DNA of 64,000 bases from contig CAYVUY010000001.1 of assembly GCA_964455195.1 (NCBI GenBank), positions 3,642 to 67,641 on the forward strand, in the 5' to 3' direction. This document shows positions 1 to 64,000 of this stretch, piece after piece. The notes beneath the pieces are model-generated. The model did not search any database. It saw nothing but the letters and a program-made list of their open reading frames with translations, and was not told the DNA's origin. Numbering within the stretch: position 1 is the stretch's first letter; each line of letters opens with the position of its first letter. The translations under genes were made by a program, and so were the position numbers. The stretch is from an uncultured Candidatus Saccharibacteria bacterium (GTDB lineage Bacteria > Patescibacteriota > Minisyncoccia > Phycocordibacterales > UBA5272).

Positions 1-166
1 CAAGCTCCAATTCACGAGAAACTATATCTGCAATGTGCTTAGCAATTGGTGCCTTATCTTCTCTGGTAACTGCTATAAATGCACTCTTAATCGCACGCTC
101 TATCTTATCAACCTCAAACGATACAACATCCCCATTACGCTTCTTAATTTGTTGAAGAGTGGACAT
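1..166 (-). CDS. Partial CDS (N-terminus only), ATP-cone domain protein. Probably the N-terminus of a ribonucleotide reductase or NrdR-like regulator. Continues beyond the window start.
   Basis: Reverse-complement reading from ATG at 164-166 gives MSTLQQIKKRNGDVVSFEVDKIERAIKSAF..., the ATP-cone consensus (V.KRDG..E.F...KI..AI). It runs off the window edge. Confidence 0.45.
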   Translation of the reverse strand, partial: MSTLQQIKKRNGDVVSFEVDKIERAIKSAFIAVTREDKAPIAKHIADIVSRELEL

Positions 167-292
167 AAAACTACTACAAGACTAAATTGTGAATAATACA
201 TACAGTGTATTCATCTGCAAGTAAAAGTCATCTATATTGTCCTAGAATGTGCTGTCAAGAGAAAACTTGACACCCCTTCGGGCATGCTTTTT

Positions 293-1504
293 TTAGAGCT
301 TATTTCGTAATAGTTTGTGATAGGTAATTGCAAAGCGATGAGCCTCAGAGTTAGCCAAAAGTATTTCCTTTTTATGGTAATCCACATGCTCTTTTCTACC
401 GAGGATGTCCTTTGGTTTATGTCTCTCATCTTTCACCACAGAAACGCATGGAATGAGCACTCCGGCTTCCGCAAGTAAAGCTTCACCTGTTTGCTTATGG
501 GCTAATCCCCCATCAAAAACGATAAGGTCTGGATATCTCCACTCCGTATGCATGAGTCGTCTTCGAAGCACTTCACGCAATCCTTCATAATCATCATTTA
601 CTTTTTCTGTGAGCTTAAATTTACGGTATTCATCTTTATTTTTATCTCCTCCTTCTATAACGGTCATAACCCCCACACGATGAGATCCTGAGATATGCGC
701 TACGTCATAAGCCTCTATTCTGAAATCTGTCTTTTTAAAAGACACGATATCATCATGTGTTATAAGGCTTGTGTCCTTTATATGCTCAATTGCAAAAAGT
801 GTATTCCTTATATGTGCAGCTTTTTCGAACATCTCCTTCTTAGCATATTCTTTCATTTCTTTTTCAAGGGAGCGCTTGATATCCTCCTTTTTACCATCGA
901 AGAATCTTCGTATGTTAGCGATGTTTTTCTTATAGTCTGTTTGTGATATAGCGCCAGTACACACCCCTGGGCAAAGCTTAATCTGAGCGTTGAAACAAGC
1001 CTTACCTTGATTAGGTTCACAGCTGTCTCGGAATGGAAACATCTTACGAATTATCTTAAGCGCAGAGCGTAACTGTGTACCAGAAGCGAATGGTCCATAC
1101 ACTGCGAGTACCCCTTTCTTTTGGTACTTCTTCTCGAAATCTCGCACACGTACAAGAAGCACTCTTGGATATGGTTCCTTGGTTATCACTACACACACGT
1201 AACTACGATTATCCTTTTCTTTGGTGTTATAAACCGGCGCATGTTTCTTAATGAGAGTGTTTTCAAGTAAAAGTGCCTCCAAGACACTCCCTGTTTCTTG
1301 GAAGGTTACCGTCTCTGCGATGGTTACCATACTTACTACTTTCAACCCTCGTGTTTGGATGAGATCTGGACTGAAATAGCTCTTCACTCTGTCATATAAA
1401 GAAGTGGCTTTTCCTATATAAAGAATGTTGCCCTCCTTGTCACGAAAAAAATAAACCCCTGGGGTTTCTGGTAATCCACATTTTGCTAGGTCTTGCTTTT
1501 TCAC
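293..1504 (-). CDS. uvrC: Excinuclease ABC subunit C, compact form. Has GIY-YIG, Cys motif, UVR domain and RNase H-like endonuclease domain. Lacks the C-terminal (HhH)2.
   Basis: N-terminal PGVYFFRDKEGNILYIGKA (GIY-YIG). UVR-like EKEMKEYAKKEMFEKAAHIRNTLFAIE. IEAYDVAHISGSH...DDYEGLREVLRRR...EAHRFAITYH (C-terminal endonuclease domain). GTG start. Confidence 0.9.
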   Translation of the reverse strand: MKKQDLAKCGLPETPGVYFFRDKEGNILYIGKATSLYDRVKSYFSPDLIQTRGLKVVSMVTIAETVTFQETGSVLEALLLENTLIKKHAPVYNTKEKDNRSYVCVVITKEPYPRVLLVRVRDFEKKYQKKGVLAVYGPFASGTQLRSALKIIRKMFPFRDSCEPNQGKACFNAQIKLCPGVCTGAISQTDYKKNIANIRRFFDGKKEDIKRSLEKEMKEYAKKEMFEKAAHIRNTLFAIEHIKDTSLITHDDIVSFKKTDFRIEAYDVAHISGSHRVGVMTVIEGGDKNKDEYRKFKLTEKVNDDYEGLREVLRRRLMHTEWRYPDLIVFDGGLAHKQTGEALLAEAGVLIPCVSVVKDERHKPKDILGRKEHVDYHKKEILLANSEAHRFAITYHKLLRNKL

Positions 1505-1532
1505 TGGATGTATTGTACTATAAATTCTCGCT

Positions 1533-1575
1533 TTAGCAATTTGTCAGTCCCTCCAAAAGACTGTTACATTGCTAA
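1533..1575. promoter_or_regulatory. Inverted repeat with nested hairpin just upstream of the uvrC promoter/start. Arms are TTAGCAAT ... ATTGCTAA.
   Basis: Perfect 8-bp arms at 1533-1540 and 1568-1575. Inner cagtc/gactg hairpin at 1545-1563. Located -30 to -70 relative to the uvrC GTG start on the minus strand. Confidence 0.3.
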
Positions 1576-1626
1576 GACGAAAAGGGTGTAGTTCATTATA
1601 AAACCTTTCGAAAAGAAGGAAAAAAG

Positions 1627-2091
1627 ATGTCGAAAAAAAGGAGTGGCAACCAAACGGGTAGTGGTCTTGGCCTAATCGGCCGTATCTCACACCGGGACCT
1701 CCTGGGTCTCGCAGGTGAGTGCATGACTGTCATTGGCCGTCCGGTGAGTTCGCCAGTTGCGAAGCATTCTGCTGTTCTGGATATTTGTATTTCTCCAGAG
1801 GGTATCAACGTCAAGCGCGGCGGAAAGTCGCTCTCGAAAGAAAAGTTGAGCCCTTCTCAGTTTCGGCATATTGTCGACTCTGGAAAACGTCGGGGTATCA
1901 TCGGATTCAGCGAGGTGGTTCATCTCAAGGAATTCGAGGTCGTTGTGAAAACAACGGTAAAGAACCCGACACGCAAAGAAATGGGCATCCTCGATGTGCT
2001 GGATGTCCTCGACGGCAAAATCAAACTGCCAAAAAAGGCAAAGATCGTCGAAGAAGCGCCGACAAAAAACACTGTCGCTGCGGCTGCATAA
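1627..2091 (+). CDS. Hypothetical protein, 154 aa, encoded in a strongly GC-enriched islet. Coding status uncertain; could alternatively be structured RNA.
   Basis: RBS-like GAAGGA 6 nt before the ATG. Ends at a strong tandem-hairpin terminator. Local GC is far above flanks, and long ORFs are open in several frames (typical of GC-rich DNA), so ORF length alone is weak evidence. Confidence 0.35.
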   Translation: MSKKRSGNQTGSGLGLIGRISHRDLLGLAGECMTVIGRPVSSPVAKHSAVLDICISPEGINVKRGGKSLSKEKLSPSQFRHIVDSGKRRGIIGFSEVVHLKEFEVVVKTTVKNPTRKEMGILDVLDVLDGKIKLPKKAKIVEEAPTKNTVAAAA

Positions 2092-2104
2092 GCCAAAGCA
2101 AATT

Positions 2105-2148
2105 TTCGTGGAACTATTCCACGAAAAGGCGTCCCAAGGGACGCCTTT
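2105..2148. terminator. Tandem hairpins forming a bidirectional intrinsic terminator between the GC-rich ORF and uvrA.
   Basis: cgtggaa-cta-ttccacg followed by aaaaggcgtccc-aa-gggacgcctttt. A-tract and T-tract on either side. Confidence 0.7.
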
Positions 2149-2187
2149 TCTACTGCTTGAGTGGACCTTAGTATGTCGTGAAAATAT

Positions 2188-4842
2188 TTATTTATTCTTA
2201 CTATTATCCTTATGTCTCTTTAAAACTTTTTTAAGATACTGACCAGTGTATGAATTAGGATTAGACGCTACTTGTTCTGGAGTACCTGTAGCGATAACCT
2301 TACCACCTCCCACTCCTCCTTCTGGTCCGATATCGATGACGTGGTCCGCATTCTTCACAATATCTAAGTTGTGTTCGATAAGAACCACAGTGTTCCCCTT
2401 ATCTACAAGACGGTTCAGAATTTCAATAAGTTTAACAATATCATCATAGTGAAGTCCGATAGATGGCTCATCGAGAAGATAAATAGTTTTTTCTACATGA
2501 GGACGATACAACTCTGAAGAAATTTTCACACGCTGTGCTTCTCCACCTGATAAGGTAGTTGCAGACTGACCAAGCTCCAAATACGTAAGCCCTACATCAG
2601 AAAGAGTCTTAATACGATCATACACTGCTGGAATATCAATAAAGAATGTAAGAGCCTCCTCTACTGTCATGTGAAGTACATCATTGATGTTCTTACCTTT
2701 GTACTTTACTTCAAGTGTTTCTTTCATGAAGCGCTTACCACCACATACGTCACACTGCACATACACAGTAGGCAGGAAGTGCATTTCAACTGCAATCTCA
2801 CCATTACCTTGGCAAGCTTCGCAGCGACCACCTTTCACATTAAAAGAAAATCTCGATGGCTTCCAACCACGAATACGAGCTTCTTCAGAAGATGCGAAGA
2901 GGTCACGAATATGAGTCCACGCACCAGTATATGTCGCAGGATTAGAACGTGGGGTACGACCGATAGCTGACTGATCAATCATCACTACACGAGAGACATA
3001 CTCCGTACCCGTGAAGTCTTCTACATTAAATAACTTAGCAGTTCTATGACGACGCTCTAAACGTGCGAGTAAGTTACGATGAAGAATCTCATACATAAAA
3101 GAACTCTTCCCTGATCCTGACACTCCAGTTATCACATTGAATCGTCCGAGTGGTACCGAAACATTCATATTCTTAATATTAAAAACGTTTCCATTCTTCA
3201 CGCGTAGTGTTCCTTTGTCATCTTGGCGACGTGCTGGTACTCCGATTTCCTTTTCACCACGAAGATACGCGAGTGTCGCACTTTCTGATTTATTACGTGG
3301 AGCAGAAAGGAGATCCTCGAGATACCCAGAGACAACAACTTCACCACCGTGGACTCCGGCTTTCGGACCAATATCTACGATGAAATCACTTGCGAAAATA
3401 GTATCTTCGTCATGCTCTACGATGATAATGGTATTACCCATATCCCGAAGATGAAGTAATGTCTTAATGAGTCTGTCATTATCACGCTGATGAAGTCCAA
3501 TAGTCGGTTCATCGAGTACGTAGAGTGCTCCTACTAATTTAGAACCAAGTTGTGATGCTAGACGTATACGTTGTGCTTCTCCACCTGAAAGAGTGTCTGC
3601 CTTACGATTAAGTGAGAGATAATCAAGTCCAACATCTAACATGAAAATAAGACGCGATTCAATTTCTTTAATTACTACAGATGCAATTTCTTGGTCTTTC
3701 TTAGAAAGCGGAAGACGCTCGAAATAATTCTGCGCATCACGAATAGAGAGTGCTGTAATATCTACGATATTAATCTTCTCGTGATCATCGAGATACACAG
3801 TAAGAGCTTCCTTACGAAGACGCTTACCTCCACAATCCTCACACTCGTCGAGTCCACCGAAGTATTTAGTTCCGAGTCCATTACATGTAGGACATGCTCC
3901 ATATGGTGAGTTGAAAGAAAAGAGTCGAGGTTCTATTTCTGGGAATGAAAAGCCGCAATTCGCACATGCGAACTTACTACTCATAATGAATTTCTCTCCG
4001 AGAATTTCTATTTCTACCAACCCCTCTGCTTCGTGCATAGCACGTTCTACAGATTCAGAAAGACGCATCATGGCATCCTTTTGTTTTTCTTTATTCTTAT
4101 CAGTTCCTAAATGACGGAAATCATCGATGGCGATAGAATCAACAACGAATGATATTTCGTGTTGTTTAGTTTTTGAAAGTTCGATACGCTCACGAAGTGA
4201 TTTACGCTCCCCGTCGATGACTGCTTCGGTAAATCCTTTACCTAACATATCATAGAGTAGTTGATAGTACTCCCCTTTACGGCCACGTACCACAGGTGAA
4301 AGAATGTGCACTTCTTCGTGAGAAAATTGCACTCCCATTAATTCTTTTTTTACTTTACTGTAATCAATCTTTTTTACTTTATCAGTAATGAAAGCAATAA
4401 TTTCTTCGTTGGAAAGTTTCTGAATTTTGTGACCACATTCTGTACAGTATGGCTTACCTACACGAGCATAGAGCACACGAAGATAGTCATATATTTCTGT
4501 AATAGTAGCAACAGTAGATCGAGGGTTACGCCCAGCTGACTTTTGATCAATAGAAATAGCAGGAGAAAGACCGACGATTTCATCGACGTCTGGTTTTTGC
4601 ATTTGATTAAGGAATTGACGAGCGTATGCAGAAAGAGATTCTACGTAACGACGTTGCCCTTCTGCGAAGATAGTATCGAATGCAAGAGATGACTTCCCTG
4701 AACCGGAAAGACCTGTGAATACAATCATCTTGTGACGAGGCATTTCTACCGTAATATTCTTCAAATTATGCGTTCTAGCGCCACGAACAATGATGTTGGA
4801 TAACGCTAAATCCTTCCCTGGGGTTTTGGAGTCTTTTTTCAT
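2188..4842 (-). CDS. uvrA: Excinuclease ABC subunit A
   Basis: 884 aa. Duplicated ABC ATPase motifs (GLSGSGKSSLAFDT, LSGGEAQRIRLA twice). Zn-finger Cys pairs (CTECGHK, CANCGFSF, CEACQGNG, CDVCGGKR). Confidence 0.95.
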   Translation of the reverse strand: MKKDSKTPGKDLALSNIIVRGARTHNLKNITVEMPRHKMIVFTGLSGSGKSSLAFDTIFAEGQRRYVESLSAYARQFLNQMQKPDVDEIVGLSPAISIDQKSAGRNPRSTVATITEIYDYLRVLYARVGKPYCTECGHKIQKLSNEEIIAFITDKVKKIDYSKVKKELMGVQFSHEEVHILSPVVRGRKGEYYQLLYDMLGKGFTEAVIDGERKSLRERIELSKTKQHEISFVVDSIAIDDFRHLGTDKNKEKQKDAMMRLSESVERAMHEAEGLVEIEILGEKFIMSSKFACANCGFSFPEIEPRLFSFNSPYGACPTCNGLGTKYFGGLDECEDCGGKRLRKEALTVYLDDHEKINIVDITALSIRDAQNYFERLPLSKKDQEIASVVIKEIESRLIFMLDVGLDYLSLNRKADTLSGGEAQRIRLASQLGSKLVGALYVLDEPTIGLHQRDNDRLIKTLLHLRDMGNTIIIVEHDEDTIFASDFIVDIGPKAGVHGGEVVVSGYLEDLLSAPRNKSESATLAYLRGEKEIGVPARRQDDKGTLRVKNGNVFNIKNMNVSVPLGRFNVITGVSGSGKSSFMYEILHRNLLARLERRHRTAKLFNVEDFTGTEYVSRVVMIDQSAIGRTPRSNPATYTGAWTHIRDLFASSEEARIRGWKPSRFSFNVKGGRCEACQGNGEIAVEMHFLPTVYVQCDVCGGKRFMKETLEVKYKGKNINDVLHMTVEEALTFFIDIPAVYDRIKTLSDVGLTYLELGQSATTLSGGEAQRVKISSELYRPHVEKTIYLLDEPSIGLHYDDIVKLIEILNRLVDKGNTVVLIEHNLDIVKNADHVIDIGPEGGVGGGKVIATGTPEQVASNPNSYTGQYLKKVLKRHKDNSKNK

Positions 4843-4875
4843 ATCAATTCGTTATTATACCACAAAAAATAGGGT

Positions 4876-4893
4876 TTTGTTTAGCAAAACAAA
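4876..4893. promoter_or_regulatory. Palindrome TTTGTTT-agca-AAACAAA overlapping the -35 region of the uvrA promoter. Candidate operator.
   Basis: 7-bp arms with 4-nt spacer. On the uvrA strand it sits about 20 nt upstream of an extended -10 (TGGTATAAT) that lies 12 nt before the ATG. Confidence 0.35.
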
Positions 4894-5022
4894 CCTATAT
4901 TTTTGCGGTGCAAGAGTACTTGGTTTTTATGATTTCATGAAATAAAAACCTTAGTACTAGTTGCAATAAATTAAAGTTATTCATCTTTATGTTATAGTGT
5001 CGAATCTTTAACACAAATCAAT

Positions 5023-5040
5023 TTTGTTTAGAAAAACAAA
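5023..5040. promoter_or_regulatory. Second copy of the same palindrome (TTTGTTT-agaa-AAACAAA), about 150 bp further upstream of uvrA.
   Basis: 24-nt block ttttgtttag(c/a)aaaacaaacctaat is near-identical to the copy at 4875-4897. Confidence 0.3.
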
Positions 5041-5050
5041 CCTAATAAAA

Positions 5051-5088
5051 AACAAAAATCACACACTTTTAAGTGTGTGATTTTTGTT
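5051..5088. terminator. Long A/T-armed hairpin terminator
   Basis: aacaaaaatcacacactt-ttaa-gtgtgtgatttttgtt. Downstream of the minus-strand gene ending at 5106. Confidence 0.6.
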
Positions 5089-5105
5089 AGAATAAAAACA
5101 TTATA

Positions 5106-5648
5106 TTAATCCACCTTAAGTGTATTGAAGATATTCTTCACTGCGTCAGCATCTGCCTTTTTTGATTCCACCATCATGAGCCATTCACCACCTTTCAAAG
5201 TAGCAATGTTCCATTCCATGGTATTAGATTCAACATGATACCAATCATAACTTCCCATATGTACTGTACTTGTAGAAGTTAGCACTGGAACCTTAGGAGC
5301 AATAATAGAATCAAAATATTGTTCTGGTGTCCATGCACGAATTCCTTCGTAACTAAAATACGCTAGAGCTTTCTGAGAATCATCAGCTCCTTTAACAACT
5401 ACAGTTTGAGAGTCATCTCCTTTTGATGAAGTCATTCCCTCTGGGACATAAAACTTATAAGAAAGAAAATTCTGTCCCTCTGCCATCTGTGCTGTAGCCC
5501 CACTTACTTCTACCATTCCAGAAACATCCTGCTTATTTCCCATCATCTCACTGCCACTATCTGAGTGAGAAAAAAGGTATGCTCCAACCGCCACAAGAAT
5601 TACTGCTAATATCACCACCCACGTAACTACTGAATTTTTTGATTGCAT
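5106..5648 (-). CDS. Hypothetical membrane-anchored secreted protein
   Basis: Start taken at MQSKNSVVTWVVILAVILVAVGAYLF (single N-terminal TM). The longer track ORF (to 6074) would overlap the uvrB 3' end and a plus-strand gene. Confidence 0.5.
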   Translation of the reverse strand: MQSKNSVVTWVVILAVILVAVGAYLFSHSDSGSEMMGNKQDVSGMVEVSGATAQMAEGQNFLSYKFYVPEGMTSSKGDDSQTVVVKGADDSQKALAYFSYEGIRAWTPEQYFDSIIAPKVPVLTSTSTVHMGSYDWYHVESNTMEWNIATLKGGEWLMMVESKKADADAVKNIFNTLKVD

Positions 5649-5771
5649 AATAGGGATAGTATATTCCTCTAAAATAGGAATGTAAAATACCCCTAAAATT
5701 TGACAAAAGCCTAAAAAATCAGTAGATTTACAATTGAAGTTTATTTCTATCAGCACCCCAAGGAGAGCTAC

Positions 5772-6029
5772 ATGAGCGCAAGCGATGTGCCTGTCATTTG
5801 TACCCACTGCAAAGGTGAAACACAGTTCATGAAAGAAGTGTCCGGGAATGATTCTATCCAGTACTACTTCTTTTGCCCTTGCAAAAAAACCCCACGCTAC
5901 GGCTCTTTTATGAAGGCAGAAGCAATGTGGGAAACTCATTGGTACAAAATAAAACCAGAAGATATGCCCCCATTCGAAGAAATGGAACCAGCGAGGAGAG
6001 CTGGTTACACTGGGATGGTAGGGAACTGA
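5772..6029 (+). CDS. Small zinc-ribbon-like protein, 85 aa
   Basis: AAGGAG RBS 7 nt upstream of the ATG. CTHC ... CPC cysteine pairs. Followed by a GC hairpin terminator. Confidence 0.5.
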   Translation: MSASDVPVICTHCKGETQFMKEVSGNDSIQYYFFCPCKKTPRYGSFMKAEAMWETHWYKIKPEDMPPFEEMEPARRAGYTGMVGN

Positions 6030-6030
6030 A

Positions 6031-6057
6031 ATGGGGGCGTCCAAAAGACGCCCCCAT
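6031..6057. terminator. Bidirectional intrinsic terminator serving uvrB and the small zinc-ribbon gene
   Basis: atgggggcgtc-caaaa-gacgcccccat. Confidence 0.7.
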
Positions 6058-6063
6058 AACTTT

Positions 6064-8160
6064 TTACACATCATCCTCTCCTATTTCTACATTAGTCTCT
6101 ACATTCTTTAACCCCTCTTCTTCATTTTTAAGAGCTCTTCCTTTCAAAACTTTTATTTCATCACGAAGTATTGCAGCAGTTTCGAAATCAAGTGCCTTCA
6201 CTGCTTCTTTCATTTGTTTTTCTTTCAACTTAATTAATTTAGTTGGATTTTTTGCAAATAACTTTTGATCCACTTCAAGTTCTGTCGACACTGCTTTATC
6301 GTGATCACTTGCTATACCTTCTGTAATATCTTGTATGCTCTTTGAAATAGTAATCGGAGTGATGTTGTGTTCTTTGTTATATGCTTCTTGTAATGCGCGT
6401 CGTCGATTGGTCTCACCTATTGCACGCTCAAGTGAACCTGTCATCTGATCTGCATATAAAATAACTCTTCCCTTAGCATTACGTGCTGCACGACCGATAG
6501 TTTGAATAAGCGATGTTTCACTTCGAAGGAATCCTTCTTTATCAGCATCAAGTATCCCAATAAGTGTTACTTCTGGTAGGTCTAATCCTTCACGGAGCAA
6601 GTTAACTCCCACAAGACAATCGAATTCTCCTTTTCGGAATCGAGTAAGAATTTGAATACGTTCAATGGTTTTAATATCACTATGTAAATACTCTGCCTTA
6701 ATACCTTCCCCACGAAGATACTCGGAAAGAGACTCTGCCATTTTCTTGGTGAGTGTTGTTGCTAGTATTCTTCCACCTGCTTTTGTATCTTTAATTGTTT
6801 CTTGTATAAAATCATATACTTGACCCTTATATGCACCCTTTTCTAACACTGGTCGAACGAAGAGTTGCGGGTCGAGCAATCCTGTCGGACGAATAATCTG
6901 CTCCACCACTTGTTCCCCTTCTGTGCGCTCATACTCACCTGGAGTAGCAGAAACATACACAACCTGACCAATACGCTCTTCGAATTCTTCATAACGTAGT
7001 GGGCGGTTATCTTTCGCTGATGGAAGACGGAATCCGTATTCGACGAGTGTCTGCTTGCGAGACTGATCTCCTGCATACATACCGTGTAATTGTGGAAGTG
7101 TTACGTGTGACTCATCTATCACAGTTAAGAAATCCTGTGTTCCGTCTGGAAGTTTAGGAAAATATTCAATAAGTGTATCCGGTGCAACCCCTGGTGCTTT
7201 ACCTGATAAGTGTCTTGAGTAGTTTTCGATTCCTTGGCAGAATCCCATTTCTCTAATCATCGCTATGTCATAACGAGTACGACGCTTAAGGCGCTCTACT
7301 TCTAGAATCTTACCTTCCTTTTCTAATTCTGCGAGACGTTCTTTAAGTTCCTTCTCTATAGTTTTCACAGCTCGTTCACGTGTTGGAATATCAGAAATGA
7401 AGTGCTTTGCTGGGAAAATAAAATAATCATCTACTTCTTTTAGAATGCGCATAGATACTGGGTCAGTCACAATCAGTGAAGAAATACTGTTACCTGCTAT
7501 TTCTATTTGAAGCATTACTGTTTCTGATATAGGCATAATATCTATTCTGTTACCTATCGCACGGAATGTTCCTGGTGAAAGATCAGCGGTAGTTCTTTCA
7601 TATTGAATATTTACGAAACGTTGCATGAGCTCTGCCTTTGATGCAGGGTCTCCCACTGAGAGTTTAATATTCTCTCTTTCGTAATCAGCTGGTGACCCGA
7701 GACCATAAATACATGATACAGATGCGACGATAATAACATCACGACGTGTGAGAAGCGCTTGAGTAGAAGCGTGACGAAGACGATCAATTTCTTCATTAAT
7801 CTGAGCGTCTTTCTCTATATAGGTATCCGTCACTGGCATGTATGCCTCTGGCTGATAGTAGTCGTAATACGATACGAAGTAATGCACCGCCGCATCAGGA
7901 AAGAATGAACGGAATTCTTGTGCGAGTTGTGCAGCGAGAGTTTTGTTGTGAGCTATAACAAGAGTTGGCTTTTGAATTTCATTAATAACACTAGCCATAG
8001 TGAATGTCTTCCCTGTTCCGGTAGCACCAAGTAATGTCTGCTTACGCATACCTTTATTAAGCCCTGCCACGAGAGCTTTAATTGCTTTGGGTTGATCTCC
8101 TGCTGGAGTAAATCCTTTTAGAACGAATGTTCCCTCACCTCTTTTGTTCTTGCTTGACAT
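6064..8160 (-). CDS. uvrB: Excinuclease ABC subunit B
   Basis: 698 aa. Helicase motifs GATGTGKTFTMA, DESH. C-terminal UVR domain ALDFETAAILRDEI. Confidence 0.95.
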   Translation of the reverse strand: MSSKNKRGEGTFVLKGFTPAGDQPKAIKALVAGLNKGMRKQTLLGATGTGKTFTMASVINEIQKPTLVIAHNKTLAAQLAQEFRSFFPDAAVHYFVSYYDYYQPEAYMPVTDTYIEKDAQINEEIDRLRHASTQALLTRRDVIIVASVSCIYGLGSPADYERENIKLSVGDPASKAELMQRFVNIQYERTTADLSPGTFRAIGNRIDIMPISETVMLQIEIAGNSISSLIVTDPVSMRILKEVDDYFIFPAKHFISDIPTRERAVKTIEKELKERLAELEKEGKILEVERLKRRTRYDIAMIREMGFCQGIENYSRHLSGKAPGVAPDTLIEYFPKLPDGTQDFLTVIDESHVTLPQLHGMYAGDQSRKQTLVEYGFRLPSAKDNRPLRYEEFEERIGQVVYVSATPGEYERTEGEQVVEQIIRPTGLLDPQLFVRPVLEKGAYKGQVYDFIQETIKDTKAGGRILATTLTKKMAESLSEYLRGEGIKAEYLHSDIKTIERIQILTRFRKGEFDCLVGVNLLREGLDLPEVTLIGILDADKEGFLRSETSLIQTIGRAARNAKGRVILYADQMTGSLERAIGETNRRRALQEAYNKEHNITPITISKSIQDITEGIASDHDKAVSTELEVDQKLFAKNPTKLIKLKEKQMKEAVKALDFETAAILRDEIKVLKGRALKNEEEGLKNVETNVEIGEDDV

Positions 8161-8238
8161 AGTCGATTATTGATTATAGCATAAAATCGAACATCAACCA
8201 CTTTAGTCAACAACGATACACAAGAAAAGGAGCCTTAC

Positions 8239-8613
8239 ATGTCTTCCCCTGAAACGTTGCAAGACCTCGCAGTCACGCATCGCCTCGTGTCAACACCGGA
8301 TGATTTGAAAATCATCGCGACCCTCATCAATGAGCGCGTCGATAACGGTGTCTACGCCTACGAGAAAGGACGAGAGAAGCTGATAGATGCTCATGAGTAC
8401 ATCACGAGCCCTGTCTACTTCGAAGCTCGCCACGGACAAGTTCGTCTCTACGGACGCGTTCGGCAAAGCGGGAAAGTGTGGGGGATCAGCATCGCTGGAA
8501 CCCCAACAGCCCCAGTCATCAACGTGTTCGCACGTGGACATGAAGGAAACCCTGTGCAGTCGGTTGATTTTGCAATTTACATACCGAAATGGTACGAAAA
8601 AAGTCACGGGTGA
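8239..8613 (+). CDS. Hypothetical protein, first gene of a GC-rich three-gene operon
   Basis: AAGGAG RBS. GC content clearly above flanking genes. Confidence 0.5.
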   Translation: MSSPETLQDLAVTHRLVSTPDDLKIIATLINERVDNGVYAYEKGREKLIDAHEYITSPVYFEARHGQVRLYGRVRQSGKVWGISIAGTPTAPVINVFARGHEGNPVQSVDFAIYIPKWYEKSHG

Positions 8614-8657
8614 AGTGCACAGTACCTTAACACAACCAACACTTACTTGGAGGGTCT

Positions 8658-8993
8658 ATGGATACACAAGAACATAGCGACGACCCTCGAAGGGTCTGTC
8701 TGCCGAGCAAGGGTGCACTCCTCCTTCGCGCATTAAGCGATGGGGATACGCGCATCTATATCAAACTGCAAGACCTTGGAAAGGATTCAACTGAACTGTT
8801 AGAGTTTTACAAAGTTGGTTTGCCCCCATTTGATTTATCACGTAGGGGCGGAGCACTGTTACTGACATGTTCAGAGCCGGGGAATCCTAACAAACGCAAA
8901 AACCTGCAACTAATCAATGACACCATTGTTGATGAGTCTGGACGCACCCCGAAGACGTATTCGGTCATCATGCCGAGGTGGCTTCATGACTAA
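8658..8993 (+). CDS. Hypothetical protein, GC-rich operon gene 2
   Basis: Same strand and composition as its neighbours. Its stop overlaps the next start (ATGACTAA). Confidence 0.5.
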   Translation: MDTQEHSDDPRRVCLPSKGALLLRALSDGDTRIYIKLQDLGKDSTELLEFYKVGLPPFDLSRRGGALLLTCSEPGNPNKRKNLQLINDTIVDESGRTPKTYSVIMPRWLHD

Positions 8994-9423
8994 CATCGAC
9001 CCGTATGATGTCGGTCCGTTCGGTGAGCCGGACTTTGACTACATTGATTTTTTGGAACAGGTACACGACTTCGATGAGTACTCATTTTTCTATGAGGACC
9101 TGGATTACGAAGAAGTACTCAAGCTCTGTGGTATTGTTGAATACGACCTTCATCCTTTCTATGAGGACACATCACTTTACCAAAGAACGATTCTTTCTGA
9201 TCAGGAATTCCTAACGACCGATAACGTATGGCGTATAAGGACCGCCAAAGAAAAGCATGTAGGAAGAAGTGAACGTCAAAAGGCAACGGAGATTCTGCAA
9301 TCCCTCCGTGAAGAAAACCCAGCGACACAAAGTACTGACGAGTGGCTGCACTCTTTTGAAGTTGGAACACGCTGTTACGAAATATTGCAAGCCCCATTGG
9401 GGAAACTGAAACCACGCCTATGA
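8986..9423 (+). CDS. Hypothetical strongly acidic protein (aromatic and D/E-rich N-terminal half), GC-rich operon gene 3
   Basis: ATGA overlap coupling with the upstream gene. N-terminus MTNIDPYDVGPFGEPDFDYIDFLEQVHDFDEYSFFYEDLDYEE. Confidence 0.5.
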   Translation: MTNIDPYDVGPFGEPDFDYIDFLEQVHDFDEYSFFYEDLDYEEVLKLCGIVEYDLHPFYEDTSLYQRTILSDQEFLTTDNVWRIRTAKEKHVGRSERQKATEILQSLREENPATQSTDEWLHSFEVGTRCYEILQAPLGKLKPRL

Positions 9424-9447
9424 GAACGAAGATTCTCGGGCGGGTTT

Positions 9448-10701
9448 TTATTTTTTATAATATCTTTCGATAAAATTATTTTTGAATTTTAAAAAGTTAC
9501 CTTCGATGAGAGCTTGTCGTGCATTCTCCACTAATGTAGTGATAAATTTAAGATTATGAAGTGATGCGATAGTGGCTCCTGTCATTTCATCAGAACGGAA
9601 TAAATGTGCGAGATAGCTCTTCGTATACTGATGTGTGTACCATGTAGGTTCATCTGATACTGGCGTCATATCTTCTTTGTACTTTGCATTGAATATATTG
9701 ATACGACCATCAAGAGTATAGAGTCCACCATTACGCGCAATACGTGTCGGAGCAACACAGTCGAAGGTATCTATTCCATTTTCTATTCCAAGTAAAATAT
9801 CTAACGGTTCTCCAATGCCAAGTAGGTGACGAGGTTTACCTTCTGGTAGAATTTCATTCACCCATCTCACAGCTGTACCCATATCTTCTTTTGTAAAACT
9901 TCCCCCTATTCCATATCCATCGAAATCCATAGCACCTAGAATTCTAGCTGATTCCTTGCGTAAATCTTCATATGCTCCACCTTGCACAACTCCAAAAAGT
10001 GCTTGCATTTCTCCAGTAGCTTGTGATACTCCGAGGCGCTTATGTTCTCTTAAACTGCGCTCTGCCCAGCTATGGGTTCTGTCTATTGCTTTTAATTGAT
10101 ACTCCTTCGGAGCTAGTGGTGAGGTACATTCATCAAATGCAAAAAACATATCCGCGCCCAAGTTGTGCTGTATCTGCATACTGCGCTCTGGTGTGAAGCG
10201 ATGCTCACTCCCATCAATAATAGATTTAAACGTCACACCTTCATCATCTATTACCGCTAACTTCTCATGTGCATTCGTTGTTTCCTTTTTCTCACGCTTG
10301 GAAATATCTTGTGTTTCTAATTCTGATATTTCTTTACTTGTTGCAATCTTACTTACACCATGCCCCATAGCTTGTCCTAAAGAAAATACTTGGAAGCCTC
10401 CTGAATCAGTAAATGTTGGACCATTCCATCCCATCATCTTGGCGAATCCTCCGTGCTTTGCTACAAGCTCATCTCCTGGTTCAAGATAAAGATGATATGT
10501 ATTTGCAAGCACTGCTTCTGCACCTACATAATCACGTACTTGTTCTGGGGTAAGTGACTTCACTGTGGCTTTCGTACCTACTGTAATAAATGCTGGAGTT
10601 TTAATATCACCATGTGGAGTATGGATAACGCCCGCACGCGCCAAAGGCGCTTCAGAAGACTTTTTTACTATTTCAAAATTAAATATTTTATTCATTTTCA
10701 A
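9448..10701 (-). CDS. tgt: Queuine tRNA-ribosyltransferase (tRNA-guanine transglycosylase), with an internal insertion
   Basis: LARAGVIHTPHGDIKTPAFITVGTKA ... FTDSGGFQVFSL ... C-terminal Zn-site-like CVAPTRIARNG. Confidence 0.9.
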   Translation of the reverse strand: MKMNKIFNFEIVKKSSEAPLARAGVIHTPHGDIKTPAFITVGTKATVKSLTPEQVRDYVGAEAVLANTYHLYLEPGDELVAKHGGFAKMMGWNGPTFTDSGGFQVFSLGQAMGHGVSKIATSKEISELETQDISKREKKETTNAHEKLAVIDDEGVTFKSIIDGSEHRFTPERSMQIQHNLGADMFFAFDECTSPLAPKEYQLKAIDRTHSWAERSLREHKRLGVSQATGEMQALFGVVQGGAYEDLRKESARILGAMDFDGYGIGGSFTKEDMGTAVRWVNEILPEGKPRHLLGIGEPLDILLGIENGIDTFDCVAPTRIARNGGLYTLDGRINIFNAKYKEDMTPVSDEPTWYTHQYTKSYLAHLFRSDEMTGATIASLHNLKFITTLVENARQALIEGNFLKFKNNFIERYYKK

Positions 10702-11188
10702 TATTTTTAAACATCCTATAAGAATCGGTAATGAACCCTAAAGATTCATAAAAACAAATAGCCTTACTGTTTCTTGCTTTTACATTTAATCTTACAATAG
10801 TTATTCCTTTGCTTTTAGCCCACCCATAGAAATCTGCAAGCAGACCCGTGCCGATTTTACTCCCTCTAAATTCTTCAACAACAAAAATCCCATCACAAAA
10901 TGCTATTTTTTCGACACCAAAATAATTACTAATATCTTCTGTATAGCCTAAAATATATCCGATTGGATTTTCATTAGAAAATATAATTTCGCAAAATACA
11001 TCGTGATTGAAAGCCTCTTTTATTTCTTTTTTAAAATCGACCTCGGGTGTTTGTTTAGGCTTTAGCTCCGAATAGTTAAAGTTATTTTTAATATATTCAT
11101 CATTAAAGTTCTGATACAAAAAAATTAATGCGTCTCTATGCAACTCTAAATTTTCTTTAGATACAATAATCTTTTTAAACTCAATCAT
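10688..11188 (-). CDS. GNAT family N-acetyltransferase
   Basis: Motif A: IFVVEEFRGSKIGTGLL. Confidence 0.8.
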   Translation of the reverse strand: MIEFKKIIVSKENLELHRDALIFLYQNFNDEYIKNNFNYSELKPKQTPEVDFKKEIKEAFNHDVFCEIIFSNENPIGYILGYTEDISNYFGVEKIAFCDGIFVVEEFRGSKIGTGLLADFYGWAKSKGITIVRLNVKARNSKAICFYESLGFITDSYRMFKNIENE

Positions 11189-11301
11189 ATCGGCATTCTA
11201 CCATGAATTGTAAAGTAAGAAGAAACAGTGTAGGCTACATCGTAAGTGCTCATTTTATTTTCGCGAGCAACCCATCCACCTTATTCATTGAAGGATTTTC
11301 C

Positions 11302-12081
11302 ATGACCAATAACGAAAAGAATGCTCAGGCAAACTTTGAGAAGTTGGTGATGGATACAGTCATTCAAATTGACTCCTTCACCCCTTCAAAGAATGCACAC
11401 GATCGCGAGCGATTGTATCAGCTCGTAACCACCATTTTACTAGCCTCGCTCAAGCATTTTGGCAAAGCTGGTATGAAAGGTATTGTCAGAACAATGCTCT
11501 TTAGTGCCAAAAAGCACGCGGGGGTATACAGGGCTGATGAATCTACTCCATATTTCCATCATCCGCTTGAAGTTACGCTCATCGCTTTTTCTTGTGGAGT
11601 CTTTCACTATAAACTCACGCAAGCGATGATTGCGCATGATACGTACGAGGATACCGATACGCTACTAAATGAGTTACAGAGACTGTTCGGACTTCTCGTG
11701 AGAGAAATTGTCTCGCATGTCAGCAAAAAGAAGCATGCTGACGGCACTCCTGACAAGTACTTCTTCCGGCGGTTGCGTCGTTGCAAGAAACTGCTAGTTC
11801 GCATACTTGCAATTATTGCGAAATTTGCCGACCGAATCCACAATCAAAAAACAACAAAGCCTTTAAGTGAGGAGAAGGTACGCCGGAAAATTGCCGAAAC
11901 AGAAAAGGAGTTCCCACTACTTGAGAAGGTCCTTCGCAGGTCCGTCAAAGAGTACGTTAAGATTCACAAGAAGGAACTATACCTTCTGCGCGCAGTGGAT
12001 TTGCTCGTCTTGCAACTGCGAGATGCAGTAAGAGCTGCGAAACATGAGCTTGCCTCGCGAGGTAAGAATCCGTCGCCGTAA
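11302..12081 (+). CDS. Stand-alone HD-domain (p)ppGpp-hydrolase-like protein (RelA/SpoT N-terminal HD fold, SAH/Mesh1-like)
   Basis: HHPLEVTLIA ... AHDTYEDTDT ... ADRIHNQ, matching the SpoT HD motifs (H..., HDxxED, DRLHN). Start chosen at the ATG with the best context. Moderately GC-enriched. Confidence 0.7.
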   Translation: MTNNEKNAQANFEKLVMDTVIQIDSFTPSKNAHDRERLYQLVTTILLASLKHFGKAGMKGIVRTMLFSAKKHAGVYRADESTPYFHHPLEVTLIAFSCGVFHYKLTQAMIAHDTYEDTDTLLNELQRLFGLLVREIVSHVSKKKHADGTPDKYFFRRLRRCKKLLVRILAIIAKFADRIHNQKTTKPLSEEKVRRKIAETEKEFPLLEKVLRRSVKEYVKIHKKELYLLRAVDLLVLQLRDAVRAAKHELASRGKNPSP

Positions 12082-12117
12082 CCCAGTGCAACATCGGGTA
12101 CGGCGACTTTTGTTTTG

Positions 12118-13266
12118 TTATGCAAATTTCTTTATTGTTTCCGCTACGATACCGACTATTTCTTTATCGAACATACTTGGAAGAATTTTTTCAGTACTTA
12201 TATCCTTCACATGATCAGCGAGCGCGATAGCGATAGCGACGAACATTTCCGTCTTAAACTGTGGTACACGTCCATCAAGCATTCCACGAAATGCTCCAGG
12301 GAATACGAGTGAATTATTAATTTGATTCGGATAATCACTTCGTCCTGTAGCCATAATGAACACCCCTGCTTGGTGAGCTACCTCTGGCATAATCTCCGGT
12401 GTCGGATTTGCAAGTGCGAATATGATAGGTCGTTCTGCCATAGTCTCCACCATTTCTTTCGTTAATACATTCGGCTTAGATAATCCAATGAAGATATGAG
12501 CTCCGACGAGTGCATCTTTCAATTCTCCTTCGTATCCTGAAAGCGCACTTGCAAATAATAACTCTTTCTTTTCTTTGGTGAGTTCAGTGCGTTCTTTGTG
12601 AATAATTCCTTTTGTATCACAGAACAAAATATGTTTAATTCCATAAGCAAGAAGTAATCGCGCAGTAGCAACTCCAGCTGCTCCTATACCATTAATAACA
12701 ACTCTGGCTTCTTCTTTTGTAATTCCTCGTAACTTAAGTGAATTAATTACTGCAGTAAGCGATACAGTTCCTGCCCCCCATTGATCGTCATGCATTACAG
12801 GAATATTTAATTCTTTTCGCAATCTTTCTTCTATTTCGAAACATCGTGGTGCTGCGATATCTTCTAGATTAATAGCACCGAATACTGGAGCAATATGCTT
12901 CACTGCTTTTATAATTTCTTCTGTATCTTGAGTATCAAGACAAATTGGAAACGCATCAACATTAGCAAATGATTTTAGTATCGCAGCTTTACCTTCCATA
13001 ACAGGAAGGGCTGCTTGTGGTCCAAGATTACCAAGTCCAAGTATCGCAGAGCCATCAGTGACTATTGCAACAGTGTTTCTTTTAAGCGTGTAATCATAGA
13101 CGGTATCAGGATGAGCGGCTATCTCACGACATACTTCTGCTACCCCAGGTGTATATGCTCGTGAAAGATCTTCACGAGTTGCGAGTGGCACCTTAAGTCC
13201 AGTTTCAATCTTTCCGTGAAATTTTTTATGTAATTCTAACGCTTCTTTATTATAATCGTGATTCAT
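12118..13266 (-). CDS. NAD(P)-dependent malic enzyme (short form)
   Basis: LSRAYTPGVAEVC ... VTDGSAILGLGNLG ... GIGAAGVA. Confidence 0.9.
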   Translation of the reverse strand: MNHDYNKEALELHKKFHGKIETGLKVPLATREDLSRAYTPGVAEVCREIAAHPDTVYDYTLKRNTVAIVTDGSAILGLGNLGPQAALPVMEGKAAILKSFANVDAFPICLDTQDTEEIIKAVKHIAPVFGAINLEDIAAPRCFEIEERLRKELNIPVMHDDQWGAGTVSLTAVINSLKLRGITKEEARVVINGIGAAGVATARLLLAYGIKHILFCDTKGIIHKERTELTKEKKELLFASALSGYEGELKDALVGAHIFIGLSKPNVLTKEMVETMAERPIIFALANPTPEIMPEVAHQAGVFIMATGRSDYPNQINNSLVFPGAFRGMLDGRVPQFKTEMFVAIAIALADHVKDISTEKILPSMFDKEIVGIVAETIKKFA

Positions 13267-13311
13267 GTGTTGTTATTAGTTATTGGTAATTAGTTCAACT
13301 TTTCGTTAAAT

Positions 13312-13833
13312 GTGGTGATAGATAGTATACTTCTTTATATGAGAAATCTAAAAACTATGTTACCAGAGATTGTTTATGGTGGGTCAGATGGTGTCGTTAC
13401 CACCTTTTCAGTAATGGCCGGAGCGGCTGGCGCTGGATTAGATCCGAAAGTAGTGATTATTTTGGGATGTGCTAACCTCGCTTCCGATGGCTTCTCCATG
13501 GCTTCCGCTGACTTCCTTGCAGAAGAATCAAAAGAAAAATCAAATGAAAAGAAATCCTTACATCAAGCGATTACTACTTTTGTGTCTTTCGTAGGTATTG
13601 GACTTGTACCTCTTATCCCGTTTCTTTTTGCACTATGTGTGACCTTGCCTGCGAATGAATTCTTTCTTTCTACATTACTCACCTTCATTGCCTTCATCTC
13701 TATTGGATATATGCGTGGGTATGTACTGAAGAAAAATAAACTAGGAACGATACTAGAGTCTGTGGGTATAGGCTCATTGTGTGCTGGCCTTGCTTATCTG
13801 GTGGGCCAAATGATTGCAGTAGTGATCGGGTAG
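13312..13833 (+). CDS. VIT1/CCC1-family membrane protein (putative Fe/Mn transporter)
   Basis: GGSDGVVTTFSVMAGAAGAG motif plus multiple TM segments. Confidence 0.75.
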   Translation: MVIDSILLYMRNLKTMLPEIVYGGSDGVVTTFSVMAGAAGAGLDPKVVIILGCANLASDGFSMASADFLAEESKEKSNEKKSLHQAITTFVSFVGIGLVPLIPFLFALCVTLPANEFFLSTLLTFIAFISIGYMRGYVLKKNKLGTILESVGIGSLCAGLAYLVGQMIAVVIG

Positions 13834-14004
13834 TTACTAGTTATTGGTTGGTAGTTTACTTCGCGATTGCAATTGCATTGGCCGAGTAAATATTTGGATG
13901 CAATACGAAAATAATGTTTCAAAAAAAGTTATGAGGCGTAGAGAGCGGTACGTTGAAAAACTTTTTGAAAATATCAAGTAGGGCGCCAAATAGTGACTCG
14001 GTGT

Positions 14005-14895
14005 TTACTTCATATAGAGTTCCATCTTGGCACGTACCACCTTCTTCATTTCTTCTTGCCCTTCCTTTCCGAACTTATATGGCGCAACTTCTTGTGGGTG
14101 CTCATTTACATATCGAGTTACTCCATCTCGGAATGCTTTTCTAATTTCGGTATTGATATGTACTATAGAAACACCATTATCTATTGAGCCCATGAGGTCT
14201 TCGTCTGTATTTCCTGATGCGCCGTGTAGCACAAGTGGTACGTCTACTGTAGTGATGATTTCTTTCAATCTATCGATGTGTAGTTTAGGCTCTTCTGCGT
14301 CAATTAACATACCGTGCACATTACCAATGGCTGGAGCGAACATATCGATTCCTGTTCTAAGTACGAAATCCTGTGCCTGCTCTTTGGTTGTTAAATTCTC
14401 ATCACTTACCCCCTCTGGGAGAGCGCTATTAAGTGATGATGACTGCCCTATGTATCCAAGTTCTGCTTCCACGAGAATGCGCTTACCGGTTTTACTCTCA
14501 TACTCACGAACGAAATCAACACACTTCTTAACGAGTGCGACGTTTTCTTCATACGGAAGTTTCGCTCCGTCTACGATAACACTGTCATATCCTAGCTCTA
14601 CCACCTCTTGCACCTTTTCGAATGAATAGGTGTGATCTGCATTTAAGAAAATAGGTATAGAATATTCTTGATTGAGTTGATTTACGATAGCGCGAACCAT
14701 AGCAACACCCATATAACCACGTTCCCCTTCACTTACTCCGATGATGACTGGTTGTTTAAGCTCCTCAGCTACATCGCAGATTGTTCTCGCCTGATCTAGG
14801 TTAGAGATATTAAAGTGAGCAATTGCTTTACCTTGCTCTTTATAGGAAATAATGGTTTCGTAATATGTTGGTGATTGGTTCTTTAATTCTTTCAT
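14005..14895 (-). CDS. fba: Class II fructose-bisphosphate aldolase
   Basis: PVIIGVSEGERGYMG ... FLNADHTYS ... LVLHGASG. Confidence 0.9.
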   Translation of the reverse strand: MKELKNQSPTYYETIISYKEQGKAIAHFNISNLDQARTICDVAEELKQPVIIGVSEGERGYMGVAMVRAIVNQLNQEYSIPIFLNADHTYSFEKVQEVVELGYDSVIVDGAKLPYEENVALVKKCVDFVREYESKTGKRILVEAELGYIGQSSSLNSALPEGVSDENLTTKEQAQDFVLRTGIDMFAPAIGNVHGMLIDAEEPKLHIDRLKEIITTVDVPLVLHGASGNTDEDLMGSIDNGVSIVHINTEIRKAFRDGVTRYVNEHPQEVAPYKFGKEGQEEMKKVVRAKMELYMK

Positions 14896-14938
14896 ATCAA
14901 CAAGTATATAGTAAACCCAAGTGATAGACTAGAAAGAT

Positions 14939-15925
14939 ATGAATAACGAATACGATGTAATCGCAATTGGAGATAGTGTTGTTGAACCATTTATACGACT
15001 TAACTTAGGACATGAACAAACTGACGAACACGGAGGAGAACTTTGTATTCCTTTCGGAACCAAAATCCCTTATGAAAGTGCTACATTAATAGCAGGTGTA
15101 GGAAATGCAGCTAACGCCGCAGTATCTGCATCACGTATTGGCCTTAAGGTGGCACTTGTTACATTCTTAGGAAATGATAGCTATGGTCTTGAATGTATCA
15201 ATCGTCTACAACGTGAAGGGGTAGATATGACTTTTGCAGCTCAACAAGAAGGTAAGCACACTAACTATCACTATGTGCTTTGGCATGGAGAAGAGCGTAC
15301 TATTTTAATAAAGCATGAAAGTTTCGACTACAAACTACCAGATATTGGTAATCCTAAGTGGCTTTATTTCTCATCTGTTGCTGAACACACTGAAGCTTTC
15401 CATAAAGAAATTGGAGAGTATCTCAAGTCTCATCCTGATGTAAAACTTGCATTCCAACCTGGAACATTCCAAATGAAAATGGGAATAGAAGCCCTTAAGG
15501 ATATCTATGCTCGCACGGAAGTATTTTGTGCCAATAAAGAAGAATACATGATGATGCTTGGAATGGATGGAAGTGATATAAAAGCCATGATGGACAAGAT
15601 GCAAGAACACGGACCGAAAATTATTCTTTTAAGTGATGGTCCACATGGGGCTTACATGAAGTATGATGGGAAGTATTTCTATGTACCACTTTATCCTGAT
15701 ATTGCACCCCCTCTTGAGCGCACTGGAGCGGGAGATGCTTTCGCAAGTACATTCGTAAGTTATATTATCAAGGGATTCGCTCCTGAAGATGCGCTACTTA
15801 GAGCACCAATTAACAGTATGAATGTGAATCAACATATTGGTGCGCAAGAAGGATTACTACAAGACAAAGACATTGAAAACTATATAGTAAAAGCTCCTGC
15901 GGACTACAAGGTGAAAAGTATCTAA
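14939..15925 (+). CDS. PfkB-family carbohydrate kinase (phosphofructokinase/ribokinase-like)
   Basis: GAGDAF anion-hole motif plus N-terminal GG dipeptide region. Adjacent to fba. Confidence 0.8.
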   Translation: MNNEYDVIAIGDSVVEPFIRLNLGHEQTDEHGGELCIPFGTKIPYESATLIAGVGNAANAAVSASRIGLKVALVTFLGNDSYGLECINRLQREGVDMTFAAQQEGKHTNYHYVLWHGEERTILIKHESFDYKLPDIGNPKWLYFSSVAEHTEAFHKEIGEYLKSHPDVKLAFQPGTFQMKMGIEALKDIYARTEVFCANKEEYMMMLGMDGSDIKAMMDKMQEHGPKIILLSDGPHGAYMKYDGKYFYVPLYPDIAPPLERTGAGDAFASTFVSYIIKGFAPEDALLRAPINSMNVNQHIGAQEGLLQDKDIENYIVKAPADYKVKSI

Positions 15926-15970
15926 TCTTAAGTAATTAAAAACTCGCACAATGTGCGAGTTTTTAATTAC

Positions 15971-16948
15971 TTAGCCAAGCACTGTCTTTCTTACGTGATC
16001 CATTATGTGCTTGTAATTAAGACCGTATTCTTCATATAAATCTACTGCTTTACCGCTTTGGCCGAATCTATTTTGTACTGCTACTATACTCATCTTAGTA
16101 GGTTGATGCTGGGATAGTAATGATGCTACCGCATCCCCTAGTCCACCAACTGCTTGATGCTCTTCTACTGTTACTATTCTTTTCATATCTTTTGCAAAAC
16201 GTAGAACAAATGCTTCATCGAGTGGTTTAATTGTTGGCATATTCGCAACTGTCACCCCTATACCTTCCTTTTCAAGTTCACGAGACGCTTTAATCGCTTC
16301 ATAAAGTAATGGACCGCAACCGATAATTCCCATGGTAAGCGGATGAGTCTTCTTCGGAATATGCATCACATACCCTTTACCGAAATTAAATGTATATGTA
16401 TCAGTAAGCATGAGCGGAGTCTTTTCACGAGTAAGACGAAGGTATACTGGTCCATCGATATTAGGCATAGCGAGAGTCGCTTTCTCTGCTTCTACTCCAT
16501 CACATGGAACTATCACTGACATATTGGGAATAAGTCTCATGAGACCCACATCTTCAAGAGCTTGATGTGTTGCTCCGTCAGGACCCACAGAAACTCCAGC
16601 GTGCGCACCGACGATTTTAACAGGAACATTATTATAAGCGATAGTAGTACGAATTTGTTCCCAGTTACGACCTGGAGAAAACATTGCGTAACTTGCCATA
16701 AAAGGAATCTTCCCTGCGGATGCCATACCGGATGCCACTCCACTCATAGCTTGTTCTGTGATACCCATTTCGAAAAATCGCTTCGGATAAAGTTCACGGA
16801 ATTTATCCATCTTGGTACTTTCTGTAAGATCAGCGCAGAGCGCCACTACTCTCTCGTCTGTTTTTCCAAGTGAAAGTAATGCCTCACCGAATCCTTCTCG
16901 TGTAGCTTTTTCCTCTTCACTCCCTGTAAATAAAGTTTTTCTTAACAT
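15971..16948 (-). CDS. tkt: Transketolase, C-terminal (pyrimidine-binding) subunit
   Basis: Homology to the transketolase C-terminal half. Lies immediately downstream of the N-terminal subunit gene. Confidence 0.9.
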   Translation of the reverse strand: MLRKTLFTGSEEEKATREGFGEALLSLGKTDERVVALCADLTESTKMDKFRELYPKRFFEMGITEQAMSGVASGMASAGKIPFMASYAMFSPGRNWEQIRTTIAYNNVPVKIVGAHAGVSVGPDGATHQALEDVGLMRLIPNMSVIVPCDGVEAEKATLAMPNIDGPVYLRLTREKTPLMLTDTYTFNFGKGYVMHIPKKTHPLTMGIIGCGPLLYEAIKASRELEKEGIGVTVANMPTIKPLDEAFVLRFAKDMKRIVTVEEHQAVGGLGDAVASLLSQHQPTKMSIVAVQNRFGQSGKAVDLYEEYGLNYKHIMDHVRKTVLG

Positions 16949-16952
16949 AAAT

Positions 16953-17882
16953 TTAATCTGCTGCGTGTGTAATTTTACCGCGAAAAGTTCTCAGTTCTTT
17001 AAGAGCCATCTTCGCCTCATCTTCATTCGGTGCTTTTCCATGCCAATGGAAATCTCCCTCGAATTCTTTTACTCCTTTACCAGGAATAGTACGAGCGATA
17101 ATTACAGTAGCATAATCAAGCGTACTCTTCGCCTGTCCCACAGCAGAACATATCGCTCTCATATCATGTCCATCAACCTCAATCACATTTAAATTAAAAG
17201 CTTTTAGTTTATCTGCGAGTGGTTCAAGTGGTAACACTGTCTCAGTAAAGCCATCAATTTGAATAGTATTTCTATCGATAATGGTAATAATATTTTTAAA
17301 TTTCTCACGTCCCAAAATAAGAAGTGACTCCCAAACTTGTCCTTCATTCATTTCACCATCCCCCATAACACAATAAATATATCTATCAGGTTTATGTTCT
17401 TCTAATCTATCAACAAACGCCATACCTATTGCCTGTGATAATCCGCATCCAAGCGGTCCACTTGATGTTTCTACACCAGGAAGAGTCTCTCTATGTGGGT
17501 GCCCCTGTAGACGAGAACCGAAACGACGAAGTGTTTTAAGTTCAGATACTGGGAAATACCCAGAGTGCGCAAGAGATGCGTAGAGAACTGGAGCAGTATG
17601 ACCATTAGAAAGAACCAACTTATCTCGGTGTGACCACGCTGGATTCTTAGGGTTGTGATTAAGTAATCTAAAATAAAGACAAGAGAAAATATCTGCCATT
17701 CCAAGAGGTCCTGCAGTGTGCCCTGAACCTGCTTCAAGCAACATAGAAATAATACTCTCACGAATATCTTCTGCTCGAAGTTCAAGTGCTTCTACTTCTA
17801 TGTCAGTGATGTTATGCATTGTATTAGTATATCGTGCTAAATGATTAGTAAACAGTAGATAGCTAAAGGCACCTACTGACAA
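16953..17882 (-). CDS. tkt: Transketolase, N-terminal (TPP-binding) subunit
   Basis: GSGHTAGPLGMADIF ... GDGEMNEG. Confidence 0.9.
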   Translation of the reverse strand: MSVGAFSYLLFTNHLARYTNTMHNITDIEVEALELRAEDIRESIISMLLEAGSGHTAGPLGMADIFSCLYFRLLNHNPKNPAWSHRDKLVLSNGHTAPVLYASLAHSGYFPVSELKTLRRFGSRLQGHPHRETLPGVETSSGPLGCGLSQAIGMAFVDRLEEHKPDRYIYCVMGDGEMNEGQVWESLLILGREKFKNIITIIDRNTIQIDGFTETVLPLEPLADKLKAFNLNVIEVDGHDMRAICSAVGQAKSTLDYATVIIARTIPGKGVKEFEGDFHWHGKAPNEDEAKMALKELRTFRGKITHAAD

Positions 17883-18547
17883 ATCGTACTTTCAATAATA
17901 GATAATTCTGAATAAGCGGTTCCAATATCATCGTGTCGTGATAAATAAGAACCTACAACAATATTCGTAGCACCAGCATTAGCTACTTTCTGTGCTGTTT
18001 CTGGACGCATTGCACCATCTACCTGTACGTGTACATCCGGAAATACTTGTAAGCTGTGCGCTATCCGTTCTAAACAAGACTCGTCGAAGAGTTGCCCTTG
18101 CTCCCCTATTTGTTCTATTCCCATTACTTGTACAAAAAGTTTATGCTTCTTCTCACGATAGAATCGTATCTTATTATCAAATTCATCCAAAAGATGATCA
18201 TTAGAAACCGCAAGACCAGTGTAGATATGTGAGTCAGCAACCATTCCAAGAAACTCATCGATATCTTCATTACTCCATTGGTCAATATGAATGACGAGAC
18301 GTTTAAATCCGAGCGCCACAACCCTAGGAACATATGTGCGCCAATCATATACCATTAAATCGCATTCATATTCAATTGAGTCTTTACTAGGTAATACTTC
18401 ATCTCCGCTAGGTAACCATGTGAGTTCGCGCCCCATACGGCCATCACAAAGGTCTATCTGTACACGCGTAGCAAAACCAGAAAGTCTTTCTAACTTCTCA
18501 GCTATTTCATCAAATGATTTAGGAAGTATCGCTGGAGTTATTTGCAT
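17873..18547 (-). CDS. rpe: Ribulose-phosphate 3-epimerase family protein
   Basis: ITPAILPKSF ... VQIDLCDGRM ... VQVDGAMRPETAQKVANAGATNIVVGS aligns with Rpe. Confidence 0.75.
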   Translation of the reverse strand: MQITPAILPKSFDEIAEKLERLSGFATRVQIDLCDGRMGRELTWLPSGDEVLPSKDSIEYECDLMVYDWRTYVPRVVALGFKRLVIHIDQWSNEDIDEFLGMVADSHIYTGLAVSNDHLLDEFDNKIRFYREKKHKLFVQVMGIEQIGEQGQLFDESCLERIAHSLQVFPDVHVQVDGAMRPETAQKVANAGATNIVVGSYLSRHDDIGTAYSELSIIESTICQ

Positions 18548-18999
18548 AGTTCTTCTATCATAATTACTCTATCGGCATGACGTTCTTGATGTGAGAATGG
18601 AGTGGACAAGAATACTTCTACAGCTTTCTTAGTGTCATCAAAATTAACGAATCGCGCACCAATAGAGAGTACATTCGCATCATTGTGCTCGCGTGAGAGT
18701 TTCACTAATTCTAAATCACCACCATTATATATTCCGGCACGTACGTGGTGGAAGCGATTTGCTACTATCGCCTCTCCCGTACCAGAGCCACCGAAGATAA
18801 TGGCCATAGAAGGTTCATGCATTGCATCATCTTGCACCGCCTTGGCAGCAATAGCCATATATTTAGGATAGTCATCACCATCTATGTAGGATTCTGCTCC
18901 GCAATCCACAACAGAATATTCACTCTTTTCAGAAAGCCAATTCTTAACTTGTTCTTTTAATTCAAAACCTGCGTGGTCAGTAGCTAAATATAATTTCAT
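18538..18999 (-). CDS. rpiB: Ribose-5-phosphate isomerase B
   Basis: MKLYLATDHAGFELKE ... IFGGSGTGEAIVANR ... NDANVLSIGARF. Confidence 0.9.
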   Translation of the reverse strand: MKLYLATDHAGFELKEQVKNWLSEKSEYSVVDCGAESYIDGDDYPKYMAIAAKAVQDDAMHEPSMAIIFGGSGTGEAIVANRFHHVRAGIYNGGDLELVKLSREHNDANVLSIGARFVNFDDTKKAVEVFLSTPFSHQERHADRVIMIEELCK

Positions 19000-19023
19000 A
19001 TCCTATAAGTATATCTTAATCCT

Positions 19024-19230
19024 TCAGTTAATTACAAAATATAACAACTGTTCTAATGTAATAAATTCATAGCCCATGTACCCACCGAAATTTTCTTCAT
19101 AACAACCTTTGTAATTACAGGGCGTATAGCTTGTTTGAATAAAAGCTCTATGAGGAATTATCGGTATGAATAAAGACAAGGCTAAAAAAACACAACTACA
19201 ACTAAAAAGTGTGATTAACACCCTCTTCAT
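19024..19230 (-). CDS. Small hypothetical secreted peptide, 68 aa
   Basis: N-terminal signal-like hydrophobic segment. Fills the gap between rpiB and gap. Confidence 0.3.
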   Translation of the reverse strand: MKRVLITLFSCSCVFLALSLFIPIIPHRAFIQTSYTPCNYKGCYEENFGGYMGYEFITLEQLLYFVIN

Positions 19231-19232
19231 CT

Positions 19233-20303
19233 TTATTTCTTTATTGCAGCTCCTGCCTTTGCTACGTGCTCAACAAGTGTATGAGTGTATCCCATTTCAT
19301 TGTCATACCACGCAAGAACTTTCACGAGATTACCACCTACTACGCGAGTCATATTAAGATCAGCGATAGAAGCAAAAGGGAGTCCTAGAATATCTGATGA
19401 TACGAGTTCTTCTTCTGTTACTGCAAAAACCGTCTTCCACTTATCTGTAACCGCAGCATCAGAAAGAACTTTATTAATTTCTTCCTTAGTAGTTGGTTTC
19501 TTAGAGATAAAGGTGACATCCACTATTGATCCTGCTGGCACTGGCACGCGAATAGAAATACCATCGAATAGTCCTTCTAGTTTAGTGAAGGCCTTAGTAA
19601 CGGCAATAGCAGCACCAGTTGATGTTGGCACTATGTTTTGTGCAGCAGCGCGACCTTCACGGAAGTCTTTTTTAGGACCATCAACTATTGATTGAGATGC
19701 TGTGTAAGCATGTGTGGTACTTAGAATCGCTTTTTCTATTCCGAATGCTTCGTCGAGAATCGCGATAAGTGGAGATGATGCGTTCGTTGTACAAGATGCA
19801 TTAGAAGTAACTTGGCACGTACCGAATTTTTCTTCATTTACAGACATAAGGATTGTCTCACCCGGAACTTCTACCTCCCCTTTCTTAGCTGGAGCAGAAA
19901 TAACCACATGCTTAGCCCCTGCATCGATGTGAGCATGAGCCTTGTCATAGGTAACGAAGAGACCTGTACTTTCAAGCGCTACATCAATATCCATGTCTTT
20001 CCAAGGAAGTTCCTTTGGATCCTTCACTTGTGTAACCCGAATCTTCCTTTTCATGTCAGCATCAGTAATTACTAAATACTGTTCAGTAGGAGAAACGACT
20101 TCCGCAGTAACATCAAATGGTGATACACGATACACGGTATCGTATTGAAGAAGGTAGGCTAGATTATTAATATCCCCCAAGTCATTCACAGCGACAACTT
20201 CCATATCTGTTCTCGCAAGTGACATTTTTAAAAAGGCACGTCCTATTCGCCCGAAACCGTTGATAGCTATTTTTAATGGTTGCATATCTAAAGAGTGTAG
20301 CAC
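19233..20303 (-). CDS. gap: Glyceraldehyde-3-phosphate dehydrogenase
   Basis: INGFGRIGR ... ASCTTN active-site motif. Confidence 0.95.
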   Translation of the reverse strand: MLHSLDMQPLKIAINGFGRIGRAFLKMSLARTDMEVVAVNDLGDINNLAYLLQYDTVYRVSPFDVTAEVVSPTEQYLVITDADMKRKIRVTQVKDPKELPWKDMDIDVALESTGLFVTYDKAHAHIDAGAKHVVISAPAKKGEVEVPGETILMSVNEEKFGTCQVTSNASCTTNASSPLIAILDEAFGIEKAILSTTHAYTASQSIVDGPKKDFREGRAAAQNIVPTSTGAAIAVTKAFTKLEGLFDGISIRVPVPAGSIVDVTFISKKPTTKEEINKVLSDAAVTDKWKTVFAVTEEELVSSDILGLPFASIADLNMTRVVGGNLVKVLAWYDNEMGYTHTLVEHVAKAGAAIKK

Positions 20304-20336
20304 TTCTAGGGAAACCTGAGTGTGGAATACTTCTAC

Positions 20337-20975
20337 CTAGAATGCACTATCTATGGTGGTTGTTGAATACTTTTCTGTACTGTAGACTGCCCCCTTACTG
20401 TTATAACACTTCTCTTCTACCTGCTTAGCGGTAATCCATCCTGATGTTCCTGTTATTTTAACAATATATGATGTTGTATTCTTGCAATCCCCTGCTCCTC
20501 CTATAGTTACTATTTCAAATGTTGCCGGGTCAAGAAGTTTAATAGAACTAAACTCATTCTCTCCGAACCCTCTCATCAAGAGTAGATGTGGTGTTAAGCG
20601 TGTATCGCCTTTATGAGCACTTACATTCCAATAGAATGAACATGGTCCTGTCGTACGCGTACCGCATGAAGCCTTCTTAGTTCCTTGATCAAGAACGGTG
20701 ATGGTTCCACTTCTCATACCTGTACTATCGATATATGGAATACTTTCCACCACGTCCGCTGGGTTATATCTATTTAAATTATTACTCATCATTACTCTAC
20801 TTAAATAATATCTATACTGCATCTCCTTTTGGAAAACATGACGCCCTTGTAGAGCAAACCCAAGTACTATAAAAATTAAACCTGCCAAAACGAAAATACT
20901 CCCATGGTGACGAGATTTTGGAATAAAAGGAAGTGATGGGATATTTCGAAAAAACGAAGCTGTCTTTTTAATCAT
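20337..20975 (-). CDS. Hypothetical membrane-anchored protein with extracytoplasmic domain
   Basis: Start chosen at MIKKTASFF. The longer upstream extension would overlap the divergent ABC gene. Confidence 0.5.
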   Translation of the reverse strand: MIKKTASFFRNIPSLPFIPKSRHHGSIFVLAGLIFIVLGFALQGRHVFQKEMQYRYYLSRVMMSNNLNRYNPADVVESIPYIDSTGMRSGTITVLDQGTKKASCGTRTTGPCSFYWNVSAHKGDTRLTPHLLLMRGFGENEFSSIKLLDPATFEIVTIGGAGDCKNTTSYIVKITGTSGWITAKQVEEKCYNSKGAVYSTEKYSTTTIDSAF

Positions 20976-21087
20976 ATACTTAAGTGTATCAGTAAGTTCA
21001 TGTAAGTATATGTAGAAAAAGAGAATTACTGTGTATAAAAAGTCATCTTCTCTGTTTGCGATGTTTTTTGCTATAATTAACCATACT

Positions 21088-21831
21088 ATGAGTGAAATAA
21101 TACTTTCTAATCTTTCTAAATCGTACGGCAAGAAACATGATATTCATGTTGTTAAAAAATTATCATTAACCGTAGAAAAAGGCAGTGTATTCGGATTCAT
21201 TGGACCAAACGGTGCCGGTAAAACTTCCACCATCAAAATGCTCGTTGGACTATCTAAACCCACTTCTGGTTTTATAACCATTGCTGGAGGTACCCCACAT
21301 GATATGAATATAAAGAAACATATTGGATTCATGCCGGAGTCTCCAACCTTCTATCAGTATCTCTCAGGTGGTGAGTTCCTTGGTTTCATCGCCACCATCT
21401 TTAATATAGAAGATAAGGAAAAAAGAATAACCGAAGTACTCAAAAAGGTAAACCTCCTTTCAGCAAAAGATAAGAAAATTCGCACCTATTCCAAAGGAAT
21501 GCTACAACGTCTAGGTCTTGCTCAAGCCATTATTAATGACCCAAGTATTTTATTCCTCGATGAACCACTAGATGGTCTTGACCCATTAGGGCGTGCTGAA
21601 GTAAAGAAAATTATTCTTGAACTCAAAAAAGAAGGTAAAACAGTATTTATCAACACTCACATCTTAGGTGATGTTACCGAGATATGCGATATGGTGGGGA
21701 TTATCGATAACGGAACGATGATTATGGTCGATTCGCCTACCAAGATTGCAACTGGTTATCGAGATCTAGAAGATGCCTTTGTTCATATTATTCAAAAGTC
21801 ACGCGAAGGACACGCAGTACCTAACAAATAA
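21088..21831 (+). CDS. ABC transporter ATP-binding protein
   Basis: Walker A GPNGAGKTS. Signature LSGGEFLG/YSKGMLQRL. Walker B ILFLDEP. Confidence 0.85.
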   Translation: MSEIILSNLSKSYGKKHDIHVVKKLSLTVEKGSVFGFIGPNGAGKTSTIKMLVGLSKPTSGFITIAGGTPHDMNIKKHIGFMPESPTFYQYLSGGEFLGFIATIFNIEDKEKRITEVLKKVNLLSAKDKKIRTYSKGMLQRLGLAQAIINDPSILFLDEPLDGLDPLGRAEVKKIILELKKEGKTVFINTHILGDVTEICDMVGIIDNGTMIMVDSPTKIATGYRDLEDAFVHIIQKSREGHAVPNK

Positions 21832-21835
21832 CACT

Positions 21836-22606
21836 ATGTTTAAAAATATATTTGCCATAGCCCAAAATACATTCCGCGAAACAATTCGTGACCGAATATT
21901 ACTTTCTGCCTCAGCTGTAATAGTTGCTATTATACTTTTCAGTCTTTTTATAGCTTCAATCTCACTGGAACAAAGCAGTAAAATGATTGTAGATTTCAGT
22001 GTAACCGCTATTTATATACTTCAGGTATTCGTAGCTATTTTCATAGGTTCTATGCTTATTTATAAAGAAGTAGAACGTAAAACATTTTTTTTAATTCTTC
22101 CTAAACCAATAAAAACTTCCGAAATTATTCTTGGTAAATGCCTCGGACTTGTGACCACTACAGCGCTTGTTACATTACTCTCCACATGTGTACTCTTCGC
22201 GATACTTTTCTTCCAAGGGGAACATGGACTATTCTTAGCTATTGGTATTTCTCTTTTCTTAAGTGTTCTTGAATCAATAATTCTTATTCTCATCTCAATC
22301 CTATTTTCTGGATTGACTTCCCCTATTCTCTCTGCGGTATTTACTATTTCTATTTTCTTAGCGGGGCACTCTAGCGAAATACTTAGAACAATTTTCATGA
22401 AGAATGACTTCGTCGTTACATCTTATATAGCAAAAGCTGCATATTATCTCTTGCCTAATTTAGAAAAGTTCAATATTCGTAACGACATCGTTTATGGTTC
22501 TCTGCCAAGTACACACCTTATTATTCTTACTTGTATTTATGCGTTTTGCTATTCTCTTTTCCTTTTCTTACTTGCTCAAGCGATGTTGAAGCGTAAAGAT
22601 TTCTAA
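21836..22606 (+). CDS. ABC-2 type transporter permease
   Basis: Six hydrophobic segments. Immediately downstream of the ABC ATPase. Confidence 0.7.
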   Translation: MFKNIFAIAQNTFRETIRDRILLSASAVIVAIILFSLFIASISLEQSSKMIVDFSVTAIYILQVFVAIFIGSMLIYKEVERKTFFLILPKPIKTSEIILGKCLGLVTTTALVTLLSTCVLFAILFFQGEHGLFLAIGISLFLSVLESIILILISILFSGLTSPILSAVFTISIFLAGHSSEILRTIFMKNDFVVTSYIAKAAYYLLPNLEKFNIRNDIVYGSLPSTHLIILTCIYAFCYSLFLFLLAQAMLKRKDF

Positions 22607-22608
22607 TT

Positions 22609-23460
22609 ATGAAACTACGCAGTACCACATTACAACCAATACTCTTTGCTGGGTTACTTGTAGTTCTACTTACCCTTTCAGCTCTTACTCAAGTACGCTT
22701 TGATGAAGCTTCGAAACCTTTTAGTTTTAAATTAGAAGCTATCGATAGACATATTATTCCCTATCAATTACTTAAACACGTTAATTTCGGATTCTCTAGC
22801 ATCATGGCTGATTACTACTGGATAATGGCAGTGCAAGACCTTTCACATTGGAATAATAAAGATATATTCTATCTTGAGTATTTCAAAAATATTGCAACGC
22901 TAGATCCGAGATTCGAATACCCATTCCTTTTCGGAATATTCGTTGTCCCTAATGAAAAGTCTCCGGAGCTATTAGATAAGATAGCAGAGATATCAGAAGA
23001 TGTAATGACGGCGCTTCCTGATGACTGGGCAATACCGTTTTACTTAAGTACAAAATATAAGACACTTACGAAAAATCTTGAAAGAACCGAACACTATCTT
23101 TTTATTGCTCAATCCAAAAAAGAAGCTCCAAATGTCGTACATGTTGTATATAATGGATTTATAACTAATCAAACAAAAGAGCGTACTGCGATTAGTCAAA
23201 TGATAAAAGTGATTTATGACACTACTGATAACGAAACGATTAAGAAATTAGCCGCGAAAGGAATACTTATAAATGAACTTAATGGGAAAATAGAAGAAGC
23301 AATAGCAAAGTTCAAAATTAAATACGGAGAGTTCCCTGCTAATTATGATGCACTAGAGAAAACTTCTATCTTAACACTTCCGCAAGAGATTAAAGATGCT
23401 TTTAGTGTAGAGATATATAAAGATGGGAGTTTTAGATTGGTAGAGAAAGCAGAAAACTAA
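22609..23460 (+). CDS. Hypothetical membrane-anchored protein, same operon as the ABC transporter
   Basis: N-terminal TM. No recognised domain. Confidence 0.5.
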   Translation: MKLRSTTLQPILFAGLLVVLLTLSALTQVRFDEASKPFSFKLEAIDRHIIPYQLLKHVNFGFSSIMADYYWIMAVQDLSHWNNKDIFYLEYFKNIATLDPRFEYPFLFGIFVVPNEKSPELLDKIAEISEDVMTALPDDWAIPFYLSTKYKTLTKNLERTEHYLFIAQSKKEAPNVVHVVYNGFITNQTKERTAISQMIKVIYDTTDNETIKKLAAKGILINELNGKIEEAIAKFKIKYGEFPANYDALEKTSILTLPQEIKDAFSVEIYKDGSFRLVEKAEN

Positions 23461-23461
23461 A

Positions 23462-23502
23462 CAAAACAAAAATCACAACATTATGTTGTGATTTTTGTTT
23501 TG
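23462..23502. terminator. Long perfect hairpin (about 19-bp stem) with A/T arms
   Basis: caaaacaaaaatcacaacat-tatg-ttgtgatttttgttttg. Abuts the tRNA-Trp 3' end. Confidence 0.6.
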
Positions 23503-23504
23503 TG

Positions 23505-23575
23505 CGCGCCCACTTGGGATCGAACCAAGGTCGTCGGTTTTGGAGACCGAAATTCTACCGCTGAACTATAGGCGC
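23505..23575 (-). tRNA. trnW: tRNA-Trp (anticodon CCA)
   Basis: Reverse complement GCGCCUAUAGUUCAGCGGUAGAAUUUCGGUCUCCAAAACCGACGACCUUGGUUCGAUCCCAAGUGGGCGCG folds as a cloverleaf. 7-bp acceptor, D stem GUUC/GAAU, anticodon stem UCGGU/ACCGA with loop CUCCAAA, T arm CUUGG-UUCGAUC-CCAAG. Confidence 0.85.
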
Positions 23576-23726
23576 ATACAATGTTGGGGTGAGCTACACT
23601 TCTTCTGAAGTGACGAGTGGAGCATTCCTGCAGCCACTCACATAAAGCACTGTCAGTCAATCGAGTGCCGAAGCACGGCAAGAGAGCTTCCATGCAATAA
23701 GGCTCAACCCAACGTATACAGACTAA

Positions 23727-23757
23727 CAAAAAATCGCTGTTTTGAACAGCGATTTTT
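23727..23757. terminator. Bidirectional intrinsic terminator
   Basis: aaaaaatcgctgtt-ttga-acagcgatttttt. Confidence 0.6.
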
Positions 23758-23774
23758 TGTTAGGCATTTTAATA

Positions 23775-24146
23775 TTAATTAGGTTGATTCATTCCAGGAA
23801 CTGGAGGAACCTTCACTCGAGCATAAGGATCGATATTAAGAGTGCCTTGCATGAAAGAAATAATTCCCCAGATTGATACCATTACGAAAAGCGAAACCAC
23901 AGAATAAATCATGAATTGTTTTGCTTTTGCAACAGCCTCACCCCCTTCTCTTCCTTTCCAAATAAAGACTACAAGTCCGTAGAAGAAACACACCATTGCA
24001 ACCCCCATAAGTAATGTTACAAGTTGTGCAACAGCTCCTTGAGCAGTTCCTAAGAGGCTAGAGAGTGGATTATACCCTTGAGCAAGTGCTAATCCTGTTC
24101 CAGCTAAAGCACTTAATGCAGTAATGCTAATAGTTTTTATTTTCAT
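23775..24146 (-). CDS. Small secreted two-TM protein, VirB2/TrbC-like pilin-like family member P1
   Basis: Sec signal with ALAQG cleavage motif. TM1 ...CFFYGLVVFIW, charged loop KGREGGEAVAKAK, TM2 ...SLFVMVSIWGIISF. Confidence 0.6.
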   Translation of the reverse strand: MKIKTISITALSALAGTGLALAQGYNPLSSLLGTAQGAVAQLVTLLMGVAMVCFFYGLVVFIWKGREGGEAVAKAKQFMIYSVVSLFVMVSIWGIISFMQGTLNIDPYARVKVPPVPGMNQPN

Positions 24147-24192
24147 ATATTTTATAGTATCTAAAAAGTATATAAGCTATTTATAGCTAGCG

Positions 24193-24229
24193 CAAGGAAA
24201 AACCCACCTTTTAGGTGGGTTTTTCCTTG
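24193..24229. terminator. Bidirectional intrinsic terminator downstream of rpmG
   Basis: caaggaaaaacccacc-tttta-ggtgggtttttccttg. Confidence 0.6.
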
Positions 24230-24242
24230 TCATAGAAATGAA

Positions 24243-24374
24243 TTACTTCTTTGATTCCTTGAAAGTAACGTGTTTACGTAGCTTCTTAGAATATTTCTTG
24301 AGCTCGAGCTTACGCTGAACTTGCTTCTTGTTCTTTGTAGTGTGGTAAACCTCCTTGGTTTCCTTGTTTTTCAT
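24243..24374 (-). CDS. rpmG: 50S ribosomal protein L33, 43 aa. Below the ORF-track length cutoff.
   Basis: Translation MKNKETKEVYHTTKNKKQVQRKLELKKYSKKLRKHVTFKESKK matches the bL33 consensus (Y.T.KNK....LEL.KY....KH....E.K). Confidence 0.8.
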   Translation of the reverse strand: MKNKETKEVYHTTKNKKQVQRKLELKKYSKKLRKHVTFKESKK

Positions 24375-24452
24375 TATAAGGAGATGGTCTTGGATCTTCG
24401 TCATAGTTATAGAATAATACAGTATTTTGAGCTAATTTGCAAGAGACCTTTA

Positions 24453-25856
24453 CTAGACAAGCTTTTCCATCAAATACGCCTCTAATGTATCTATCGAGAT
24501 TCTCACCTGCTCCATTGTGTCGCGGTCGCGCACAGTAACAGCATTATCGGTAAGAGAATCGAAATCAAAGGTAACGCAATATGGTGTTCCTATTTCATCC
24601 TGACGGCGATAACGTTTCCCGATAGACTGCGTCTCATCATATTCTGTAAAAAACTTCTTTGAGAGCTTTTGCCATATCTCGGCTGCTGGCTTAGTTAGTT
24701 CTTCTTTTTTGGAAAGTGGAAGTATTGCAACCTTAACTGGAGCAATGCGCTTGTCGAATTTCAATACTACACGAGAATCATCCCCTATGACTTCTTCTGT
24801 GTATGCACTGTCAATGAAAGCAAGTGCCATACGTGCAAGTCCAACCGATGTTTCTACGATATGTGGTATGAATCTCTCACGTGTCGCTTCATCGAAATAT
24901 GAGAGATCTTGTCCTGAAAACTTACTGTGTTGGGTTAAGTCCCATGCTCCACGTGCATGTACTCCTTCTAATTCTTTAAACCCTCCTAACATCTTGTAAT
25001 CATACTCAATATCATAGGCTTCACTTGCATAATGAGCTAATTTTTCATGTTTATACCAATGTAATCTAGCTTCTGGAATACCATACTTAAGATAAAATTC
25101 CCAACGTGTTTGTTGCCATGCCTTAAAAATTTCTGCGGTTTGAGATTGATGATGGAAATATTGCATTTCCATTTGTTCAAATTCACGTGTTCTAAACACG
25201 AATTGTTTCGCAACAATTTCATTACGAAATGCTTTACCAATTTGAGCTATACCGAACGGTAGTTTTGGATGGAGGCTATCTAATGTATTTTTATATTCAA
25301 GATATATTCCTCCGCAAGTTTCAGGACGAAGATACATTACGTTCTCATCTGATAGCTCGTCTACAGGAGAACCAAGGTTAGACTTTACCATGAGAGAAAA
25401 TCTGCGTGCGGGAGTAAGGTCTGCTGAACCACAATTAGTACACACAAGTTTCTTCTCGTCTCTTAACTTATCCAACTCAACATTAATCCATTCGATAGAT
25501 TGCTTATCAGCCTGAATACCAAAACTTTCAAGAACATGATCTGCTCGGAAGCGATTATTACACTTACGACAATCAATTTGAGGATCATCGAATCCATCTA
25601 TATGCCCTGATGCTTTCCACGCTGTAGGGTGCATGAAAATAGCACTATCTAATCCAACAACATCTAATCTTTCCTGAACCATTGATTTCCACCATTCTTG
25701 TTTTATATTATTTAAAAGCAACGTTCCATAATGTCCATAATCATACACACCAGAAAGACCTCCATAAATTTCTGACGACGGGAAAATAAACCCTCTTCGT
25801 TTACAAAGTGAGACTATCGCTTCCATCGTATCTTGTGTTGATTGTTGTGTAGTCAT
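24453..25856 (-). CDS. glyQS: Glycine--tRNA ligase, homodimeric (alpha2) class II type
   Basis: RRGFIFPSSEIYGGLSGVYDYGHYG N-terminal signature. Class II motifs. Confidence 0.9.
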   Translation of the reverse strand: MTTQQSTQDTMEAIVSLCKRRGFIFPSSEIYGGLSGVYDYGHYGTLLLNNIKQEWWKSMVQERLDVVGLDSAIFMHPTAWKASGHIDGFDDPQIDCRKCNNRFRADHVLESFGIQADKQSIEWINVELDKLRDEKKLVCTNCGSADLTPARRFSLMVKSNLGSPVDELSDENVMYLRPETCGGIYLEYKNTLDSLHPKLPFGIAQIGKAFRNEIVAKQFVFRTREFEQMEMQYFHHQSQTAEIFKAWQQTRWEFYLKYGIPEARLHWYKHEKLAHYASEAYDIEYDYKMLGGFKELEGVHARGAWDLTQHSKFSGQDLSYFDEATRERFIPHIVETSVGLARMALAFIDSAYTEEVIGDDSRVVLKFDKRIAPVKVAILPLSKKEELTKPAAEIWQKLSKKFFTEYDETQSIGKRYRRQDEIGTPYCVTFDFDSLTDNAVTVRDRDTMEQVRISIDTLEAYLMEKLV

Positions 25857-25900
25857 GTATATATACGATACTAATATAAGCTTCTAAATAATTCAAATAA

Positions 25901-26155
25901 CTAGAAAGTAAATATTCCTGTGAATACTCCACTAAAAAGTTTGAAAAGTCCTCCAACAGAAAACATAATGAATAGTCCAATACCTCCCCAAAGAAGATGC
26001 TCCCTGGCTTTGTCTCTTACATCTGGGTTGTTCATCTGCCACATATACCACATCACACCAAAAAGAAAATATGCAAATGTTGCTCCTAGGAATAACTGGT
26101 AAAGTGGAACGAATACACTATTAATAAATTTGGTTAGCAAATCTGTTCCATCCAT
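25901..26155 (-). CDS. Small two-TM membrane protein related to the pilin-like family (P2). No obvious signal peptide.
   Basis: TM1 ...YFLFGVMWYMW, loop NNPDVRDKAREH, TM2 GIGLFIMFSVGG. Same spacing as P1/P3/P4. Confidence 0.5.
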   Translation of the reverse strand: MDGTDLLTKFINSVFVPLYQLFLGATFAYFLFGVMWYMWQMNNPDVRDKAREHLLWGGIGLFIMFSVGGLFKLFSGVFTGIFTF

Positions 26156-26172
26156 AATTACTATAGTGTACT

Positions 26173-26216
26173 ACAAAACAAAAATGATGTCGCTTCGCGA
26201 CATCATTTTTGTTTGT
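26173..26216. terminator. Long A/T-armed hairpin terminator
   Basis: acaaaacaaaaatgatgtcgc-ttcg-cgacatcatttttgtttgt. Confidence 0.55.
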
Positions 26217-26233
26217 GAGAACTTAAAAGTATA

Positions 26234-26650
26234 TTAACAACGTGTTGAACCTGGAACACAAGGTACTGGAACACCTCCACCTTGTCCTACTCCTACGATA
26301 GATCCAAGGAAGTTTACAATTCCCCAGATTGATACCATCACGAAGAGTCCAAGTATTGCCATTCCCATGAACTTTGCCCACTTCTCATGTTCACCTCCAT
26401 CCTTCTTGCCGAACATGAATCCTATAACTCCAACGAAAAGTGCGATAACTCCCACACCGATAAGTAAAGGAACAAGTGTACTTACTACAGCTTGACCAAG
26501 TCCCAAGAGACTAAGCACACTTTGTCCGATAGCTTGACCTGAAGCATTAGTTCCTCCGGATTGGATAACTTGTCCAGGAACGACACCCTGAGCAAGAGCA
26601 TATCCGACTCCTGCTAACGTCATACTAATTGTTGTTATTATTTTTTTCAT
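26234..26650 (-). CDS. Pilin-like family member P3 (signal peptide plus two TM, ends with Cys-containing tail)
   Basis: ALAQG cleavage motif. ...ALFVGVIGFMFGKKDGGEHEKWAKFMGMAILGLFVMVSIWGIVNF. C-terminal PCVPGSTRC. Confidence 0.6.
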   Translation of the reverse strand: MKKIITTISMTLAGVGYALAQGVVPGQVIQSGGTNASGQAIGQSVLSLLGLGQAVVSTLVPLLIGVGVIALFVGVIGFMFGKKDGGEHEKWAKFMGMAILGLFVMVSIWGIVNFLGSIVGVGQGGGVPVPCVPGSTRC

Positions 26651-26732
26651 ACTTTTTAATTATTACTTAAGTATATGCTTAATTTCAATGAAAACAAGGT
26701 GGATAAGGGAGTTACGATTGATTTATAAGGGA

Positions 26733-27446
26733 TTATGGCCCGACCGTTGACCCTGAGACACATGTGCCAGTATTCGGATCGAAGTTAGTTCCATTAGAGC
26801 ATCCACAGGTTCCAGTATCCATATCAAGAGGCACACAAGAAAGTCCAGATTTACAACTATTAGCACCGCTTATTGCACACGACGCTCCGAAGTCGCCCGC
26901 CCCTGCACCTGAAGAGCTAGTAGTTCTTGTGTAGTCAACCTTACAAAATCCTCCTGCACATGAACATCCATACCCAGCTGGAGCTATACAGGTACTACAT
27001 GGATTACCTTCAGGACAAGAGGAATTAGTGCTTGGACCTCCAGAAGAAGGTGTTGAGCCAGTAGGTGTGGTGCCTGTTTTACTGAATCCAAATGTTGGTA
27101 ATTGAATAACACTTACATCTCCATCTATTCCTATAGTTCTTTGTGCATAACGAATAATTCCCCAGATAGAAACCATGACGAAAAGTGATATAACTCCCCA
27201 GAGCATGAATTGACGGCCATTAGCCATCTTAGTAACTTCTCCGGTACGGGATGCAAAAATAAAAATTGCCATTCCATAAAAGAACGCAGTGGTGGCAAGT
27301 GCCATGAAGAGTGTAGCGAGTGCGGAGACAATATTAGCATTGATTGACGATATAGTCGATCCGAAATCTGTAATCTTATCAGCAGAAGCGATAAGCGGAG
27401 TGAGAGCACTTAAAAATAGTGTTGAAAATAATAATTGTTTTTTCAT
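26733..27446 (-). CDS. Pilin-like family member P4 with a roughly 100-aa disulfide-rich (16 Cys) C-terminal extension
   Basis: Start at MKKQLLFSTLFLSALTPLIASA (signal peptide). AFFYGMAIFIFASRTGEVTKMANGRQFMLWGVISLFVMVSIWGIIRY. Tail CPEGNPCSTCIAPAGYGCSCAGGFCKV...CGCSNGT. Confidence 0.6.
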   Translation of the reverse strand: MKKQLLFSTLFLSALTPLIASADKITDFGSTISSINANIVSALATLFMALATTAFFYGMAIFIFASRTGEVTKMANGRQFMLWGVISLFVMVSIWGIIRYAQRTIGIDGDVSVIQLPTFGFSKTGTTPTGSTPSSGGPSTNSSCPEGNPCSTCIAPAGYGCSCAGGFCKVDYTRTTSSSGAGAGDFGASCAISGANSCKSGLSCVPLDMDTGTCGCSNGTNFDPNTGTCVSGSTVGP

Positions 27447-27541
27447 AATAAATAATGTAGGTAGATGAATACTACTCTTAGGGTAAAGTATAGCAGTGAA
27501 GCATGAATAATAGCAAAGCAACTATTAACGTTTTAGAGGAT

Positions 27542-28573
27542 TTACTGCCCCATCGCTACACAACTAAGTTTCATACTTGCATCAAATTTACATGTACCTG
27601 GGAATCCCATATTAGTACAAGACATCCCATCGAATAATCCAGTACATGCCATATCTGTTGAATATTGGACACACTGTGCATTTTTACATACACCTCCGCC
27701 GGCACATGGTTGCCCATCTAAGAAGTTAGGCTGATCTGCACTGTAATAACACTCACTAGCTTTTGGTTCTGGAGTTGTTGTGGTTTGAGTCTGAGTATTA
27801 TTGGTGGTCTGCGTAGTTTGTGTAGTCTGTGTCGTTTGAACAGATGATTGAGCTGGGGTAGCTCCTGCCACCTTGTCTAAGGATCCAGCCAAAGAAAGAA
27901 GAAGTCCTTGTATAAGCATTAGCACTATTGTGATATATACCGTGAACCATAGGCGTCCTTTTGCTTTCTGAAGTTCTGGTGGATTACCACGTGCAGCAAC
28001 AAGTAGAAACCCAGCATATACCCACAATATAATAAGACCAATGAAAAGAATTTGAAGAATCGCTTGGAATACTTTCACTGCGAAGTCATACCAATTACCT
28101 CCAATATCAATTGGTGATTTAAGTGTGGTCCCTTGTGCATATGCGTGAGGGAATACATCCAAATTAATCGGCACCAATGACTGCGGGCATCCAGGACCTG
28201 CACGTAATAAACAATCTATTGGTTCTTGAATTCCTTTATCAATATTAAATTCTTTAAGTAAGTATGATGTTGCTGGAATAAGTGCAATAAGAGCGAAAAG
28301 TGCTCCGACAACAATAAGAATATTGGTAGTGAACTCTTTTCTTATTTCTGGAGAATACTGATGTGTACCGTATTTAATGGCAAGCCATGCAATACGCATT
28401 GCTCCATAGAACATCAAAAGTCCAAGACCAAGACTGATGAGATTTCGTGCTGTCTTAAAAAATTCAGGCCATGTACATGTTGGGCCATCGCATGTCACTA
28501 ATTGTTGTGCATGTGCTGAGAATGCTCCTATCACGAAGAAAGCTAGGAGTATCGGTAAAAAGTATTTTTTCAT
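27542..28573 (-). CDS. Pilin-like family member P5. Internally duplicated two-TM module, TQTT repeat linker and Cys-rich C-terminal domain.
   Basis: Signal peptide ...AFSAHAQQ. Two copies of the TM1-loop-TM2 module (LMFYGAMRIAWLAIKYGTHQ..., LWVYAGFLLVAARGNPPELQKAKGRLW...). TQTTQTTQTTNNTQTQTTTTP. 10 Cys in the last 70 aa. Confidence 0.6.
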   Translation of the reverse strand: MKKYFLPILLAFFVIGAFSAHAQQLVTCDGPTCTWPEFFKTARNLISLGLGLLMFYGAMRIAWLAIKYGTHQYSPEIRKEFTTNILIVVGALFALIALIPATSYLLKEFNIDKGIQEPIDCLLRAGPGCPQSLVPINLDVFPHAYAQGTTLKSPIDIGGNWYDFAVKVFQAILQILFIGLIILWVYAGFLLVAARGNPPELQKAKGRLWFTVYITIVLMLIQGLLLSLAGSLDKVAGATPAQSSVQTTQTTQTTQTTNNTQTQTTTTPEPKASECYYSADQPNFLDGQPCAGGGVCKNAQCVQYSTDMACTGLFDGMSCTNMGFPGTCKFDASMKLSCVAMGQ

Positions 28574-28576
28574 AAT

Positions 28577-29881
28577 TTATCTAGTATAAGACTCTGTGAG
28601 AGCTCTTACAAATCCCTCCCCTGATTCTGATATAGTTCTACGTCCTGAGAGGATATCGTTAACAGTAGCTTGTAACAATGCACTAGAAGTATTTGCATTA
28701 ATATCATACCAACCACGCGCAACTAAAATACTCTTTATATATTCTTGATTTACAGTAGTTGCCTGAGAGAGTATAGATTTAAGAGGAGAGAATCCCCCTG
28801 CGATAGATGCCATTTGGGCACCATAGATATTACTCGTAAGTAAATACTGCGCGGTAAGTGCTGTTGTGAGATTAGTTGAGCGTTTAAGTGTCGCTATAGC
28901 ATATACCTTCATACCTGTTGCTATTGTCGGATGACCTTTTGATTGTGGGAAAGATTTCACCCCTATATCTAAACGAGGATTCTTCGCGCGAATGAGAGCT
29001 TCCTCATCAGAATACCCTACATACATAGCAAGCTTCTCCGCTACGAATTGATCTTGGGCAAGTTGTGCTAATGGACTCCAAGTATAGGTTGCCTTACCTG
29101 GGTCTGAGAACTGTGTGAAGAATCTAAGTGATGACGTTAGTGGGTGAACAGGATCATTTGAAGTTAAAGGAGTATCAGCAAGTACCGTAAATTTCTCTTC
29201 AGTTCCAGAAATATTTCTCACCACTGGAACTTGTCCGAGCTGAGCTACGAAGGTCATGATGATATCTTTTGCTGCAGGAATATTAGTATATGAGCCAAGT
29301 GCGATAGCGCTTTGTAAAATTCTATTATTCACATCTATTACTGTAAGCTTAGGAACGATAGCTGCGATTTCATCCCACATAGTCGGTGGATCGATAAGCC
29401 CTGCATTAGAAAAGAGCGTATGGTTATAAAAAAGCATAAGCGGTGATATAGATATAGGTAAACCAAGAGCTCCACTTTCACTAAACAATATGGACATACC
29501 ATCTACATACAAGTCACGATATTGTTGTTGACTCATACTTTGTAGTGGGAATGGGTAGATACGATTACGTTGTTCGAGAATAATTTGGTACGGCACAAGA
29601 ATAAGATCAGGACCCCCACCAGAAGCTAGTGCTTCAAGTAATTTAGGAGAAAACGTTGCTTCATCAACTTGATTATAAGAAATACGATATGTCTTGGTTG
29701 TGGCATTAACTGCCTGAAGGAAACTTTCTACTTGGTTCTGAGGAAGAGTCCCCCACATTACAACTGTTCCCACAGGAGTATTGGCTTTATTTCCAGTACC
29801 AATAGGTAACTTACCGGAGAAAATAAGTACAGCAAACACCGCTGCAAAAATTCCCAATCCTAAAATAATATTCTTAAACAT
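28577..29881 (-). CDS. Membrane-anchored extracellular solute-binding protein family 1-like protein. Orphan, with no cognate permease adjacent.
   Basis: Start at MFKNIILGLGIFAAVFAVLIF (TM anchor). ...GGGPDLILVPYQ..., typical of SBP_bac_1. Confidence 0.6.
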   Translation of the reverse strand: MFKNIILGLGIFAAVFAVLIFSGKLPIGTGNKANTPVGTVVMWGTLPQNQVESFLQAVNATTKTYRISYNQVDEATFSPKLLEALASGGGPDLILVPYQIILEQRNRIYPFPLQSMSQQQYRDLYVDGMSILFSESGALGLPISISPLMLFYNHTLFSNAGLIDPPTMWDEIAAIVPKLTVIDVNNRILQSAIALGSYTNIPAAKDIIMTFVAQLGQVPVVRNISGTEEKFTVLADTPLTSNDPVHPLTSSLRFFTQFSDPGKATYTWSPLAQLAQDQFVAEKLAMYVGYSDEEALIRAKNPRLDIGVKSFPQSKGHPTIATGMKVYAIATLKRSTNLTTALTAQYLLTSNIYGAQMASIAGGFSPLKSILSQATTVNQEYIKSILVARGWYDINANTSSALLQATVNDILSGRRTISESGEGFVRALTESYTR

Positions 29882-29885
29882 ATGT

Positions 29886-30410
29886 TTATAATTTGGTAGC
29901 AATAAATGCGTAATGATAATCCCCTGCTGGGAGTCTCTCACCGATTTGGAATCCATGCTTAGTGAAAAGTTCTTCAGCTCGCGCTTCAGAGACTACATGA
30001 GATGGATGCGGACCTATACCATCATGGGCCCCGGACCAATCAACACAAAGTACTCTTCCGGATGGGACTAAGATGCGAGCAGCTTCTTCTATGGCTTTTT
30101 CTGGATGCTCGAGCATGAAAAGAATGTTAGAGATTATAACTGCTTCCATTGAATACGAATCGATATATGTAGAAGTTTCAAGATCCGCCCACACAGTTTC
30201 TATATTTAAGAACCCCATTTTATGAGCAGTGTGCTCAAGAGTTTGTAATAAGTCACGATGAATATCTATCGCATAGACTTTACCTGTATCAGTAACTGCT
30301 CGAGCAAGTTCAAGAGCATACACACCAGAGCCCGCACCAAAGTCAGCTACAGCGGTGCCTTTTTTAATATACAATTTTTCTACGAGATGTGCTGGGGTAA
30401 GAAATGCCAT
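29886..30410 (-). CDS. Class I SAM-dependent methyltransferase
   Basis: Motif I VADFGAGSGVYALELA. Confidence 0.8.
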   Translation of the reverse strand: MAFLTPAHLVEKLYIKKGTAVADFGAGSGVYALELARAVTDTGKVYAIDIHRDLLQTLEHTAHKMGFLNIETVWADLETSTYIDSYSMEAVIISNILFMLEHPEKAIEEAARILVPSGRVLCVDWSGAHDGIGPHPSHVVSEARAEELFTKHGFQIGERLPAGDYHYAFIATKL

Positions 30411-30467
30411 ATAGCCCTAGTTTATAGGTAATAGTTAATAGTTACTAGTGGATACACCGGTATGTCT

Positions 30468-32948
30468 TTAGAGGAGATTAAAGGTTGCAACACTGTCCCC
30501 TTCACGTAACTTCATGATTCTCACACCTTGTGTATCGCGACCAAGTGTCGGAATAGAAGTAAGTTCTGTACGAATCACTTGAGATGCCTTTGATACCGCG
30601 AGTAACTCTTCAGTTTCTCCATTTACTACACGAGCAACCATGAGTTTTCCAGTCTTCTCTGTGACTTTCACTGTCTTGATACCTGACCCACCTCGCTTTT
30701 GTATCTTGTATTCAGATAACTTAGTCTTCTTTCCGTATCCATTAGCTGTCATGATAAGAAGTTCTGCGCCCTTACTTCCACCAACTATCTTATCTGATGC
30801 TACGATATGATCTCCCTTATCTAACTTCATTCCTATTACTCCAGCTGCAGTACGCCCCATTTCGCGAACGTCATTATGATCAAAACGTATAGACTGACCA
30901 TTCTGTGTAGTAAGGATCACACTATCATCTCCCGTTACGAAAAGTGTTGAAAGTAATTCATCTCCATCTTCTAGACGAATAGCAATAAGGCCGTTACGAC
31001 GTACATCCTTGAAACTATCTGCTGCAGATTTCTTCACGGTACCATCTTTAGTAATCATCATAAGAGATAAGCCTTGCATTGCTTTCACATCCTTTGGCAT
31101 TGGAAGAATAGAAGTAACCTTTTCATCACTGCCTAATTGAATGAAATTCATAATACTCTTACCACGTGTTGCACGCTTCCCTTCTGGAAGATCATACATC
31201 TTGATTTGATATGCTTTTCCTTTATCAGTAAAGAAGAGTAAATCTGAGTGTGAGGAAGTAGTAAGCGACATCGTGACAAAATCTTCTTCTTTAGTATTTA
31301 AATCAACTACCCCTACACCTCCACGCTTTTGTGTACGGAATTCTGATGGATCAGTACGCTTCACATACCCACCTGCGGTGTATACGAGTACTTCATCCTT
31401 TTCAGTAATTAAATCTTCTGGATTAAATTCCTTAGCGCGATGCTTCACAATCTTAGTACGACGCTCATCACCATAACGCTCCTTGATATCACCAAGCTCA
31501 TCTTTAATAATCTTCATCATTACCTTCTTACTAGCGAGAATTGCGCGAAGTTCTGCGATGAGAGCCTGTACTGCTTTCAAATCATCTTCTATCTTCTTAC
31601 GCTCAAGACCAGCGAGACGCTGTAATTTCATTTCAAGAATTGCAGTAGCTTGAATTTCAGAGAACTTGAATTTCTTCATCAATTGCGCATGAGCATCAGG
31701 AGTATCTTTTGATTTCTTAATCGTCTGGATGATTTCATCAATATGATCAAGTGCCTTCTTTAAACCAAGTAAAATATGCTCTTTTTCGAGTGCGCGAGCG
31801 AGATCGAACTCTGTGCGACGACGAATAACTTCACTACGATGGCTAATGAATTCTGACAATGAGTCTTTAAGCGAAAGTGTCTGTGGAATACCATCAACGA
31901 GAGCTACGACGTTGTAGTGGAATGTAGTTTCGAGTTCTGTATGTTTATATAAATAATTAAGTACCTTTTGTGGTTGAGCTCCACTCTTTAAATCTATTAC
32001 AACACGAATATCTTTCGCTGACTCATCGCGAAGTCCTTTGATACCATCAATCTTCTTTTCTCGTACGAGATCAGCAATCTTTTCAATTAAATTACTTTTA
32101 AGAACTCTAAACGGAATAGAGGTAATAATGATTTGGAATTGACCATTTTTAGTTTCTACAATTTCTGCTTCACCACGAGTAACCACTCCCCCACGACCAG
32201 TTGCATACGCATGACGAATATCTGCTTGACCAAACGCAATACCCCCAAGTGGGAAATCTGGACCTTTAACATAATCACAAAGTTCCTCAGTGGTAGCCTG
32301 AGGATTATCGATAAGATGAAGTGTTGCATCCACTACTTCATTAAGGTTATGTGGTGGAATATTCGTAGCCATTCCCACCGCGATACCGAGAGTTCCATTA
32401 AGAAGCATTGATGGTACAGCTGTAGGAAGTACTGATGGTTCTTTCTTAGTTCCATCGTAGTTCGGAGTCATATCGACGGTATCCTTTTCGATGTCACGCA
32501 TAAGCTCCATAGATATCTTAGACATCTTAGCTTCTGTATAACGATATGCCGCAGCTCCATCACCGTCGATAGAACCGAAGTTACCTTGACCCATCACAAG
32601 AGGATAACGATAAGAGAAGTCCTGTGCACTTTTTACCATAGCGTCATATACTGACGCATCTCCATGTGGGTGATAGTTACCAAGCACCTCTCCTACAATC
32701 GTCGCAGACTTACGGAACTTGGCCCCTGCAGTAAGACCCATATTATGCATAGCAAAAAGAATTCTACGATGTACTGGCTTAAGTCCATCACGAGCATCCG
32801 GTAGGGCACGAGAAGTAATAACACTCATCGCATAGTCAAGATATGCGCGACGCATTTCTTCAGAAATATTCACTGGCATATGCTCTGAAATCGCTGTATT
32901 TTTTACAGGTTCTTCGGGTGGAGTGTTTTTATTTGGAGCTTTAGCCAT
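30468..32948 (-). CDS. gyrA: DNA gyrase subunit A
   Basis: [24 protein letters not shown] (active-site Tyr region). Repeated C-terminal beta-pinwheel with QKRGG(V/S)G motifs. Confidence 0.95.
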
Positions 32949-33008
32949 AGATTTATTTTCCTAGTATAGCAAAATTATACGAAATTGACGAGTGCTTTTC
33001 CTTACTAT

Positions 33009-33371
33009 TTATTCTGGTCTTTGATAGATTTTAGTCTCTGAAATTGAATCAGAAAAACTCTTTGGAATAGAATCCATCCTTGTTTTTGCATCATTAAAAA
33101 ATCGGGAGAGAGTCTCCTTTGGGCTTGGAAAACCACCTTCTGTGGAAGTGCTCGTAGTTCCGTTAGAAAGATCTCTTACTTCATAACTTTGGCCTTCAAC
33201 ATAAACATCATTCTCTGGAGAAGACCAGAATCCATAGTGGAAGTGAAGCCATAGCACTGCAACGATAACAGTAATGACCCCAGAAATACTGAAAGCATGC
33301 ACTCTCTGGTGATACGTAGATTGTCTACGCATATGCTTCAAATATTTTTTAATCATTCCTATAATATCCAT
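33009..33371 (-). CDS. Hypothetical small membrane-anchored protein upstream of gyrA
   Basis: Single TM (VITVIVAVLWLHF). No recognised domain. Confidence 0.45.
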   Translation of the reverse strand: MDIIGMIKKYLKHMRRQSTYHQRVHAFSISGVITVIVAVLWLHFHYGFWSSPENDVYVEGQSYEVRDLSNGTTSTSTEGGFPSPKETLSRFFNDAKTRMDSIPKSFSDSISETKIYQRPE

Positions 33372-33487
33372 AAAGTATCACTAGTATACCCCAAAATTAC
33401 AGCTTTAGTTTTTAATACAAAACATACAATAAGGTATACTAAGTAAGGTTGTTTAACTTTGTTCTTGACCACATTTATGGAGGTTCC

Positions 33488-33676
33488 ATGCCAAGTCTAA
33501 ATCCTGAATGGCAAAAGCGGATTCGTCTTGCAAAACGGGAAAACCGCAAATTAGCCAAAAACTTTCCTGAATTCTTTCCTGAGTATCAAATGCTCCGTCT
33601 AAGCGAAAAGGCGCTGAAAGATGCAAAGGAGGCGCACCGTCTGGCGAGCACTGCGTGGAAAGCTATTCGGGGGTAA
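33488..33676 (+). CDS. Small basic hypothetical protein, 62 aa, in a GC-enriched islet
   Basis: GGAGG RBS 5 nt before the ATG. Followed by a hairpin terminator at 33695-33728. Confidence 0.4.
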   Translation: MPSLNPEWQKRIRLAKRENRKLAKNFPEFFPEYQMLRLSEKALKDAKEAHRLASTAWKAIRG

Positions 33677-33784
33677 TGCAAATATGTTCAGTTCGAAATC
33701 TCGGCCATACCAATGTGTCGAGATTTTCTACTTTAAAACTTTCAATACTTTTAATTTTTAATGTAGAAAACCAATAGTGAAAAT

Positions 33785-35377
33785 CTAATACCCCACTGTC
33801 ACAGTAATCTCTGCTACTGTATCGGTTCTACTTACCCACATAGCGCACATTGTTCCAGGTGTTGGTTTACAGTCATTGTAAATGGTTTTAAGTAATTTCG
33901 CGGTATATGTTCCTGCTGTTGGATACGTGTAATATGACAGATATCCATCACAGCTCAATTTTCCTTGGGTGTTAGTTGTCCCCGAAACCTGAGAAATAGT
34001 ATTCATAGCATTTGCATACATCGAATCTACTTTACCATTACCATAATCTACTGAGTAGAGGGAATTTTGATCACACATAGAGATGACATTACCACCATTT
34101 GCTTTACTCCCCGCTGTAAAAACCACAGCAAGTGGGTTAGTTACATACGGTTGTCGTGCATATGTAAAAGACAATACCCCATCTGAAACTACTGGAGGGG
34201 TAGCGACTTCATTCGAAGTTGTAGGACACGCTACGAATTCACAGTTTGGTCCGGATCTCCCTACATAAGTTTTACCATCCGGACAAAGTTTCGCTTCTGC
34301 AGTACAAGCAACCATACCAGGATTAACCGGAGAAGGTGTAGGAGATGGAGAGTATCCTGAAATTGGTGGTAGTGGTGCAGATTGAGTACCGCATGTTAAT
34401 GCTTTTATTTTACTTCGTGTGAGAGGTCCTACACGCCCTGTGTTATCTATATTATTTGCACGTTGAAATCTTTTTACAGCAGAAAGCGTTGCTACTCCAA
34501 AAAATCCTGTTGGTTCTCCAGATAAATACTGTGGACTGAGGAAATCTTGAAGAAGAGAAACTTCTCCTGAAGTTTTTGCATCGCGAGCACGATAAGAAAG
34601 ATTGTATTGTAAATCTATACAATTATTTGAACTAACGAAATCATCAGTGAGAGCAAATGAAGTTGAAAACGAAATTAATAATAAAGAAGCTAAGACAAAT
34701 TTTTTCATATGTATTAAGAGTAACACCAGTAAAAGCTTTTCTACCATATCGTGGACAAGAATCACCGCTCCTAATTTTCCTTCAATATCTTTTCTTTTAA
34801 TAGTAAGTTTCTCAACTGGTTCAACCTTTTCAGAACCTGCTTCTTTCAAGAAGATCGGCAGTGTTTGTTCGTTGTAGTCCATCGGGATGCAAAGCTTAGG
34901 TTCAAGTGCTACAGATAACTTATGAGCATCATATGGATTAAGCGTTACTTCGTCTCCGCCAACTGGTACGAAAAGTACATCTGTTTCATCAATAATTTCT
35001 TTATGTGCTGGTTCAAGTATGTGATGTAGCGCACCCAAAAAGGTAATGCGAATACCATCTAAAGTAAAGACATAACTGGTATTTTGATATATTCTCTTTT
35101 TCTTTCCATCAAGAAGTTCTGTCTCTGTCGCGAATCCTTTAATGAATATTCCCGCTACTTCATATTCCCCTGCGCCTTTAATTACGAAAGGTACTTTATC
35201 TCCATGTGTTACCTGTTCGGAACCATTGTAATCTGGGTGATTAGTAGTAATAAGACATATATCTGCTCCGTATTTCGCAATCTTTCCTTTACCATCTTTC
35301 GATACTGGGTTGGTAGCAATAGTGAGATCTCCAACTTGAAGCTTGAAATGCTCTCGTCCGTAATGTGTGATTATCAT
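33785..35377 (-). CDS. Single ORF joining an N-terminal metallo-beta-lactamase-fold hydrolase to a secreted peptidoglycan-binding / PKD-like Cys-containing protein. Possibly two genes fused in frame, with an internal start and signal peptide at 34708.
   Basis: MBL part: ICLITTNHPDY ... GALHH. Internal MKKFVLASLLLISFSTSFA signal. PG_binding_1-like LQDFLSPQYLSGEPTGFFGVATLSAVKRFQ. C-terminal AGTYTAKLLKTIYN PKD-like strand. No stop codon between the parts. Confidence 0.6.
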   Translation of the reverse strand: MIITHYGREHFKLQVGDLTIATNPVSKDGKGKIAKYGADICLITTNHPDYNGSEQVTHGDKVPFVIKGAGEYEVAGIFIKGFATETELLDGKKKRIYQNTSYVFTLDGIRITFLGALHHILEPAHKEIIDETDVLFVPVGGDEVTLNPYDAHKLSVALEPKLCIPMDYNEQTLPIFLKEAGSEKVEPVEKLTIKRKDIEGKLGAVILVHDMVEKLLLVLLLIHMKKFVLASLLLISFSTSFALTDDFVSSNNCIDLQYNLSYRARDAKTSGEVSLLQDFLSPQYLSGEPTGFFGVATLSAVKRFQRANNIDNTGRVGPLTRSKIKALTCGTQSAPLPPISGYSPSPTPSPVNPGMVACTAEAKLCPDGKTYVGRSGPNCEFVACPTTSNEVATPPVVSDGVLSFTYARQPYVTNPLAVVFTAGSKANGGNVISMCDQNSLYSVDYGNGKVDSMYANAMNTISQVSGTTNTQGKLSCDGYLSYYTYPTAGTYTAKLLKTIYNDCKPTPGTMCAMWVSRTDTVAEITVTVGY

Positions 35378-35419
35378 GTGACCTATTCTAACACGAGACT
35401 TAGTTTCAGAAAATATTAT

Positions 35420-35448
35420 TTGACAATGTCAATAAAAAGTAGTATTAT
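35420..35448 (+). promoter_or_regulatory. Near-consensus sigma70-type promoter (TTGACA-17-TATTAT) driving the GC-rich small ORF
   Basis: TTGACA at 35420-35425, 17-nt spacer, TATTAT at 35443-35448. Confidence 0.5.
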
Positions 35449-35506
35449 AATAATGTACTTTGAATTAAAGCATTTCAATTGCAGTACCTTACAAGGAGAG
35501 ACGCAC

Positions 35507-35794
35507 ATGGCACTACGCCGATTGAAAGGGGTAAACATCAGTCATCAAGGAGCAGCGGAAGCGAACATGCACTCGAGCAAACCAGTCTACGCGCTGGCTC
35601 CGGGCCAAATCACGATTGTTTCGGTGCTTGGCGATGAAATCGCCGAAGCGATGGTCCAGGAGCATCAATCAAACATCGAAAGGCGGATTGCTGCCGGAGA
35701 CGAAAATGTCGAACGGCTCATGACTATCGCCTGCGAAGTCATCGAAACTCACGCAAGTCATGAAGACCGTCAGGACTTCGACGACAGGCGCTAA
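35507..35794 (+). CDS. Small hypothetical protein, 95 aa. GC-rich, with codon usage unlike neighbouring genes.
   Basis: AAGGAG RBS 8 nt upstream of the ATG. Consensus promoter upstream. GC-rich terminator downstream. Acidic C-terminus. Confidence 0.55.
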   Translation: MALRRLKGVNISHQGAAEANMHSSKPVYALAPGQITIVSVLGDEIAEAMVQEHQSNIERRIAAGDENVERLMTIACEVIETHASHEDRQDFDDRR

Positions 35795-35810
35795 CACCTC
35801 GAAATCCCTC

Positions 35811-35835
35811 AGGGGCCAGCCAACAGGCTGGCCCC
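35811..35835. terminator. Intrinsic terminator
   Basis: aggggccagcc-aac-aggctggcccct followed by a T-rich tract. Confidence 0.65.
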
Positions 35836-36100
35836 TATTCATTTATATACATTCAATTGAGTTGCCAAAATCGCCAAAATACTATAGTATGAGACTACTC
35901 TAATTATTAACAAGAGAACGTTCTGGCGTAACCCTCCGTTACCGATTGCATTGGCAAAGTAATGGAAAAACCAGACCGAAGCGTACATCCGCATTCGTGC
36001 GGAAATTTTTCTTTTGACAAGCGAGGATAACGCACAAATAAAATTTGTATGTTATCCGAGTGCAGTCAAAAAACAAAAAAGTTTAAGAAACTTAATTTTT

Positions 36101-37180
36101 ATGGAAGAAACAAAACAAGTAGTAGATACACCAGTTCTTAAGAACGAGGATATCGTAGAAGGTTCTGTCGTAGCTATCGAGAAAGCTGCATTATATGTAG
36201 ATCTCGGTAACTTCGGTACAGGTATTATTTATGGTATCGAGTTCATGAATGCTCGTGACGTTATCAAGCGTATCAACATTGGAGATTCTATCTCTGCTAA
36301 AGTTGTAATGCGTGAAAATGAGAACGGCTATGTAGAACTTTCACTTAAGGAAGCTCGCCAAGCTCTCATTTGGTCTGATGCAGAAGTTGCTATTCGTGAG
36401 AAGCGTATCGTTGATATCGTCGTTAAAGACGCTAACAAGGGTGGTCTTATTCTCGATTGGCAAGGCATCATGGGATTCCTCCCTGCATCACAGCTTAAGG
36501 AAGAAAATTATCCTCGCATCGAAGATGGAGATAAGGACAAGATTATGCGTGAATTAAAGAAGCTTATCGGTAAGCGTCTTTCAGTAATGATGATTAACGC
36601 TATTCCAAAAGAAGGTAAGCTTATCTTCTCAGAAAAGGATAGTAAGGGTGGAGCAACTGGAGGTTCTACAAACAAGGAAAAGGGTGAAATCACCTCTGGT
36701 TCTTATGTTGTAGGTGATGAAGTAGACGGTACTGTAACAGGTGTTGTTGAATTCGGAATCTTCGTACGTCTCGAAGAAGGTGTGGAAGGTCTTGTACACA
36801 AGAGTGAAATTGATTGGGGTCTTGTAGAAGATACTAAGGCATACGCTCGTGTAGGAGATAAGGTTCGCGCTAAGATTATCGAGATTAAGGATGGTAAGAT
36901 TTCTCTTTCTATGAAAGCTCTTAAGCAAAACCCATGGAAAGAAGCTGCCGCTAAATACAAGAAAGGTGATGCTGTCACCGGTGTTGTTATCAAGTTCAAC
37001 AAGCATGGTGCACTCGTTTCTGTAGAAGAAGGAGTGGCTGGTCTTGTGCATGTATCTGATTTCGGAGATGAAGAGAAGCTTCGCGCTACTCTTTCACTTG
37101 GAAAGAGCTACAACTTCAGTATCACACTCTTTGATGCTGACGAAGAAAGAATGACTCTTTCTTTTGCAGACAAGAAATAA
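36101..37180 (+). CDS. rpsA: 30S ribosomal protein S1 (four S1 domains, short form)
   Basis: Repeated S1-domain pattern (G.VV.G.V......GA.V.L..GV.G..H.S). Start chosen at MEETKQV. Long structured leader upstream. Confidence 0.9.
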   Translation: MEETKQVVDTPVLKNEDIVEGSVVAIEKAALYVDLGNFGTGIIYGIEFMNARDVIKRINIGDSISAKVVMRENENGYVELSLKEARQALIWSDAEVAIREKRIVDIVVKDANKGGLILDWQGIMGFLPASQLKEENYPRIEDGDKDKIMRELKKLIGKRLSVMMINAIPKEGKLIFSEKDSKGGATGGSTNKEKGEITSGSYVVGDEVDGTVTGVVEFGIFVRLEEGVEGLVHKSEIDWGLVEDTKAYARVGDKVRAKIIEIKDGKISLSMKALKQNPWKEAAAKYKKGDAVTGVVIKFNKHGALVSVEEGVAGLVHVSDFGDEEKLRATLSLGKSYNFSITLFDADEERMTLSFADKK

Positions 37181-37205
37181 CTAGTTTAAAACGTTTAAAG
37201 TTTGT

Positions 37206-37247
37206 ACATAATAAAAGCATCACTACACAGTGATGCTTTTATTATGT
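37206..37247. terminator. Long A/T-armed hairpin terminator
   Basis: acataataaaagcatcact-acac-agtgatgcttttattatgt. Confidence 0.6.
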
Positions 37248-37260
37248 GTATCAACAAAAT

Positions 37261-38250
37261 CTAGGCGTATTGTTTTTTCCTTCTGCCGATATAAAAAACG
37301 TGATTCTCTTTATGGATTTCCCTAACACTCCTTACTAGAGAAATATTATTCGTAAGTATTAAATCTTCTGATTCCCCTAACTGTAAAACATATTCCTTTT
37401 CTGAATCAAAAGAAGAGGAATGTAAAATAGAAACCGCCTCCTCTAGAATTCTTTTTGAATAATGAACGGTGATTTTATCACTGAACATATAAACATCCTT
37501 CGGTATAGCAATAGTATTTTGTGGAACTTTTTCTATCTCACGTCTTAACCCATCAATAGCAACACAGATTTCATCATATCTAGTCCAATCTTCCTCTTCT
37601 AGGACCTGAGCAACTTCTTTACTTATTCTTTCTGTGCTTTTAGCTCTCCCAAAATCAATAACATAAGGAAGCCCTGACTCTTTATCAATCATGATATTTC
37701 TTGCGAATAAATCTCCGTGAACTATATTCTTTTTTGCATGTAAAGAATCTACATAATCTGACACTATATCCAAGAATAAATCATAATCAAACCCTTCTGG
37801 TAATTGTTCTGTTCCATTAAAAATATGCTGTAGATTAACTGCATTTAATTTTTCCATAACAATAATAGCGGTATCCCCTGTCTCAATACACATTTCCGCA
37901 ACTGGAGTTCGACAACCACGCAAATTTAATCCTCTTACTTTTTCCATAAAATTAAATTCTTGAAGTGGTGAAGCTCCCAAATCATAGTGTGTAGCATTCG
38001 GTAATGAGTGTCTATTTTTCATAATCTTGAAACAAGATTTTTTTTGATTCGGCATATCGTACACTCGGGCAGCTCCACCATTATCAATAAAATTTCCTTG
38101 ATCTTGTGCAAGTGAAGCTAAGTACTGTGTATATTCTAAAGATTTCTTTTCTTCCAAAGAAGGCATTTGATTGCTTAATTCGAAACGAATTACTGATGCC
38201 TTAGCATTAGTCTCCATTGTATTTTCGCGTGATGGTCCTTGTTCAAACAT
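37261..38250 (-). CDS. Protein kinase-like (PKL) superfamily protein (Kdo/WaaP/RIO/ePK-like fold)
   Basis: Gly-rich GGAARVY. Lysine motif FKIMK. Catalytic loop IVHGDLFARNIMI. DFG (VIDFGRAK). Confidence 0.65.
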   Translation of the reverse strand: MFEQGPSRENTMETNAKASVIRFELSNQMPSLEEKKSLEYTQYLASLAQDQGNFIDNGGAARVYDMPNQKKSCFKIMKNRHSLPNATHYDLGASPLQEFNFMEKVRGLNLRGCRTPVAEMCIETGDTAIIVMEKLNAVNLQHIFNGTEQLPEGFDYDLFLDIVSDYVDSLHAKKNIVHGDLFARNIMIDKESGLPYVIDFGRAKSTERISKEVAQVLEEEDWTRYDEICVAIDGLRREIEKVPQNTIAIPKDVYMFSDKITVHYSKRILEEAVSILHSSSFDSEKEYVLQLGESEDLILTNNISLVRSVREIHKENHVFYIGRRKKQYA

Positions 38251-38255
38251 ATATT

Positions 38256-38780
38256 TTAATTAAATCTTTCCATTGCTTTCATATACCCATTCTCTACTAT
38301 TTCTGTGAGAGCATACTCAACACGTCTAGAAATAAGCTTTAACTCTTTCATTTCTTCCTCTGTGAAGTTACCAAGCACATACTTTTGCACTTCATCTCCA
38401 TGTGGAGGAGTTGCGCTCTCTGTAAGCATTTCTTTCGGTCCTATTCCAATACGAAGACGTATAAAAGCTGTTGTGCCTAATGCTTCTATTATACTCTTCA
38501 CACCGTTGTGTCCTCCATCACCCCTATCATAAGAGATACGAATAGTACCTAAAGGTAAATCTTTATCGTCATAGAGTATGACAAGTTCTCTGTCATTGTG
38601 ATACTTAAGGTACTCGTAGATAGCAACTCCTGACTCATTCATGAATGTTGTCGGAATAAATAACTCCATACGCTTTTCATCTATCGTAATTTCACCACAC
38701 ACAATACGTCCAGCATTGTGACGGGTGTTCTCATACTGCTTACCTGGGTTTCCGAGTGGCACTAACGTATACATAATCAT
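38256..38780 (-). CDS. pth: Peptidyl-tRNA hydrolase
   Basis: LVPLGNPGKQYENTRHNAGR ... GHNGVKS. Confidence 0.9.
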   Translation of the reverse strand: MIMYTLVPLGNPGKQYENTRHNAGRIVCGEITIDEKRMELFIPTTFMNESGVAIYEYLKYHNDRELVILYDDKDLPLGTIRISYDRGDGGHNGVKSIIEALGTTAFIRLRIGIGPKEMLTESATPPHGDEVQKYVLGNFTEEEMKELKLISRRVEYALTEIVENGYMKAMERFN

Positions 38781-38945
38781 AAAAGTGTATCACAAAAAAC
38801 AAAGAGTTATTTTGATAGAAATAGCGATTATGTTTTTGCGATGCCGAAGTAATTAGTATTTATGAGCTTTACGAAATAAATATTTTAGTACTAGCGGCAC
38901 ACGTCACGTTGCAGTGCATCGCAAGAACGATTATACTGATGCAAC

Positions 38946-39674
38946 ATGACACCTTCGCTGCTAGAATTACTGACAGAATCGTTCACCGACATGACCCAGA
39001 ATGATGTGAGTATGCTCGTCATCGCGATACTTATCATCATCATTGCATCTTTGGTCACTGCGATGTTTTCTCCTCATGTTCGTAAGCTCCTCGTACGTCT
39101 TCGCTTATTAGAAAAAGATGAAACCCCTGGCTCACTACTTACTTGGGTAATAGGAATTATTATTGCAGTAAAAATCTTCCAAGCTTTTATTATTCAACCT
39201 TTTATTGTAGATGGAGCATCTATGCTTGCAACCTTCCATGATAAAGAATTCCTTCTTGTGGACAAAATAAGCTATATGATTCACCCCGCTTCACGTGGGG
39301 ACGTAGTTATTTTCAAACTCTATGAAAATATTGGTGGTGAATACGGGGGAAGATATCTTATTAAACGCATCATTGGTCTTCCTGGTGAACACGTAGTAGT
39401 AAAAGATGGTGTTACAACTATCTACAATGATGCTCATAAAGATGGTTTTATTGTAGATGAATCATTCGTTACGTATAAAGATCCAAAACATGATGCTGAT
39501 GTAGAGCTTGGCAAAGATCAATATTTCGTCATGGGTGATAATCGAAGCGTAAGTTATGATAGCCGCTTCTGGGGAGCATTACCTTCATCTCAATTACGTG
39601 GCCGGGCCCTTGTGCGATTACTACCATTTGGAGTATTCTCAATATATCCAGGAAGTTACAGTTACGATAAATAA
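38946..39674 (+). CDS. lepB: Signal peptidase I
   Basis: GASMLATF (Ser box). RGDVVIFK. YLIKRIIGLPGE. VMGDNRSVSYDSRFWG. Confidence 0.9.
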   Translation: MTPSLLELLTESFTDMTQNDVSMLVIAILIIIIASLVTAMFSPHVRKLLVRLRLLEKDETPGSLLTWVIGIIIAVKIFQAFIIQPFIVDGASMLATFHDKEFLLVDKISYMIHPASRGDVVIFKLYENIGGEYGGRYLIKRIIGLPGEHVVVKDGVTTIYNDAHKDGFIVDESFVTYKDPKHDADVELGKDQYFVMGDNRSVSYDSRFWGALPSSQLRGRALVRLLPFGVFSIYPGSYSYDK

Positions 39675-39698
39675 AAAATAAATTTTAATATTCAAGTT

Positions 39699-41006
39699 AT
39701 GAGTCAACCAGATAAAAATACAAAGAAAGAAGTTCCAACATCACTTAAAGGAATGTTCGATCTTATAGGTGATGAATATTACCGCTACCAAGGACTTTTC
39801 GAAAAGGCTCAGGAAGTTGCTGTGTACTACGGATTCAAACCTATTGAAACTCCAATTCTTGAAAAGGAAGATGTGTTCATTTCCGCTATTGGTGAAGGAA
39901 CTGATGTTGTCGATAAAGAAATGTATGCATTTAGCTCCAAAGGACGTGATCGTTTAGCGCTTCGCCCAGAATATACTGCATCTGTCATGCGTGCATATCT
40001 AGAACATGGCATGCAAACACTTCCTCAGCCAGTACTTCTTTACTCATATGGACAACTTTTCCGCCACGAAAACCCACAGCGAGGGCGCCTTCGCCAATTA
40101 CGACAATTCAATATTGAAATTCTAGGAACAACCAAGAGTATCGCTGATGCTCTTGTGATTAGAACACTGATGACTATTTTGGAAGAGTTTGGTTTCGAAG
40201 ATTTAATGATTGATATTAATAGCATGGGAGATAAAGAAACTCGACCAGCATATATAAAAGAACTAACCAACTACTATAAGAAACACATTGGTTCAATGTG
40301 TAAAAACTGCCAAGAAAGAATTAAAGTTAATCCTCTACGCCTCCTTGATTGTAAAGAAGTAGAGTGTCAACCATTTAAAGAAGCAGCTCCAACATCGCTT
40401 TCATTCTTATCATCTGATGCACGTCATCACTTCAAAGAAGTACTTCAATACCTAGAAGAAATGGGTATTCCGTATCGTATGAATCACACACTTGTACGCG
40501 GACTTTCATATTATTCTCGTACTGTGTTTGAAGTAATTAAAATTGATAAAGATGAGAATGGTAATGAAAAAGAAATAACCATTACTGGTGGTGGTCGCTA
40601 TGATTATCTCGCGAAAGATATGGGTTCTAAGAAAGATGTCCCTGCTGTAGGTACAGCGCTTGGTATTGATCGTATTCTCATGTTCCCTGAATGTAAGAAA
40701 TTGATGCCACGCATAATGAAAACACCTAAAGTGTATTTCATACAACTTGGGTTCGAGGCCAAACTAAAGAGTCTCTGTGTTATCGAAGTGCTTCGCAAAG
40801 CAAAGATTCCAGTTCACCAATCAATTTCAAAAGACTCACTCTCGATACAGCTAGCACTTGCTGAAAAAATGGAGGTACCATACTGCATCATCTTCGGACA
40901 AAAAGAAGCGATGGATAATACAGTAATAGTACGCGACATGAAAACTCACTCTCAAGACACTGTAAAAATCGACGCACTCTCTGATTACATCAAGCATTTG
41001 AAATAA
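39699..41006 (+). CDS. hisS: Histidine--tRNA ligase
   Basis: Class II motif 2: FRHENPQRGRLRQFRQFNIEILG. Motif 3: GGGRYD. Confidence 0.95.
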   Translation: MSQPDKNTKKEVPTSLKGMFDLIGDEYYRYQGLFEKAQEVAVYYGFKPIETPILEKEDVFISAIGEGTDVVDKEMYAFSSKGRDRLALRPEYTASVMRAYLEHGMQTLPQPVLLYSYGQLFRHENPQRGRLRQLRQFNIEILGTTKSIADALVIRTLMTILEEFGFEDLMIDINSMGDKETRPAYIKELTNYYKKHIGSMCKNCQERIKVNPLRLLDCKEVECQPFKEAAPTSLSFLSSDARHHFKEVLQYLEEMGIPYRMNHTLVRGLSYYSRTVFEVIKIDKDENGNEKEITITGGGRYDYLAKDMGSKKDVPAVGTALGIDRILMFPECKKLMPRIMKTPKVYFIQLGFEAKLKSLCVIEVLRKAKIPVHQSISKDSLSIQLALAEKMEVPYCIIFGQKEAMDNTVIVRDMKTHSQDTVKIDALSDYIKHLK

Positions 41007-41010
41007 AATT

Positions 41011-41042
41011 AAAAAACCGATACCTCAAGGTATCGGTTTTTT
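41011..41042. terminator. Bidirectional intrinsic terminator after hisS
   Basis: aaaaaaccgatacc-tcaa-ggtatcggtttttt. Confidence 0.6.
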
Positions 41043-41164
41043 AATTTTATTTCACTTCGATTTTCCACATCCAGTGGAAAGTCGAAGTTTAGTCACTAAA
41101 TGACACGACGGTCACTTTAGGTGTATAATCCAATTGAACAAATAACCAATCGGGGGTAGTTGCT

Positions 41165-41626
41165 ATGAGCACTGTGCACACTGTGAAGAGCTTTACCCAA
41201 TCTTTGGTTGGGTCGACATGCCTTGTCTACTGGCTTCAGCACTACGGCATCGGCGGGAGGCGATTCAAACATAACATCGGAATTGGAGTTATCACAAAAA
41301 TAGATACGAAGACTGTTTCGTTTGCTTTTCTTCTCACTCGAACGCGGGACTTTAATGACGGAACATTTTCGGCAATGACCCAAACGCGTGGGAATGATGC
41401 TGAGCGTATCATGATTTTGAAAAAGCATCCGACGCGCAAGCAATACGGCCAGAACGTCTCCTACCGGTACATTATAGATTGCCACCTGATTACGGAAGAC
41501 GAGGAGGCTCTCAAGGCTACCCTACTTGCGAACTTGAGCTGGGTAGGCAGAAAAGAAATTGCAGAGATTGTCAGGCTTTTACCGAAACTTCACGAAGATT
41601 GTGCGAAGTACGCAAAAAGTCTGTAA
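41165..41626 (+). CDS. Hypothetical protein, 153 aa, in a GC-enriched islet. An antisense ORF is also open.
   Basis: Upstream TGACAC-17-TATAAT promoter-like element (41104-41129) and a G-rich RBS. Strong terminator downstream. Confidence 0.45.
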   Translation: MSTVHTVKSFTQSLVGSTCLVYWLQHYGIGGRRFKHNIGIGVITKIDTKTVSFAFLLTRTRDFNDGTFSAMTQTRGNDAERIMILKKHPTRKQYGQNVSYRYIIDCHLITEDEEALKATLLANLSWVGRKEIAEIVRLLPKLHEDCAKYAKSL

Positions 41627-41643
41627 CTGGAAGCGCCTGCCAT

Positions 41644-41678
41644 CGCGGCACTCAATAACCCTGAGTGCCGCGTTTTTT
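41644..41678. terminator. Intrinsic terminator
   Basis: cgcggcactc-aataaccct-gagtgccgcg-tttttt. Confidence 0.65.
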
Positions 41679-41740
41679 CATCCTGTTTTCCTTACCGACC
41701 TTGTATATTTTGTAAATATATAGTAGAATTGTGCCTACAT

Positions 41741-41986
41741 ATGTCAAACATTAACGTAGAAGTAAAGAAGACCCAAACTGAGAACATTCAAGGTCTTATT
41801 CGTCGCTTCCAAAAAAGAGTTCAAGAATCAGGAGTTCTCCCACGAGTACGTAGTATTCGTTACAACGATCGCCCTCTTTCTACTCTAAAAACCAAGCGCG
41901 CTAAGCTCAAAAAGATTGCCAACACTCTAAAGTACGAAAAAGCAAAGAAAATGGGTAAGGTTATCGAAAAGAAGAAACGCAGATAA
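41741..41986 (+). CDS. rpsU: 30S ribosomal protein S21
   Basis: ...IRRFQKRVQESGVLPRVRSIRYNDRPLSTLKTKRAKLKK... matches the bS21 consensus (ALRRFKR..EKAGVL.E.RRR.FYEKP...RKR). Confidence 0.8.
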   Translation: MSNINVEVKKTQTENIQGLIRRFQKRVQESGVLPRVRSIRYNDRPLSTLKTKRAKLKKIANTLKYEKAKKMGKVIEKKKRR

Positions 41987-41988
41987 TT

Positions 41989-42417
41989 ATGTCTATAAGT
42001 GAGCAAAAAAATCTCACGGTTATCAGGAAAAATGGTACGCTCCCGAGTGTGCCATTTCTTGCTATTAAGGAAAAGATTCTTGGCAAGCGTTATGCTCTCA
42101 CTATTATTTTTTGTACTCCGAAAGAATCAAAAGAAAAAAACAAAGCCTATCGTGGTAAGGATTATCCAACGAACATTCTCTCTTTCCCCTTATCAGAAAC
42201 TGAAGGAGAAATGTACATTTCACTTTCTACAGCAAGAAAAGATGCTAAGAACTTCGAGATGACACACTTAGAATTCCTTCATTTACTTATTGTTCATGGA
42301 GCACTTCATTTGAAAGGATACGACCATGGTAGTACAATGGAAGGATTGGAAGATACTTACCTTTCACATTTTTATACACGTGGCAAAAATAAAAGAACAA
42401 ATACTCATAGGGGTTGA
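41989..42417 (+). CDS. ybeY: rRNA maturation endoribonuclease YbeY
   Basis: HLLIVHGALHLKGYDH (H3xH5xH metal-binding motif). Confidence 0.85.
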   Translation: MSISEQKNLTVIRKNGTLPSVPFLAIKEKILGKRYALTIIFCTPKESKEKNKAYRGKDYPTNILSFPLSETEGEMYISLSTARKDAKNFEMTHLEFLHLLIVHGALHLKGYDHGSTMEGLEDTYLSHFYTRGKNKRTNTHRG

Positions 42418-43549
42418 TATCGGTAGCACATGGATTCGTGGTGTTGTTACACGACAAATGTCTAACGAGCGCTACAAAGAAGTAATCGCCACATATAAAC
42501 TCCCTCTTGAAGGAGTAGACAAAGGTAACGTTACTGATCCTATACTCGTAGCTGAAACATTTCGTGAACTAATACACACACTAGAAAAAGGTGGTGGTGA
42601 AAATCCAGATGGTATAGTTGTTTCTCTTGGTGGGTCTCATATTCATTCGACACATTCAAATGGTCATACCCTGATCTCACGAGGAGATGGGAGTGTATCT
42701 GATATAGATATTGAGAAAGCGCTTAAAGATGCAGAAAAAAGTGTCTTTGATGTGAAAAACAAAATGATTCTTCACACCATCCCTCTTCGTTTCAAGTTAG
42801 ATGGCCAAGAAGTAAGTGGTAATATCATGGGACTTCATGGACACAAGCTAGAAGTGAAAGCTCTCTTTATCACCTACCCTAAGCAATACTTCGCAACCTT
42901 ACAAAACGCTCTTGAGAAAACAAACCTAGAAATCAGCGATGTGATTGCTGGCCCTATAGCAGAAAGTGTCTGTCTTTTAAGTAGAAAGCAGAAAATGGCA
43001 GGAACTGCAGTCATTAACATAGGAAGTGACACCACTTCACTTCTTGTCTATGAGAACAACCTCCCTCTTGTTGTGTCTGTACTTCCGGTTGGTGGTAATG
43101 ACATTACCAAAGACATCGCTCTTGGACTTAAAATTTCACTTGAAGAGGCTGAGGATATCAAATGTGGTAACACCACACTTATGTATTCGAAACGCCGAGT
43201 AGATGAAATCATTGAAGCACGTATCGAAGATATTTGTGAAAAAATAAATAGAGAGCTTGATAGAATTCATAGACGAGAATTACTCCCTGCTGGAGTAGTA
43301 GTGCTCGGAGATGCAACATTAATTCCTCGTATTGATTACACGATGAGATACACAATGAAGCTTCCAATAAAAATAGCAAATAATGAATTAGTTCCGATAA
43401 GTAATGGAACACTTACTGATTCTTCGTGGGCTAGATGTTACGGGCTTACATTCTTAGCTCCAGAAATTAAAGAACATGTTATTTTGGGAGCTTTTTTCAA
43501 GAGATTAACAACAACACTTAAGCGATTTTTTGTCCAATTTTTGCCATAA
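42380..43549 (+). CDS. ftsA: Cell division protein FtsA (actin-like ATPase)
   Basis: IGVDIGSTWIRGVV phosphate-1 motif. DKGNVTD. Immediately upstream of ftsZ. GTG start chosen. Confidence 0.85.
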   Translation: MAKIKEQILIGVDIGSTWIRGVVTRQMSNERYKEVIATYKLPLEGVDKGNVTDPILVAETFRELIHTLEKGGGENPDGIVVSLGGSHIHSTHSNGHTLISRGDGSVSDIDIEKALKDAEKSVFDVKNKMILHTIPLRFKLDGQEVSGNIMGLHGHKLEVKALFITYPKQYFATLQNALEKTNLEISDVIAGPIAESVCLLSRKQKMAGTAVINIGSDTTSLLVYENNLPLVVSVLPVGGNDITKDIALGLKISLEEAEDIKCGNTTLMYSKRRVDEIIEARIEDICEKINRELDRIHRRELLPAGVVVLGDATLIPRIDYTMRYTMKLPIKIANNELVPISNGTLTDSSWARCYGLTFLAPEIKEHVILGAFFKRLTTTLKRFFVQFLP

Positions 43550-43649
43550 TCATTCCTAAAAACCCTTACTTTGCAAGCTTTTTTAATAGTTGGCAAAGAT
43601 TTTTTTATTTTGTTATAGTAAGTACATTATTAACTTCAAAGAACCCCAC

Positions 43650-44909
43650 ATGGCAAAAGTAAACCCAGAAATTGAAAGCTTCGCACGTATTAAAGTAATC
43701 GGTATAGGAGGATCAGGAAAAGGAGCACTGAACCACATGATCAACTCTAAGTTAACAGGTGTTGAGTTCATTGCGATGAACACTGATACCCAAGACTTAC
43801 ATCATTCTCTCGCTGAGAAAAAAATTCACATTGGTAAAAATCTTACCAAAGGTCTCGGTGCGGGTATGGATCCAGAAGTGGGAAAGCGTTCTGCTGAAGA
43901 AACTCGTGAAGAAATTCAAGATGTAATCAAAGGTGCGGATATGGTATTCATCGCCGGGGGTATGGGAGGAGGAACAGGAACAGGTGCTGCTCCAGTAGTA
44001 GCATCTATCGCTAAGAATGAGGGGATACTTACAATAGGAGTAGTTACTAAGCCATTTTTCTTTGAAGGAATGCAACGCATGAAGTTAGCGGAGCAAGGAC
44101 TAGAAGAACTTGAAAAAGAAGTAGACGCACTTATCGTCATCCCTAACGACCGTCTTCTTTCTGTAATTGATAAAAGCACTACAGTAAAGCAAGCCTTTGA
44201 AATGTGTGATGAGGTTTTGAAACAAGCTGTAGAAGGAATTTCAGATATTATTCGTACCGCAGGAACGATTAACCTCGACTTTGCTGATATTAAGAGAATT
44301 CTTAAAGATTCTGGAACAGCGCTTATGGGTGTAGGACGTGGAGCTGGTGAGAACCGTGCTCGTGAAGCAGCCTCAGCAGCTATTAATTCACCATTACTTG
44401 ATGTATCTATACATGGAGCTAAGGGAGTACTGTTCGCTATTTATGGAGCAGATGATCTTGGAATGTTAGAAGTACAAGAAGCTGCGAAGATAATTACTGA
44501 ATCAGTAGACAAGGATGCGAAGGTAATCTTCGGTATCGCACAAGATGCAACTCTTAAGAAGGACGAGGTAAAGGTTACCGTGATTGCTACTGGGTTCCCT
44601 TCAGCATTCTCTAACCGTTCACTTCCAACATTATCACTTGATGAAGACCCTCGCCCTAAAGCAGAGAAAAAGGAAGAATCAATCTTCGGAGACATGCTAC
44701 GTGGTAAGGATTCAAAAGAAACTGTAGCTAAGGAGGAAAAATCTGATTCTCGTATCGAAAACACTATCGAGGATAAGAAGGAAGAAGTAAAAGAAAAAGA
44801 AACCAAAAAGGGAAAAGATGATGATAAGAAATCCCCTTTCAAGTTTGAAGATGAGGATGAAAGTGATGACTGGGATGCTCTCCCACCATTCCTTCGCCGT
44901 AAGAAGTAA
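43650..44909 (+). CDS. ftsZ: Cell division GTPase FtsZ
   Basis: IKVIGIGGSGKGALNHM. Tubulin signature GGGTGTGAAPVVA. Acidic C-terminal tail. Confidence 0.95.
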   Translation: MAKVNPEIESFARIKVIGIGGSGKGALNHMINSKLTGVEFIAMNTDTQDLHHSLAEKKIHIGKNLTKGLGAGMDPEVGKRSAEETREEIQDVIKGADMVFIAGGMGGGTGTGAAPVVASIAKNEGILTIGVVTKPFFFEGMQRMKLAEQGLEELEKEVDALIVIPNDRLLSVIDKSTTVKQAFEMCDEVLKQAVEGISDIIRTAGTINLDFADIKRILKDSGTALMGVGRGAGENRAREAASAAINSPLLDVSIHGAKGVLFAIYGADDLGMLEVQEAAKIITESVDKDAKVIFGIAQDATLKKDEVKVTVIATGFPSAFSNRSLPTLSLDEDPRPKAEKKEESIFGDMLRGKDSKETVAKEEKSDSRIENTIEDKKEEVKEKETKKGKDDDKKSPFKFEDEDESDDWDALPPFLRRKK

Positions 44910-44925
44910 TTAAAAACTAGAAAAG

Positions 44926-44950
44926 CAAAATCCCGCCTAAGCGGGATTTT
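44926..44950. terminator. Bidirectional intrinsic terminator
   Basis: caaaatcccgc-ctaa-gcgggatttt. Confidence 0.6.
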
Positions 44951-44968
44951 ATGTACCAATAAGTTTGA

Positions 44969-45265
44969 CTACTGTCCAAAATATCCGGTACGAACACTGC
45001 GGGACCCACTGACACTGTATGAATCAACCGCTGATCCAAATGCCTGTGGAGCCTCATCGTACTTCATTGAAACCTGACCGCGTAGCAGCATTCTTCGCCT
45101 TGCAAAATCGGTCTCAGGTGGCGCATTCCTAGGAACTGTAGGAAGATGAGTCGCGCAAATCAGCGCGACTAGTGCCTGTACCGCATCTCTTAACTGCTTT
45201 TGCCCTGCGTCGTCATTTTCATTTGCATCCGGTTCTACATGACTGCCATTCGTCACTGTGTTCAT
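44969..45265 (-). CDS. Hypothetical protein (about 98 aa) in a GC-enriched islet
   Basis: GAGGGG RBS 7 nt upstream of MNTVTNG. GC well above flanking genes. Confidence 0.4.
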   Translation of the reverse strand: MNTVTNGSHVEPDANENDDAGQKQLRDAVQALVALICATHLPTVPRNAPPETDFARRRMLLRGQVSMKYDEAPQAFGSAVDSYSVSGSRSVRTGYFGQ

Positions 45266-45431
45266 GTGTCGACCCCTCAACTAGGTTAATTGATTGTTAC
45301 TTCCATAAGCATTTTAACAATTTAAATGGTTTAAGACAAAACAAGAATCTTAGACGTAACTCTTTATAAAATCTCACTGTCATCCGATTTTATTATTTTC
45401 ATGTAAATGAGCTATGGTATACTGACATCCT

Positions 45432-46358
45432 ATGAACACTCTTTACGACCTTATTATTATCGGTGGTGGACCAGCAGGTACAGCAGCTGCCGTGTACGCA
45501 GCGAGAAAGCAACTTAAAACTGCTCTAATTCTTAAAGAGTGGGGTGGGCAATCTACTGTATCAGACGATATTCAGAACTGGATAGGAACACCACATATAA
45601 GTGGCGCCAAACTTGCAGAATCCCTCAAGGCTCACGTGGAAGAGTACAAAGGTGAGTACTTAGATATTATTGATGGTTCACTTGCTACAAACATTATTGG
45701 GGAAGCTGGTGACTTCACTGTGACGCTCGAAAATAGCCTTACTCATAAGACCAAAACAGTTCTTATTTCTACTGGTTCATCTCGTCGTAAACTAGATATT
45801 CCAGGTGCTAATGAATTTGAAAATAAAGGTATCACCTATTGTGCTTCATGTGACGGACCACTCTTTGGAGGAATGGACGTTGTTGTTGTGGGTGGTGGGA
45901 ATGCAGGTTTTGAATCCGCTGCGCAATTGCTCGCTTACTGTAAGTCAGTCACACTACTATCTCGTAGCGAACCAAGAGCAGATGAGATTACTGTGAAAAA
46001 GTTACTCACTAGACCGAACTTTAAACTTATTAAAAATGTAGCACCGAAAAGTATACAAGGTTCTGTATTCGTAGAATCAATTACGTATACTGACACAGTC
46101 ACAAATACTGATACCACACTACCGGTATCTGCGGTGTTCGTAGAAATTGGCCAAATACCTGCTACCTCTTTCGCAAAAGACTTGGTAAAAGTAAATGAAA
46201 TAGGAAACATAATTATCGATCCTCGTACGCAAGAAACTAGTGTAGAAGGTATCTGGGCAGCAGGAGACTGTACCGATGTCCTCTATCATCAGAACAATAT
46301 CGCAGCAGGTGACGCAGTACGAGCACTTGAAGATATTTATCTTCATATACACGCATAG
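45432..46358 (+). CDS. trxB: Thioredoxin-disulfide reductase
   Basis: IIIGGGPAGTAAAVYAAR (FAD). Redox-active CASCDG. VVVVGGGNAGFESA (NADPH). Extended -10 TGGTATACT upstream. Confidence 0.9.
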   Translation: MNTLYDLIIIGGGPAGTAAAVYAARKQLKTALILKEWGGQSTVSDDIQNWIGTPHISGAKLAESLKAHVEEYKGEYLDIIDGSLATNIIGEAGDFTVTLENSLTHKTKTVLISTGSSRRKLDIPGANEFENKGITYCASCDGPLFGGMDVVVVGGGNAGFESAAQLLAYCKSVTLLSRSEPRADEITVKKLLTRPNFKLIKNVAPKSIQGSVFVESITYTDTVTNTDTTLPVSAVFVEIGQIPATSFAKDLVKVNEIGNIIIDPRTQETSVEGIWAAGDCTDVLYHQNNIAAGDAVRALEDIYLHIHA

Positions 46359-46470
46359 AAAAAGCACTGCCTGCGGCAGTGCTTTTTCTTTATCATATAT
46401 ACATTATAACATACATAACCCTCACGAAACAAGACTATTCTTTTCTCGTCAACAGTGTTACGCTATACCC

Positions 46471-48213
46471 ATGCAAAAATACGTATCAACAATACTTAGA
46501 CTTTGGAAATTGCTCAAACCATTTCATAAAGATTTTTACATACAGCTCTCTTCAACCATCGTTCAGCAAGTTATTCAGGTTGGAATTACTTACATTTTTG
46601 CACGTACCTTAGATTCGCTAGTGACCAAAAATATACCGATTTTACTTTGGATAATTTTCCTGTATCCATTTTTAAATATTATTAAAAATAGAATTGGTTA
46701 CTACACAGATATTCACTCTATAAAAAGATTAGACAATGCTATTCAGCAATATCTAGAAGAATTCTCTTTTAAAAAAATCTTTAATTTAAATGTATCTCAA
46801 TTTAGAGAAGACCACTCTGCAATTAAACTACAAGTGATTAACCGCGGAGAATCTGCCGTGGAATCAATCGTCTCCACTATCGTACTTACTTTTTTACCTG
46901 CGGTAAGTCAGGTTATTTTGGCTCTTATCGCTATTTCTTTTTATTCAATAAGTGTTGCTCTTTGGTGTCTAGCGACTCTCACATTAGCAATCATATGGAG
47001 TAATCATTTTTCAAACTTTCATCGTCCGCTAATTAAAGAAAATATAGATAACTGGGATAAGCAACGTAAAATTCGCGCTGAGGCTTTTCAGCATTTGGCA
47101 CTTATTAAACTGCTATCTTCTGAAGTTCACTACATAAAAAAGTATCTTGCTAACAGATTCAAATATATAACGTTCAATATCAATGTGTGGAGTCTTGCTT
47201 CAAAACATGTTTTTAATCGTGGTCTTTTCCTTATTGTGAGTAGGACTGTCAGTTTTTTAATTATTATAGTGCTTTACTTAAAATCTCTCGTTAGTCTCGG
47301 AGCTGTATATGCTCTATGGTCTTGGATTAATGATATTTATGGAACAATACAAAGTATTGTTCAAACGTTACGACAAGTACCATTACGTTTTGTTGAACTT
47401 GATAAGTACTTAGACATCATTGACAAGGAGGCTTCATTTAAAGAAGAGGGGCCTTCATTATTTCAAGAAGGAGACATCGTATTTGACGATGTATCTTTCA
47501 AATACCCCCTTGGTCAAAATGATGTTATTAGTAACCTAAATATTACAATTCCTAAAGGAAAAACCATTGCTTTTGTAGGACATTCTGGATCTGGAAAATC
47601 TACTATTGTAAGTCTACTGCTGCGTATTTATGATTGGAACAGTGGAAACATAACTATCAATGGTATTAGTTTAAGAGAAATGAGTGCGAAAGATTTAAGA
47701 GAGCACATAGGATACGTAGAGCAACATGTTGATCTATTCGATGACACAATAAAAGAAAACATACTTCTTGGTGTTAAAAAAGAAGATTTAGAAAAGGCTG
47801 AAAGCAAGATAGAAACTATTGCTCATAAGGCCCGTATTGACCAGTTCTACCACCGTCTCGGGGAGCAAAAGTTTGATACGGTTATTGGTGAACGCGGTAT
47901 TAAACTTTCTGGTGGTGAACGCCAACGTGTAGGAATAGCACGAGCAATTATTAAAGATCCGGAAATATTAATCTTTGATGAAGCAACCTCTTCGCTTGAT
48001 TCCGAAAATGAAAAGTATGTAATGGATGCTATTAATGATGTATCGATTGGTAAAACAACTATCATCATTGCGCATAGATTATCAACAGTACGTAATGCGG
48101 ATAAGATAATTGTTATGGATAAAGGTAAGGTGGTAGGAGAAGGTACACACGAAGAACTAATGCAAAATTCCTCTCAATATAAAACCCTCGTTGAACATCA
48201 AGTGCTTAGTTAA
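46471..48213 (+). CDS. ABC exporter, fused permease and ATPase (MsbA/multidrug-type)
   Basis: Six-TM N-terminal half. Walker A GHSGSGKST. LSGGERQRVGIARA. ILIFDEATS. Confidence 0.85.
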   Translation: MQKYVSTILRLWKLLKPFHKDFYIQLSSTIVQQVIQVGITYIFARTLDSLVTKNIPILLWIIFLYPFLNIIKNRIGYYTDIHSIKRLDNAIQQYLEEFSFKKIFNLNVSQFREDHSAIKLQVINRGESAVESIVSTIVLTFLPAVSQVILALIAISFYSISVALWCLATLTLAIIWSNHFSNFHRPLIKENIDNWDKQRKIRAEAFQHLALIKLLSSEVHYIKKYLANRFKYITFNINVWSLASKHVFNRGLFLIVSRTVSFLIIIVLYLKSLVSLGAVYALWSWINDIYGTIQSIVQTLRQVPLRFVELDKYLDIIDKEASFKEEGPSLFQEGDIVFDDVSFKYPLGQNDVISNLNITIPKGKTIAFVGHSGSGKSTIVSLLLRIYDWNSGNITINGISLREMSAKDLREHIGYVEQHVDLFDDTIKENILLGVKKEDLEKAESKIETIAHKARIDQFYHRLGEQKFDTVIGERGIKLSGGERQRVGIARAIIKDPEILIFDEATSSLDSENEKYVMDAINDVSIGKTTIIIAHRLSTVRNADKIIVMDKGKVVGEGTHEELMQNSSQYKTLVEHQVLS

Positions 48214-48214
48214 A

Positions 48215-48553
48215 TTATTTCTTCTTTTTCGGAAGTGTTGCTACAGAAAGTGCCATATCGAACCATTCACTAAATTCATCTTTATTTTCTAAAACATCAC
48301 TTGGCATAAGAAAGTAATTCATATATTGTTTCTTTCCCTCTTTCATATACCAAAATTTTTTGGCTCCGTGTTCTAAGTACCACCCTTCAGTATTACTGCT
48401 ACCCTTAAAATACAGTTTCTCGTCATCGATAATAGCAAACACCTTACCATCCTTATATAGCGTATATCCTCCCATCATAGCTCTGTAGGTAATACCCTCC
48501 CCTTCACCAAAAACATCATATACAACATATTCCAAAAATGGTGTCGTTTTCAT
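48215..48553 (-). CDS. TfoX/Sxy N-terminal domain protein (competence-regulator-like)
   Basis: YRAMMGGYTLYKDGKVFAIIDDEKLYFK resembles the TfoX_N core (MFGEY.LY.DGK.FAL...D.LY.K). Confidence 0.6.
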   Translation of the reverse strand: MKTTPFLEYVVYDVFGEGEGITYRAMMGGYTLYKDGKVFAIIDDEKLYFKGSSNTEGWYLEHGAKKFWYMKEGKKQYMNYFLMPSDVLENKDEFSEWFDMALSVATLPKKKK

Positions 48554-48608
48554 TTATCTATTCTAGCAATTTTTGTAATGTATTTGTATTCTCACACTTT
48601 AAATGCTA

Positions 48609-48623
48609 AAAGCTACTAGCTTT
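48609..48623. promoter_or_regulatory. Palindrome AAAGCTA-c-TAGCTTT immediately upstream of the mntH -10. Candidate metalloregulator operator.
   Basis: Perfect 7-bp arms. Ends 6 nt before a TATACT -10 (48630-48635). About 20 nt before the NRAMP start. Confidence 0.3.
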
Positions 48624-48642
48624 TCCATGTATACTATTTACT

Positions 48643-49905
48643 ATGAAAGAATTAATACGACGTGTGAAAAAAGCGATGGGGCCGGGAGTTATTACTGGTA
48701 TTGCTGATGATGATCCATCAGGTATAGCAACATATGCTCAGACAGGTGCGATGTTCGGCTATTCTCAATTATGGTTAGCGTTATTCACCTACCCTTTTAT
48801 GGTGGCCATACAAGAAATGTGTGGACGTATAGGTCTAGTAACTGGTAAAGGCTTAGCTGGTGTTATTAAAGGGTACTATTCCAAAAAAGTTCTCTACGGT
48901 GCAATAGCATTACTTGCGATTACCAATATCATTAATATTGGCGCTGACTTAGGTGCTATGGCATCCTCTGTACAACTTTTACTTCCTATCCCCTTCGTCC
49001 CTACGCTTATTTTCCTCACGCTTGCTACCATCATCGCAGAAGTCGTTATTCCATACAAAACCTATGTTTCTGTACTCAAGTGGCTGGCACTCACCGTAAT
49101 AGCTTACATTATCGCAGCATTTGCAGTGCATCAAGATTGGTTACATATTCTAAAAGATACCCTTATTCCAAATATAGAATGGAATAGGGATTTTATTCTT
49201 AATATCACAGCGATGCTAGGAACAACTATTTCTCCGTATTTATTCTTCTGGCAAGCTGACGAAGAAGTAGAAGAGCTTGTGCTTGATAATAAATTACAAG
49301 CAATGGGTAAAGGTGTACCAGCAATAACACAAAGAGATGTTAACCAGATGCGCGTGGATACTGCTTTTGGAATGCTTGTATCTAATATAGTTACCTTCTT
49401 CATTATTATTACTGCAGCAGGCACGCTCGGCGCACAAGGAATAACATCTGTTACCTCTGCAGCTCAAGTAGCAGCATCCCTTGAACCTCTCGCTGGTAAA
49501 TTCTCATCGCTTTTATTTACACTAGGCATTTTGGGTACTGGGTTACTTGCTGTTCCGGTACTTGCAGGATCTGCAGCGTATGCGATTGCGGAAGCGTTCG
49601 GGTGGAATGAAGGACTTGGTAAAACATTTACTCAAGCAAGTAGTTTCTATCTTGTTATTATCATCGCAACGATGATTGGGGTGTTCGTTAACCTTTCTCC
49701 TATTTCACCTATTACCATGCTTTACTACGCAGCTATTTTAAATGGACTCCTTGCTCCTCCCCTTATGATACTTATTCTTCTTATTGGAAATAATAAGTCT
49801 ATTTTAGGAGAGAGAACCAATGGCAAGCTTGGTAATATTCTTGGAATAATCATTACTGTGCTTATGTCAGCACTTACTCTTTATTTCTTGTATAGTCTTT
49901 TCTAA
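48643..49905 (+). CDS. mntH: NRAMP-family divalent metal (Mn/Fe) transporter
   Basis: GPGVITGIADDDPSGIATYAQTGAMFGY matches the NRAMP N-terminal signature. About 11 TM segments. Confidence 0.85.
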   Translation: MKELIRRVKKAMGPGVITGIADDDPSGIATYAQTGAMFGYSQLWLALFTYPFMVAIQEMCGRIGLVTGKGLAGVIKGYYSKKVLYGAIALLAITNIINIGADLGAMASSVQLLLPIPFVPTLIFLTLATIIAEVVIPYKTYVSVLKWLALTVIAYIIAAFAVHQDWLHILKDTLIPNIEWNRDFILNITAMLGTTISPYLFFWQADEEVEELVLDNKLQAMGKGVPAITQRDVNQMRVDTAFGMLVSNIVTFFIIITAAGTLGAQGITSVTSAAQVAASLEPLAGKFSSLLFTLGILGTGLLAVPVLAGSAAYAIAEAFGWNEGLGKTFTQASSFYLVIIIATMIGVFVNLSPISPITMLYYAAILNGLLAPPLMILILLIGNNKSILGERTNGKLGNILGIIITVLMSALTLYFLYSLF

Positions 49906-49920
49906 AGTAATAAATACATA

Positions 49921-49957
49921 AACAAATACACCCGCGCTTCGCGCGGGTGTATTTGTT
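49921..49957. terminator. Bidirectional intrinsic terminator
   Basis: aacaaatacacccgcgc-ttcg-cgcgggtgtatttgtt. Confidence 0.6.
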
Positions 49958-52348
49958 TTAAAATATACTATCTAGTAAACCTGTAAACCAATCCTTAACT
50001 GATGTTCCTCCACTTACAGTCGGTGCTGTATCTGGTCCTGTAAATTGCTGGAAGAATTCTTCTGATCCCCCAGGTCCATTTGAGTCATTTGGTCCAACAC
50101 CTCCGCCAATACCTTCATCTGGTGATGGACTAGGCATAGGTTGAGGGTTAGAAGATCCATTACCCATTAAGCTACCGACGCCATTAGAAATGGTATCCCA
50201 GAGTCCTCCGAAGGTATAAGTATTATCAGTATTTCCACCTGCACTACCTCCAACTCCATATGTTCCGAAGTATCCACCTGTACTAGAAGACGCTGGCTGA
50301 TCAATAGTAGAATTAGTTCTTCCTATTGTTGCACTTGATTTAAGTGAAGTACTTTTTACTTCTATGGTTGCAGTTACTATATTATTAGGTGAGGATTTTT
50401 TACGGAAATATGAAACTGTTTTTATTCCACCTGTACCCCATGTGCTTTGATCGTATACTATTTTACCCACGAGAGTATTCCCAACAAAATTCCAATCATC
50501 ATTTCCATTGAAATCAACGAAATTACTAGTTGTATTACAATACGTAGCATTAACTGATGCAGGCGAAGTTGGGTTAGCTACTACTGCATAACAAGCTTGA
50601 ATATCTCCTGATTTAGCATTCCCTACTGTAAACGTTACACTACTTCCTTGCGATGTATACAGTGTTCCTGCTTCTGGAGAAATAGTTATTGGATTACTAT
50701 TAACTTCGCCAGTTGAAGTAGTTCCCTTGCATATGAATCCTCCTTGCATAGCTTCTTTCACTGTTCCTTCTGGACAATTACATGGTGCATGACCTAACGT
50801 AGAACGAAATGTATTGATAGGACACACCTCAGGTTCCCCATTTGCAGGTAGAGGACGAAGTATAAAAGCTTCATTTTCACCCAACTTTGCAAGCATTCCA
50901 TCTGCTATGTATCCAGCTTTATTAAAATTAATCAATGAAACAAAAGCAGGTTCTACATTAGATATTGCATATCTTCCGCTGGTGTCGGTAGTTGCGGTAT
51001 ATGAACCTCCGAACCCAACCATAGGAATTACAACATTCACTCCTGCTACTGGTTTACCTGTAGTATCTCTTACAACCCCAGAAACATTCTTAGCTACTTC
51101 AAAACTTGCTTCTCCGTTTGGAGTACAATTAAATATCTTTGCATTCGTATCTGTTGCACTTGTCCCAACTTGGCAGGCAGCAGCACCCTTACTACAACTA
51201 ATACCAGTATCGCCTGCCGGAAGACCTGCAGTAGAAAATGAGCAGCTTAACTTTGGATGATCAAATATTGATGAAGGTGGTGTATGCATGTTCCATCTAT
51301 ATTGAACAGCTGCAACGTTCTGACATGTTGATTGTGTTGTGCGCCATTCAGCAGCAATATACTCACAATCAGTACATCCTCTATATATTCTAAATGGATC
51401 GATTCCTTGTCCCCCTCTTTCATCACAAGGACCGTAGTTAGTAAGTGTTGTTGCTTTCACACCATTTGCCTTCATCGTAATACTTGCAACATTGGCAGAA
51501 ACCATAGGTGGAGTTACTTGCCCTCCTGTATATGGTATTAAAGCAGCAGCAATAGCTTTTACATTATATATTTGATCAGAAGTATTAACTGTAGTTGCTC
51601 CTTGACCATTTGCATAACAAATATACTCTATCTTACCTGTAGAATCCGCATACCATTGAGCTGGAGAAACTCCCATATACTTAGGTAATATTCCACATGA
51701 AATTCCTACGCCCACTTGGCAGAGATCTGATCTACTAGCATTTTCACAAGAAGATGCCGGAGCTCCAACACGACTGAAACGTAACAAATAACCACTAGTA
51801 AAATAACGTGACGGTAATCCTGTAACCGTAACCTTGAATAGTTCATTCTGTGTGGTAACTAATTTATCTACTTCTACATGAAGAACTGTATCGGCTGTTG
51901 TTTGTCCTCCTGTGGTACTTTGATTAAGAGCACTGCTAACTTGTCCCTTTTTAACATCTTGAATATCAATAGTGGTCGTAATAGGTGTAATAGCAACATT
52001 ATTTATCTTTATGATAGAAGCCTTTATTGTTTCATTGGAATCGGTGACACTATCTGCATTAGTCTGTACTCCGAAAATTTTCCCCTCAGTATCTCCCTTA
52101 GCAAAAGGAATAGAGAAATAACCACTTAACCCAGGAACAATGAAATCAGAACCGGCACTAGCTGTCCCTTTTTCTACCTTAATAGTAACTGTTGTCGGTT
52201 CTGTGACATCGTGTGGTATCACAGTAACCACAGCACGAAGCCCTTCTGCTACGGTATAAGCACTTTTAGAGAAGGTAAAACTTGCTGCCGAAGCGAGAGA
52301 AACACTACTGATAATGATTGATAAAAGACTAATGGCTATTTTATTCAT
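49958..52348 (-). CDS. Large secreted surface protein (796 aa). Calx-beta domain, CarboxypepD_reg/Cna-B-like domain, Cys/Thr/Gly-rich regions, Gly-rich C-terminus. Putative adhesin.
   Basis: Signal peptide MNKIAISLLSIIISSVSLASA. Calx-beta motif KGTASAGSDF...AKGDTEGKIF. DTTGKPVAGVNVVI...TDTSGRYAISNV. Confidence 0.65.
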   Translation of the reverse strand: MNKIAISLLSIIISSVSLASAASFTFSKSAYTVAEGLRAVVTVIPHDVTEPTTVTIKVEKGTASAGSDFIVPGLSGYFSIPFAKGDTEGKIFGVQTNADSVTDSNETIKASIIKINNVAITPITTTIDIQDVKKGQVSSALNQSTTGGQTTADTVLHVEVDKLVTTQNELFKVTVTGLPSRYFTSGYLLRFSRVGAPASSCENASRSDLCQVGVGISCGILPKYMGVSPAQWYADSTGKIEYICYANGQGATTVNTSDQIYNVKAIAAALIPYTGGQVTPPMVSANVASITMKANGVKATTLTNYGPCDERGGQGIDPFRIYRGCTDCEYIAAEWRTTQSTCQNVAAVQYRWNMHTPPSSIFDHPKLSCSFSTAGLPAGDTGISCSKGAAACQVGTSATDTNAKIFNCTPNGEASFEVAKNVSGVVRDTTGKPVAGVNVVIPMVGFGGSYTATTDTSGRYAISNVEPAFVSLINFNKAGYIADGMLAKLGENEAFILRPLPANGEPEVCPINTFRSTLGHAPCNCPEGTVKEAMQGGFICKGTTSTGEVNSNPITISPEAGTLYTSQGSSVTFTVGNAKSGDIQACYAVVANPTSPASVNATYCNTTSNFVDFNGNDDWNFVGNTLVGKIVYDQSTWGTGGIKTVSYFRKKSSPNNIVTATIEVKSTSLKSSATIGRTNSTIDQPASSSTGGYFGTYGVGGSAGGNTDNTYTFGGLWDTISNGVGSLMGNGSSNPQPMPSPSPDEGIGGGVGPNDSNGPGGSEEFFQQFTGPDTAPTVSGGTSVKDWFTGLLDSIF

Positions 52349-52424
52349 ATACTTAATGGTATCTCGTTATAAATACAAAAGAAAGCCTTTATAATAAAGG
52401 CCTGTGGAGAACATTTTTTTACAA

Positions 52425-52442
52425 TATAGCATATATGCTATA
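52425..52442. promoter_or_regulatory. Perfect 18-bp palindrome TATAGCATA|TATGCTATA, 34 nt upstream of the HTH-MurA start. Candidate autoregulatory operator.
   Basis: 9+9 perfect inverted repeat overlapping -10-like TACAAT/TATACA elements. Confidence 0.45.
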
Positions 52443-52475
52443 CAATAATACTTATACACGTATCGAAATTTATTT

Positions 52476-53993
52476 ATGAAAAACACCTTGGAAGATGCGG
52501 GGAAAATAGGACTATTTATTAAACAACTCCGCGAAGAAAGAGACTTAACCCAAGGAGATTTAGCTGACGCACTGAAAACAACTCAAAGCGTCGTTGCTCG
52601 TATCGAAACAGGTAAGCAAAATATTACCATAGAACAGATTTCTAAAATTTCTGAAGTCTTAGGCCGACCTATTCTTTCTCTTCAAGATACACTTGATTTT
52701 AAAATCGAAGGTGGGCGCAAACTTTCAGGAAGTATTGAAACCAACACGTCTAAGAATGGTGCTATTAATATGCTGGTTGCTTCTCTTGCAAATAGCGGCA
52801 CCACCATATTACATGGTATTCCACATATTGAAGAAGTGTATAGATATATAGAACTTTTAGAGAGTATTGGCGTTAAGGTACGCTGGATAAAAGATAACTC
52901 AGTAGAAATAGTACCTCCCAAAAAATTAAATCTAAAGGCCATGAACAAGAACGTTGCGATGAAAATACGCTCTTTCACTTTTATCGGCGCTTTCATTCAC
53001 TATAGTAATCACTTTTCACTCCCCCACTCTGGAGGATGCAAAATGGGTGAACGCACTGTAGCATCTCATAAATATGCTCTTGAGCATCTAGGTGTAAAAA
53101 CGGTGACGAAAGAAAGTTTCTATGCTATCTCATATACCAAACTACAACCTGGTCGCATTCCACTCTATGAATCTTCTGACACCGGTGCTATCACCGCTAT
53201 TATTGCTGCATCTCGTATCCCAGGGGTGACAGTAATTAAATTTGCTCCACCTAATTATCAAGTTCAGGATGTTTGTTTCTTAATGGAAAAGATGGGGGTC
53301 AAGATTGAAGGTATAGGAACGAGCACACTTACTATTCATGGTAAGAAAGATATTAATGTAAATATAGAACATCATAACAGTGAAGACCCTATAGAAAGTA
53401 TGTTCTTCATCTCTGCGGCAATAGTAACTAAATCTAAGCTCACCATTACTAGATGTCCTATTGATTTCTTAGAACTAGAACTAGAGAAGCTTCGTCATAT
53501 GGGACTCATATACCGACTTTCAAAACCTTACCTTTCGTATAATGGTCGCACTCATTTAGTAGATATTACTATTATGCCGTCGAAGCTTACTGCTCCGACA
53601 GATAAAATCCACACCCAACCTTTCCCTGGAATAAATAATGACAACCTTCCATTCTTCGTACCAATATGTAGTTTTGCAGAAGGTCAAACCCTTATTCATG
53701 ATTGGACATGGGAAAACCGTGCTATTTATTTTACAGAACTCAATAGACTTGGGGCAGATATTAAATTACTTGATCCACATCGAGCACTCGTAACTGGTGT
53801 GAAAAAACTTCGTGGTGCTCAGATAGTTTCCCCTCCAGCATTACGCCCTACTGCTATTATTCTTATCGCCATGCTGGCTGCAGAAGGAACATCTATGCTT
53901 CGTAATGTGTATTCTATTAAACGTGGCTACGCTGATATAGCAGAAAGACTTAATTCTATCGGCGCCAAAATAACTGTCATTAAAGGAGTGTAA
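52476..53993 (+). CDS. murA: Fusion protein: N-terminal XRE-family HTH DNA-binding domain plus full-length UDP-N-acetylglucosamine 1-carboxyvinyltransferase (MurA/EPT family)
   Basis: IKQLREERDLTQGDLADALKTTQSVVARIETGKQNITIEQISKISEVLG (Cro/C1 HTH). Then GSIETNTSKNGAINMLVASLANSGTTILHGIPHIEEV and LPHSGGCKMGERTVASH (MurA active-site Cys loop). Confidence 0.8.
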   Translation: MKNTLEDAGKIGLFIKQLREERDLTQGDLADALKTTQSVVARIETGKQNITIEQISKISEVLGRPILSLQDTLDFKIEGGRKLSGSIETNTSKNGAINMLVASLANSGTTILHGIPHIEEVYRYIELLESIGVKVRWIKDNSVEIVPPKKLNLKAMNKNVAMKIRSFTFIGAFIHYSNHFSLPHSGGCKMGERTVASHKYALEHLGVKTVTKESFYAISYTKLQPGRIPLYESSDTGAITAIIAASRIPGVTVIKFAPPNYQVQDVCFLMEKMGVKIEGIGTSTLTIHGKKDINVNIEHHNSEDPIESMFFISAAIVTKSKLTITRCPIDFLELELEKLRHMGLIYRLSKPYLSYNGRTHLVDITIMPSKLTAPTDKIHTQPFPGINNDNLPFFVPICSFAEGQTLIHDWTWENRAIYFTELNRLGADIKLLDPHRALVTGVKKLRGAQIVSPPALRPTAIILIAMLAAEGTSMLRNVYSIKRGYADIAERLNSIGAKITVIKGV

Positions 53994-54071
53994 GTGTACA
54001 ACTAGTGGATACCTATCTACACCAAAAATAAAATACTCTATATACTTCATATATACTACGCTCTTGGCGTT

Positions 54072-55757
54072 TTGTTTTATATGCCACACAGAACTACACA
54101 GAACAAACAATCATTGTCTCATCCTAATAATGTTTCTTGTCGTAACATCAATGTTATTGCCAAGTATGTACATAACAAAATTGGTAGCGATGTTCTTCTC
54201 ACCTCTAATCTGACGTACATGCCAGAGTATTTGTTAAATGAGCACAATTGGGTACCGCTTCATGTCTATAACGAAGTAATGAATCGTGCTATCTCACTCC
54301 TAAATGATCCAGATGCGCCTTATAAAATGGGCCTTTCTGCGATGGAGCTTGAAAGTTGGGGAATTTTTAAATATATACAAAAAATATTTCTTACTGTTGT
54401 TATCGACCCGATCATTGTCTACCAAAAGATTAGTGAGTATAATCCCCTCTTTAATAACACTAAGGACTTTCATCTTCTTTCTACGAGCGATACGCATTGT
54501 GTTTTCAAAGTAGAATTCCACACAGATGTAAATCCGGTAGAAGATTATCATAGTGACAAGTATATTCAAGGATTACTTGCGAGCATTCCTCAGATATGGA
54601 ATCTTCCTTCCTCTTCTGTGAAATCAATTTCGAATGAATATGACGTTATCGATTTACTACACAAAAAAGGAAATGTACCTCTTGATGCTATTGAAATGAA
54701 TAGTGACACTTTATTTATACGAGGAGAGGCAATTGGGAAACGAATCGCCAGCTATAAAGAAGAAAACTGGTGGCAAGATACTGTACGCTCCACTCATAAA
54801 ATACATGATGCGCTTATGTATGAGAGTCTCATCGAAGCGAAATCAAAAGTTGGATCAGGTATTCTTATTACAAAGGATTATAACGCGAGCGATATGGTGC
54901 ATTTAAAAGTTGGTGAAATATATAATGCTCCCCATTTCCTCTATCATATTTCATGGGATAAACCATCGCTTTCTCTTAGACTTCGCCATCTTTTTTTTAA
55001 TCAAGGTCGCTCTCGCAAATCTTATGAAAGTGCAATCGTAGCATCCTTATCTACCATTAAAGGGTACACCGAGACGCTTGAACAAAAGGTAATCGAACGT
55101 ACTCACGAACTAGAAGTAGCAAAAAAAGAATCAGAATACTGGCGAAACAAAGCAGATGAACTTCTTTCTACAATGCTTCCAGAACACATTGCGAAGAAAA
55201 TGATTGAAAAGGAATTAGAAAGTCAGGAAGTTCATGGCACTGTACTATTTACAGATATTGTAGGCTTTACTGAGTATAGCCAAAATAATGATAAAGAATT
55301 TGTAGACCAAGAACTGAAACTATACTTCGCAGAAATTACAAACATAGTTACTAGACATGGTGGTTGGGTAAACAAATTTTTAGGAGATGGAATGCTTGTA
55401 GTATTTGGATTAAATGGAGGAACGCAGTATGTAGAAGATGGAGCAAAGGCAGCAAAAGCAATAGTCGAAACAATAGAGCAGTATTCATGGGGAACACGAG
55501 TAAGTCTCTCTACGGGGCCATTTACTATTGGTGAATACGGTAATGGTGCACTCAGACGATTCGATTGTATGGGTAATGTTCTTAATTTAGGTAGTCGCTT
55601 ACAAAATCACGCTGACAAAAATCAAATTCTTATTTGTGATAATACTTACAAAGCATTATCTAAAGAAAGTGCGATGTATAACTTTGGTAAAATGCGTACT
55701 CTAGATGTGAAAGGTATTGGTGAAGTAACAGCATACCCTCTTATTACTTCTCATTAA
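54072..55757 (+). CDS. Class III adenylate/guanylate cyclase with a large uncharacterised N-terminal sensor region and coiled-coil linker
   Basis: C-terminal VLFTDIVGFTEYSQ ... KFLGDGMLVVFG ... class III cyclase motifs. Confidence 0.8.
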   Translation: MFYMPHRTTQNKQSLSHPNNVSCRNINVIAKYVHNKIGSDVLLTSNLTYMPEYLLNEHNWVPLHVYNEVMNRAISLLNDPDAPYKMGLSAMELESWGIFKYIQKIFLTVVIDPIIVYQKISEYNPLFNNTKDFHLLSTSDTHCVFKVEFHTDVNPVEDYHSDKYIQGLLASIPQIWNLPSSSVKSISNEYDVIDLLHKKGNVPLDAIEMNSDTLFIRGEAIGKRIASYKEENWWQDTVRSTHKIHDALMYESLIEAKSKVGSGILITKDYNASDMVHLKVGEIYNAPHFLYHISWDKPSLSLRLRHLFFNQGRSRKSYESAIVASLSTIKGYTETLEQKVIERTHELEVAKKESEYWRNKADELLSTMLPEHIAKKMIEKELESQEVHGTVLFTDIVGFTEYSQNNDKEFVDQELKLYFAEITNIVTRHGGWVNKFLGDGMLVVFGLNGGTQYVEDGAKAAKAIVETIEQYSWGTRVSLSTGPFTIGEYGNGALRRFDCMGNVLNLGSRLQNHADKNQILICDNTYKALSKESAMYNFGKMRTLDVKGIGEVTAYPLITSH

Positions 55758-57214
55758 TCGTGTTTCTTAAGAATAGGGAAATTATGTTTTTTCGCATAGT
55801 GTTTTAATTTCCAATCAGGATTCACCGCGACAGGATGTCCCACAAGAGATAAGAATGGAATATCGACATAACTATCAGCATAAGCATAGCTATTCTTAGC
55901 ATTAATTTGCTTTTCTAACATAAAGTTTTTAACAGCGTGTGCTTTTTCATCACCGCGACATAGAAGTGTTATATCTCCTGTATATGTGCGCCCGCGTTTA
56001 ATAAGAGAAGTATCTATGGCTTTATCTGCTTTAAAGAATTCTACGAATGCGTCCGCTATTGGATGCATCACTTCTGTCACGAATACTATATGATGGTGTT
56101 TAGCAAGATGATCTTCAAGAATAGCGAATAATCCGTATTCAAGTTTAGGAAGAGCTAACTCTCGGAAGAATCTTCCCATGAGCTTATCTATTGCCTCCAC
56201 ATTCCATCCAGCCAATAGATGTATCGCCTCTTTCATAAGCTTCTTATGATTAATGAAATGTATTTTTTCAAGAATAAAAAGATACATAATGTATGAAAAA
56301 TCTTTTACTGGAATATTCCCTTTTCGTGTCATATAGACAAGAAAATCAACCTGAGAAAGACTCTTATAGATAGTTAAGTCGATATCTACGAATACCCCCA
56401 CATCAGATGCTTCATGACGCTGTTCATTTAAAAGTCGTAATGGTAAATGCTTTAATACCTCATTTTCTAGCTCTTGGGTTCTTTCTTTTATCCTATGGCG
56501 CACTTTCATATCAGTACTGAAGAGTACATGCTCGTTGTACCCCTGTTCTGGAAGAAAACACTTACCGAACTCGATTGTTACTTTTCTATTTCCTGTTTTA
56601 AATGTATCTGAAAATACTTTATGAGAATCTTTAAGTACAACCGTTTGAATCGGAGATTGAGCGGCATAACTTAATCTCACTGCTCCAGTATGGAAACGAT
56701 ACAATGCTTCTAATAATTCAGCGTGTCCTTCAGGAAACATAAGAAGTGAGTTGCCACGTTTAAGAGCTTTTAGGGCTTTATGGAGAGCTTCATACTTAGT
56801 ATTAGACTTTGGATACATTCTATGGTCCACCTCATCACGTATGACATCTATTGCTCCCATTCCCTTAAGCCATAAAGCAATAATGCGTGGAAATTGTCTA
56901 AGAGGTGCAACCATAGGGATTACATTTGGACCAAGTAATGCCTGCAAAAGAAATCCATCCATTTCACTGGGATGATTACTTACGAATATTGTTGAGTCAT
57001 CTAAGAAAAAGTTATTAGCAGTAACAACTTGTACACGTGAAAGATAGAATGCTGCACGAATTATTTTAATGGAGCACTCTCGGAAGAAATATTCCCTTTC
57101 ATGACGATTTTTAAAAAAGTATGAAGCAAAAAGTACAGGTATGTACGCAGTACTAGTAAAGAGTGTGAGGTAGCATTTTATAACGAAAAGACGGAACATA
57201 AAATTACATGCCAT
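55754..57214 (-). CDS. Bifunctional 1-acyl-sn-glycerol-3-phosphate acyltransferase (PlsC-like, N-terminal) plus HAD-IB hydrolase (C-terminal)
   Basis: Acyltransferase NHPSEMDG (HX4D) and FPEGH. HAD motif I FVDIDLT. Motif IV AYADSYVDIPFLSLVGHPVAVNP. Confidence 0.75.
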   Translation of the reverse strand: MACNFMFRLFVIKCYLTLFTSTAYIPVLFASYFFKNRHEREYFFRECSIKIIRAAFYLSRVQVVTANNFFLDDSTIFVSNHPSEMDGFLLQALLGPNVIPMVAPLRQFPRIIALWLKGMGAIDVIRDEVDHRMYPKSNTKYEALHKALKALKRGNSLLMFPEGHAELLEALYRFHTGAVRLSYAAQSPIQTVVLKDSHKVFSDTFKTGNRKVTIEFGKCFLPEQGYNEHVLFSTDMKVRHRIKERTQELENEVLKHLPLRLLNEQRHEASDVGVFVDIDLTIYKSLSQVDFLVYMTRKGNIPVKDFSYIMYLFILEKIHFINHKKLMKEAIHLLAGWNVEAIDKLMGRFFRELALPKLEYGLFAILEDHLAKHHHIVFVTEVMHPIADAFVEFFKADKAIDTSLIKRGRTYTGDITLLCRGDEKAHAVKNFMLEKQINAKNSYAYADSYVDIPFLSLVGHPVAVNPDWKLKHYAKKHNFPILKKHD

Positions 57215-57280
57215 GCACTACAACATATAATAAGTATACCATGTAGAAATATTGAATTTATTACCGTAATGCTTGTTTGA

Positions 57281-57321
57281 ACAAAATAAAATAGCGCCCT
57301 TTGGGCGCTATTTTATTTTGT
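57281..57321. terminator. Long A/T-armed hairpin terminator
   Basis: acaaaataaaatagcgccc-tttg-ggcgctattttattttgt. Confidence 0.6.
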
Positions 57322-57324
57322 TTA

Positions 57325-58146
57325 TTAGTCGAGCGTTGGTGTCCCTTCTTTCTTTTGCATGCCTTGCTTTGGAAATGTCACATAAAAGGTTGAACCTACA
57401 TTTTCTGTTGAAGTAAACCAGACCGCGCCTCCGACGTTACTTACTATAAGTTCAGTCATATAGAGCCCCAATCCAGCACCTTTACTCTCTTCTCCTGCAA
57501 CATTAGACCCTTTATAGAGTTTAGAAAATATTTTTTCTTTATCTTTTTCGGGGATTCCAATTCCAGAATCAGTAACAGAAAACAGAAGGCTATCTTCTAG
57601 TATCTTTTCACCGCCACATTCATCCCCTTGTTTCACTTCATGTATCGAAACAAGTACTTTCCCCTCCTCTTTCGAGAAAAGGATTGCATTAGAAATAAGA
57701 TTTCTCAAAATTACTACACACATCTGCTTATCAAGTAAAAGAGTTGGAACCAGTGGAGAAGAATCGCTTACGTACGACTCTTCTATGGTTATTTTCTTTT
57801 CTGTTATGAAACTACTCAGCTCAGAAAGTACTTGTTTAACTATCCGACTAAGATCAGCTTCAACTGGAGAGATACTAAAAGTACCCAGGGTTAACCTGGA
57901 TACGTTTAGTAATGACCTAATAAGGTCAATAGCTCTCTCATTACTTGATTGTATGGTCTTTAGATATTTTGTTTGATCATCATTTAATGTTCCACAGTCA
58001 CCATCTAGTAGCATTTCTGTGTACCATTTTATGACAGATAGTGGGGTTCGTAGATCATGTGCGGCAAGTGATAATAGTGTATCACTTGCTTTTTCATGAC
58101 CATCCGCATCACTTCTTTCGTGGTGATCAACTAGTTCTAAAGACAT
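57325..58146 (-). CDS. Soluble sensor histidine kinase (HisKA plus HATPase_c). No TM or sensor domain, and no response regulator in the window.
   Basis: H-box LAAHDLRTPLS. N-box LRNLISNA. G1 VTDSGIGIP. G2 GAGLGLYM. Confidence 0.85.
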   Translation of the reverse strand: MSLELVDHHERSDADGHEKASDTLLSLAAHDLRTPLSVIKWYTEMLLDGDCGTLNDDQTKYLKTIQSSNERAIDLIRSLLNVSRLTLGTFSISPVEADLSRIVKQVLSELSSFITEKKITIEESYVSDSSPLVPTLLLDKQMCVVILRNLISNAILFSKEEGKVLVSIHEVKQGDECGGEKILEDSLLFSVTDSGIGIPEKDKEKIFSKLYKGSNVAGEESKGAGLGLYMTELIVSNVGGAVWFTSTENVGSTFYVTFPKQGMQKKEGTPTLD

Positions 58147-58160
58147 ACTTCAAATGTGTA

Positions 58161-58610
58161 CTATCTTGTAACAGTAATCGTAGCGCCTTGCTCAGCAAGT
58201 GGAGCTGTAACAGTAATACGTCCATACGCATTCTTTGAAATGGTATATCCGTTGCCGTTAACAGTAATCTTTTGTGGGTCCTGAGGAATAGCAGTAAGGT
58301 ACTTACCATTAACTGTAAGTACTGACAAATCTATAAGTCCAGTACACGAAGCTGCTCCTGATGCACAAATTTCTGTTGTTGATGCCACGATAGATGCAGG
58401 CAATACTCCATTGTTATCAATTGAGTATTGGTATGCTGCGTTAAGAAGTGTTGTCACATCAGAACGACGTTGTGCGTTACGAGTATCACCAAGTTGCTTA
58501 CCTGGGTTAATAGCCACGATAACGATACCTGCCAAAATAGCGATAGCTGCAACCACGAGAAGGATTTCAATAAGTGTAAACCCTTTCTGGCTACGTAATA
58601 ACTTTTTCAT
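58161..58610 (-). CDS. pilA: Type IV major pilin (prepilin), copy 1
   Basis: MKKLLRSQKGFTLIEILLVVAAIAILAGI class III signal (G/FTLIE). C-terminal Cys pair CASGAASC. Confidence 0.85.
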   Translation of the reverse strand: MKKLLRSQKGFTLIEILLVVAAIAILAGIVIVAINPGKQLGDTRNAQRRSDVTTLLNAAYQYSIDNNGVLPASIVASTTEICASGAASCTGLIDLSVLTVNGKYLTAIPQDPQKITVNGNGYTISKNAYGRITVTAPLAEQGATITVTR

Positions 58611-58624
58611 GCTCTACTTTTAAA

Positions 58625-59074
58625 CTATCTTGTTACGGTAATTACCGCACCTTGCTCAGCAAGTGGAGCTGTAACGGTAATACGTCCATTCACATCCTTA
58701 AAGATGTTGTAACCATTACCATTTGCAGTAACCTTTTGTGGGTCTTGTGGAATACCAACAAGATACTTACCGTTAAGAGCAAGTACTGATAGGTCTATAA
58801 CACCAGTACATGATGCTGCTCCTTGCGCACAAATTTCTGTTGATGAAGCAGTAATGCCTGCAGGAAGTACTCCATTGTTATCAATTGAGTATTGGTATGC
58901 TGCGTTAAGAAGTGTTGTCACATCAGAACGACGTTGTGCGTTACGAGTATCACCAAGTTGCTTACCTGGGTTAATAGCCACGATAACGATACCTGCCAAA
59001 ATAGCGATAGCTGCAACCACGAGAAGGATTTCAATAAGTGTAAACCCTTTCTGGCTACGAAGTAATTTTTTCAT
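58625..59074 (-). CDS. pilA: Type IV major pilin (prepilin), copy 2
   Basis: Identical N-terminal 72 aa to copy 1. Diverged C-terminal D-region (CAQGAASC). Start chosen at MKKLLRSQKGFTL. Confidence 0.85.
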   Translation of the reverse strand: MKKLLRSQKGFTLIEILLVVAAIAILAGIVIVAINPGKQLGDTRNAQRRSDVTTLLNAAYQYSIDNNGVLPAGITASSTEICAQGAASCTGVIDLSVLALNGKYLVGIPQDPQKVTANGNGYNIFKDVNGRITVTAPLAEQGAVITVTR

Positions 59075-59305
59075 AAAATGTAAATTAGTATTTTTGTATT
59101 TAAACACATTAACCTTATAAATGAGGCACTATAGAATTTGTAGACTTGATTGAAGTTCGTGACAGAGCTCATGGATTAATGTCATCATACGTTGATGAAA
59201 AACATAGAACCTGAAACCGTAGCCAAGAAATTCATCAAGCACACAAATTCTATATAAAAAGGCACAAATAACTTGCCTTAGTCAGTATATCAAATATAGA
59301 AGGGT

Positions 59306-59731
59306 TTAGAAGTCCCCAACCTCTTTCCATGAGGATAAGATTATTGAGGGGGTAGTCGTAGCAATAACGATTTTTACCTTACTTAGGATGGTTCCGACCT
59401 GCCCTGTTGCATTAACCGTTATATTTTGGCCGTTTTGGCTGGTAATAGTGTAGGAACATGTACCCGAAGCAATCGTTAAATTACCACTCCCCGTGGTTGT
59501 TCCAGTTTCTAGTATTTTTTGCAAAGCCTCTTCTCCACATGAAGAAGCTGCTACTTTAGCACTTCCTGCTTGCTGTAATGCGAAATCTGTCCTTGATGCA
59601 GTCACCCCAGAAAGTAACACTGAAAGCATGATTGCTGTGCCAATAGCTCCAATAATAAGAACTGAAAGTAGCGCTATGTACCCTCGACGCATATGTACTC
59701 TTAATCCCCTTGTATGAAAGGTACTTGTCAT
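59306..59731 (-). CDS. Pilin-like / pseudopilin protein with atypical N-terminus
   Basis: ...MRRGYIALLSVLIIGAIGTAIM hydrophobic N-terminal helix after Gly. Cys pair. Lacks Glu+5. Confidence 0.5.
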   Translation of the reverse strand: MTSTFHTRGLRVHMRRGYIALLSVLIIGAIGTAIMLSVLLSGVTASRTDFALQQAGSAKVAASSCGEEALQKILETGTTTGSGNLTIASGTCSYTITSQNGQNITVNATGQVGTILSKVKIVIATTTPSIILSSWKEVGDF

Positions 59732-59735
59732 GGAT

Positions 59736-60254
59736 TTATTGTCTCAGTGTAGCACTTCCTGTAAATGACTTTGTGAAGGAATTTTCATTACGACCACTGG
59801 TATTAATATGGTCTATAGTAAAAGAAATACGTACTATTCTGTCAGTAGAACCTACAGATGAGATATTTTGAAATAGAAGTGAGGAAACAGCCACATGAGA
59901 ATTCGTAAGTAATATAGGAGCATTTGACCCCTCTGTGATTCTCACAGAACCATTTACTATATCAAATACTGTCGGACTAAGAAGCGGGTCAGACATAGTC
60001 ATTGATAGTGAAGTGCTTGTTGCTCCTATACTAGGGAAATCAACAGTTTTGGCATTTCGTATTGTCTGAGTTACTAATTGCATTACTTGTAACCCCTGCT
60101 GATTAACATCACCTATAGATTGATTTTTGATTCTTGAACTCATGAGGAATGTTAAGAACAAAGAAAGCGAAAGGAGTACGAATGACAAAACACTTACATA
60201 TAATAGTAATTCAACTAGTGAAAACCCTCTGAAAGTTCTTGGTACTATTTTCAT
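59736..60254 (-). CDS. Minor pilin / pseudopilin (prepilin-type N-terminal cleavage/methylation domain)
   Basis: RGFSLVELLLYVSVLSFVLLS. Confidence 0.7.
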   Translation of the reverse strand: MKIVPRTFRGFSLVELLLYVSVLSFVLLSLSLFLTFLMSSRIKNQSIGDVNQQGLQVMQLVTQTIRNAKTVDFPSIGATSTSLSMTMSDPLLSPTVFDIVNGSVRITEGSNAPILLTNSHVAVSSLLFQNISSVGSTDRIVRISFTIDHINTSGRNENSFTKSFTGSATLRQ

Positions 60255-60256
60255 AC

Positions 60257-62590
60257 TTACTTTTGCCAGAAAGCAAATGAGAATGGTGAAGAAATAACTT
60301 GTGGAAGTGTTGTTTCTAGGGCGCCTCCATCTGAGTTAGTCCATGTGAATGTTGATGTGCTTGTTAGACTGAGTCTTTTCGCAAAGAGGTCATTAGCATT
60401 ATCCGATGTAAGGAACATAAGCTGACTTGTATCAACTGGATCCATGTGTATATCCATGTAACCACGAGTAGTATTAATAAGTGGTGTTGGGACGAAGTCT
60501 GGTTGACGTGTGAAGACACCAGCATTTCCTGAATACCAATTAATATTAGGAGAGTTAAGGTCTGTATAGACAACAACGGATCGTGTTGAAGTACCGTTAA
60601 TTAACCACCCTGTTGTTACTAACTTAGATGCAGTATATGGAACGCTACACGAAGTATCGGCGTTTGCTGTATCAGTCCATGTCGAACCATTCCAATATCC
60701 GATTTGAAGATCGCCCCCTGCATTACCAATGGACGCAAACACTATTTCATCTGTTTTTGGATTGGCAGAAATATCAAGTGATGTAGCGTCGTCTAAGAAT
60801 GTAGGTGGTGTTGATACTGGTCCCCATATACAATTAGCAATTCCACCAGTACATGTTCTATATCTCACACCGTTTGTTCCATTATTTCCCGCACCATTTG
60901 CCCATACCAACATTAAATCTCCAGACACAGATTCGAATTCAAGATCCATATCTTCTATATCATGAGACGATGAAACTATTTCAACATTATTATCTGTTAC
61001 TGCAGATGGTTCATTAACCCACGCAGTACCATCCCAGATTTTTGCAGAAATATCATCACTAGTATCTACCCATGTAAGCGCTATTATATTTGACCCTGGG
61101 CGTCTATCTTGTGCCATCTTTACATACATAATGTCATTTGATGTACGAAGTGGATCAAGGAGTGTTTCTCCAGACCAGTTAGCAGACCCACATCCGGTTG
61201 CACCACTTTTCGTACGATATCCGAGTTGGCCAGGGTTATGTGTCCCTTTACTATAGACAACCATCGCATCACCTGATGTTTTTTCAAATGCTATATCATT
61301 ACGATGTCTATTACCAACTCCACCTGAAGCTGCTACGAACTCTTGTGTCCAGCTTGTACCATCAAAACACATCACAATAAGTGACCCTGTTGAATCGTAA
61401 TACCCTGCAATTGCTGTGTGATTAATAGGTGAAGTTCTAATAATCCACGTTGGGCCAACGGTTGCTGTGAATGTTCCAGTTTCAGCACTAAACGTATTAG
61501 AAGATGTAAAATAATTTCTAAACTTAGGAACATTGGTTCCATCTCCATAAATCATAAGTCCGGAAAGAGATGTACTACTACCGTTACCATTACCTTGTTG
61601 TACTATTTCTTCATTTGTAAGGGTACAAACTTTATCATCACCTGGTAGGAAAGATATTGTTCCATTAGTAAAACATCCTCCACTGTAGGTAAGAGTATAA
61701 AGTGAGCTCGATGCTTCTGTAATAACATATGATCCAGAATCTATGGTCGTTGTCGCGCCAACCGTTACTGTTGTTGAGCCGATTTTATACGGTGCGAAAT
61801 CAGAAACAACCTTGGATCCTCCATGATTAATAACTGTAGCGTCTATTTTAATATGTGAAAGTTTTTCTTCATTGGTAATAGTACATAACTTAGATGATGA
61901 GGCTGTGAGTGTTACTTGGCCACTTGCATTACAATCCCCACTAAAGGTTTGTATATAGTTTGGATTGGTCGCCTCAGAAACAGTGTACGTTCCTGCTCCG
62001 AACTTAGTAGAAGTAGCAAGTTGCACCGTCGTAGCACCCACTTTATACGGCGCGAAATCTGCAGTCGTTTTGGAAAGCCCGTGATTAATAACAACCTTAT
62101 TAACCATAAGTCCTTGTCCCAAATTAAAAACTGTTTTCCAATTCGTAAGTCTTCCATCGAGAGAAATACTTCCTGTTCTTCCTGGTGTCTGTTGCCATGT
62201 AACATTCGTGGTGATATTTTTCCTGTTAGCATCAACTGTCGAAATGATAACTTGTCTTGTATAGATTCCAGTAACATCTTGTGTTCCAGAAAAACTCCAT
62301 GCGTTATTAGAGTACACAAGACCATGAGTTCCATCAGTTAAGCTGGCGAAGTTAACATTTTTCATACTTCTGACAGCTTCTTGCCCCTCTTCTGCTAAGA
62401 TTGTTGCTTGAGATCTATTCCCAGCGAGTGTTGATGCCTCGAAACCATAATAAAAAACACCCACAAAGGCAGTAACAAGCATGATAAAAACAGAACTCGA
62501 CAAAAGTACTTCGACAAGTAAGAAGCCGTGTCTCTTCCTATTAATAGTCAACCATTCCTTTTTGATTAATTGTGACATTTCTAACTTCAT
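60257..62590 (-). CDS. Large (about 780 aa) pilin-like protein with prepilin-type N-terminus. Putative pilus tip adhesin.
   Basis: KRHGFLLVEVLLSSSVFIMLVTAF N-terminal pilin helix followed by a large beta-rich domain. Start among M24/M28 of the track ORF. Confidence 0.6.
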   Translation of the reverse strand: MKLEMSQLIKKEWLTINRKRHGFLLVEVLLSSSVFIMLVTAFVGVFYYGFEASTLAGNRSQATILAEEGQEAVRSMKNVNFASLTDGTHGLVYSNNAWSFSGTQDVTGIYTRQVIISTVDANRKNITTNVTWQQTPGRTGSISLDGRLTNWKTVFNLGQGLMVNKVVINHGLSKTTADFAPYKVGATTVQLATSTKFGAGTYTVSEATNPNYIQTFSGDCNASGQVTLTASSSKLCTITNEEKLSHIKIDATVINHGGSKVVSDFAPYKIGSTTVTVGATTTIDSGSYVITEASSSLYTLTYSGGCFTNGTISFLPGDDKVCTLTNEEIVQQGNGNGSSTSLSGLMIYGDGTNVPKFRNYFTSSNTFSAETGTFTATVGPTWIIRTSPINHTAIAGYYDSTGSLIVMCFDGTSWTQEFVAASGGVGNRHRNDIAFEKTSGDAMVVYSKGTHNPGQLGYRTKSGATGCGSANWSGETLLDPLRTSNDIMYVKMAQDRRPGSNIIALTWVDTSDDISAKIWDGTAWVNEPSAVTDNNVEIVSSSHDIEDMDLEFESVSGDLMLVWANGAGNNGTNGVRYRTCTGGIANCIWGPVSTPPTFLDDATSLDISANPKTDEIVFASIGNAGGDLQIGYWNGSTWTDTANADTSCSVPYTASKLVTTGWLINGTSTRSVVVYTDLNSPNINWYSGNAGVFTRQPDFVPTPLINTTRGYMDIHMDPVDTSQLMFLTSDNANDLFAKRLSLTSTSTFTWTNSDGGALETTLPQVISSPFSFAFWQK

Positions 62591-63020
62591 TGGTAGTTGA
62601 TGTAAGTGTTGTTGTTCCAGTGCTTTGTGGCATGCCAGTTTGTTTACTGAACAAAACATCGTTTAATCCAGAAAACACAATGCTAGCCGATACAGAGGCG
62701 TCCTCATCGTATGCCTGATCGCGTGTTGCATAATTAATACCCTTATATAAGAGTATACTCCCCGTTGCTACGTGCACCCCCCATGAACTATCCCCATCTG
62801 TAATTTGTGACAGTACTTGCGCCCTTCTAAAATTTTCAACGAGGGTCATTACTGCGATATCAGTATCATTTCTTACCATGAATTTATGGTACGCTGGTAT
62901 TGTCATTGTAAAAATAATTAGAAGTATAGAAAGAGATAGTGCAATTTCTATCATCGTGAAAGCTCTGTAGCTAGATTGCGAGTTGCGATATGTAGGTTGT
63001 GTGAAATCAAAATTTTTCAT
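62541..63020 (-). CDS. Minor pilin (FimT/GspH-like)
   Basis: YRAFTMIEIALSLSILLIIFT prepilin N-terminus with Glu+5. Confidence 0.7.
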   Translation of the reverse strand: MKNFDFTQPTYRNSQSSYRAFTMIEIALSLSILLIIFTMTIPAYHKFMVRNDTDIAVMTLVENFRRAQVLSQITDGDSSWGVHVATGSILLYKGINYATRDQAYDEDASVSASIVFSGLNDVLFSKQTGMPQSTGTTTLTSTTNEVRNVTINQKGMVDY

Positions 63021-64000
63021 GCTTTATTAATACCTCCAACCAGACTATATATAGGTAAAATAACTGCAAAAGCAACACCCACGACACCTGCCCATACGAT
63101 AACGAGAAGTATTGGTTCCATAATGATGGTAAGGTTTTTTGTTGTGGTGTCTGATTTTTCTTCGAGAACTTGGCCTATTTTTAAAAGTGTTTTATTAAGA
63201 TTTCCTGATTGTTCCCCTGAGAAAATAAGTTGTTGCATTGGTTGAGGTATAAGTTTATCCGTCTTAGGATAACTCATAAAACTTTTCTGGAAAGAATTTC
63301 CCATTTCAATAGAATCTTTGAGGTGTGTATAGAATTTTTTGTATCTCACAGAGTCCGATGCTCCTAGTAATGACTCAATCGCTTTAATAATAGGAAGGCC
63401 AGCTTCAAGAAGTGTTCCTAACAAATATCCCAATCGTGCAACTTCAACTTCCATAAGAAGTGTTTTAATTCCTGGTATCGAGTATAAGAATGATTCCCCT
63501 AAGAACTTTGTTTTGTCATTTATAAAAACAGTCCATATCACAAGTGCGAGCACGGTAAATCCAAGCGGTACGAACCAAAGTCCATTTTTTTGTAAGAACA
63601 AACCGAAGCCAATAAGGATTTTTGTTATAAGAGGAAGATCAAGTTTAAGATCAGCAAAAATCTTCGCAAGCTTAGGAAGAATAAACCATGAAATACCCAA
63701 CCCAATAACCACCACCAAAACAAGTACGAACACCGGATACATAAGGGCTGACTTTACTTTTGATTTAAGATTTCTTTCTTTTTCCTGTTGAAGAGAAACC
63801 ACTTTTAGATTCTCTGCGAATTTACCGGACTCCTCACCAATACGAAGAAGAGAAATAGTATACCCCTTGAAGAGCCCTGTTCTGTCGAATGATTTCCATA
63901 GTGGTGAACCACCTTCCAGCTCCAGCAATATTGCTTCTAGGATTTTTTTCATCTGAGCACTTTTTGTATCACGGGTGATTGCAGCAAGAGCACTCATAAT
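63017..64000 (-). CDS. pilC: Type IV pilus assembly platform protein PilC/GspF family. Partial; N-terminus lies beyond the window end.
   Basis: T2SSF-domain pattern with three TM segments. Reading frame still open at position 64000. Confidence 0.8.
   Translation of the reverse strand: MMSALAAITRDTKSAQMKKILEAILLELEGGSPLWKSFDRTGLFKGYTISLLRIGEESGKFAENLKVVSLQQEKERNLKSKVKSALMYPVFVLVLVVVIGLGISWFILPKLAKIFADLKLDLPLITKILIGFGLFLQKNGLWFVPLGFTVLALVIWTVFINDKTKFLGESFLYSIPGIKTLLMEVEVARLGYLLGTLLEAGLPIIKAIESLLGASDSVRYKKFYTHLKDSIEMGNSFQKSFMSYPKTDKLIPQPMQQLIFSGEQSGNLNKTLLKIGQVLEEKSDTTTKNLTIIMEPILLVIVWAGVVGVAFAVILPIYSLVGGINKA

Follow-up and report, generated by a model that had tools for sequence, protein, structure and literature searches.

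VirB2-type pilins are normally minimal helical hairpins. Arrays of 2–11 divergent VirB2-like genes have already been described in Patescibacteria (Quinonero-Coronel et al., 2025, Microb Genom, PMC12102498), and in Southlakia epibionticum both such arrays and the T4SS are essential (Wang et al., 2023, Cell, PMC10633639; PMC12102498; PMC12857230). In 1135 of 1948 assemblies a pilin gene lies close to virB4; this linkage is not obligatory (PMC12102498). Reviews mention only a "potential to elaborate conjugative pili" for Patescibacteria (PMC12857230), and a 2025 survey found no PrgB-type adhesin in them.

Outside this phylum, some type IV pilins of Streptococcus sanguinis are modular and carry a binding module grafted onto the pilin C-terminus, a vWA domain in PilB and a lectin in PilC, which makes a simple filament adhesive (PMC8179133; PMC9934059). 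These are N-methyl pilins of type IV pili and belong to a class unrelated to the VirB2-type hairpin studied here; their grafts are large known folds, whereas those of our protein are Cys modules of 30–40 residues. As far as it is described in PMC12102498, the Trw T4SS of Bartonella, with multiple copies of TrwL/VirB2 and TrwJ/VirB5, likewise has tandem divergent VirB2 paralogs, which were proposed to diversify host-surface recognition. It differs in being a diderm system whose variation lies inside the small pilin, which is not known to carry appended disulfide-rich domains.

In this study, we analyzed a 64-kb stretch of DNA (the window) from an ultra-small bacterium of the Patescibacteria that contains an array of five pilin paralogs, one of which, P4, ends in a Cys-rich tail. 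The array resembles the published Patescibacterial ones (PMC10633639; PMC12102498) in its family, PF18895, in the combination of a signal peptide with a helical hairpin, and in the tandem arrangement of divergent paralogs, at times split by a non-pilin gene (here glyS). In contrast to the small pilins reported there, a linker and disulfide-type modules are present here and in ∼10% of 702 relatives, and the array does not adjoin T4SS core genes. Cys-rich or modular tails were mentioned neither in PMC12102498, PMC10633639 and PMC12857230 nor in our full-text literature searches; pilin arrays are already known, and disulfide-rich and modular tails are apparently undescribed in the literature searched.

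The pilin array and the VirB2-like core of P4

The five divergent minus-strand paralogs, P1–P5 (23775–28573), lie among housekeeping genes and all match PF18895, so that the term "pilin-like" used in the preliminary description holds in the VirB2, or type IV secretion, sense but not in the sense of a type IV pilus pilin. The latter assignment was rejected, as PF07963 N_methyl matches were absent from P1–P5. Genuine N_methyl pilins occur elsewhere in the window, at 58161–60254, and together with a PilC they lie at 58161–63997, where the window has a type IV pilus cluster. Against the PF18895 gathering cutoff of 26.6 bits, P1 (29.2 bits) and P2 (29.8 bits) scored above and P3, P4 and P5 just below; the match of P4 (E = 9.7e-5) covered profile positions 2–70 of 71 and, at 22.8 bits, falls below the cutoff. 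P4 shares 37% identity with P1 (BLASTP E = 2e-21), itself above the cutoff, and 33% with P3. In NCBIfam, P1–P5 gave weak matches to a "pilin-like conjugal transfer protein" of Mycoplasma ICE.

The other paralogs, all on the minus strand, end in different ways. P1 (23775–24146, 123 aa) has a short Cys-free tail, and P2 (25901–26155) is a minimal, tail-less pilin of 84 aa. P3 (26234–26650; PF18895 E = 4e-4) is a short paralog ending in VPVPCVPGSTRC, with a C-x6-C pair at 26237–26260. P5 (27542–28573) carries a signal peptide, two tandem pilin hairpins with four TM segments, a Thr/Gln linker and a tail with 8 Cys (residues 275–338, 27560–27751), so that the Cys-containing ends attributed earlier to P5 and P3 were recovered in both. 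Within P5, PF18895 matched residues 166–224 and the NCBIfam Mbov_0395 pilin-like model matched in two stretches; P1 aligns to each of its two hairpins, and P5 is a tandem hairpin fusion. Its orthologs (P0008, P0009 and the copy in assembly L001) end after the second hairpin, without the tail.

The gene glyS (24453–25856) separates P1 from the other four paralogs. Most Pfam-scanned ORFs of the window were assigned to housekeeping, transport and signalling functions (uvrABC, gyrA, glyS, hisS, ftsA/ftsZ, pentose-phosphate enzymes and a signal peptidase), and several had no match. The Pfam-scanned ORFs of the 64-kb window, which were all but eight (six of 111–168 aa and two of 224 and 153 aa), included no T4SS core gene such as VirB4 or VirB6. 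A scan for promoters and terminators returned sites no more numerous than in shuffled sequence. The nearest genomic relatives were MAGs labelled Nomurabacteria, Paceibacterota or Kaiserbacteria, which assigns the window to a Paceibacteria-type Patescibacterium.

Translation of the window places P4, a protein of 237 aa, on the minus strand at 26733–27446, with its start at the ATG at 27446 (MKKQLL...). The TTG at 27521, given as the start in a mechanical ORF list, was rejected, since the database copy (P0001) is likewise 237 aa long and the equivalent MKK is where the orthologs start. Exact look-up of P0001, of the ortholog P0002 and of P5 returned no names or accessions. A Sec-type signal peptide (residues 1–22, 27381–27446), MKKQLLFSTLFLSALTPLIASA followed by DK, was read from the sequence of P4, with P0001 starting at the same ATG; its end, ASA before DK, is also found in P0002. 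Then comes the two-helix hydrophobic hairpin (residues ∼32–104, 27135–27353) with a short basic loop, SRTGEVTKMANGRQ, which is indicated by PF18895, similarity to P1, AF2 and hydropathy. The hydrophobic segments lie at about residues 42–66 and 79–101, and AF2 modelled helices at 32–68 and 71–104 as a helical hairpin with a pLDDT of ∼70. Foldseek with the full P4 model was uninformative, returning only generic helical hairpins such as those of chemoreceptors and SK channels. P4 has the layout of PF18895-type proteins, in which a signal peptide precedes a hairpin of two hydrophobic helices joined by a short polar loop, and is predicted from its sequence to be a VirB2-like type IV secretion pilin of the Patescibacterial PF18895 family.

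Directly after helix 2 stands a junction motif, DVSVIQLPTFGF (27087–27122), with the family consensus [D/G]-x-T/S-x-I-x-[IV]-P-x-[IF]-x-F. The string LPTFG might recall a sortase signal, a reading we rejected because the string departs from LPxTG and does not stand at the C-terminus, and because the consensus of the family is I-x-I-P-x-F. The motif is followed by a Gly/Ser/Thr/Pro linker (residues 121–142, 27021–27086) whose composition and AF2 pLDDT of 30–40 suggest flexibility. Because P4 has a signal peptide and two TM segments, its C-terminus is expected outside the cell, and the tail would be extracytoplasmic. P5 provides an internal check: all its Cys fall in segments predicted to be outside, namely at residues 28/33 after the signal peptide, at 121/129 between the hairpins and in the tail, and none in a cytoplasmic loop.

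The cysteine scaffold of the P4 tail

The stretch 26733–27020 on the minus strand comprises the last 95 codons of P4 and the TAA stop (SCPEGNPCSTCIAPAGYGCSCAGGFCKVDY...CGCSNGTNFDPNTGTCVSGSTVGP). Translation confirmed the Pro/Thr/Ser/Gly linker ahead of a tail of ∼95 aa, and the three motifs quoted in the preliminary description (CPEGNPCSTC, GCSCAGGFC and CGCSNGT) were all present; its count of 16 cysteines was not borne out, the translation having 12, at residues 144, 150, 153, 161, 163, 168 and 190, 198, 204, 214, 216, 229. These fall into two modules of six Cys each, spaced 5-2-7-1-4 and 7-5-9-1-12. Module 1 (residues 144–172, 26931–27017) reads C-x5-C-x2-C-x7-C-x-C-x4-C-KVDY and module 2 (residues 190–229, 26760–26879) reads C-x7-C-x5-C-x9-C-x-C-x12-C. 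Between them lies a Ser/Gly/Ala linker (residues 173–189, 26880–26930), and the protein closes with eight residues (VSGSTVGP) and the TAA stop (26733–26759). With a background of 0.86% Cys in 24 Pfam-supported window genes, the probability of at least 12 Cys in 95 aa is 4.5e-11, which places the enrichment of the P4 tail far above chance.

Orthologs of P4 were found in four independent assemblies. One (P0002), 48% identical to P4, comes from a pair of ENA assemblies (L001 and L002), and a second is present in a pair of Logan assemblies (L083 and L084), of which the L083 locus is fully syntenic (Lactamase_B_3, gyrA, methyltransferase, SBP, P5, P4, P3, P2, glyS). The open frame runs unbroken through the Cys-rich tail in 4/4 assemblies, which excludes a frameshift or a missed stop; no earlier stop occurs in any of them, and the frame truly reaches the Cys-rich region.

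The tail alignment was anchored on the junction, as MAFFT on the tails alone mis-registers module 1. Between P4 and P0002 all Cys columns of the tail are identical (12/12, with the six of module 2 among them) versus 20 of 64 non-Cys positions (31%), and the indels fall within loops. The ortholog of L083 and L084 keeps 10 Cys, all six of module 1 and four of module 2, the second and third Cys of module 2 having been lost jointly in L083. Neither of the two outcomes named in the preliminary description as refuting it was obtained: the Cys positions are kept among homologs, and no stop precedes the Cys-rich region. The six Cys and the D-Y of module 1 are invariant in three ortholog sequences despite loop indels. 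In addition, the L083 ortholog of P3 ends in VPVPQVPGANRP, where both Cys of the terminal pair are gone together.

Synonymous sites among the P4 orthologs were saturated (pS 0.58–0.78) and dN/dS was not usable, so that only pN contrasts were drawn. Values of pN formed a gradient, from 0.16–0.25 in the core and 0.26–0.56 in the modules to 0.43–0.74 in the linkers. The linker at residues 121–142 varies in both length and sequence (pN 0.43–0.57), and the inter-module linker at 173–189 shows 0–33% identity with pN of 0.51–0.74. At the level of sequence comparison, the P4 tail is a fixed Cys scaffold with quickly evolving loops, and a genuine, Cys-constrained module fused to a pilin-family hairpin.

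Searches for relatives of the tail gave little. The P4 tail alone hit no family in Pfam or NCBIfam at E ≤ 10, and the P5 tail gave negligible zinc-finger noise only in the same databases and at the same threshold. A PDB sequence search with the P4 tail returned chance matches (E > 0.3), an exhaustive phmmer search of 1.84 billion representatives returned the tail itself and a spurious Cys-free repeat protein (P0007), and a scan of JGI metagenomes with tail-derived patterns gave 183 pattern matches, 0 of them confirmed. The comparison with small disulfide-rich domain families called for earlier thus yielded no Pfam or PDB match to the P4 tail, and because no relative outside its ortholog group was detected in the phmmer and metagenome searches and none in Pfam or PDB, no known binding fold is assignable to it.

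AF2 gave a mean pLDDT of ∼52–53 both for full P4 (six-sequence alignment) and for the tail (two-sequence alignment), and modelled module 2 as two beta-hairpins (pLDDT 58–69). The best fold matches of the tail, all non-significant, were a double-ICK toxin, EGF domains of Pfs25 and PvRipr, PA1b and purotoxin. EGF-like and knottin mini-domains also hold six Cys in ∼30–40 residues; the disulfide connectivity of EGF domains is 1-3, 2-4, 5-6 and that of the knotted ICK fold 1-4, 2-5, 3-6. Module 2 resembles them in its predicted beta-hairpins and shows the six-Cys EGF-like pattern (C-x-C between the fourth and fifth Cys, loops of EGF range), its spacing of 7-5-9-1-12 fitting the EGF consensus. The spacing of module 1 lies outside both the EGF and the ICK ranges, and the joint loss of the second and third Cys in L083 is compatible with more than one connectivity. 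The "EGF-like or knotted" module proposed in the preliminary description is suggested by the EGF-like spacing and the predicted hairpins of module 2, but pLDDT was low, Pfam gave no EGF or knottin match, and the fold matches were non-significant. Given the low AF2 confidence and the lack of a family match, we describe the tail as two three-disulfide mini-domains without a fold assignment.

Disulfides would be expected to form in such an exported tail. An enrichment of MdbA-like oxidoreductases and VKOR has been reported for CPR genomes (PMC6744442); no thiol-disulfide oxidoreductase was detected among the same Pfam-scanned ORFs of the 64-kb window.

Tails across the pilin family

A pilin-core HMM was built from the five window paralogs and iterated once. 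It identified 404 pilin ORFs in 80 GTDB species loci of related Paceibacteria/Nomurabacteria, with 4–6 in nearly every locus; in 69 of these ORFs the tail was 30 aa or longer, and 52 of the 69 tails contained at least 4 Cys. An independent set of 80 JGI metagenome loci contained 340 pilin ORFs, 16 of which had a tail with at least 4 Cys. After removal of duplicates, 71 of 702 unique pilin ORFs (∼10%) carried a tail that was 30 aa or longer and had 4 Cys or more. Of the 105 tails with at least 2 Cys, 101 had an even number of Cys and 4 an odd number (P = 1e-25).

The Cys-tailed pilins share an anatomy in which a G/S/T/P/N linker connects the junction motif to varied modules; the median distance to the first Cys is 38 residues. 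The motif in the form [IVLM]x[IVL]Px[IFLVM] was present in 39 of the 71 Cys-tailed pilins (55%) versus 12–13% in the other pilin classes. Repeated 4-Cys units (C-x5-C-x5-C-x4-C, C-x5-C-x4-C-x6-C and C-x8-C-x8-C-x5-9-C), 2-Cys helical pairs and C-x12-13-C hairpins were found among the modules, and the 4-Cys patterns are 45–70 fold enriched in tails over other ORFs. The P5 tail consists of two copies of a common 4-Cys type. When the same Cys modules were sought in non-pilin ORFs of the related loci, mostly short antisense ORFs were returned.

The terminal hairpin motif of P4 module 2, CSNGTNFDPNTGTC, also occurs in tails from loci L009 and L069. Among the 702 pilin ORFs, the six-Cys pattern of module 1 and the module combination of P4 were found only in the P4 ortholog group, and two proteins with 52% and 36% identity to P4 (P0003 and P0004, respectively) have different Cys modules. 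Other tails hold different domains: one pilin (L087) has two PG_binding_1 domains in tail position (E = 2.5e-32), two tails (L024 and L094) have an HExxH peptidase-like region, and the tail repeats of another (L008) match DUF7107. As judged from these loci, pilin tails are labile, array members appearing to gain and lose them, and the tail of P4 appears as one instance of a recurrent feature of the pilin family, a recurrence that the preliminary description missed.

Possible roles of the tailed pilins

A fixed Cys scaffold with fast loops and linkers, together with tail gain and loss in arrays, is the pattern expected of a surface ligand-binding or recognition module. We consider it fairly probable that P4 is a modular VirB2-like pilin which tethers disulfide-locked, rapidly diversifying modules outside the cell, where they would most likely bind a host or wall component. 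P4 would be exported by Sec and its signal peptide cleaved, after which the two hydrophobic helices would insert as a hairpin, leaving the short basic loop cytoplasmic and the C-terminus outside. The conserved junction strand and the flexible linker of ∼22 Gly/Ser/Thr/Pro residues would then keep the two modules, each probably locked by three intramolecular disulfides, at a distance from the membrane or from the outside of a pilus, and the ligand would most likely be a component of the host cell or of a cell wall. Such a protein would be analogous in its logic to the type IV pilins of S. sanguinis. Both the binding (adhesin) function and the incorporation of P4 into a filament are inferred here; we know of no pilus built from PF18895-type proteins that has been demonstrated in any Patescibacterium, and steric crowding may make it difficult for a VirB2-type filament to accommodate 130 extra residues on each of its subunits.

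P4 could also be a membrane-anchored surface protein that does not polymerize, with the hairpin as anchor, the linker threading the wall and the Cys modules exposed at the surface of the cell, for instance for attachment to its own wall or that of a host. We regard this as possible but rather doubtful. It agrees with the lack of detected T4SS core genes in the scanned ORFs of the 64-kb window, with the PG_binding_1 domains in the tail position of a relative, which suit wall attachment, with the long flexible linker (median 38 aa to the first Cys) and with the general lack of pili in Gram-positive-type T4SSs (PMC12102498). The hairpin, however, belongs to a VirB2-like family whose arrays lie near virB4 in the 1135 of 1948 assemblies cited above and are essential with the T4SS in Southlakia, and the short tail-less P1 and P2 stand beside tailed paralogs, as expected for major and minor subunits. 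In a further model, the junction motif would be a processing site and the tail a pro-peptide, either removed during pilin maturation or released as a free disulfide-rich toxin or signal peptide. A precedent is the C-terminal trimming undergone by TrbC/VirB2 propilins of diderm systems, and both the I-x-I-P-x-F junction in 55% of Cys-tailed pilins versus ∼12% of others and the toxin-type knottins (double-ICK, PA1b, purotoxin) among the best weak fold matches would suit it. Yet the array has no associated protease gene, there is no sign of cleavage, a spacer that serves tethered display accounts better for the long low-complexity linker, and the PG-binding domains that tails can hold act while attached; this model seems unlikely to us.

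Two further accounts can be set aside with near certainty. That the tail is an artefact or meaningless low-complexity sequence, produced by a frameshift or missed stop and by chance cysteines, could be suggested by its Gly/Ser/Thr-rich composition and by the lack of a database domain, and is effectively refuted by the continuous ORF of four independent assemblies, the retention of 12/12 Cys against 31% identity at the other tail positions, the probability of 4.5e-11 for at least 12 Cys in 95 aa and the even Cys parity across the family (101 versus 4). Similarly, the density of Cys with C-x2-C and C-x-C elements might recall a cytoplasmic or metal-binding (Zn or Fe-S) cluster in place of disulfides; the signal peptide and the even number of TM segments place the tail outside, it has neither His nor paired CxxC...CxxC knuckles, and Pfam gave no zinc-finger match to P4 and negligible ones to P5, by which a metal cluster is effectively excluded.

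To our knowledge, P4-type tails would carry the "modular pilin" principle beyond type IV pili for the first time. In the one Patescibacterium that is genetically tractable, epibiotic life requires both the T4SS and its pilin array. We tentatively propose, as a conjecture more likely to need revision than to survive intact, that a sizeable modular-pilin subclass of Patescibacterial VirB2-like pilins studs an essential T4SS-associated fibre with hypervariable tails, mostly small disulfide modules and sometimes peptidoglycan-binding or peptidase-like, and that these tails act as the host-recognition adhesins that surveys failed to find in epibionts. The junction motif, the linker and an even Cys number offer a sequence signature for a phylum-wide census, and the tailed VirB2-like subclass offers concrete, clonable candidates for a recognition function. 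If this modular-pilin adhesin reading is true, tail gain, tail loss and module shuffling within arrays would set host range.

Tails and the junction motif in the pilin family

Members of the pilin family of P4, the VirB2-like pilin with a cysteine-rich tail (window 26733-27446), also bear tails of functional type that are not built on cysteines, and these were found at three related loci. The pilin of L087 (1431-2453, plus strand) carries two PG_binding_1 domains in its tail (E 2.5e-32). In the pilins of L024 (269-2122) and L094 (383-2245), both on the plus strand, Cys modules are followed by an HExxH region (MMHEGAHV), which gave weak matches to Peptidase_Mx. At another related locus, the plus-strand pilin L008:4001-5239 is 412 aa long with 26 Cys in its tail, where the 4-Cys unit GGxCxYxGxCxGTxxCxxxRC occurs in four tandem copies; taken collectively, these units exceeded the Pfam cutoff of DUF7107 (31.9 bits).

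Directly C-terminal to helix 2 of P4 lies a junction motif (window 27087-27122, minus strand), found at the equivalent site in the related loci and exemplified by DVSVIQLPTFGF, QNTIIIPTIDF and DVTTIKIPSFDFGG. Pilins with a long C-terminal tail of at least four Cys (71 of 702 pilin ORFs) were strongly enriched in the motif, which was present in 55% of them vs ~12% of other pilins. It may mark a site of processing, form a strand at the surface or act as a signal for assembly.

Type IV pilus cluster and multidomain proteins of the window

A type IV pilus cluster occupies window 58161-63997 on the minus strand and includes PilC (T2SSF; 63017-63997) and three N_methyl pilins (58161-60254), all on that strand. 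Also encoded there is an 800-aa protein (60257-62659, minus strand), for which the Pfam scan gave no match and which is possibly a tip or adhesin protein.

Several multidomain proteins were also observed. A 505-aa protein (52476-53993, plus strand) joins an N-terminal XRE-type HTH_3 to a complete EPSP_synthase domain (MurA/AroA-type), an unusual fusion. The 561-aa product of 54072-55757 (plus strand) combines an adenylate/guanylate cyclase catalytic domain with an HNOBA-like segment, and its gene is adjoined on the opposite strand by an acyltransferase-HAD fusion. Lactamase_B_3 and PG_binding_1 domains are united in a 530-aa protein (33785-35377, minus strand); the syntenic first gene of the L083 locus, a Logan assembly, matches Lactamase_B_3 and is truncated by the locus end, leaving the PG_binding_1 part outside view.

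Double-hairpin pilin and organization of the array

P5 (window 27542-28573, minus strand) comprises a signal peptide and four TM helices, forming two VirB2-like hairpins fused in tandem, and its outside loops hold two short conserved Cys pairs, CDGPTC and CLLRAGPGC. The Thr/Gln linker and 8-Cys tail of P5 are missing from the orthologs closest to it, which are 246-247 aa and 243 aa long.

Two long perfect hairpins, one in the gap that separates the stop codon of P3 from the start of P2 (26180-26210, 13-14 bp stem) and the other immediately downstream of P1 (23723-23763, 19 bp), are flanked by A and T runs and look like bidirectional terminators between array members. The solute-binding protein (SBP) gene (28577-29956) ends 3 nt ahead of the P5 start (28573-28577). 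The gene order SBP-P5-P4-P3-P2 is kept in L083 and in a second Logan assembly, L084, and this conservation suggests that the pilin array and the SBP gene are co-transcribed.

Follow-up and report, generated by a model that had tools for sequence, protein, structure and literature searches.

Why should an enzyme of cell wall synthesis carry a DNA-binding domain? The 64-kb stretch of patescibacterial DNA analyzed here (the window) raises this question with an open reading frame in which a helix-turn-helix (HTH) domain precedes MurA, the fosfomycin target that catalyzes the committed step of peptidoglycan synthesis. A palindrome lies directly upstream of the gene. Patescibacteria have tiny genomes with few regulators, and their cell-wall biology is almost unstudied.

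An XRE-type HTH domain fused to MurA

As claimed by an earlier note on this DNA, an XRE-type HTH is fused in frame to a complete MurA. The coding sequence (52476..53993, + strand, stop codon included) runs uninterrupted through both parts and encodes 505 amino acids. The N-terminal part is an XRE or Cro/C1-type HTH domain (aa 10-66; 52503..52673, +), which is recognized by Pfam as HTH_3 (aa 15-66, E-value 3e-14, 53.2 bits against a gathering cutoff of 23). An AlphaFold2 model of the fused protein with a pLDDT of 90 predicts HTH helices at aa 2-21, 26-32, 37-44, and 52-62. Helix 37-44 falls within the recognition-helix segment T35-T36-Q37-S38-V-V-A-R42-I-E44 (52578..52607, +), and the corresponding motif T[ST]QS..AR[IM]E is near-invariant across the family. 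In a set of 64 family members sharing 35-91% identity with the window protein, residues R19, Q26, T35, Q37, R42, E44, G46, and N49 of the HTH are invariant. A linker of about eight residues (aa 67-74; 52674..52697, +) leads to the first MurA strand, which starts at aa 73 of the model; pLDDT values drop under 50 at aa 68-70, and MurA can be aligned from aa 75 onward.

The rest of the protein (aa 75-505; 52698..53990, +) is an enolpyruvyl transferase (EPT) domain of the MurA type. It matches Pfam EPSP_synthase (PF00275; aa 78-492, E-value 9e-40), and Foldseek aligns the predicted fold with the solved MurA 1a2n at a TM score of 0.94 and an rmsd of 2.0 Å. The best PDB match by sequence is 5ujs (E-value 7.7e-52). 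None of the solved structures among the Foldseek matches covers the HTH part. The protein scores 314 bits with the subfamily model NCBIfam NF006873 (cutoff 297) and 301.6 with the equivalog model TIGR01072, which is below the cutoff of 392.7.

In a metagenome-assembled contig, such a fusion could in general arise artificially during assembly or gene calling, if a sequencing error joins two neighboring genes. However, each of the best 120 database clusters contains both domains at a length of about 504-516 aa, and the fused ORF is present in 79 out of 80 genomes chosen as species representatives. Uninterrupted and of equal length, the fusion is found in thousands of independent assemblies as well as in cultured Nonomuraea genomes. 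The artefact, which the earlier note had considered as a frameshift or stop separating two genes, is thereby effectively refuted, and its remaining probability is negligible. The search for further fusions proposed in that note shows them to be widespread in Patescibacteria and present also in Nonomuraea, and in much of the Patescibacteria, MurA seems as a rule to have this fused form. Full-text searches of the literature brought up no report of such a fusion.

A perfect palindrome within the predicted promoter

The putative operator is a perfect 18-bp inverted repeat, TATAGCA-TATA-TGCTATA (TATAGCATATATGCTATA; 52425..52442). Its last base is 34 nt upstream of the ATG, in agreement with the earlier description, and the centers of its half-sites are separated by 11 bp, or roughly one turn of the helix. 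A consensus scan predicts a –35-like hexamer TTTACA (52418..52423, +) and an extended –10 region TG-C-TATACAAT (52436..52446, +), the latter sharing sequence with the operator's right arm. TTTACA is paired with TACAAT (52441-52446) at a spacing of 17 nt, with 10 out of 12 positions matched, and the palindrome occupies this spacer. The proposal that it covers the likely promoter is thus confirmed at the level of prediction, and a position over the spacer and the –10 fits repression. In the orthologous locus L083, a perfect TTGACA is found where the window has TTTACA.

TATAGCATATATGCTATA is the only perfect palindrome of at least 18 bp in the window, and no other match to it with up to three mismatches was found there. 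Length alone was rejected as a sign of significance, since second-order Markov simulations produce at least one perfect palindrome of at least 18 bp in 32% of 64-kb windows. The significance of the element instead derives from its position and its conservation among orthologs.

The gene upstream of the fused murA in the window is divergent. Most orthologs appear leaderless, as judged from the predicted –10 region: there, the start codon usually follows it by 6-9 nt versus 29-31 nt for the ATG in the window, a distance that we count against autorepression.

The palindrome as probable cognate operator of the HTH domain

The motif TATAnCA-N4-TGnTATA is present with up to two mismatches upstream of 80 out of 88 fused genes. 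These loci include Doudna-, Lipton-, and Colwellbacteria as well as distant Patescibacteria (L089-L092), and the operator is kept even where protein identity between lineages falls to about 31-36%. The GC-rich actinomycete Nonomuraea shows a variant, ATCTCA-N4-TGAGAT, 11 nt before the GTG start. By sequence comparison, the combination of HTH-MurA and promoter palindrome is conserved across many uncultured species of the Patescibacteria (CPR).

Half of this motif would be conserved in any case, since its right arm corresponds to a generic promoter element: TGnTATA(A/C)T recurs before unrelated genes of these genomes. The right arm is therefore a predicted generic extended –10, and the murA-specific part of the putative operator is the left arm only. 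Symmetry of the left arm at six or more of seven positions is observed at 52 of the 65 murA extended –10 sites, as opposed to 3 out of 187 such sites elsewhere. The left arm is missing in all four unfused relatives of the same MurA subfamily, which retain the generic –10 alone. It is also gone from the four fused orthologs with a changed recognition helix, where the operator as a whole is absent; inspection by eye revealed no convincing alternative palindrome in the Kaiserbacteria-type orthologs L076, L077, and L079 or in L049. The upstream gene varies between loci and is either co-directional (Nramp) or divergent (murB, mreB). The palindrome persists in both orientations and is thus not simply a pair of back-to-back promoters.

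Position 5/14 of the half-sites varies symmetrically (T:A, G:C, or C:G), and its base tends to follow residue 36 (Ser or Thr) at the start of the recognition helix. Based on 80 loci, Thr36 is combined with G:C in 16 of the 17 Thr-type loci and Ser36 with T:A in almost all of the about 57 Ser-type loci, a correspondence that is seen in at least two separated clades. In a prospective test on four new lineages, three predictions were correct. A strict code (Thr36 = G:C, Ser36 = T:A) was reduced to a tendency, because L089 failed and phylogeny is a confounding factor. Taken together, these results (conservation, loss together with the HTH, and symmetric variation) support the palindrome as the putative cognate operator of the HTH.

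Divergent murB genes and a degenerate sister clade

We also searched for additional sites. In the window, the motif occurs only at murA, and matches with two mismatches are at background (5 versus 6.2 expected). About 10 extra matches were found in 935 kb of related loci, which is chance level (3-11). Five of them are located upstream of trxB-like genes; we do not claim trxB as a regulon target, since 36 such promoters mostly show the generic extended –10. No murB or other mur gene was identified by Pfam among the 20 neighboring ORFs of the window. In about 20 orthologous loci other than the window, murB (identified by MurB_C and FAD_binding_4) is the divergent neighbor and shares the palindrome. 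In about 14 of these loci, the distance between the murB ATG and the palindrome is 8 nt, and each arm of the palindrome lies 6-9 nt from a start codon in the murB-divergent loci. The further sites near cell-wall genes that the earlier note proposed to look for are therefore found at divergent murB genes and mur operons of relatives, but not elsewhere in the window.

The mur operons belong to a degenerate sister clade (P0131, P0132, P0286-P0290), in which the catalytic residues are lost while the HTH and the operator are kept. P0131 and P0289 lack C115, R91, R120, R371, and R397 (E. coli numbering) and adjoin an unfused murA-murB. At both loci examined, the degenerate copies are divergent from a murA-murB or a murD-ligase-ligase-murA-murB operon. 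These catalytically dead fused paralogs keep the whole EPT fold and retain N23, D305, and R331, suggesting that the fold is needed for regulation. For the unfused murA beside the degenerate L083 copy, an origin by recent duplication was rejected: with 25% identity to the fused proteins, it represents a different MurA lineage.

Predicted catalytic competence of the MurA domain

The active-site loop noticed earlier, LPHSGGCKMGERTVASH (53022..53072, +), is present and contains Cys188 (C115 of E. coli; codon at 53037-53039) and Arg193 (R120 of E. coli), both invariant in 80 out of 80 orthologs. Low pLDDT values at aa 187-192 are expected for this flexible loop of MurA. The complete set of nine catalytic or substrate residues (K22, N23, R91, C115, R120, D305, R331, R371, and R397, E. 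coli numbering) is invariant in the same 80 orthologs and intact in 57 of the 64 wider family members; its equivalents in the window protein are K93, N94, R165, C188, R193, D389, R415, R457, and R483. Between species, the MurA domain is about 77% identical. Two other positions differ throughout the subfamily, whether fused or unfused: D369 is replaced by Pro or Ala (Pro in the window protein) and K160 by Glu (likewise in the window protein), accompanied by a “PPALRP” signature. D369 of MurA is reported to facilitate the interaction with fosfomycin (PMC4062475). Given the loss of D369 and K160 and the TIGR01072 score below the cutoff, full MurA activity is not guaranteed, but from its residues the MurA half looks catalytically competent. 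The unfused orthologs L080 and P0121, which belong to this subfamily too, have the appearance of normal housekeeping murA genes. A tblastn search of the 64-kb window revealed no second murA and no other HTH_3 gene.

A probable bifunctional enzyme and autorepressor

We consider it probable that the fused protein is a bifunctional MurA that also represses its own gene, comparable to BirA or NadR. The C-terminal 430 residues would be a working enzyme producing enolpyruvyl-UDP-GlcNAc, the first committed peptidoglycan precursor. The N-terminal XRE-type HTH would bind the 18-bp inverted repeat as a dimer, across the spacer and the extended –10, and occupancy of the operator would block RNA polymerase at the murA promoter. 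The amount of MurA would thus set the rate of murA transcription by negative autoregulation. Since a single site faces both murA and the divergent murB in many relatives, the two genes would there be under the control of one dimer. That MurA is usually regarded as monomeric counts against the proposed dimer.

More tentatively, the open or closed state of MurA, transmitted through the eight-residue linker, could modulate DNA binding and thereby provide feedback from the pathway, comparable to the feedback that BirA receives from biotinyl-AMP and NadR from NAD; this state would depend on UDP-GlcNAc, or on PEP plus UDP-MurNAc. A more elaborate version, which we regard as somewhat doubtful, treats the MurA domain as an allosteric sensor that switches binding by the HTH dimer. 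Its ligands would be UDP-GlcNAc, PEP, or the “dormant” complex of UDP-MurNAc and the PEP adduct, so that in Patescibacteria the enzyme would itself serve as a gauge of the flux at the start of wall synthesis, and the result would be relayed to the transcription of murA and murB and, in certain lineages, of entire mur operons. Pseudoenzyme regulators would then have emerged repeatedly from this family, which would also have reached Nonomuraea by horizontal transfer.

Bifunctionality has to be weighed against a protein that is mainly a transcription factor, its MurA-like domain serving as a sensor or dimerization module while a separate canonical murA does the chemistry. Exactly this state exists in the sister clade, where P0131 and P0289 lie beside unfused murA-murB, and the subfamily of the window protein, which lacks D369, falls below the equivalog cutoff of TIGR01072. 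However, the degenerated copies are the very ones with a canonical murA adjoining, whereas no second EPT-family gene was found within 6-10 kb of the fused gene at more than 80 loci, or in the window. The invariance of all nine catalytic residues in every one of the 80 species and the degree of conservation of the MurA domain are not expected of a mere sensor, and the unfused members L080 and P0121 again resemble a housekeeping murA. We therefore regard a mainly regulatory protein as unlikely.

The operator itself could be questioned in two ways. The palindrome could represent two opposed extended –10 elements of a bidirectional leaderless promoter, with the HTH binding elsewhere or having a role unrelated to DNA. 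The generic right arm, the distance of each arm from a start codon in the murB-divergent loci, and the divergent upstream gene of the window would all fit such a promoter. It would not account for the left arm being kept at about 35 loci with a co-directional upstream gene, for the near absence of symmetry at other extended –10 sites, or for the behavior of the unfused relatives, which keep the –10 and lose the left arm. The symmetric change of the variable base in both arms and the disappearance of the site together with a changed recognition helix also argue against it, making this explanation quite improbable. If the HTH does bind the palindrome, it could still act as an activator or dual regulator, for instance by remodeling the spacer like MerR and turning on murA (and murB) depending on the ligand state. 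The sign of regulation is not readable from the sequence, and MerR-type activators do bind inside the –35/–10 spacer, where the site is located. But the site overlaps the –10 hexamer, and at 17 nt the spacer of the window is of optimal length, not extended to 19-20 nt. Members of the XRE family that bind in such places are classical repressors (434, lambda Cro/CI, SinR), and an abundant housekeeping enzyme that activated its own gene would form an unstable circuit. Activation is accordingly very unlikely, and autorepression remains the reading that we prefer.

Implications and comparison with known systems

Known control of MurA is post-translational, by ClpCP/ReoM proteolysis in Firmicutes and by UDP-MurNAc feedback; it is not known to be exerted transcriptionally by MurA itself. 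A MurA equipped with a repressor domain would extend this control to transcription by means built into the enzyme, and if the MurA domain indeed acts as a sensor, the enzyme would embody a transcriptional circuit for the synthesis of peptidoglycan precursors that has not been described so far. The system is unusually accessible to testing, since it offers a defined putative operator of 18 bp, a residue predicted to contact it, a predicted leaderless promoter that serves murB and murA in both directions, and natural loss-of-function controls. With the ortholog WP_139636312 of the culturable Nonomuraea, genetic and biochemical work is possible without cultivation of a CPR organism. Intrinsic susceptibility to fosfomycin may also be influenced by the subfamily-wide replacement of D369.

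Among known regulators, BirA of E. coli also carries an N-terminal HTH-type domain on a catalytically active enzyme and has a palindromic operator that overlaps promoters of the pathway it serves, among them a divergent pair, comparable to the murB-murA arrangement of the orthologs. BirA has a winged HTH and another enzyme fold, its biotinyl-AMP corepressor and ligand-driven dimerization are proven, and it does not regulate its own gene, unlike what is proposed for HTH-MurA. NadR provides a precedent with an HTH of the XRE/HTH_3 type, placed N-terminal to NMN adenylyltransferase and ribosylnicotinamide kinase domains and repressing genes of the same pathway. These enzyme domains are unrelated and act in the NAD pathway, and NadR represses nadA, nadB, and pncB but not itself.

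The concept of trigger enzymes, such as PutA and PepA, goes back to Commichau and Stulke (2008), as cited in PMC6524683. HTH-MurA would resemble them in uniting a predicted DNA-binding domain and an enzyme with intact catalytic residues in one polypeptide, and in having a putative operator at its own promoter (80/88), at the murB promoter, and at the mur operons of the degenerate clade. Full-text literature searches found no trigger enzyme based on MurA or any other peptidoglycan-precursor enzyme. For the degenerate sister clade, the closest analogs are regulators of the MocR/GabR type, in which an aminotransferase-like enzyme fold that has lost catalysis is kept as an effector or oligomerization domain and fused to an HTH. 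In contrast, the window protein keeps its catalytic residues, and the HTH of MocR/GabR is a GntR-type winged HTH joined to another enzyme fold. With canonical MurA of E. coli or E. cloacae (1uae, 1a2n, 3swd), the window protein shares the fold and C115, K22, R120, D305, and R397, but differs by an identity of only about 27% and by its 74-residue HTH extension. “Dormant” complexes of canonical MurA with UDP-MurNAc and the Cys-PEP adduct (3swd, 3su9, 8d84) indicate that this fold senses a product of its own pathway.

A MurA protein with an N-terminal helix-turn-helix domain

The gene at 52476-53993 (+) is an uninterrupted ORF of 505 amino acids and bears out the earlier note, which had described a helix-turn-helix (HTH) domain fused in frame to a full MurA. 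Pfam places HTH_3 (XRE/Cro-C1 type) at aa 15-66 (E 3e-14) and an EPSP_synthase-family domain at aa 78-492 (E 9e-40). NCBIfam assigns the C-terminal part to MurA (subfamily model NF006873, 314 bits, cutoff 297; strict equivalog TIGR01072, 301.6 bits, below its cutoff of 392.7), and the closest solved relatives are MurA enzymes (5ujs, E 7.7e-52). An AlphaFold2 model computed from a 64-sequence family alignment (pLDDT 90.2, pTM 0.82) predicts helices at aa 2-21, 26-32, 37-44 and 52-62, with low confidence in the HTH-to-MurA linker at aa 68-70 and a flexible active-site loop (aa 187-192). In Foldseek, this model matches MurA structures with a TM score of 0.94 and an rmsd of 2.0-2.1 Å; the nearest matches are closed, liganded states (1a2n, 6q03), and no solved chain among the matches covers the HTH part.

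In an alignment with E. coli MurA (sequence checked against 1uae, numbering as in that protein), K22, N23, R91, C115, R120, D305, R331, R371 and R397 are invariant in 80/80 orthologues, and 57 of 64 members of the wider family retain all nine. Across the whole MurA subfamily, fused and unfused, K160 is replaced by Glu and D369 by Pro/Ala (“PPALRP”); D369 has been described as facilitating fosfomycin interaction (PMC4062475). By predicted fold and key residues, with D369 and the equivalog cutoff as exceptions, the protein is assigned to the EPT/MurA and HTH_3 families, and on sequence grounds its MurA half looks active. No second murA was found within the 64-kb window, nor within 6-10 kb of the fused gene in more than 80 loci.

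Distribution of the fusion

HTH-MurA fusions, which the earlier note proposed to seek in other genomes, were found. The best 120 protein clusters listed (76-100% identity, 501-516 aa) all contain both domains. A scan of one genome per species detected the fused gene in 79/80 loci, all from Patescibacteria/CPR by record titles (Paceibacterota, Nomura-, Kaiserbacteria, Minisyncoccia and others), “Saccharibacteria” in many titles being the submitter's label. A profile-free search of 1.8 billion representatives reached fused members down to 31% identity, and a search seeded with a distant member returned fused proteins labelled Lipton-, Taylor-, Colwell- and Doudnabacteria. An unexpected 246-member cluster (51% identity) comes from cultured actinomycetes of the genus Nonomuraea, which points to horizontal transfer between actinomycetes and the CPR, and provides a culturable model for HTH-MurA. 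The orthologue of Nonomuraea phyllanthi (CP045572.1, 5663057-5684586; locus L081, 9972-11530) has intact catalytic residues; its gene lies 16 nt 3′ of a formyltransferase/enoyl-CoA-hydratase fusion gene and is directly followed by a phage-type integrase.

The metagenome-assembled genome CAYWEW01 carries two fused genes on separate contigs (L007, L009), 80% identical to each other and each with its own operator, reflecting either true paralogy or a bin mixing two species. Two further architectures occur in the subfamily (P0184 and P0125): one is a 1204-aa protein with a C-terminal MurA domain (aa 755-1202), the other a 529-aa form with a 75-aa divergent HTH-like N-terminal extension. Databases name the fusion just MurA or “helix-turn-helix domain-containing protein”, and a full-text literature search returned no description of it or of MurA as a transcription factor. 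The architecture is common in databases, and we found no report recognising a regulatory system.

A conserved operator candidate upstream of fused genes

As the earlier note had stated, a perfect palindrome, TATAGCATATATGCTATA (52425-52442), lies 34 nt before the ATG over the likely promoter. It occupies precisely the 17-nt spacer that separates TTTACA (52418-52423) from TACAAT (52441-52446). It is the single perfect palindrome of at least 18 bp in the window. Since 32% of Markov-simulated windows contain such a palindrome, significance by length alone is ruled out, and the case for an operator rests on comparison with other genomes.

The pattern TATAnCA-N4-TGnTATA, with at most two mismatches, precedes 80 of 88 fused genes and fits perfectly in 53 of these 80. 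Among the eight exceptions, three lack upstream sequence on their contig, four (L049, L076, L077, L079) have a different recognition helix, and one is the Nonomuraea gene. The latter carries the variant AATCTCATATGTGAGATA, an AT-rich palindrome in a GC-rich genome, which ends 11 nt before the GTG start and whose ATCTCA/TGAGAT arms recur in L072. The operator is also present in distant lineages (Doudnabacteria, L090; Liptonbacteria, L091; Colwellbacteria, L092; and L089), whereas its left arm is absent in 4/4 unfused members of the same subfamily (L080, L086, L087, L088), which keep a TGnTATA(A/C)T element and serve as natural controls. These observations support the autoregulatory XRE operator proposed in the earlier note, and the palindrome is the predicted cognate site of the HTH.

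At the variable base pair 5/14, substitutions are mirrored in the two arms, giving T:A, G:C or C:G. In at least two separated clades of a tree based solely on the MurA domain, loci with Thr at residue 36, where the recognition helix begins, have G:C, and those with Ser have T:A. In a prospective test on four new lineages, three matched and one (L089) did not, so the correspondence is a tendency and not a code. R19, Q26, T35, Q37, R42, E44, G46 and N49 of the HTH are invariant across the family, consistent with selection on this domain.

The right arm equals the generic extended –10 element of these organisms and recurs before trxB-like genes, which makes the left arm the informative part. Left-arm symmetry of at least 6/7 is found in 52/65 murA sites vs. 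3/187 extended –10 sites elsewhere, and operator matches outside murA promoters show no excess over chance in the related loci and the window. Near-matches occur just 5′ of thioredoxin-reductase-like genes (L005 1660, L028 251, L035 2252, L038 3161, L044 155; window 45404-45421), with a perfect palindrome, TATATCACGTGTGATATA, in L035; they mostly stem from the shared extended –10 element, and a second target is possible. A TCCAC core lies ∼6-11 nt 5′ of the palindrome in 20/76 orthologous loci (e.g. L004, L026, L089; ∼8-fold over background), often inside TTATCCACA, which we take to be the DnaA-box consensus; in the window it is not on the same strand. Candidate explanations are a –35 variant specific to certain lineages and a DnaA-type site that would couple murA to replication.

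Promoter anatomy and divergent genes

The right arm of the operator contains or directly adjoins the –10 hexamer. In 62/77 loci the first in-frame ATG follows 4-12 nt 3′ of the –10 (mode 6-9 nt), a spacing that implies leaderless mRNAs, and the Nonomuraea gene shares this short geometry. The window belongs to the minority that departs from this: its leader measures 29-31 nt, and no Shine-Dalgarno sequence is obvious in it.

The palindrome is unlikely to be just a pair of back-to-back promoters: it is retained both beside divergent genes (murB, mreB and others) and where the upstream gene is co-directional (Nramp, ∼35 loci). The divergent neighbor is a Pfam-confirmed murB in ∼20 loci; in ∼14 of these, 8 nt separate the murB ATG from the far end of the palindrome, whose left arm reads TGATATAAT on the murB strand. 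In Taylorbacteria-like, Liptonbacteria and related lineages, the divergent gene is mreB (L089 2877-3890, L091 2855-3862 and one further locus) within a conserved block of M50 peptidase, RRF, pol III delta′ and mreB, and the operator region may thus also face a cell-shape gene.

In the window, the divergent gene (49958-52348, –) encodes a 796-aa protein that looks secreted and combines Calx-beta-like and CarboxypepD_reg domains with a tail rich in Gly, Ser and Pro; the gene is not conserved beside murA in other species. Between its start at 52348 and the palindrome, a terminator-like hairpin, AGGCCTTTATTATAAAGGCTT, followed by a T-run (52383-52403, –) could shield the gene from transcripts that start at the palindrome and run leftward; it may also be there by chance. 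Downstream of murA come a class III adenylate/guanylate cyclase of 561 aa, which contains an HNOBA-like linker and whose large N-terminal domain has no assignment (54072-55757, +), a 486-aa fusion of PlsC-type acyltransferase and HAD phosphatase (55754-57214, –), and a block (57325-60254, –) of a small histidine kinase (273 aa, without obvious sensor or transmembrane segments) and several short proteins with type IV pilin-like N-termini, e.g. MKKLLRSQKGFTLIEILLVVAAIAILAG. This block is syntenic 3′ of murA in many related species (neighbor clusters 7, 5, 10 and 12).

A sister clade without catalytic residues

Seven sampled fused proteins (P0131, P0132, P0286-P0290) have lost C115, R91, R120, R371 and R397, and P0136-P0138, P0187 and P0193 resemble them. 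In all these degenerate proteins the fold is still full-length and the HTH with its recognition helix is retained, and the operator is present at their loci L083, L085 and L093; this clade probably turned into pure regulators, i.e. pseudoenzymes. In both loci examined, the gene is divergent from a real cell-wall operon, with the operator within the shared intergenic region of 60-71 bp: L083 (8598-11477; operator preceded by a perfect TTGACA) has the unfused pair murA-murB to one side, and ddl and a Mur ligase follow downstream; in L093 (3174-11518), the divergent operon is murD-ligase-ligase-murA-murB, and a further Mur ligase follows downstream. In L085 (7388-11467) the neighbors are murB and a RelA/SpoT-like gene. 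With only 25% identity to the fused proteins, the adjacent unfused murA of L083 represents a different MurA lineage, which excludes a recent duplicate of the fused gene.

Where another murA is present, the fused copy has lost the catalytic residues and kept HTH, operator and EPT fold; where none is nearby, the catalytic residues are perfectly conserved. This pattern speaks for a dual role, catalysis and DNA binding, of the ancestral and window-type protein, and suggests that the EPT fold contributes to regulation through sensing or dimerization.

Proposed mechanism and comparison with known systems

We propose a bifunctional protein that acts both as MurA and as repressor of its own gene. Its HTH would bind, as a dimer, the inverted repeat, with half-site centers 11 bp apart, and occlude the –10 and spacer, so that transcription of murA (and murB) would be set by MurA abundance; at murB<>murA loci, one bound dimer would cover both –10 elements. 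The DNA-level evidence is strong; DNA binding, dimerization and the sign of regulation are inferred from sequence comparison. As a further step, DNA binding may be ligand-controlled, given the 8-residue tether, the known open/closed transition of MurA, the “dormant” UDP-MurNAc/PEP complexes named in PDB titles of Foldseek matches, and the fold retained in the pseudoenzymes. In its way of working, HTH-MurA would resemble BirA, NadR and PutA, “trigger enzymes” in the concept cited in PMC6524683, and MocR/GabR may offer a parallel to the degenerate HTH-EPT clade.
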